Assembly: GCF_035594765.1 (NCBI RefSeq)
Contig: NC_085846.1
Coordinates: 23,671,190-23,735,189, forward strand
Length of the DNA: 64,000 bases
Source: Anolis carolinensis
Lineage: Eukaryota
Reading direction: 5' to 3'
Shown: positions 1 through 64,000 of the stretch, in pieces
Position numbering within the stretch: the stretch's first letter is position 1
Layout: every line of letters starts with the position of its first letter
The notes under the pieces: generated by a model
Told to the model about the DNA's origin: nothing
The model's database searches: none
What the model saw: only the letters and a program-made list of their open reading frames with translations
Made by a program: the position numbers and the translations under genes

Positions 1-11452: not shown

Positions 11453-13449
11453 TGTAGTGAAGAAGGTTCCATTCAAGAAACTTTTGAATGTAAAAGAGTA
11501 AGAATTTATTTTGAAACGGTCTGCTTGAAAACATCTGAAACTTTTTTTAAAGCTTAGACATCCTAGCCTAGCCAATTTGAGAATTGTTGTTTGTTTACAA
11601 GTCGTTTCCAATTTACATCAACCCTAAGGTGAACCTCTAATGAATTTTCTCAGCAGAACTGTGCCTTCCACCGAGGCTGAGAGAGTGTGACTTGCCCAAG
11701 GTCACCAATATTAAGGTATATGGTTAAGTTCTTATCGGATCACTACTAGGTGTGTGTGTTAAGAGAAAAAGACTCACCCTGGTTAATTACAACCCACAGG
11801 CTAAATAATTGGAGTAATTAAGATCAACAAGTTTGGGCCACTCCCAAAGGGGTATAACTGGGGAATTTTTGTTGTATGTTTTTGGGCTTACTGAATGTTT
11901 GCTTCTGAGCTTATTCGGTGTAAGCTCCTGGCTTGCCGCCTATTTGACGCTGACAAGATTGTCTTCCATGCTCGTCTCCATGAACAAGATATGAAGATTG
12001 GGAGAAGACATATTTTCTGATGGAAAGCATTGCATGAATTAAATGCAAAGACCATATGTGAGTTTGATACTCCAGAGGAACTGTGATTGTAATATTACTA
12101 GAAACTTTGTGTTGAAGTTGCTGTTTTTTCCATGAACTTTGCTGCAAATGAGTAAACTTTGGTTTTGCATTTTTCTTCTACTTGTGTTACTCTTTTTTGA
12201 ACATACAAATGATTCTATAGTCAGTGTTGATCCAGCCATAATGCTCAAACCACTGAGGCCCCATTTACACTGATTTATAATCCAGTTTCACAATGTGGAT
12301 TAACTGCATTGAACTGGATTATAGGGCAGTGTAGACTGATATAATCTAGTTCAACGCAGATAATCGACATTCTGAAACTGGATTACAGGGCAGTGTAGAT
12401 CCAGACTGAAATCTGTTCTCACCTCCCTGTGTCTCAAGAGGCAAGAATCAAACCAACATGAGATTCAAAAGAGATGCTGAGGCTGTAGATGAAATAGTTC
12501 ACTCCAGGCAAGAAATAACTTTTGCAGGGCCACAATTTGGCCAATACTGTCATTTCAGTGCAGAACAACAAAACCCACACCTGAAAGTGACTTCTAGTTA
12601 CATAAATTGTCATGTTTTTGGTGCAGGTCACCAAGAATCGGGGAAGCTGAGAATAGCCATCTGACTCTCTGTCTGGTCCCACCACTGGTTTAATAGGATA
12701 ATTTTCACATTGCACAACCACAACATTTTGATACCTCTTTAATCACCATCCTACGGAATCCCGTAGTCAGTGATGCACTGGGACTCTCTGGAAGAGAATT
12801 CTGATCATTCAACAATAAATTATAGGTTTCCATAGGATGCAGCCAAGGCAGTGAAATGGGTTTGAAGAGCTATAACACTATGTGACAAAATTTGAAAACA
12901 TCCTCTGTTCCTGGTTTGAAAGTGAAAGTGGTACTTTCAAAGGTAGTTGTTATACTCCAGAATTTTGTTTTTGTGGCTACCACAAACTATGGTGAATTGG
13001 TTGAGACTTTATGAGATGTTCATTGAAAAACTGTAGCAAAATGTGCCATAGGATGTCCAGCAAAAACAAAGTTTGTGCAGCTTAATAAACTTTTTCCATG
13101 TTTTTATGATAGAATTGATTAAGAAATGACATTTATAACCCAGGAAGAAAAATCATGTTACATAGGGCTGGGCTTAGTTAGTTGCAGAAAATCCTGCTGA
13201 TCGAAAGGTCAGCAGTTCAAGCCAGGGTAGGAGTGAGCACCTGCCATTAGCCCCAGCTCCCTTCCTATGTGGCAGATCGAAAGCAGAAATGTGAGTAGAT
13301 AAATAGGTACCACTTTTTTAAAGTGGGGAGGTTATAAAAGGTGCCCATAAGGCAATTCGGTCCAAGCCCAGGTAGGGATGAGCATCCGCCATCAGCCTCA
13401 GCTTCCTGCTCACCTAGCAGATCAAAAGCAGAAGGGTGAGTAGGTGTCC

Positions 13450-14726
13450 TTCCTGATGACGTGGAGGGGATTCTTGGGTCTGTGAGGGTGACCACTTGCG
13501 CTCTGGATCCTTGTCCCTCTTGGCTGGTTAAACTGGCCAAGGATGGGTTGTTGGAGTGGTTTGTGGCTATAATAAATGCCTCCTTGGGTCAGGGGTAATT
13601 TCCATCTTGTTTTAAGCAAGCGATGGTAAAACCGCTACTAAAAAAGACCTCGTTAGACCCATCAGTTTGTAACAATTACAGACCAATCTCCAACCTCCCA
13701 TTTTTGGGCAAGGTTCTGGAGCGGGTGGTTGCCACGCAGCTCCAGGGGTTTCTCGATGACACCGATTTTCTGGACTGCTCGCAGTCTGGCTTCAGGCCTG
13801 GGCACAGTACTGAGACGGCTCTGGTCTCCTTGGTGGATGACCTCCGCAGGGAACTGGACAGGGGGAGTGTGACCCTGTCGGTTCTCCTGGATATCTCAGC
13901 GGCTTTCGATACCATCGACCATGGTATCCTTCTGGGACGACTCTCTGGGATGGGGCTGGGTGGCACGGTTCTGCAGTGGCTCCGGTCCTTCCTGGAGGGT
14001 CGCTCCCAGATGGTGAAGCTGGGGGACACCTGCTAGGACCCCTGGCCATTGACCTGTGTTTAAGGTCCCTTGTTTAAGGAGCTCCACTGGCTGCTGTTCA
14101 TCTTCCGGTCCCAATTCAAGGTGCAGACCATCATCTATAAAGCCCTAAATGGTTTGGGACCCACCTACCTCCGTGACCGTATCTCCCTCCATAAACCTGC
14201 CCGATCTTTACGATCATCCGGGGAGGCCCTTTTATCACCACTGTCTATATCCCAGGCCCGCCTTGTGAGTACAAGGGAGAGGGCCTTTTCTGCTGTGGCC
14301 CCCCGACTTTGGAACTCACTGCCTACTGAAATCAGGCAAGCTCCCACTTTGTTGGCTTTTAGGAAAGACCTGAAAACATGGCTCTTCCGCTGTGCTTTCG
14401 GTGAGTAACTTCTGTTATATATTTCTGTGTTACTCCCCCCCGAACATCTATCCTCTAAACTGCCCCACTCTCATATGTCCCTGTCCACATTAGAGTACCC
14501 CTCTGTCCCTCTCACTCCGGGTTTTATCTTTGTGTTCATGCGGCCTGCTCTTGTTTTACTGTTTCTTGATCTCTTGATGTGATGTCTATTATTATCTATT
14601 GTATTACTTTTAATTATGTTATGATATGCTGTTTTATATTTTATTATATTGTATTGCTTTGGGCATGGCCCCATGTTAGCCGCCCCGAGTCCCCGCTGGG
14701 GAGATGGTGGCGGGGTATAAATAAAG

Positions 14727-14783
<57 letters not shown>
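13450..14783 (+). mobile_element. L2 LINE, 5'-truncated and internally deleted, with (TTA)n tail
   Basis: RT motifs YRPISNLPFLGKVLE, QSGFRPGH, LLDISAAFDTIDH (13623-14036); C-terminal ELHWL...RAFSAVAPRLWNSLP (14070-14408); the YADD region is missing; 3'UTR also found at 36360-36703. Confidence 0.85.
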
Positions 14784-14784
<1 letters not shown>

Positions 14785-15219
14785 AATAGGTACAGCTTTT
14801 TTTAAAAAAAGTGGGAAGGTTATAAAAGGCACCCATAAGGCAATTCGATTCAGAGGATGTTTAAGGACAACAAAGCTCCTCAGTATGGAAGATGGAGCGA
14901 CAGCACTCCCCCCCCCCCCCCCCCCACCGGGCCGGAATTGACCACAGCCTCCAGATGCTAGAAATGGAAAAATGGAAAAGAAGGGGAAAGCCTTTACCTC
15001 TGTCTATGTATTGTCTGTCCTTGTTCACTTTATAATGGCATTGAATGTTTGCCATATATGTGTTCTGTAACCCGCCCTGAGTCCCCTTGGGGAGTTAGAA
15101 CGAAATATAAATAAAGTATATTACAGTAGAGTCTCACTTATCCAAGACTCGCTTATCCAACGTTCTGGATTATCCAATGCATTTTTGTAGTCAATGTCGG
15201 TGGATAAGTGAGACTCTAC

Positions 15220-15265
<46 letters not shown>

Positions 15266-15319
15266 TCCGTGTAATTGTATAGTGTGAAAGACACCTGACC
15301 ATCAGGAGTAAACAAAGTA

Positions 15320-15641
15320 CAGTAGAGTCTCACTTATCCAACATAAACGGGCCGGCAGAACGTTGGATAAGCGAATATGTTGGATAATAAGGAGAGATTA
15401 AGGAAAAGCCTATTAAACATCAAATTAGGTTATGATTTTACAAATTAAGTACCAAAACATCATGTTATACAACAAATTTGACAGAAAAAGTAGTTCAATA
15501 TACAGTAATGCTACATAGTAATTACTATATTTATGAATTTAGCACCAAAAATCATGATATAGTGAAAACATTGACTACAAAAATGCGTTGGATAATCCAG
15601 AATGTTGGATAAGCGAATGTTGGATAAGTGAGACTCTACTG
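15320..15641. mobile_element. Tc1/mariner-type non-autonomous DNA transposon
   Basis: TIRs flanked by TA. Confidence 0.8.
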
Positions 15642-15693
15642 TAGTACATAAGTGGCTACCCTTACTATTAGGCATAGTGAGGCAACTCCTCTG

Positions 15694-15913
15694 AGGTGCA
15701 TCTACGGTACATTATAGACTTAATGCACTTTCAAACCACTTTTTAACTGCCATGGCTCAATTCAATAGAATTATGGGAGTTGTAGTTTGGTGAAGCACTT
15801 TGCCAGGGAAGGTTAAAGACCTTGTAAAACTACAACTGCCACAATACCGTAACATTGAGCTGAGGCAGTTAAAGTGGTAGCAAACTGTTTTAATTCTCTA
15901 GTGTAGATGCACC
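15694..15913. mobile_element. Harbinger-like MITE family (gggtgcatctacac termini); many copies, e.g. about 7885-8085, 10687-10893, 16601-16805, 17041-17246, 60069-60251
   Basis: Recurring inverted termini and internal tttaactgccatggctcaa / ttgagccatggcagttaaa motifs. Confidence 0.6.
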
Positions 15914-16498
15914 CATAGAAGATTTGCCCAATATTTTGGAAAGGGACAACATGAATGAGAAATCAAGAATTTTGAAAGGTAGAAAGAAGAGAACAAACAA
16001 AAAAAAGGTGGGCAAACACCCATGTGAAAAGATATTCCAAAGAAAAAGAGAATAAAGGGGGAACTGGCTCTTTGGGTAAGCTAACAAGCCTCTGCCCTTC
16101 AGCTCTGGAGGGGAACAAGGACTGGCAGGAGTAGCTGCACTTGCTCCCTGGCTAAACAGAGAGTGCAGAGACAACAGGGACCCAAACGGTGGGGATGCTC
16201 AGCCTTATTATGCGTCCGTCTCAGGAATCATCGAATGACTAAATAAACGACGTTAGTAGGTCTTGGGGGGTGATTTATTGTGGCTGATTGAAGCTCATGC
16301 ACTTTGAAGAAACAGACCAGACAGCTGAGTTTCGGAGTTCTCGAGATGAGTTGTGATTCTGGACACTCCAGCATTTACATCTCGCCAATGGATTTATAAT
16401 CTTAGACTACATTCTTATTTGAAGAAGCATTCATCTGCATCATCGTTACCTTTTTTTAAAAAAGTTTACGTTGGATTGCCGCAAAAAAATTGACCACC

Positions 16499-16576
16499 AT
16501 GGAAGAACCGGTCCATGCTGGCAGCTTCAGAGCAGTTGCTCTCTTTTTCTTCCCCTTGAATTTGGTCTGTGGCTTG
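16499..16576 (+). CDS. PTH3R: PTH3R exon 1 (signal peptide)
   Basis: Kozak accaccATGG; [26 protein letters not shown]|gtaagt. Confidence 0.8.
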
Positions 16577-19500
16577 GTAAGTAGTTTTGTTTTCCAAGTG
16601 TGCGTTTACACTGTATAATGAATGCAGTTTGATGCACCCTAAACTCTCATGGCTCAATGGTAAGGAATCATACAAAAGTTGTAGCTTTGCAAAGCTTTTA
16701 GTGTCTCTGCCAAAAAGTGCTGCTCAAACTACAGTCCCAGGATTCCATAGCATTGAGCCATGGCAATTAAAGTAGTGTCGAACTGCATTCATTCTACAGT
16801 ATAGATCTGGCATGGGCAAACTTTGGCCCTCCAGGTGTTTTGGACTTCACCTCCCACAATTGTTTGCCCATCCCTGGTGTAGATACAGCATATAGTGCTG
16901 GGTGGGATGATGGGAGCTGTCTTCCAAAAACCTCTGGAGAGCACCAGATTGGGGAAAGCTGTCACACAGCAACATTGAGATACTTAATTGTGATGACTCA
17001 TCCATGAACTAACAAGCAAGGACTCCTGTTCTGTGGTTGTGGATGCATCTACACTGTATAAGTAATGCAGTTTGACTCCTCGTTCTCAGTTATGGTTCAA
17101 GGCTGTGGAAACCTGAGATTTGTAGTTTGGTGAGACACTAGTGCTCTTTGGCAGAGAAGGCTAAAGACTTTGCAGAACTAAACCCCACTGAGCCATAGCA
17201 GTTAAAGTGGCATCAAACTGCATTCATTATGCAGCACAGATACACCCAAATAGTGTCCATGCCGTATTCTTGGATGCAAGTCAGTATTTTGGTTGATAGC
17301 ATCAGCTCCCATCATCTCTTCCTACTTGCTTTTTGTCTGTCTCTGAACCTCAGAGCTGTGGCTTGTGAACTTTAGCACAACATTGTCAAAAGCCGAACGA
17401 GACAAGGGGCGGCTTGTTCTTCCCACTGTCTGTCAACAGGGTGACAGGTGTAACAAACTGGTGTAGGAATCCTAAAAAGCTGCACAAAAATGTTTCAGAG
17501 GTTGAAAGGGAATCATAGATCTCTTAGTTCCAAGGACATGGGCGTATATTTTCTTCCTAGGGCTTGGGAAGGTCGCTATTGGGGGATTGCCTTCACAGTT
17601 ATTGCTGATTTATTAGTTAAGCTCAGGGTGTATCTACACCAGGCATGGGCAAACTTCGACCCTTCAAGTGTTTTGGACTTCAACTCCCACAATTCCCGGT
17701 ATCAGGCCCTATCCTTTTCCTCCTCAGCCTCTTAAAAGTTGAAGTCCAAAACACCTGAAGGGTCGAAGTTTGCCCATGCCTGTTCTACACTATAGAATTG
17801 ATGCAGTAAGTTGTACACAACTTTAACTATTATGGCTCAATGTTATGAACTCCCTCCTATCCTTCCATAGGAAGGTTAAAACTTGGTTATGGGGCCAGGC
17901 TTTTGAATAATAATTGGCAGCGTTAATTATTATCATGTACGCTGAACTCAATCGACAGACCCAGTTTTTTTTTTAACTGAACACGCCTACCTGTATTTTA
18001 TAATGTGTTTTATGAATACTGATGTAAGTTAATAATTTTTAACTGATTTATATTGCACTGTATAATTTTTATATATGCGTTTTATTGTAAGCCGCCCTGA
18101 GTCCCCTGTTGGGTGAGAAGGGCGGGATATAAATATTGTAATAAATAAATAAATAATAAATTTTACAAAGTCTTTAGCCTTCTCTGCCAAAGAGTGCTAA
18201 ACTACAACTCCCAGGATTCTAAAGATTTAAGCCACGACAATTAAAAGGGTGTCAAGCAGCGTTCATTCTCCAGGGTAGATGCACTACTGATGCCACATAA
18301 TTTTATGTCTCCCCCCATCTTTCTCCCTTTTCTGTACCTCAAAAGTAAAAAAAAATACTCTTGTTTTTACCAGAAATCTTTATTGGTCATTTTGGAAATT
18401 AGAGAGAGCTAAAGGTTGTAATGGCGCTTCATGCAGTCATGCTGGCCACATGACCTTGGAGGTGTCTATAGACAATGCCGGCTCTTCGGCTTAGAAATGG
18501 AGATGAGCACCAACCCCCAGAGTCGGTTACGACTGGACTTAACATCAGGGGAAACCTTTACTCTCTGTATGAATGATCTGATTTCATACAGGTCCACACA
18601 ACACACAAACAACCCAAAGAGGAAGATGCGGATTAAATGATAACAGCTATTTTATGTCCCTTTTTCCATCACACTTGCGTAGTCTGCTGGCTGCGCAACA
18701 TGAATATTTCCCGTCAGTTCCCAGTTTCTTAAAAGGCCCTGCTGTTTTTAGTTTTAGGACATAGATTTGGAACAGTTCCAATCTGAAAAGTCTCGTTTCT
18801 AGTGGATGGTGCAGTTAAAATGAAATAACATTCTAATTCAAACCATTTTGCTGGGTTGTTCCTGATCATATCTTCTTTATAGCACCTGGGATTCCAGTCA
18901 GCCTCTGCCCTTTCTGCTGCCGCCTTTCCCAGATGGCTGCAACCGTGATGGAAACTTCATTATTGATAAGTCTTTATCAGGCTTCTGAAAAGGTCCTGTT
19001 CAGATGGGCAATTTAATTGCTTCAGGGAGCTGCTCCCATTGTCTCTCCCCTGCCTTTGTCTCACCCAGCTCCTCCATTTCCTGGCAATTTTGCACAGGAA
19101 ATGAGTGAGCCACTGGAAAATACAAAGATGTCTCATAACTCTTGGAGTGCATTTTTTAGTGGATCTGATGCCATCATGTTTACCTGGTCACTCCACTAAA
19201 GCAAGAATTTTTAACTTAGCAGGTCCATGATGGGCTTTGGGGAGGGTCCTGTGAACGGGAGGCAAAAATAATTTTTTCTCCCCTCCATGGCACTGAGCCA
19301 TGACAGTTAAAGTGTTGTCAAATAGCTTTAATTCTACAGTGATGGACCCTATCTTACACAATCTATTTGATAAATATTTAAAGAGATTAGGTGCTGTATA
19401 AAACCATACAAAGCCTGGACTGTGTTATCTGTTAACTCAATGGTTCTCAACCTGTGGGTCCCCAGATGTTTTGGCCTACAACTCCAGAAATTTCAGCCAG

Positions 19501-22500
19501 TTTACCAGCTGTTAGGATTTCTGGGAGTTGAAGACCAAAACATCTGGGGACCCACAGGTTGAGAACCACTGTAATTGCTTGTTTTCTAGCCTATTGGAAT
19601 GGTCATAGCGTAAAAGAATTTCTTATACTTTAATATACAAAATAAATTAAGAAAAGTTATAGGAACAGAAGAGTAATGCTAGCGTATCATGGCAAATGTA
19701 TATGGCATTCATAGGAAGTGTGGAAATAAATAATTACATGTCTGCCTATAGAGGCGATTTCGTTGTTTCATCTCATTTTTAGATGCCATATAATCAAATA
19801 GTAGCAACTGACTGGGAATGGAGGAGCCAAATTGAAGTTGGGGAGCAGATGGAGTGGGAAACTCACTTCTTTCTCCTCTTATCCTTTTCTCTGCCTGTCA
19901 GGTGGACACTGATGATGTTTTAACTAAAGAAGAACAGATTTATTTGCTGCATCAAGCAGAAGTAGAATGTCTCAAAGAGATATATGCCCAGAAGGAGATA
20001 ATCCAAGGTATTTGCTTTTTTGCATCACTAACTCTTGACAATGGCTCAGTTTAAACATGTGAAAATATTTTTTTCTGCCAGATATGAAAATCATATTGTT
20101 AATATTGGCGATCTCCCAAAAATGCATTTGTAAAGCACTGCCCTCTGCTGGAGAAACAGACCTATAATAATAGTCAGAAATAATATTGGGGTGTTGTGTG
20201 GTTTCCGGGCTGTATGACTGTGTTCTAGTAGCATTTTCTCCTGACATTTCACCTGGATTATGGCTGTCATCTTCAGAGGATCTAATAGTAATATAATATT
20301 GTTGTTATTGGTTCTGGTCAAGCTGTTGTTACTGTTCTTATTAAGCCAGACCTTTAGTTTAATATACAGTTATTCCAATAATACCAAGACTCAGTATTGG
20401 AACAAATAAAATATTATATTATACTACACAACCCAGCTTTGGTGGGTTTAGGAGACACAATATATAGTGGGCCTTTGGCATCTGCCGCAGTTTGGTTACA
20501 GGGTTCCCTGTAGATACCAAAGTACCATTATATACAATGATGTAGTAAAATGCTGTCCCTTATTTAATGGCTGAATCTATGGATACAGAATTTGTGGACG
20601 TGGAGAGCTGATTGTAAGCACTATCCCACTGCTTTAGAGAAAAGACACACATGTGCATCTTGTCTATATGTCTTCTAAAACGTTCTCTCCCAAATCCTAA
20701 TATACAAAGCATTGAAAGTGTTATTTCCTTCTTAGAAGGTCACTGTTTGCCTGAATGGGATGGAATTATTTGTTGGCCCCAGAGTCCCCCAAATGAAAAG
20801 GTGGCCGTCTCATGTCCAGACTACATCTATGACTTCACCCATAATGGTATGTATGTTTTCCTGGTTGCAGCAGAAAGCCTTTGGTTGGTTTGAGGCGGAG
20901 TTCTCAACTTTCCTAATGCCACGACCCCTTAATATGGTTCCTCATGTTGTGGTGACCCCCAACCATAAAATTATTTTTGTTGCTACTTCATAGCTGTAAT
21001 TTTGCTACTGTTATGGATCGTAATGTAAATATCTGATATGCAGGATGTATTTTCATTCAGTGGACCAAATTTGGCACAAATAACCGATACGCCTACATTT
21101 GAATACTGGTGGGGTTGGGGGGATTGATTTTTGTCATTTGGGAGTTGTAGTTGCTGGGATTTATAGCTCACCTACAATTAAAGAGCATTCTGAACTCCAC
21201 CAGTGATGGAATTGAACCAAACTTGGCACACAGAACTCCCATGACCAACAGGAAATACTGGAAAGGTTTAGTGGGCATTGACCTTGAGTTTTGGAGTTGT
21301 AGTTCACCTACATCCAAAGAGCACAGTGGACTTAAACAATGATGGACCTGGACCAAACTTGGCACGAATATTCAATATGACCAAATGTGAATACTGGTGG
21401 AGTTTGGGGGAAACAGACCTTGTCATTTGGGAGTTGTAGTTGCTGGGATTTATAGTTCGCCTACAATCAAAGATCCCCTTGAACCCCACTAATTATAGAA
21501 TTGGGCCAAACAGGCAGAGAGAGCTTCAGCCTTCTCTGCCAAAGGGGTTCCTAAGACCATCAGAAATATGTGTTTTCTAATGGTATTTGGCGACCCCTCT
21601 GACACCCGCTCACGACTCCCAGGATGAGAAATACTGGTTTAAGGCCAAACTAGACATTAGAGGTGGGAAAAGTTACTGTTTCAGACCCATTCTCCAATCC
21701 CCCAGCCAGCAAATACACAGTAGGTATTGAAAAGCAATTAATTCACTGATCACCGGTAAAATGATAGCATTGATTCACATTTCTACTTAAGAGCATAGAT
21801 CAACATCTTGTCCAGTGATAAGAGGGTGGAAACAGCTAGGTATTTAGCTCCCTTTTAAATCCAATCATTGAGAGAAAGGGGCCAAATGTACATGCTGGGA
21901 GTGTCTGATAAAAAATAGGGGCACTGCAAGGAAAGTACGCTCTCTTGTACCTGTCTGCTTGATGCACCAGGGTTCATAAAAATTATATTAAATTCCCAGA
22001 TTCCTTCAGCTAGCATGGCCAATGGGATTCTGAGAGATGTTGTCTAGAAAAAGTGACAAGTTCAAGTTCTTACACATTTATCAGCAAGTCTGAGAATAGA
22101 ATGTCTACAACCAATTTCATATCTTCCAACTATCCCGATCTGGCAGGGACAGTATTGATTCATCTTCCATCATCCCACTTTTTTTCAGCTGCTAGGGAAA
22201 TGTCAATTTCTATCTCATCCTTCTAATTTCCCCTTTTGTCTTTAGCTTACTTCAGTTGCTGCACACTGAGAGCAACCTGTAAAAGGATCTTGCATCCAAC
22301 TAACTCAATGGTAGGGAGCGGAGGGAGCAAAATCTTGTCCTCCCCAGTAGGCTTAGGCCAGTCGTTCCCAACCTTTGGTTTCCCGGGTGTTTTGGACTTC
22401 ATCTCCCAGAAATCCCAGCTAGTTTAGCAGCTGTTAGGAATTGTGGGAGCTGACATCAAAAACATCTGGAAGACCAAAGGTTGGGAACCACTGGCTTAGG

Positions 22501-25500
22501 CAAAGGCAAATTGCTGCAGCCTTTCCTAGCTTGTCTGCTTTTCCTCATTAATACCTCTTGCCATCATTACTATTTATTTATTTATTTATTTACAGTATTT
22601 ATATTCCGCCCTTCTCACCCCGAAGGGGACTCAGGGCGGATCACATTACACATATAAGGCAAACGTTTAATGCCTTAACATAGAACAAAGACAGAGAAAA
22701 CGCAGGCTCCGAGCTGGCCTCGAACTCATGACCTCTTGGTCAGAGTGATTTGTTACAGCTGGCTGCAGCTGGCTGCTCACCAACCTGCACCACAGCCTGG
22801 GCATTACTAGACTCTGCTGTTGCTTGGTCACACCCCAGTTTTCACCTGTGAAATGTTGGAGGTTATGCTATCTAAAGGACTGGTCAGGGCCATATAGGTG
22901 TGGGCAAGGATGGTGAAATGTGGCTACATGCAGCTCAATCGCTCACATATCTCCCCATATTTTTCTGGGCCAAATATTTAAAAGATATTAATGTTGATCC
23001 TTACTTGCATTATCCTCCTCATTTGTTTATGTTTTTCTTATTGAACTTGGTTGCTCATATATTTTAGGTCATGCCTACAGACACTGTGAAATCTACGGCA
23101 ACTGGCAATTGGTACCGGACACAAACAAGACATGGGCCAATTACACAGAATGTGCTACATTCTTCACCCCGGAACGGCGGAAGGAAGAAAAGGTGAAATG
23201 CCTTAACATAACTAAAGGGGAAATTGAAATGTGGGAGCAGAGAGGGGAATTACGGCACTCTTTCCTTGTGCTGCTGCGCTCAGTACTTCCTTCCAGGCCA
23301 TTCTTAAAGGTGATAAGAGTGGTGAAATTATGAAATTATGAAATTAAATTATGAAAGGGATAAGAGTGGTGCATTTGTTGCCAATTTTCAGAAACAAAGG
23401 AGGGATAGGCAGAATAATTAAGCCGTAAGAGATATTTTAACTTTCTAGAGCCTATACAAGAGCTGGGAAGCCCCCATACAGTTCTATCATAGGGAAGATG
23501 GTGATCATTGAAGGACCCTCAGAGCAGTGGTGTTACTAATTTGGTGCCACCACTATGAACCTCCCCCCATACCAAATCAGACCACAATATTATAGCTAAA
23601 ACACCTGAAAATCTGACAATATTGGCAACTCAAAAAAATGAGCAGTGAAAATAATATTTCGTGCAATATTGGTGCAAGAGCCCCTGGTGGCGCAGTGGGA
23701 TAAACCGCTGAGCTGCTGAATTTGCTGACCGAAAGGTTGGCGGTTTGAACCCGGAGAGCAGAGTGCGCTGTCAGCTCCACTTTCTGCCAACCTAGCAGTT
23801 CGAAAACATGTAAATGTGAGTAGATCAATAGGCACTGCTCCAGCAGGAAGGTAACAGCGCTCCATATAGTCATGCCAGCCACATGACCTTGGAGGCGTCT
23901 ACGGACAACGCCAGCTTAGAAATTGAGATGAGCACTGACCCACAGAGTCGGACACGACTAGACTTAACGTCAGGGGAAAACCTTCACCTTTACCTTATTG
24001 GTGCAAACGAGACCATGTGATTCAAAGCATCATTGGAACTGGATAAAAATAACAGATCTGAGCAGAGCACATGTGCATTAGAAGGTTCAAAAAGCAAATC
24101 AGTCTAGAGTTTTAGCCTTATGAGCACATGTGTGCTGGGCTTATGAAAGGAATACCTGTATAAAACATAATACATTTCTGCTGAAACATTGCACAAATGT
24201 TTTCATAGACAGCCTCTCTGGTGTCACCCCTCTGATGGTGCCACCCAATGCAGTTTGCACCCCCTGAGTAACTCCACTGCCTCAGAGCTTTAGATTAAGA
24301 TCATAGGGAGCAGATCTGAGCCTGGGCTTCCCACCCCTGAGTCAGGATTTATTAATTTATTTACAGTATTTATATCCTGCCCTTCTCACCCCAAAGGGGA
24401 CTCGGGGCGTATTACAATGTACACATACATGGCAAACATTCAATGCCATATGAACATAGAGACAGAGACAAAGACAGAGACATAGAGGCAATTTAACCTT
24501 CTCCAGCTTCCAGCTTCCTGAGGGTATGCTCGATTCCAGCCACAGGGGGAGCAACTGCTTCATCATCCACTGTGACACCGAGTCCTTGGATACTTCCTCA
24601 TTTCAAGCGCTGCTGGATGATTTGTATGGTGTCGTAAATTAGTTAAATTAGTCAAATTTTTTCTTCTCCCTCTGCAGAAAGTGTTTGACCGTCTGCGCAT
24701 CATCTATACCGTGGGTTACTCAATATCCCTTGTCTCTCTTGTGGTTGCCATGTGCATCCTCTGCTACTTCAAGTAAGGAATTTGTGTACTTCTTATAATC
24801 CGCTCTCTGCAGCTTTTGGTCATCAGTCTTGTATGGGTGATTGTAGGTCAGGTGTTTTCCTTTCGCCAGCCCTACCTCACAGGTTTGTTGAGGGGATAAA
24901 CTGGGAAGAGAACTATTTCCATTACACTGGAGAAATGGTGGGGTGAAAATGTAAATAACAAATACATCAACCCATGTTTGGGTAATGCATACATCTGTGT
25001 TCAAGGCGACTTCACTGCACTCGGAATTACATCCACCTCCACCTCTTTGCCTCTTTCGTCTGCCGAGCCATCAGTATCTTTGTGAAGGATATTGTGTTGT
25101 ACTCCACCTCACGACTGGAAGGGCTGCACATGACGCAATATGGTGACTGGGATGCTGAAGAGCTGAGTCTCACATTGGGATCCAGGACCCAGCTGGTAAG
25201 TTTCCAGGTTGGAGAATATGGTTGTCTTCCCAGTGTCAAATATTGTTGTGCCAGGTTTTTAAATGAGCCCAGTTCCAGGCATCTCACCTTAAACAGGAGG
25301 GTAAGAAAGATACTCAAAAGCAAAACTGGGAAAAGCTATTTCGTGGCCCTGCATCTCTCAACATCTTCTAGCCATGTTTTTGGCTGAGCACATCTGGGAG
25401 CTATAGTCCAAAAACATAACTTCTGCATGGCGTTTGATCAAGTGTATAAAAACTATATTCTCATCCCAAGATTTTTTGCTACCTGAAATGGAGGCAGTAG

Positions 25501-28500
25501 ATGCTTTAAGGTCTGTGTACATAGCTTCCAACTGTTCCAATTCGGCAGAGACAATCCTGATTAAACTCCAGTGTCCCATTTTTCCATTGCTTTTAAATGC
25601 CCCAGTGCTCTTTCCTTGTATTTTCCTGCTTTGACTTCAGCTTACTTACATTGCTGTGGTGTAAAATGAGTTAAAGATGCAAAGGTAATTTGTGCTCAAC
25701 TAACTCAGCAAGAACAATTTTGCCCTTCCCAGTAAACTGTATTATTTAATAAAGCCGTATACATGGCATCTACAAACGAATCAAGGCTATTGCTACAATG
25801 CATTCATAACCTCTAACCTGGACTCAGTAGATGGTCATTTGTGTATTTCTCAATTCCTCCAGGCAGGCTGCAAGGTAGCTGTGACCATCTTCCTCTATTT
25901 CCTGGCTACCAATCACTACTGGATCTTGGTGGAAGGCCTCTACCTCCACAGCTTGATCTTCATGGCTTTCCTTTCCAACAAAAACTACTTGTGGGCCCTT
26001 ACACTCATCGGGTGGGGTAAGCATAGTCCAATTTATTCCCTCTCCTATCATCAACTTGCACAAGGACCCCCAAGCAGAACTACTGTGTGTTCTTGCATCG
26101 CAGCATATTGGACTGGATGCCCTTATGGTCTCTTCAACCCTATGATGAGGCATGAGAGAAGCCTCCCACAAGGATGGTAAAAACATCAAAACATCCGGGT
26201 GTCCCCTGGGCAACATCCTTGCAGACAGCCAATTATCTTACACCAGAAGCGACTTGCAGTTTCCCAAATTGCTCCTGACACGAGAAAAACCCCTATGATT
26301 CTATAGATGCTTAAGGTGTGAACATTACATTGTGGAGACAATGGGGATGGAAGCCAACATGAATACTTGAAAGGGATCCCATCTCATGCTACCATAGGGG
26401 TTTTCATCCCTTCTCTCATTTTTTGTTAATTGTTATCAAGTTGACTTCAACGTATGGCAACTTTCTGTAAGATAATGTATTGCAGTCTTCCTCTTTTTCT
26501 GCTGCCTTCTATCTTAGCAAGCATTATTGTCCTATCTACTGTGTAATGTCCTCTCATATTCCAAAGTACAATAATCTCATCAGATCCTTTCTCTAGCAGA
26601 GGAGGAAAGTAACAACGCAACACATACATAGTGCCTTACATTTTTACCTACTGTTTAAGATCTCACTGGAAACCCAGACATCTTTGTGCTTGCTTTTGTT
26701 TTTCTTCCTGATTTGAGGGGTTCCTGCTGTCTTTGTGTCTGTCTGGGCCAGCGTAAGAGCATCTCTGGCTGATACACAGTACGTGGCTTCTTTATTTCTC
26801 TTATATACTGTTTTGAAGATTAGGAGTGAAACTTCAAACTGGATAGGCTAATAAGCAGAGAGTTCATGAATTGCTGGAGCTTGAAAGAAATGCTTTTTTG
26901 GACTCTAACTTCTAAAATTCCTGCAGGGAATTCACTTATAGGCACATATTAAATAACCCACATTGTGGTATGGACCCAATACAATCTGCTCTTTGTTCTA
27001 AATAAAAGAAAAACTTTGATAATTGGTTTATTTGGTTTCCCAAATCCAGGCACTAGTAAAAAATCTATGCTAGATTTAAATTATGCAGTAAGGACAAAAT
27101 GTTCCATAAACCATACTTGAAATCTAGCAAAGGTAGGGTAAATAAAGCAACAGTTAAATGTGGGTGTTAATGTGGTTTTGCTGCCGAGTCTGCTTCATAA
27201 ATTGAAACTTCCCTGATTTGAATTTTGTCTGAAAATATTTTGGATTCGTGGGCTGGTGGAAGACATTCTCTTTTTCTACCAGGGCTTCTACCTGTAAATC
27301 TAGAAAAAGGGTATATCTTCCTTACAGTGTTATTTGTAAAGCAGGGCTGGGGAAGTGCTACCTTTTCATATATCTTGGACCCCAACTCCAAACTTGATCA
27401 GTTTCTATGCTTAGCAGCTTGAACAATGTGCAGTGACATGAAGTAGTGAAAAGGCTTAGGACCACAGAGTTAAGTCTCAAACATGACAAGCCAGGTACAT
27501 TGTATGGCTGGAACCTTTGCCTGTTTTTCAACTGACTGCAGCCCCTCTTTGTTAGGTGCTGGGACCTTAGTGCTGGAAGCATGAAATGGATCTACCAGAT
27601 TCCCATCTTAGCTGCAATTGTGGTAAGAAGAGCACAACAAATGGGTCGGGGAAGCTGGGAAAGAGGCAATAAAGATTTCTTGTGAATTAGTAACTGACCA
27701 GATTGAAAACTAAAGCAGGCTTCTGTATCTTTAAGGGTTGTGTACAAACATCCATTAAAGGTTAAATACATTTTCCAGAATCCCACATCCAGCACTTGGT
27801 CATGGTGGCTGGGAACTCCCAAAAACTGAAGCTCATTCTTTCTGAGTTTTATGATCTGACCACATAGTTGTGAAAGGGTGTGTCCCTCGTGGATACATAT
27901 TTTGATCCATTAAGAAGCAAGATCTTTTTCAGTAACTAACTAATATCTTGCCAATAGAAATCGTGCTTAACCTTGCCCCCATTCTGTTTGCAACTTAGAT
28001 TCTGAGAATCCCATCTCCAAATAGGCAAGGCAGGTGAGAGGCGGAAGACAAAATTTGTTTGGTCCGCCTTCTGTTTGGGCAATTGGAATTTATTTTCAGT
28101 TTTGATTGTTTGTTGATTTCATATTGCAAGTTAAACAGCCATGTAAGTAGATAAATTATCTAAGCAAATGGATAATTTGCTTACATAATGTACGTAACTG
28201 TGACATTTTCACTGGCATGAAGAATGCCTCAGTATCCTTGTATTGCTTGGCAGGTGAACTTTTTCCTCTTCCTCAACATTGTGAGAGTCCTTGCCTCAAA
28301 GCTATGGGAGACAAATGCGGGGACATTAGATCCCCGTCAACAGTACAGGTATGTGGCACAAAGCTGCGGAAGCCAATTGCCTTTTAATGCTGCAAGAATT
28401 AAGGAAGTTCTCACTGAAACACAGAGAGCAGTTGAATTTTGCATTGCCTAGTGCACTGGTTCTACCATCTGGAACCAAAGATAGAGTATGGCCCCTGTAT

Positions 28501-30388
28501 CCACTGGGGATACATTACTGGTCAGACTGGTTACCTGAAACTATGGAAATGACCCAATGGCATTAAAATGCCCAATGTCTGGTACTAATATACCATAGTC
28601 ACTGCAGAAAGTCCTGGAGCGGTATCACTCTTGAATTTGTTGGGTCCTCCAACACAATGCTATAGTAACACCTGGATGGAAGCATATCATCGAATCACCT
28701 GGGGAACCAAGCAAATTCTTAACAGACCATTTTTTTCTGGGCCAAATCACAGATATGAGTTCCCTAGTTATGGAGTCTTATTGTATTGTTAGATGGCTCT
28801 CAGAAGCCCTAAACAGCACAGCCAATGGTCAGGAGTTTTTGGGGTTGTAGTCCAACATCTGGGGACTCAAGTTGGGTAATCATTTCTACTTTTGATCCTT
28901 CTCAAGCTTCTATTTTTAAGAGATTCGTTTTACTATTCCCTTATTCCTGATTATAACATTGTTTTGCCAGAAAGCATAGTGAAGTGACCTGAAAATAGTG
29001 TCTTTTCCTTTCAGGAAGCTACTGAAATCCACTTTAGTCCTGATGCCGCTCTTTGGTGTCCATTATGTGGTGTTCATGGCCATGCCATACACAGCCATCT
29101 CCAGCATCCTTTGGCAAGTGCAGATGCACTATGAGATGCTCTTCAATTCTTTGCAGGTGGGTCCTGCTGGTGGAAGGGATTTTGTCTTTGTTTTGCACTC
29201 TTGTGTCTTACATTATTCCTTTCTCTGAACAGGGTTTCTTTGTGGCTTTTATCTACTGCTTCTGCAATGGTGAGGTAAGATACTTCTCTTCAAGTAACAA
29301 CATATGTCTCTGGATATATATTAATATAGGGGTACTTCTCTATAGTACATGAAGATATTCTGGTCTGTGAAAACATAAGGTACATCTCCTAGAGTTGTAT
29401 TTCTTCTCATTGATGCACACCTTATTTGGCTGAAGTTATTTAATGTACAAAATGGATTCTTTCCCCCAGAACCCATACTAATTTCACTTGGCCTGTTCAC
29501 CTACTGATGCTAGCGTGAGTGACTCTGGTTGTTAGATATTTTTGGGAGGACAGTTCCAAACAAACTGATTTAATTTTTCAAGATATTTTTTAGACTGCAA
29601 TTCCAAACAAAACAAAAAATCAGACAACTCTGACAAATGGCTGTCCAGTTTTGACTGACAATTTACACCTGCAAGCTCCAGGCCTCTCAACCCTGGTCAA
29701 ATTCAGTCTAGTTTTGTTCCACTCCAAGTGGCAAAAGTTCCAATATTCTTATTGTAAGGACAGATAATAGATGCAGTTCAGGAATCTAGGTTGCATTTCA
29801 TCATAATATACTTGCCTTCCCCCTCTTGGTTATACTGTGGGTATGTGAGGGTGATGTTGCATGAAAACGAAGGTAGGCAAAATATTAGAACAGATGAGAA
29901 GTGTGAAGAAGGCACTGACCATCTTGAGCTATGACTACTGTATCTATTCAGCTGCTAGAAGATGGGAATGACAATATTGTCCATGCCGCATTCTGTTTAT
30001 GATCTCTCTATATCCTCAGGTACAGGCAGAGATCAAAAAAGCCCGCTTCCGGAGAAACCTGATCCTAGACATAAAGCAAAAGACCCGAGCTACCAGCACA
30101 GGGGGGAGCTACTACTATGGGGGACTCATGTCCCATGCCACCAACAGTATCAGTCTGAGTATGGCTAGCTGGGGGGTTGCCTCCGCAACAGCTATAGCTA
30201 TGCCACTGGGGGCCAAAAACTGGCTGGTGCATCTAGCTCCCACTGCTTCTGCAACAGAATACATCCCTAGCTCCTTTGTCCTGGATGGATCACCAAGGCA
30301 AATGATGACACAGAAAGCCCATGTGGAGAATATCAATGTTTTGAGAAACTGCTCCAGCTTGAAAGAAGAGTTAGAGACTATGCTATAA
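16499..30388 (+). CDS. PTH3R: Parathyroid hormone 3 receptor (class B1 GPCR), spliced CDS of 13 exons, 544 aa
   Basis: join(16499-16576,19902-20007,20736-20846,23068-23192,24678-24772,25006-25195,25863-26016,26718-26778,27556-27622,28254-28348,29015-29156,29233-29274,30020-30388) = 1635 nt; all GT-AG and phase-consistent; PTH-receptor motifs [53 protein letters not shown]; lacks the PTH1R E2 insert. Confidence 0.9.
17640..17782. mobile_element. hAT-type MITE
   Basis: TIR caggcatgggcaaactt...aagtttgcccatgcctg; near-perfect 8-bp TSD (a/t)tctacac. Confidence 0.7.
19438..19571. mobile_element. hAT-type MITE (palindromic)
   Basis: TIR ca(a/g)tggttctcaacct...aggttgagaaccactg; relatives at 22359-22493, 52316-52451, 61023-61156. 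Confidence 0.7.
19902..20007 (+). CDS. PTH3R: PTH3R exon 2
   Basis: [35 protein letters not shown]. Confidence 0.92.
20736..20846 (+). CDS. PTH3R: PTH3R exon 3
   Basis: [37 protein letters not shown]. Confidence 0.92.
22359..22493. mobile_element. hAT-type MITE
   Basis: Perfect 8-bp TSD gcttaggc and TIRs. Confidence 0.75.
23068..23192 (+). CDS. PTH3R: PTH3R exon 4
   Basis: [29 protein letters not shown]. Confidence 0.92.
23678..23995 (+). mobile_element. Sauria SINE, full length
   Basis: 11-bp TSD tattggtgcaa. Confidence 0.85.
24678..24772 (+). CDS. PTH3R: PTH3R exon 5 (TM1)
   Basis: [32 protein letters not shown]. Confidence 0.92.
25006..25195 (+). CDS. PTH3R: PTH3R exon 6 (TM2, ECL1)
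   Basis: [28 protein letters not shown]...RTQL. Confidence 0.9.
25863..26016 (+). CDS. PTH3R: PTH3R exon 7 (TM3, ICL2)
   Basis: [51 protein letters not shown]. Confidence 0.92.
26718..26778 (+). CDS. PTH3R: PTH3R exon 8
   Basis: [21 protein letters not shown]; GAG acceptor. Confidence 0.88.
27556..27622 (+). CDS. PTH3R: PTH3R exon 9
   Basis: [22 protein letters not shown]. Confidence 0.92.
28254..28348 (+). CDS. PTH3R: PTH3R exon 10
   Basis: [32 protein letters not shown]. Confidence 0.92.
29015..29156 (+). CDS. PTH3R: PTH3R exon 11
   Basis: [26 protein letters not shown]...EMLFNSLQ. Confidence 0.92.
29233..29274 (+). CDS. PTH3R: PTH3R exon 12 (42 nt, TM7)
   Basis: [14 protein letters not shown]. 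Confidence 0.92.
30020..30388 (+). CDS. PTH3R: PTH3R exon 13 (C-terminal tail)
   Basis: [14 protein letters not shown]...KEELETML*. Confidence 0.9.
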   Translation, partial: VQAEIKKARFRRNLILDIKQKTRATSTGGSYYYGGLMSHATNSISLSMASWGVASATAIAMPLGAKNWLVHLAPTASATEYIPSSFVLDGSPRQMMTQKAHVENINVLRNCSSLKEELETML

Positions 30389-31294
30389 AGAGAACTTATG
30401 AATGTGATATTAAGATTAGATCCCTAAGCAAGTTGCAAGCAAATTATGAAGTCATGAGATAGTTATCATTGGATTAGGAAGAATTACCATAATTAAGCTA
30501 CCAAAATCAGCATGAAAAATAGCCCAGAGTATTAACTATCAAATTCGTACACTGTAGATTTACATTTAATGCTCCTGAATCCAGAACGGTGATGCAAACA
30601 TGGCCTGATGAAGTAATAACAATCATCCACATATGCGCAGTTCTGTTTTATTTGGGCGTAGGGCATATGCCATTTCTTTTATCAAGGAGGACATCATCTC
30701 TTCACATTCATCAATTTCAAGTCTCGTTAGCAATAAATGAGTTGTGGAAAAACTCTTTTTCATCTGCTCTATCATTTATGTCAAGCTAGAATTCAAAAGG
30801 GTTCATTTTAGGGCCACAGCAGGAAATGAACAGATGAATCAACCAGTGCTTTGAACAGCAATTCCCACAGCTGTCAAGTTCAACTAGTAAGCAATGGGAA
30901 TTATGTACAAGCATTTTTCATTCTGATATTGAGTGAGAAAAAACATATTTAAGATAGCCAATGGGTGGTGGTATTACATTATTGGTTGACTATTCAGTTT
31001 GCCCTAAACAGCTCAAGAAGGTACCAATGAAAAGATGTATGTTTATTTAAAACCATATTAAGTTGACAACTCTAATTCTGTTTTATAGATTTTTCAAAAA
31101 GGGACTGATGCCTAGTTTTCAGAGGGAAGGGAGCATGTCTGCACAATGGTGAAGGCGCTCACATTGTCTATCCCACAACACTCTGCTTCTCCTCTGCTAT
31201 CTATTAACATTAACTGTACCTTAAAACAGTCACTTACAGGGCCACTACATATTTCTTCTAATGGTGATATTACGACAGGAATTTTACAGTATCC

Positions 31295-31315
31295 AGATTT
31301 ATTTTAAATAAATCT
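31295..31315. terminator. Candidate bidirectional polyadenylation signal (AATAAA on both strands)
   Basis: agatttattt-t-aaataaatct perfect inverted repeat between the converging PTH3R and DDX42. Confidence 0.4.
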
Positions 31316-33514
31316 TGACAGCATCAAACAAGGTTTGGAAGAATCTCTGAAAATTACTCCTAACGTAAAAGAAAACGATCCTTTAACATGTCCTTTAAAA
31401 AGCAACTGTTTGTTCCGATTCCAACAGGGACCACACAAATGACAAGTTTAAGCCTTCAAATATGGCAGACTTCAATTTGGTATTTTCAAAAATATGGAAT
31501 CCCTTTTCTTTAAGGTTAAACATACATATTGCTAGTCCTCTGACAGTTGGAAATACAGAGCTGTTGCTTTGTCACCAGAAAATGGTGCTGAGAGGTGAGT
31601 TAAAGTGGCAGTTACACTGGAAACATAATGCTTCAATTACATTGTGAAAAAACCCTCAGTATGACAATATCTTTTGTAGTGCGAAACTCACGAGAGGGGG
31701 AAAAAAGCCCCAAAAAAAGACACATTCTAGACAGTTGTCCTAATAATAAAACATTTACTAGAAGAGAAAGTGGAAAGTAAAGTAAATGGCATGTCTCAGA
31801 ATCTTGACACAACTTTTAAGTACTTCATCATAAAAATGAAAGTGAAAACAGAGCTATTTTAGGCAAACAAGATTTACTACCACTCTGGCAAAAAGAGAAA
31901 AAAATTCAGATTAAAAAGCCCAAGAACACACATTCAAGAAAAACAAAATCAAAACATTTTTACATTAGCTTTTTCTTTCCAGAAGTTTGCAAAAGTCAGT
32001 ATGGAAAGAGCAGCTTGCTTTTTCGCATCTCGGTATGTACACACCTCTTCAACAGCCAGTCCCAAACCTAACCAGTTTAAAACCTTCCTGGGTCGGCTCC
32101 CAAAATCACAATAACCTGATACTATATACAAAAGTCCCTACCCTCAGCGAGTTTTACTCTGGGACTGTGGGGTTAACTTCTAAAACATTCACAAAAAAAA
32201 TCTACATGAGAGTCCTACTAACGCCGTTGAGAGAATCTATATTATATTATATTTGCTGCCTCAAGAACCCCATGACTCTGCTACCTTCTTCTGTTCCCTG
32301 CAGATTTAAAGTAGCTCTATGAGCACATATGTTGAATTGAAATTGGATCAACCTGGAACCATAAAAACTTCAGTTTTAAGCAAACTGCAATTCCACTAGG
32401 TTTTGCTGAACATTTTCCTGTGGCAAGGAACAACCCAAGATGGTATAGTGTAAAAAAGCAGATTGCTGTGGAGAAGTCTGCCATATAAACCTTGAAACTG
32501 AGCATACCATGCTATTCATGAGTAATAGGAACCCGTTAGCTCCAGCCAAACCCCTTGTTGTAGGTGGGGTAACAATGGAAGGAAATGTATGCTTGTTGCC
32601 TCCAACACGCAAAAATATTTGCTCTCTCTCTGCTGCTAGCATGCAGACAGTATCAGGACAGAAGGGAGGATGGAGTAAGCAATCTGACCTTCTGCCTCTC
32701 TTCTCTGCCTTGCCTGCTGACAACACAAAAATAGGGATCTCTCCTGAAAAATCAACTAGAAAGCGTAAGCCAGCAATTAGGACAGTTTTGAAATATTACT
32801 TTTTCCATGCAGGGCCCAAAGTTCTGTGTAAATGGGCTAGTTCAACTGACGCTTCCTGACCCACCGCTGTGCTAAGGACTGCCCATTTCTCTCTCCTGTA
32901 TCAGTTGCTTGCGATGAACACCAGAGCCATCGGTCCTGACTAACATCTTCTCCTATGATGCTGTGCATGCTACAACTGCAGTGTACATGCCAAATAATAC
33001 AAACGGGAATCAAGAATGCACACTGAGTCCACTGTGACCAATAGAAAATGTTGCAGAAACACTGAGGCCTTGGGGATAAAAAAAAGGGCAACTGGTCATC
33101 TATTGGTAAAGACGGGGGGGGGGGGGGTGTATTAACACAAGCCCACATTGAAATGAATAAAATTAATTGCTGAAACCTTATGTGGACATATCCAGTCTAA
33201 AAAGGAAACACACATAAAAATGTTTGGGGTCTTGCTAAAGCGGACCAGTCTGCTGGAACCCCCTTGAGGTGGACGGATATTTAAAAGGCGGAGCAGAGTG
33301 GAATTCCATAAAAGGGAATGCTTTCCTGTTGACCACAGCACAACACTGACGTGCCAATGAAGTATTGTTGTTTGCAAATGCACCAGCCAAGGCTTGGTTG
33401 GGGATTGCTGCTGTTTGTCGTTGTTCTTCTCAACAGTATTTGTTGGTAGAGAGAGACTCCTCGCAGAGATCGAGAGGGGCAGGCGCCTTGCTGTTCAGTT
33501 GGGAGCCTGGGCTC

Positions 33515-50749
<17,235 letters not shown>

Positions 50750-53299
50750 GATGTCTGTGATGTGTCTGATAATAATGAAGTTATATACCAAGTATTAAGA
50801 CAACTCTCTTGTTTCAATATTAGAAAAACAACTAATTCACTGTCCTAAAGAGTAAAACTGAAGTTTAGTCCAATGTAGAAGGTTTATCCACTAATAAAAG
50901 CGTACAGTTCGATTCAGGTCTTAATATCCAACCCAGATTTTCCCAATTGTTGATTCAATAAAACTTCACAACAAAAGAGGATTAAATCCTTACGAACTGA
51001 AAATCAAACAGTGGTGAAACTATCATACTAGCAAGAAAGAAGTGACTTTGGTGGAAGAACCAATGTCTCCCAATTCTTCTTGGTCTTGAGCTTCAGGGGA
51101 CTTTTCCCCCACACTGATACTTCTCTTTTTCATTTTTATTTTTTAATTTCTGCAGTTTTGGGGGAAGACAGGGTTTTGAACTTAATAACTTCATAGATTT
51201 TTCGGAACTGGCTTTCTCCCACTTTCACAGCAAACTGATTAAAACAGCATGTAACATTTGATTTTATAGATACTACATGCATAATGATTTATCAAAACCA
51301 TTAAAATTTACAGGTTTGAGCAGGGCTCATATTTGCCTTCAAAACTTAAAGTCTGTTGTTCATTATTAGAAGTAAAAACAACTTGTGTGTGTTAGATTTG
51401 TAGTCTGCCTTTTCCCCAGAGATGTTATGAAACATGGCTGTAAATGTGAAAACCTGTACCATTTTGTGCTAATATTAAAATCTTGAAACCACTCTTCATC
51501 ATTACGATACCAACTACTGTGACAACGTATGATCTGAACTGTGTGGGGTCTTCTGTTGAAATTTTGTTGGGTAGATAATACTTCCTTGGAGCCTACCGTA
51601 TATGTGTAAGGAACCAAGTAAGTGTAAGGATTAGGGCCAACAAGCATTAAGAGTCAAATCACCTGGTTGGCATCGAGAAATCTACAGCCAGGTTGGAGTA
51701 GCTGTAAGTGTACTAAAGAACATCTATGTTGTTGTTGGTAATGATGTTGTTGGTGATGTATACTGTTGGAAGATGAAGCTGCAGAGAAACTGAAGGATTG
51801 GTGAAGAAAACCAGAGAACCTATTGTCAAGAAGGTATGAGCTAACAGAGTATGAGGAAAAGGGCTGGAGAAGAGACAAGATCTTCTGTTACACATGTATA
51901 AATATTTCAGTATAAACTTTTCTATTGACAAATCAAGTTGCCATTGGAGGGGAGTGTTTCCGCTATAGGATTGCTTGGTTGTTACACACACAAACCTAAA
52001 CATTTCGCTGTGACAAAAACAAGGTTTATTTCTTCTTCTTCTTTTTCTTTGAAATGTTGTTAGAAAGGGAAATCATTTTCAAGATGTGGATAACTGAACC
52101 CATGGATACATATAATATGTGGATATGGAGGGCCAAGTATGTGCACAAGTCTGTCCCATTAGGACTTCTAAGGGCCCTTCCACACAGCCATATAATCCAG
52201 AATATCAAGGCTGATAATCCACAATATCTGCTTTGAACTGGATTATCTGAGTTCATATAGCTATATAATCCAGTTCAGTGTGGATTTTGTTCTGCTGTGT
52301 GGGAGAGTCCTAAATCAGTGGTTCTCAAACTTTGCTCCTCCAGCTGTTTTGGACTTCATCTCCCAGAAATCCCAGCCACCTTAACAGCTGTTAGGAATTG
52401 TGGGAGCTGAAGTCCAAGATATCTGGAGGAGCAGAGTTTGAGAAACTCTGACCGCAACTCCTCATACCAACTAGCCTGCTTTTTAAGATCTTGTGGTGAG
52501 GCCCTACTCTCACTTCTACCACTGTTGCAAAAGCGACTGACATCAATGAGGGAGAGGGCATTTTCGGTGGCCTCCCTAACCCTGTGAAACACCTTCCCAA
52601 AAGAAATTACAACTGCTCGCTTTCTTCTTTCAAGAACCAATTAAAAACCTTCCTACTTAGACAGGCCTTTATTGAAGGAAACTAAGCTGGAGTGATAAGA
52701 AACACCATAATGTTTATGGACTGGAACAAAGTGCAATATGATCTGACATGATACTACAAGAATGTGAATGTATATTACTGCTGTTTTAAACTGTTTCTTT
52801 TATGTTTTATACTTATTATCGATGTATTTCAATTGTTGTTTACATGATTTTAATATGTCGTTAGCTGCTTTGGGTCCCATGAGGGAGAAAAGCGGGATAT
52901 GTTATTATTAATTATTCTAAATGATTAAATGCATACCTTGCTCTCCCAATGCCCTATGAAACAGAAATAAGTGTCACTTTTCATTGCAGGGTGAGCAGGC
53001 ATAAATGAAAGTCAGTCTGAGGGTGCATTTACACCAGGCATGAGCAAACATCAGCCCTCTGGGTGTCACATAAGCTTTTGCATAGCCCATCCACTCTGAA
53101 ATTCTGGCCATTGGGACTTTGAACTCATCTGATGGAATAGACTATAACTGGACTATAATTTTTATGGTTTTTAGCAGTATTGTATGCTTTTTTATGATGT
53201 CTATCTTGCTGTATGTCTTCTATTGGCAATTAAATACTTTGCATATTTTGGAAACTGCCCTGAGTCCTCTTGGGGAGATAGGGCGGTATATAAATAAAG

Positions 53300-53334
<35 letters not shown>

Positions 53335-53959
53335 GGACTTCAACTCACACAATTCCTAACAGCCTCGGATCCTTTCTGCTTAAGGGGTCTGGGGCTGTTA
53401 GGAATTGTAGGAGTTGAAGTCCAAAAAACACCTCAAGGGCCAAAGTTTGTCCATGCCTGTTCTAGAGACTCACCAAAGTCCAAATCTAAGAGCTTTCCAG
53501 TAGTATTCTGCTTTGCCTCTCTCACTTTGCCTCTTTCACTTAAAATGAAGTTAATTTGAAATCCTGGGAGTTGTAATTTGGTGGGGCAACAGCATTCCTA
53601 AACAGCGAAGGCTTACAAAACGTACAGTTCCCATGGCAGTTCCAAGTCGTATCAAACTTCATTAATTCTGCCATGTAGATGCACCCCGAGGCCGCTATGA
53701 TCAGTATCAATTCCTCCTCAAGCTTCACGCCTACCTGGTCACCTTTGGTAAGAGGCCGGCGGATTCTTCTGAAGGCGAGAGACCAGGTCGCCTGGCGGAG
53801 GGGAAACAAACAGAGCAGGATCAGCACCAAAGGCTTCTGTGGCTGCGCTAGGCCGCGGCCCCGCCCCCTTCTCCCTTCCTTCTTCCCTAGCGACCCCACG
53901 GGGGCCTGGCAGCGCTTCCAGCGCCTTTACTTTCTTTCCCCCACCGTTTATTTCCTCAC

Positions 53960-54150
53960 CTTGTGTGACACTTCGTATTTTCTGCCCTTTCTTCCCCCGT
54001 CCCTCAGAACTCCACTCTTTTACTACGAGGGAGGAAACGGGGCGCGACGTTGGCGACCGAGACGCGATGACGTCACCGCGCAACTGATCGCTCGCGCTGT
54101 TCTCCTCCGTGGTGACGTCATCGACAGTGGCGGCTGCTTACCTTATAAAT
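53960..54150 (-). promoter_or_regulatory. DDX42: DDX42 CpG-rich promoter and probable non-coding exon 1
   Basis: CpG-dense island; donor AAG|gtgagg at 53960; two full CRE palindromes TGACGTCA at 54068-54075 and 54113-54120. Confidence 0.7.
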
Positions 54151-54542
54151 AGGCGCAGCACCGTAGAGTCAGAAAGGAGAGTCACACATGCCTTTTTATC
54201 CTCATGGGCTATTTTAAGGAGGATTAAGGCCCCTTCCACACAGCTGAATAAAATCCACACTATCTGCTTTGAACTGTAATATATGGCAGTATGGACTCAG
54301 CTAATCCAGTTCAAAGTAGATATTGTGGGTTATTCAGCCTTGATATTCTGGATTATATGGCTGTGCCACCCCACCTTTGCAATAAGAGACCAGACAACAG
54401 TGTGGGTTGAAATATGGCCAACTTTTATTTAAAACATCTGAATTAACTTTACACCTATCCCTTTCCCCTACTTTCCCCCTTCCCCCAACCTTCCCTCTCC
54501 CAGTTCCCCACCCCCCTTACCCTTTTTACCTTTCACTAATGG

Positions 54543-54833
54543 TCACATTCCTGTTTTTTCCCCTTCCCCTCTCCCCTTTTTCTTTCTCTCCTTTCCCCTT
54601 TCTCCCCTTCTTCCTTCTTCTTGACCAGAATCCTCGCTCTTAGTTTCATAGATCTTTCTTCTTGTTCTTAATTCAGATTTCAGTACTTTCCTCTCAAGGC
54701 GTAGGATATACTTCATGTATTTGTTGATCTTGCGAATGCTTTTCACCAACTGTTCAAGCATTTTTGTATGATCCTGGATCCATTCGTTTTTTGCTTCTAA
54801 AGCGGCTGGTGTTTCTGTCATGGCCTGACTGGG
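54543..54833 (-). CDS. Exon 2 of the putative orphan single-pass membrane protein
   Basis: Acceptor ttgtcatttttcccag|CCC in phase 0; 96 aa charged/helical tail to TGA; AATAAA on - at 54424-54429. Confidence 0.55.
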   Translation of the reverse strand, partial: PSQAMTETPAALEAKNEWIQDHTKMLEQLVKSIRKINKYMKYILRLERKVLKSELRTRRKIYETKSEDSGQEEGRRGERGKERKKKGRGEGEKTGM

Positions 54834-55201
54834 CTGGGAAAAATGACAAAACAAGATCATTGTATCACCTTAAGGGAAAAAAAGAAATAGAGGTTTATCA
54901 ATATGGCCGTTTTCTTTTACTCTTCCTATCTTTGTGTCTCTTAACAGAAGCTTGATGTGTAGATAGTAAGCACAGAAAGCACAGACTAAAGTGACATTTT
55001 CTCAACGTGTCAGTCTGCTGTTAAATACAGGGAGGAGACCTGTAAAAAGTGCTGTAACCTTTTTGTAAGGTTCTTCTTGCAGGCGTCGAGAACAATGTAA
55101 ATATGTTTTCATTAGAAATATGCAAATAAAATAATACATGAGAGACACTCAAATGGGTGGGCCATACCGTTCATTGTATAATGCATACATATAAATGTTA
55201 C

Positions 55202-55489
55202 CTTAACGTTTTTCATGTGTTTCAGTGAAATGTAGAGTATAGATATACCAATAACTGTGACGCATAGCACTGCATCACGAATAAACAACTTCTCTGGGGT
55301 CCTTTCTGTAATGTCTAAGCCAAAAATAATACAGACATTAGATGGCTCTCTCTTCCACAGTTGCTCTCGTTCCTCTGATGACAAATCGAAGCCAGTTGTT
55401 GCCCAGGCTGGTTTTTCATAACTGAGAACATTCTGCAGGAAGACTACAGTCCCCAAGAGAAGCATATAAGAGCAGCCTCCAAGAAACAT
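55202..55489 (-). CDS. Exon 1 of a putative orphan single-pass membrane protein
   Basis: 96 codons: signal-like MFLGGCSYMLLLGTVVFLQNVLS, TM-like AVLCVTVIGISILYISL, then KHMKNVK|gtaaca (phase 0). Confidence 0.55.
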
Positions 55490-55780
55490 CTTTACTGTAT
55501 GGTAGTCAACCAGAAGTACTTGTGTTAGAGAAGCTTCAATATGAGAACATCAGGCATGGAGAAATTCTATGAGGTCATAAAGGTCTCCTGATCTTTATAA
55601 GAAGTGGTCTATGATGTCACGAATACATCAAGGGAGCAGCCCAAGAGAGAGAGAGAGAGAGATAAAATTCTTTCACATATTTACATATTGCTACTTGTAA
55701 ATGACAAACAGTTTGGGAAAGTTTCTTGATATCTTACAAATCATGTTTTTTTAAAAAGGCTTTTATGTTGTGCTTCTATA

Positions 55781-56111
55781 GTAAAGGTCAAGGTAAAGGT
55801 TTTCCCCTGACATTAAGTCTAGTTGTGTCTGACTCTGGGGGTTGGTGCTCATCTCCATTTCTAAGTGGAAGAGCCGGCATTGTCCGTAGACATCTCCAAG
55901 GTCATGTGACTGCATGGAGCTCCATTACTTTCCCGCCAGAGCAGTACCTACTGATTTACTCACATTTACATGTTTTTGAACTGCTAGGTTGGCAGAAGCT
56001 GGAGCTAACAGCAGGAGCTCACCCCGCTTCCCGGATTCTAACCGCCAGCCTTTTAGTCAGCAAGTTCAGCAGCTCAGCGGTTTAACCAGCTGCACCACTG
56101 GGGGGGGCTCC
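55781..56111 (-). mobile_element. Sauria SINE
   Basis: Reverse complement of the family; approximate TSD tgtgctt(c)yatag. Confidence 0.85.
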
Positions 56112-57519
56112 TATGTGCTTCCATAGATTTCATTATTACGATTTCTGCATCTTTTTCTATCATAAGGGATTGGTTAATCACCAATTGGCTAATCACACTG
56201 ACCTACTGTGTCACAAAACGATGTATGTCTAAACGATGCATGAAATGCTTGGAAAGATCTGATTTAGAAGATATGAATAATAATAATAACAACAATAATA
56301 ATAATAAAGTAATTCCTTAAGAGGAGAATGGGAAGTCCCTACCACCCTTTTTTTATTCTCTCATCCTTTCTACTTATCACCTTCTTTTTTTAGGCACTCC
56401 TCCTTCACTATCCTTCATCGTTACATTTTCCTCGCTTTCACTGTAAATATCACTTTTAACACAATAAAAACTATTTAAATCATAATAATAACTTTATCTT
56501 TATACCCCGCCTTCATCTCCCCGAAGGGACTCGACGTGGTTTACATGGGGCCAAGCCCAAGTGTTACAGACATAGTAATAAAACACATCAATATCAAAAC
56601 AGGTCAATAAACATAATAAAATCACATTGAAATAAAACAAGGTTTGATTAAAAAAACTGAGAAAATTCATAAAAATGAACTGGGATGGAGAAAGTGCATA
56701 AAGTGAGGAATGTAAACTAGAGAAAGAAGTAACGGTAAGTAACCCGGGACTATTATTGGTAAGGGGTAAACATAGGAACTATTTCTAACTGAAGGAGCAG
56801 AATAAAGTGCAACAGATATGTTATTGATCACCAGGACGAACCCTAACATGAGGGCAAGGATCATTCACCAAAGGCCTGTTGGAAGAGCCAAGTCTTAGTC
56901 AGCTTTTCAAAATGCTCCTGGTGATCTCTCCTTGCCCAACTCCCCCTACTCCAAAATTAGCAGCCCCTTCCTCCCACGAAAACCCAGTAAATCCCTAATT
57001 AGGGCCCTTCCACACAGCTATATCACCCAGAATATCAAGGCAGATGATCCACAATATCTGCTTTGAACTGGATTATCTGAGCCCACACTGCCATATAATC
57101 CAGTTCAATGTGGATTTTATGCAGCTGTGTGGAAAGAGCCTTAGAAAATGGAAACTGTATACTTGGGGACAGGCTATGAAATCTGGCAACCCTAGTTGTC
57201 ACCATCAGCATGCAGCAGGTTGCCTGATTGGAGTTTTAGGCTCCTCCTACACTGCCCTATATCTCAGGATCTGCTTTGAACTGAATAATATGAGTCTCCA
57301 CTGCCAAATAATCTGGGATCGGACCCTGGGATTTAGGACCAGTGTAGAAGGGACCTCAGTCTTGCCATTCCTATGACTTCTTTTGTACCATTTTGGCTGA
57401 AATCACAATTGGTTGAGAAAGCAATGACTGGAGCAGCAGAGCGCTTGTTTGATTTAACAGCCAGTTCTTATTGTTTTTTATGCCCTTGAACAAGTGCTGT
57501 GATAAAGAAAAATGGTGAC

Positions 57520-57905
57520 TATCAACTAAGAAACCAAGAAGATATAAAATAAAAATATAGAAACCTTTTGTGGTTTCTATATGCCCAAATAAAAGAACAA
57601 TATACAGAAGATGTTAAAATTATATTTAACAAAACAGGTAATTTTTGGCATAAAATGCTTCAGAATGATAAGCAGATAACAAAGATTTATAACCAACTAA
57701 AACTGAATGACAAAATGGGTGAAAAATATTGGACGTACATTAAACTAGAGGAGTGGGAACAAATTTGGACAAAAAAAGTACAATACACCTATGCAACGGA
57801 TTTAAAAGAAAATTAGCTGAAAATGTTTGACAGACGGCACATAACCCCAAAGAAATTAGGCATAATGTATAAAAACTCACAAAATAACTGTTGGAAATGT
57901 AAAAT
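57520..57905 (+). mobile_element. Degenerate L1-clade LINE ORF2 C-terminal fragment
   Basis: LEEWEQIWTKK...DLKEN*LKMFDRRHITPKKL..MYK..QNNCWKCK, resembling the region before the L1 cysteine-rich domain. Confidence 0.6.
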
Positions 57906-58286
57906 AGTCGGAAAGGCTTACAAATAATATTTACATACAATGTATTATATTATTAGGATAGCACAAAATTAGCATTATATATTACTATATTGTACTATAC
58001 CACTATACTGTAATACTATTAGTGATATTACATGTAATATATAATTATTATTATATTGTATTGTTAATATTATTGTATTACATTATAATATTATTATTAT
58101 CAATATTATATACAATATATTATTATTCAAAGATGTGGATTATCTACTTTGATAACCTGGATTACGTGGCAGTGTAGATCCAGCCATAGATGATATGTTG
58201 TGGGTTCTAAGGCCCCTTCTACATTATCATATAATCCAGATTACTAAAGATGATAATTCACATTATTTGCTTTGAAATGCATTATG

Positions 58287-58438
58287 AGGCCCCTTCCACA
58301 CAGCTGTATGAAATCCCACCTTATCTGCTTTGAACTGGATTATATGGCAGTGTGGACTCAGATAACCCAGTTCAAAGCATATATTGCGGATTATCCGCCT
58401 TGATATTCTGGATTATATGGCTGTGTGGATGGGCCCTG
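58287..58438. mobile_element. Harbinger-like MITE (ggccccttccacacagc termini); relatives at about 39901-40192, 52171-52312, 54227-54366, 57002-57141
   Basis: Inverted termini and internal ataatccagttcaaagcag motifs. Confidence 0.6.
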
Positions 58439-58539
58439 AGTCTACACTGACACGTCATCCAGTTCAATGCAGATAATCTGGATTTTATACGGCAGTGAAG
58501 GGGCCCTAGTTATATTGTTTTTAAGGTTGCGAGCCTTAA

Positions 58540-58788
58540 AAAGCTTCGAGACTCGTTTAAAAGGAGAACGCCAGAGGGAGAGGCGCTCCGAAAACCACCT
58601 TCCCGCTTTCTTTCTCGTTCCGCCTCTTCCTTTCCCAAAGCCTCTAGTTGTCACGGCGCCTGCGCAGGATCACGCAATTTGCGTACTTTACGGTTGAGGA
58701 AAAGAGGAAGGATCCTCCTCCAGCGTTAACTTCGGCAGGGAAGTGTGAAGAGGGCCTCGAAGCGTCGTAGTCACAGCGCCGGTCCGAG
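58540..58788 (+). promoter_or_regulatory. CpG-rich promoter and non-coding first exon of the next + strand gene (probably CCDC47)
   Basis: NRF1-type GCGCCTGCGCA at 58656-58666; strong donor GAG|gtaaga at 58788; no coding exon recognised in the window, identity inferred from the human DDX42/CCDC47 head-to-head arrangement. Confidence 0.55.
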
Positions 58789-61700
58789 GTAAGAAGGGAA
58801 GCGAGCAGCCATAGAAGGGTCGGAGGGGCTTCGAGGAAAGGAGGAAGGCCAAAGGGCGCAGTATTTGCCGCCTGTGGGGCTTCTCCTTTGAAAAGTAGTC
58901 ATTATTCTTCTCCAGGACGAGGTGGTTTCATGCCAGTGGAAGGCCTTCTTTACAGAATGTAGGCCTCTTGGACTCCTGCGTTGCACTCAGAAACCCCAAA
59001 TCTGTATTCAGTGTGAAGGAAAGTTGAGAGTTGTGCGTCCTTATAAGTCAGGGTGACATTAAGGTGAAGCTTTTACGATATTTCTGTGTAGGGTTTGTTC
59101 ATACAGGAAATGTCTTTGCCTTCCTCTGAGGCTGAGAGAGTGTGACTCGTCCAAGGTCACTCGTAGAATAATAGAGTTGGAAGGGACCACATGAGCCATC
59201 CTGGCCAGCCCCCTGCCATGCACAATCAAAACGCCCCCGACAGATGGCCATCTAGCCTCCTTCCAAGGAAGGAGCTTCCGCTACACTCCAAAGCAGAGAG
59301 TTCCACTATTGAACAGCTCTTGCAGTCAGGAAGGCCTTCCCAATGTTCAGAATGAATCTCTTTTCCTGTAATTTGAACCCATTGCTCCGAATCCTAATCC
59401 CCAAGGCAGCAGAAAACAACAACAACAATAATAAATACTTTATTTGTACCCCGCCTTATCTCCCCGAGGGGACTCAGGGCGGTTTCCAACAAAAGTAACA
59501 AAATGGCAAACATTCAATGCCAAAAACAGACAATGATCAATCAAATCAAAACAGTAGATAAAACAATCTCAAAATAAACTTCTTAAACTAAATAAAATAC
59601 ATAATTGAACTTAAATAAACATAATATAACCCATCACACACAATTTCCACAGGCTGAAATAGGTGTACAGTATCTAGGCAAGGATATTTATAAAGGTGTA
59701 CTAGTCTTTCTCCTCATCATATGCTAAGGTGCATAAATGGGTTTTAAAAAGCTTTTTAAAGGAGTGTAGGGTGGGGGCTGTTTTTATTTAAATGGGTTTT
59801 TAAAAGCTTTGTAAAGGAGAGGCGGGTAAGAATTAAATTCTTCTTATTATTATACACCTTTTGATAAAACTCAGTGGGTTTCCATGGTGTTACTACTTTT
59901 GAAAGGACCGGCAGATGAAGATGATTTCAATTTGTATCCTGTCCTTTTTCCCCTGTTTGAAACTCCCCAACTCCCAGAAACCCTAGTTGGCTTGTTCAAT
60001 GGTTAGGAATTCTGGGAGTTGGAGCCCCAAACAGCTGGGGGGCCCTAGTTTGATATACACTGTTTTAATATACACTGTGGAATTAATGCAGTTTGACCCC
60101 ACTTTAACTTCCACAGCTCAATGCTGTGGAATTATGAGAGCTGTAGTTTTACTAGGCCTTTTCCAAACTGCAATCCTGTGATTCTATAGCCTTGAGATGT
60201 AGCAGTTAAAGTGGGATCAAACTGCATTAATTCCACAGTGTAGATGCACCCAAAGTTGGACATAAGAATCTAAAGGAGCTTGTTTCTTAAGGCAGTTGTA
60301 ATTAAACCATAACCCTGCAGATATTGTTGCTTCCAGCTCTACAACCATTCACCATGGACTCTGTTGATCATGGGAGTTGCAGTCCAGTCGCTTCTGGCAG
60401 GATCTTAAACTGTCAAACTTGTCTTACTCTGTCATCTTTGAAAGATAGGAATGGGCAAAGTGTAGCTTTCCAAATGCAGCAATGCAAGGAACCTTCTAGT
60501 ATTCCTCACTATTATTGGAAGTTATTATGGCTAGATCTAATGTGTGTTGTAGTTCAAAAACATATGTGGGGCTGCTATTTGCCTACTTTTGTTCCAAGCA
60601 TTTAGCTGGTTTTGGGTTAATGTCTTAAGCCAGCAGAAAACAAATTGAAACTTCACTTCATGAATTCTGGGGGTATAATAATTTGGGTTGGGGCACCCAA
60701 AGACAAGTTGATGCAGAAAATAGGTTCTGACATTTTTTTAATGTCTTTCAGTCCCCATGAACTCTGACTATCTTCCTTCTCTTCCTTATTCCTTTTCCAT
60801 GCCCCTCCAACCATATTTGTGTGGCCTGTATGATCCTGAAATAGCTAAAGGAGAAAATGTTTAAAAACAAATATGGAGGCAAGTTTCCAGGGTTTTGGTA
60901 TAAAAACTGTAGAGAATCAGCAAGGTGTAGCATTTTCAGTGTTGGACTACGAATATGGAAACCAGGATTTGAATTTCAACCTGGCCATTGAAACCTGTTG
61001 ATTCACCTTAGAAAATTTACACCAGTGATTCTCAACCTGGAGTCCCCAGATGTTTTTGGCCTTCAACTCCCAGAAATCCTAACAGCTGGTAAACTGGCTG
61101 GGATTTCTGGGAGTTGTGGGACAAAACATCTGGGGACCCCAGGTTGAGAACCACTGAGTTACACTTTGTCAACTTCAAAGCAAGGAAAGGGCAAATCCCC
61201 TCTGATCAAATAAATGCTAAAACAACCTTAGCATTGTATGACCTGAAGACACAAAACCAACTGTACATACATGGTAATTACGTAGAATAGGGAGAAAATG
61301 TGTTCACTAAGTCGGTATTACATTATCTCCTATACTGCAGAATTAATTACTGTCTCCTGTATTGTAAAAGCCAAAGTTTCCAGCAACCAGAAAATGAGCT
61401 TTTAAAGCCTTGACTTATGATAGACCTCAGATTCAAAGTTCCAAATCTCTTGTGTACTTAGAAATTCCATACCAGCTCTTTGTAATTTGACTTCGGTGTT
61501 TCTTTTCAAACTCAGGCCAAGCTGGTTTATTTTTCAACTGACAGTGTTTGTCTGAAATGACTTAATACAGCCAGCGTGGTTTTAGTGTGGGACCATAACT
61601 CTGAAGATCAGGGTTCGAATCCCTTCTCAGCTATGGAGCCCACTGACCTTGGATTAGCTACATTCAGCCTCAGAAAAATCAAAGGCAGATCCCCTCTGAA

Positions 61701-61914
61701 CGAATCTTGTCAAGAACATTTGTTCATATTTTTAATTTTAAAACAGGTGCTGTTCTGCACTTACAAGTGCTAATTTTAGATTAGTAACCTAGATTGTCTG
61801 TCTTTTAAAGAGCTAGTTCTTGGAACCGTAGAATAGGAAAACATTAATGTAGCAAGAGGCTAATAATGGCATTGTCGACCCTTAATATAACCATTCTCTC
61901 TCTCTCAGTCGCAT

Positions 61915-62454
61915 AGTTGTTTCCACTCTTCGTGACCTCATGGACCAGTCCATCCCAGAGCTCCCTGTCGGCCGTCGCCGCCCCCAGTTCCTTCAAGGTC
62001 AGGCCAGTCACTTCAAGGATATACTGTCCATCTATCTCGCCCTTGGTCGGCCTCTCTTCCTTTTTCCTTCCATTTTCCCCAGCATCATGATCTTTTCCAA
62101 GCTTTCCTGTCTCCTCATGATGTGGCCAAAATACTTCAATTTTGCCTCTAATATACTTCCCTCCAGTGAGCAACCGGGCATTATTTCCTGGAGGATGGAC
62201 TGGTTGGATCTTTTTGCGGTCCAAGGCACTCTCAGGATTTTCCTCCAGCACCAGAGTTCAAAAGCGTCTATATTCCTTTGCTCAGCCTTCCTTATGGTCC
62301 AGCTCTCGCAACCATAGGTTACTATAGGGAATACCATTGCTTTAACTATGCGGACTTTTGTTGCCAGGATGATGTCTCTGCTCTTCACTATTTTATCAAG
62401 GTTGGCCATTGCTCTCCTCCCAAGAAGTAAACGTCTTCTGATTTCCTGGCTGCA
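61915..62454 (-). mobile_element. RTE-BovB LINE 3' fragment
   Basis: CSQEIRRRLLLGRRAMANLDKIVKSRDI...YGCESWT...DAFELWCWRKILRVPWT...KYFGHIMRR. Confidence 0.88.
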
Positions 62455-62553
62455 ATTTGCCATTACAACCATTACATAGGAGACTAAATTTTTGGGAATG
62501 CTATGATACTATGATACTGCAGAAGTGAGAGGATCCTTCTTGTCCTTTGCTGA

Positions 62554-63114
62554 ATGCAGACTGCAGCCAGGAAATCAGAAGACATTTACTTCTTGGGAGG
62601 AGAGCAATGACCAACCTCGATAAAATAGTGAATAGTAGAGACATCATACTGGCAATGAAGGTCTGCATAGTTTAAAAAATGGTATTCCCTGTAATAACCT
62701 ATGGATACGAAAACTGGAGCATAAGGAAGGCTGAGCGATGGAAGATAAACGCATTTGAACTGTGGTGTTGGAGGAAAGGGCCTTGAGAGTGCCTTTGACA
62801 GCAAGAAGATCCAACCAGTCCATACTCCAGGAAATAATGCCCGACTGCTCACTGGAGGGAAGGATATTAGAGGTAAAGAAGTGGCCACATAATGAGAGGA
62901 CATGAAAGCTTGGAGAAGATAATGATGCTGTGAAAAACGGAAAGAAAAAGGAAGAGGGGCTGACCAAAGGCAAGTTGGATGGATGGTATCCTTGAAGTGT
63001 CTGGCCGGACCTTGAAAGAACTGGGGGTGGTGACAGCCAACAGGGAGCTCTGGTGTGGACTAGTCCATGAGGTCACGAAGAGTTGGAAGCGACTGAACGA
63101 ATAAACAACAACAA
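62554..63114 (+). mobile_element. RTE-BovB LINE 3' fragment, inverted relative to its neighbour
   Basis: Same region in opposite orientation, degenerate, (CAA)n tail. Confidence 0.88.
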
Positions 63115-64000
63115 AATTATACTAGGAATTGTAGGTGAACACCTTTTTATTGATTACTGCTTGGGACAGCAGTCCTGCTGCAACAAATGGAAAGGATTTT
63201 CCAGTCCCACTAAGGCCTCTCCCATACTGCCATATAAAATCCAGATTGCCTTCTTTGAACTGGATTATATGGTAGAGTAGAATCATATAATCCAGTTCAA
63301 AGCAGGTAATGTGGATTATATACTTTGATAATCTGGATTATATGGCAGTGTAGAAGGGGCCTGGGAGTGAAAAGTGTTTTACAAGTAATAAATTCTTTGT
63401 TTTTTCACAATAAATGTCTAATTGTGGGATAAGCATGGCTTTTTCAAGAGTCAGTCCTAGCTTTTCGTCCTTTTAGAATTCTTTCTGGGTGTCCATTGAC
63501 ATGTAGATGTACTTTCTCAGGGAGCCATGGTGAAATAAAGATGTTAAAAATAATTGAAAATATGTCATTGTATCAATCTTCCAGACAGTATATGTCTGTA
63601 TGCTAAATACTCCAGACAAATGTCACACTCAGAGTTGACAGCTGATCACCATTGAAAAATGGCTACTCAGTTGTATGGACTCTCATTCTGATCGCATAGG
63701 ACAAATAACCCATGCAAATAAATGGGTAAATATATATTATTTTACTAGCACTTATGTGGTGGAACAAAGGAATCAGGAGGAAAAAGAAATAGTCCTCTTG
63801 AGTCAGCATTTAGTCACCAGAGTGGCATTGTGGGTTGAGATTAGGATTCTGGAGAATAAGGTTCACATTCCCAGTCAACTATAGAAACTCACTAGGGGGA
63901 TCCTAGACAAGTCACACTGTCTCAAAGGAAGGCAAAACCAAAACCTCTCTGAACAATTCTTGCCAAGAAATCCCTGTGCTAGGTTCATTTTAGGGATATT

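What the first reader, a model, noticed from the sequence alone, without database searches (positions are those of the whole stretch)
54424..55620. Compact orphan gene for a single-pass membrane protein between the DDX42 and putative CCDC47 promoters
Seen in sequence: two minus-strand ORFs join in phase 0 through a canonical 368-nt intron (AAG|gtaaca at 55202; tttttcccag|CCC at 54833) into a 192-aa protein. It has a signal-peptide-like N-terminus, about 50 aa of ectodomain, a hydrophobic TM (AVLCVTVIGISILYISL) followed by basic residues (KHMKNVK), and a helical K/R/E-rich tail. A TATAAA lies at 55594-55599 and an AATAAA at 54424-54429, about 115 nt after the stop. The region is free of the TE families seen elsewhere in the window. 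I do not recognise the protein. Inference: a lineage-specific or fast-evolving gene that is likely unannotated.
Basis: partly seen in the sequence, partly recalled or inferred. Interest (0 to 1): 0.85.

Follow-up and report, generated by a model that had tools for sequence, protein, structure and literature searches.

The report
Dispersed copy of anole membrane-protein family
This is a real two-exon gene, but not a lone orphan: it is a stray copy of an undescribed, fast-changing family of small membrane proteins found so far only in anole lizards, most likely used in developing sperm.

Summary
The gene model is real: 96+96 codons, a canonical 368-nt phase-0 intron, TATA and AATAAA at the stated places. 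It is not a lone orphan. Five RefSeq 'uncharacterized' Anolis carolinensis proteins (44-70% identical per exon) share its layout and intron position. They lie with unannotated and broken copies on one chromosome (300-306 Mb). Nothing outside Anolis was found. The window copy is a DNA-level duplicate of at least 3.1 kb, set between the DDX42 promoter and the next CpG island. Family-wide dN/dS is about 0.8-1.0, with no significant positive-selection class. In three close paralogs exons diverged 2-5 times more than the intron, at all codon positions, as in snake-venom genes; the window copy itself shows no such excess. A CpG-free CRE-like site beside the TATA is kept in four copies. Size and layout match the spermatid protein TEX50, but sequence homology to TEX50 could not be tested. 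Splicing of this copy was not seen: three RNA runs of unknown tissue gave only unspliced contigs, and its donor has a private +5 change. Best reading: an expanded spermatid membrane-protein family; this copy is probably intact but may be decaying.

The parts
55612..55619 (-). CRE-like site TGACATCA, 20 nt upstream of the TATA
   Evidence: seven of eight bases kept at the same place in the LOC134295872 copy
55594..55599 (-). TATAAA box
   Evidence: TATAAA or TAATAAA at the aligned place in four paralogs, deleted in the broken copy L003:9082-9857
55570..55577 (-). CpG-free CRE-like site TGACCTCA (reverse of the CREM/GCNF 'CRE/NR' site)
   Evidence: exact at the aligned place in LOC134295872, LOC134296785, LOC107982358; motif class described in PMC2853129
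55202..55489 (-). Exon 1 coding part, 96 aa: signal-peptide-like N-terminus, ~50-aa ectodomain, transmembrane helix, basic stop-transfer residues
55223..55273 (-). Predicted transmembrane helix A73-L89
   Evidence: hydropathy; less hydrophobic than in the paralogs (2.03 against 2.27-2.77)
54834..55201 (-). 368-nt phase-0 GT-AG intron; donor GTAACA where six paralogs have GTAAGA
   Evidence: 91% identical to the introns of the closest paralogs
54887..54900 (-). 14-nt intron motif invariant in all seven copies (possible distant branch point or GATA-type site)
54543..54833 (-). Exon 2 coding part, 96 aa + stop: long cytoplasmic helix, then a low-complexity basic tail
   Evidence: helix 119-175 with pLDDT about 71-89 in the paralog model; purine-rich repeat 54570-54618
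54424..54429 (-). AATAAA poly(A) signal
   Evidence: same context in the unannotated copy L001:692-1488
54365..57454 (-). Duplicated block co-linear with Anolis carolinensis cluster copies (gene, intron and about 2 kb of 5' flank)

Best explanation
The gene is a dispersed, DNA-level duplicate of an anole-restricted family of ~190-aa type I membrane proteins whose main cluster lies on another chromosome. SHOWN: family membership, shared intron, co-linear duplicated block, birth-and-death pattern (intact, partial and frameshifted copies), open frames kept despite dN/dS near 1. INFERRED: a compact TATA plus CpG-free CRE-like promoter drives it in post-meiotic male germ cells through CREM; the protein enters the secretory pathway by its signal peptide, shows a ~50-aa ectodomain on the acrosomal or plasma membrane, and ties that membrane to the sperm-head cytoskeleton through its basic cytoplasmic helix, in the way TEX50 works in mouse. 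It may be a diverged, amplified TEX50 offshoot (about 0.4, from layout and a motif resemblance recalled from memory). This copy is probably still under selection for an open frame (about 0.6).
For: Five RefSeq paralogs with the same layout; same splice sites in all copies; block co-linearity; omega 0.98-1.01 in exon 1 and 0.79-0.93 in exon 2 over a tree of about 3 substitutions per codon with frames kept, and about 15% of exon-1 sites invariant; TGACCTCA kept in 4 copies and two CRE-like sites in 260 nt (chance about 0.002, post hoc), a motif enriched in testis-specific promoters (PMC2853129); TEX50 is 177-189 aa, two coding exons, 23-aa signal peptide, helix at 78-100, post-meiotic, present in reptiles (PMC12435281, PMC13711846); window-branch changes are fewer in exons (1.7%) than in the intron (3.3%), and a neutral copy would stay open only about 5% of the time under my assumed indel rate.
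Against: No tissue-resolved expression for any member. No spliced read for this copy among the listed joints; RNA contigs cross both splice sites unspliced. No search returned TEX50 or any non-Anolis protein. The exon-intron difference on the window branch is not significant (p=0.16), and the open frame is what brought the gene to notice. CRE-like sites are short and were picked after looking. No positive-selection class is supported (p=0.27 and 1.0).
Confidence: 0.5

Rival explanations
1. The family is functional, but this copy is a young, decaying duplicate. It landed beside the DDX42 promoter, is poorly spliced, and the RNA seen over it is divergent (antisense) transcription from that CpG-island promoter.
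For: Private +5 G>C at the donor. All 5 polarised exon-1 changes on its branch are nonsynonymous. Divergence from the frameshifted copy L003:9082-9857 is flat at 7.0/7.3/7.3% in promoter, exon 1 and intron. Weakest transmembrane hydrophobicity of six copies. Only unspliced, low-depth RNA contigs, with depth falling away from the DDX42 promoter in run X1. No RefSeq protein for it.
Against: Both frames, start, stop, TATA, CRE-like sites and poly(A) signal are intact, whereas the broken copy has lost its TATA. AAG before the GT is a strong donor context (own knowledge). Only 15 of 521 joints were shown, the tissues are unknown, and contigs give no strand.
Confidence: 0.3
2. The family is a fast-evolving surface protein of immune cells, skin or glands, diversified by host-pathogen or chemical-signal conflict, not a sperm protein.
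For: Copy-number turnover, dN/dS near 1 and exons more divergent than introns are also typical of immune and venom families (PMC7285919). Unspliced RNA was found in runs of unknown tissue.
Against: No Ig, lectin or other immune domain by Pfam, PDB or fold search. The ectodomain is only ~50 aa. The promoter motif points to testis.
Confidence: 0.15
3. The ORFs are a transposon or endogenous-virus relic and not a host gene.
For: The stretch is multi-copy and dispersed, and lies among repeats.
Against: Spliceosomal intron at a fixed codon in all copies; no relative in viral contigs; no Pfam match; depth of about 100-170 in the DNA run against thousands to a million over the flanking repeats; flanks are co-duplicated.
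Confidence: 0.04

Closest known systems
Anolis carolinensis LOC134295872, LOC134296777, LOC107982358, LOC134296785, LOC107983323 (RefSeq 'uncharacterized' proteins)
   Same: Same family: 44-70% identity per exon, same intron position and phase, same layout, shared promoter elements.
   Different: They lie at 300-306 Mb of contig CM069368.1, three of them inside a complexin gene. The window copy lies beside DDX42, lacks the 9-aa cysteine-containing stretch near the C-terminus and ends in a basic low-complexity tail.
TEX50 (testis-expressed 50; posterior-ring protein of the sperm head)
   Same: Size 177-189 aa, two coding exons, 23-aa signal peptide, one helix at about 78-100, present in reptiles (PMC12435281, PMC13711846). 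From memory only: a similar Trp-x3-Gly-aromatic-acidic motif after the signal peptide and a Pro-Ser-x2-Cys motif.
   Different: TEX50 is described as one conserved gene (65.5% human-mouse); this family is multi-copy with dN/dS near 1. No search here returned TEX50, and homology was not testable.
Snake-venom PLA2-type 'accelerated evolution' gene families
   Same: Introns more conserved than coding exons, with changes spread evenly over the three codon positions (PMC7285919).
   Different: A membrane protein with no toxin fold or gland evidence; the pattern holds in the close paralog group only, not between the two deep groups nor on the window branch; no significant omega>1 class.

Membership tests
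Anolis LOC134295872-like family (undescribed) | Significant sequence similarity over both exons | tested here: met
   phmmer E=1e-24 for exon 1; tblastn 1e-13 to 1e-31 for exon 2
Anolis LOC134295872-like family (undescribed) | One phase-0 intron just after the basic post-helix residues | tested here: met
TEX50 | ~180-190 aa type I membrane protein, 23-aa signal peptide, helix near residues 75-100 | tested here: met
   hydropathy against PMC12435281; SignalP/DeepTMHMM not available
TEX50 | Two coding exons | tested here: met
   the intron position in TEX50 was not compared
TEX50 | Sequence or profile homology to TEX50 orthologues | tested here: inconclusive
TEX50 | Conserved synteny with the TEX50 locus | not testable with these tools
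   Neighbours here are DDX42 and, for the cluster, a complexin gene; the reptile TEX50 locus could not be fetched
TEX50 | Post-meiotic, testis-enriched expression and posterior-ring location | not testable with these tools
   Runs are coded and of unknown tissue; promoter motif only
Venom-type accelerated-evolution gene families | Exons more divergent than introns at all codon positions | tested here: met
   Close paralogs: exons 16-34% against intron 4-11%, Fisher p 2e-3 to 7e-12; positions 1/2/3 equal; not on the window branch
Venom-type accelerated-evolution gene families | Significant class of codons with dN/dS above 1 | tested here: not met
   M2a against M1a p=0.27 (exon 1) and 1.0 (exon 2), 6-7 sequences, low power
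Venom-type accelerated-evolution gene families | Secreted toxin fold and gland expression | tested here: not met
   Transmembrane layout; no Pfam, PDB or fold match; expression untested
Transposon or endogenous viral ORF | Homology to mobile-element or viral proteins | tested here: not met

The most novel reading that the evidence does not exclude
Anoles have amplified a TEX50-like sperm-head membrane protein into a dispersed family of ten or more copies in which gene conversion evens out introns and flanks while selection keeps divergent exons, the venom-gene pattern in a structural sperm protein. That would offer a testable molecular handle on sperm-shape change and gamete incompatibility in the anole radiation.
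Probability: 0.25. Interest if true: 0.7.

Novelty: new variant of a known kind. Interest (0 to 1): 0.42.

Why it matters
Lineage-restricted, fast-evolving, multi-copy membrane-protein genes are a familiar kind, above all in testis, so the class is not new. This family has no name, no Pfam model and no paper mentioning its members. If it is sperm-borne, it is a candidate for studying sperm evolution and reproductive isolation in a model adaptive radiation. The exon-faster-than-intron pattern, best known from venom genes, would gain a non-toxin example in a lizard. The copy beside DDX42 also shows how a gene can land between two housekeeping promoters.

Tried and rejected
Pfam on both exons and on three paralogs: nothing at the curated cut-offs (the PepSY_TM_like_2 hit at 23.6 bits is below its 27-bit cut-off and covers only helix plus coiled coil). 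phmmer over 1.84 billion representatives: three Anolis hits and three repeat-driven false hits. Two profile searches: Anolis only. ESM Atlas by features and structure, twice, and a fold search with a low-confidence AlphaFold2 model (pLDDT 60, pTM 0.30): only generic helical matches. PDB by sequence: nothing. Viral contigs: nothing. Rfam: nothing. Papers naming the five LOC ids: none. Earlier scan notes: none bearing on this. An upstream AG at 54870-54869, which would give a stop three codons later, looked like a private splice defect, but two annotated paralogs have it too, so it was dropped. The paralog-like RNA contig in run X2 matches none of the fetched copies, so it did not identify the species. 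and part of 56 lost their tree steps to a thread setting; rerun. The joined 192-aa protein was not sent to any search; exons were searched apart by reference, with full-length RefSeq paralogs as stand-ins. The N stretches (4066-4208, 4423-4575) were left alone and no human contig was fetched.

Full report
OBSERVATION. The two minus-strand frames are there: 55489-55202 gives 96 codons and 54833-54543 gives 96 codons and a stop, 192 aa in all. The donor, acceptor, 368-nt intron, TATAAA (55599-55594) and AATAAA (54429-54424) are at the stated places. Exon 1 has a hydrophobic N-terminus and a hydrophobic stretch A73-L89 followed by basic residues; exon 2 is charged and helical. DDX42 lies downstream on the same strand: DEAD and Helicase_C exons and a 5' UTR intron at 53791-53958 that is spliced in three runs. 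The second promoter is a CpG island at about 58500-58900; its identity as CCDC47 was not verified.

IT IS A FAMILY, NOT AN ORPHAN. Exon 1 finds Anolis carolinensis LOC134295872 at E=1e-24. Further searches add LOC134296777, LOC107982358, LOC134296785 and LOC107983323, all 'uncharacterized', 190-244 aa. All sit on contig CM069368.1 at 300-306 Mb, three in tandem inside a complexin gene. The same loci hold unannotated pieces: an intron-plus-exon-2 copy (L001:692-1488), a frameshifted and truncated copy (L003:9082-9857) and partial exon duplicates. In a DNA run of the window's own organism the gene has summed contig depth of about 110-170 against about 17-26 on unique flanks, with many 90-95% variants; the tool warns that this is not a copy number, but it shows further copies. 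One such variant contig matches none of the fetched copies. No relative outside Anolis was found by phmmer over 1.84 billion proteins, two profile searches, Pfam, PDB, the ESM Atlas or viral contigs. The window is from an anole, A. carolinensis or a close relative (inference from 7% non-coding divergence to the nearest copy).

HOW IT GOT HERE. Window 54365-57454 is co-linear with the LOC134295872 copy over gene, intron, promoter and about 2 kb of 5' flank. The intron is kept, so this was a DNA-level duplication, not retroposition. Two deep groups of copies, 25-30% apart even in introns, coexist in the cluster, and the window copy belongs to one of them. The simplest direction is therefore cluster to window (inference). 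In mammals DDX42 and CCDC47 are head-to-head neighbours (own knowledge, not tested), so the block probably widened an old divergent promoter pair.

EVOLUTION. Codon models give omega 0.98-1.01 for exon 1 and 0.79-0.93 for exon 2. About 15% of exon-1 sites are invariant, and a class with omega above 1 is not significant (p=0.27 and 1.0). Yet six or seven copies keep open frames over about 3 substitutions per codon, which neutral drift would not allow (annotated copies are chosen for being intact). Among the close paralogs the exons differ by 16-34% while the intron differs by 4-11% (Fisher p from 2e-3 to 7e-12), and promoter and far flank differ by 10-12% in the one pair where they can be compared. 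The excess is spread evenly over the three codon positions and includes fourfold sites. This is the pattern reported for habu venom PLA2 genes (PMC7285919). Because silent sites are raised too, amino-acid selection alone does not explain it; gene conversion that evens out non-coding DNA while old exon variants are kept is my preferred reading (inference). The excess falls on the LOC134295872, LOC134296777 and L001:692-1488 branches (p=5e-4, 1e-7, 3e-4). The window branch shows the opposite trend, 1.7% in exons against 3.3% in the intron, not significant.

IS THIS COPY ALIVE? For: all signals are intact, and a neutral copy at 3.5% divergence would stay open about 5% of the time under my assumed indel rate. 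Against: its donor reads GTAACA where six paralogs read GTAAGA; its five polarised exon-1 changes are all nonsynonymous; its distance from the broken copy is flat at 7%; and in runs X1, X2 and X5, which are RNA by the spliced DDX42 intron, exact-match contigs cross both splice sites unspliced at depth about 4-10. No 54833-55202 joint is among the 15 listed, but 506 were not shown, tissues are coded, contigs give no strand. I put function of this copy at about 0.6.

MECHANISM. The layout is that of a type I membrane protein: signal peptide, ~50-aa ectodomain, one helix, basic stop-transfer residues, long cytoplasmic helix (inferred from hydropathy and a low-confidence model). The promoter has TGACATCA before and TGACCTCA after the TATA; TGACCTCA is kept at the same place in three paralogs, including both deep groups. 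[quoted passage not shown] The closest known protein in build is TEX50: 177-189 aa, two coding exons, 23-aa signal peptide, helix at 78-100, post-meiotic, present in reptiles, needed for the posterior ring and head-tail link of mouse sperm (PMC12435281, PMC13711846). From memory the ectodomains also share a short Trp/Gly/acidic motif and a Pro-Ser-x2-Cys motif; that is a lead only. I therefore propose CREM-driven expression in spermatids and a role as a membrane-to-cytoskeleton tether at the sperm head, with the variable ectodomain exposed to selection. I do not file it as TEX50: homology was inconclusive and synteny and expression were untestable.

VERDICT. A real gene model and an undescribed anole-restricted family, of a familiar kind (fast-evolving, amplified, probably testis genes), with an unusual exon-over-intron divergence pattern in the paralogs. 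Function is inferred, not shown. Interest 0.42.

Noticed in passing
window 53791-53958 (-): 168-nt GT-AG intron in the DDX42 5' UTR, spliced in runs X1, X2, X5 and unspliced in X15.
   Followed up: yes
window 54068-54075 and 54113-54120: Two perfect CRE palindromes (TGACGTCA) in the DDX42 CpG-island promoter, the only two in the window, about 300 nt past this gene's poly(A) signal.
   Followed up: no
L003:9082-9857: Unannotated broken copy, 93% identical per site to the window copy: TATA region deleted, frameshift and stop in exon 1, cut off inside the intron, directly upstream of LOC107982358.
   Followed up: partly
L001:692-1488 and 1658-1870: Unannotated copy with an open exon 2, the same purine-rich tail and AATAAA as the window copy; a chimeric exon-2 fragment follows it.
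   Followed up: partly
L002:9893-10057: A partial duplicate of exon 1 lies just upstream of LOC134296777 and supplies its extra 36 N-terminal residues; the RefSeq start may be an artefact.
   Followed up: partly
window 54887-54900 (-) and aligned places in L001-L003: A 14-nt intron motif about 55-65 nt before the acceptor is invariant in all seven copies although the introns differ by up to 30%.
   Followed up: no
window 58500-58900: CpG island with a likely first-exon donor at about 58789 on the + strand; no coding exon found up to 64000, so the CCDC47 label is unverified.
   Followed up: partly
window 54221-54366, 57001-57143, 58287-58440: Three copies of a MITE-like repeat in and beside the duplicated block; the one at 57001 lies within the stretch co-linear with the LOC134295872 flank.
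   Followed up: no
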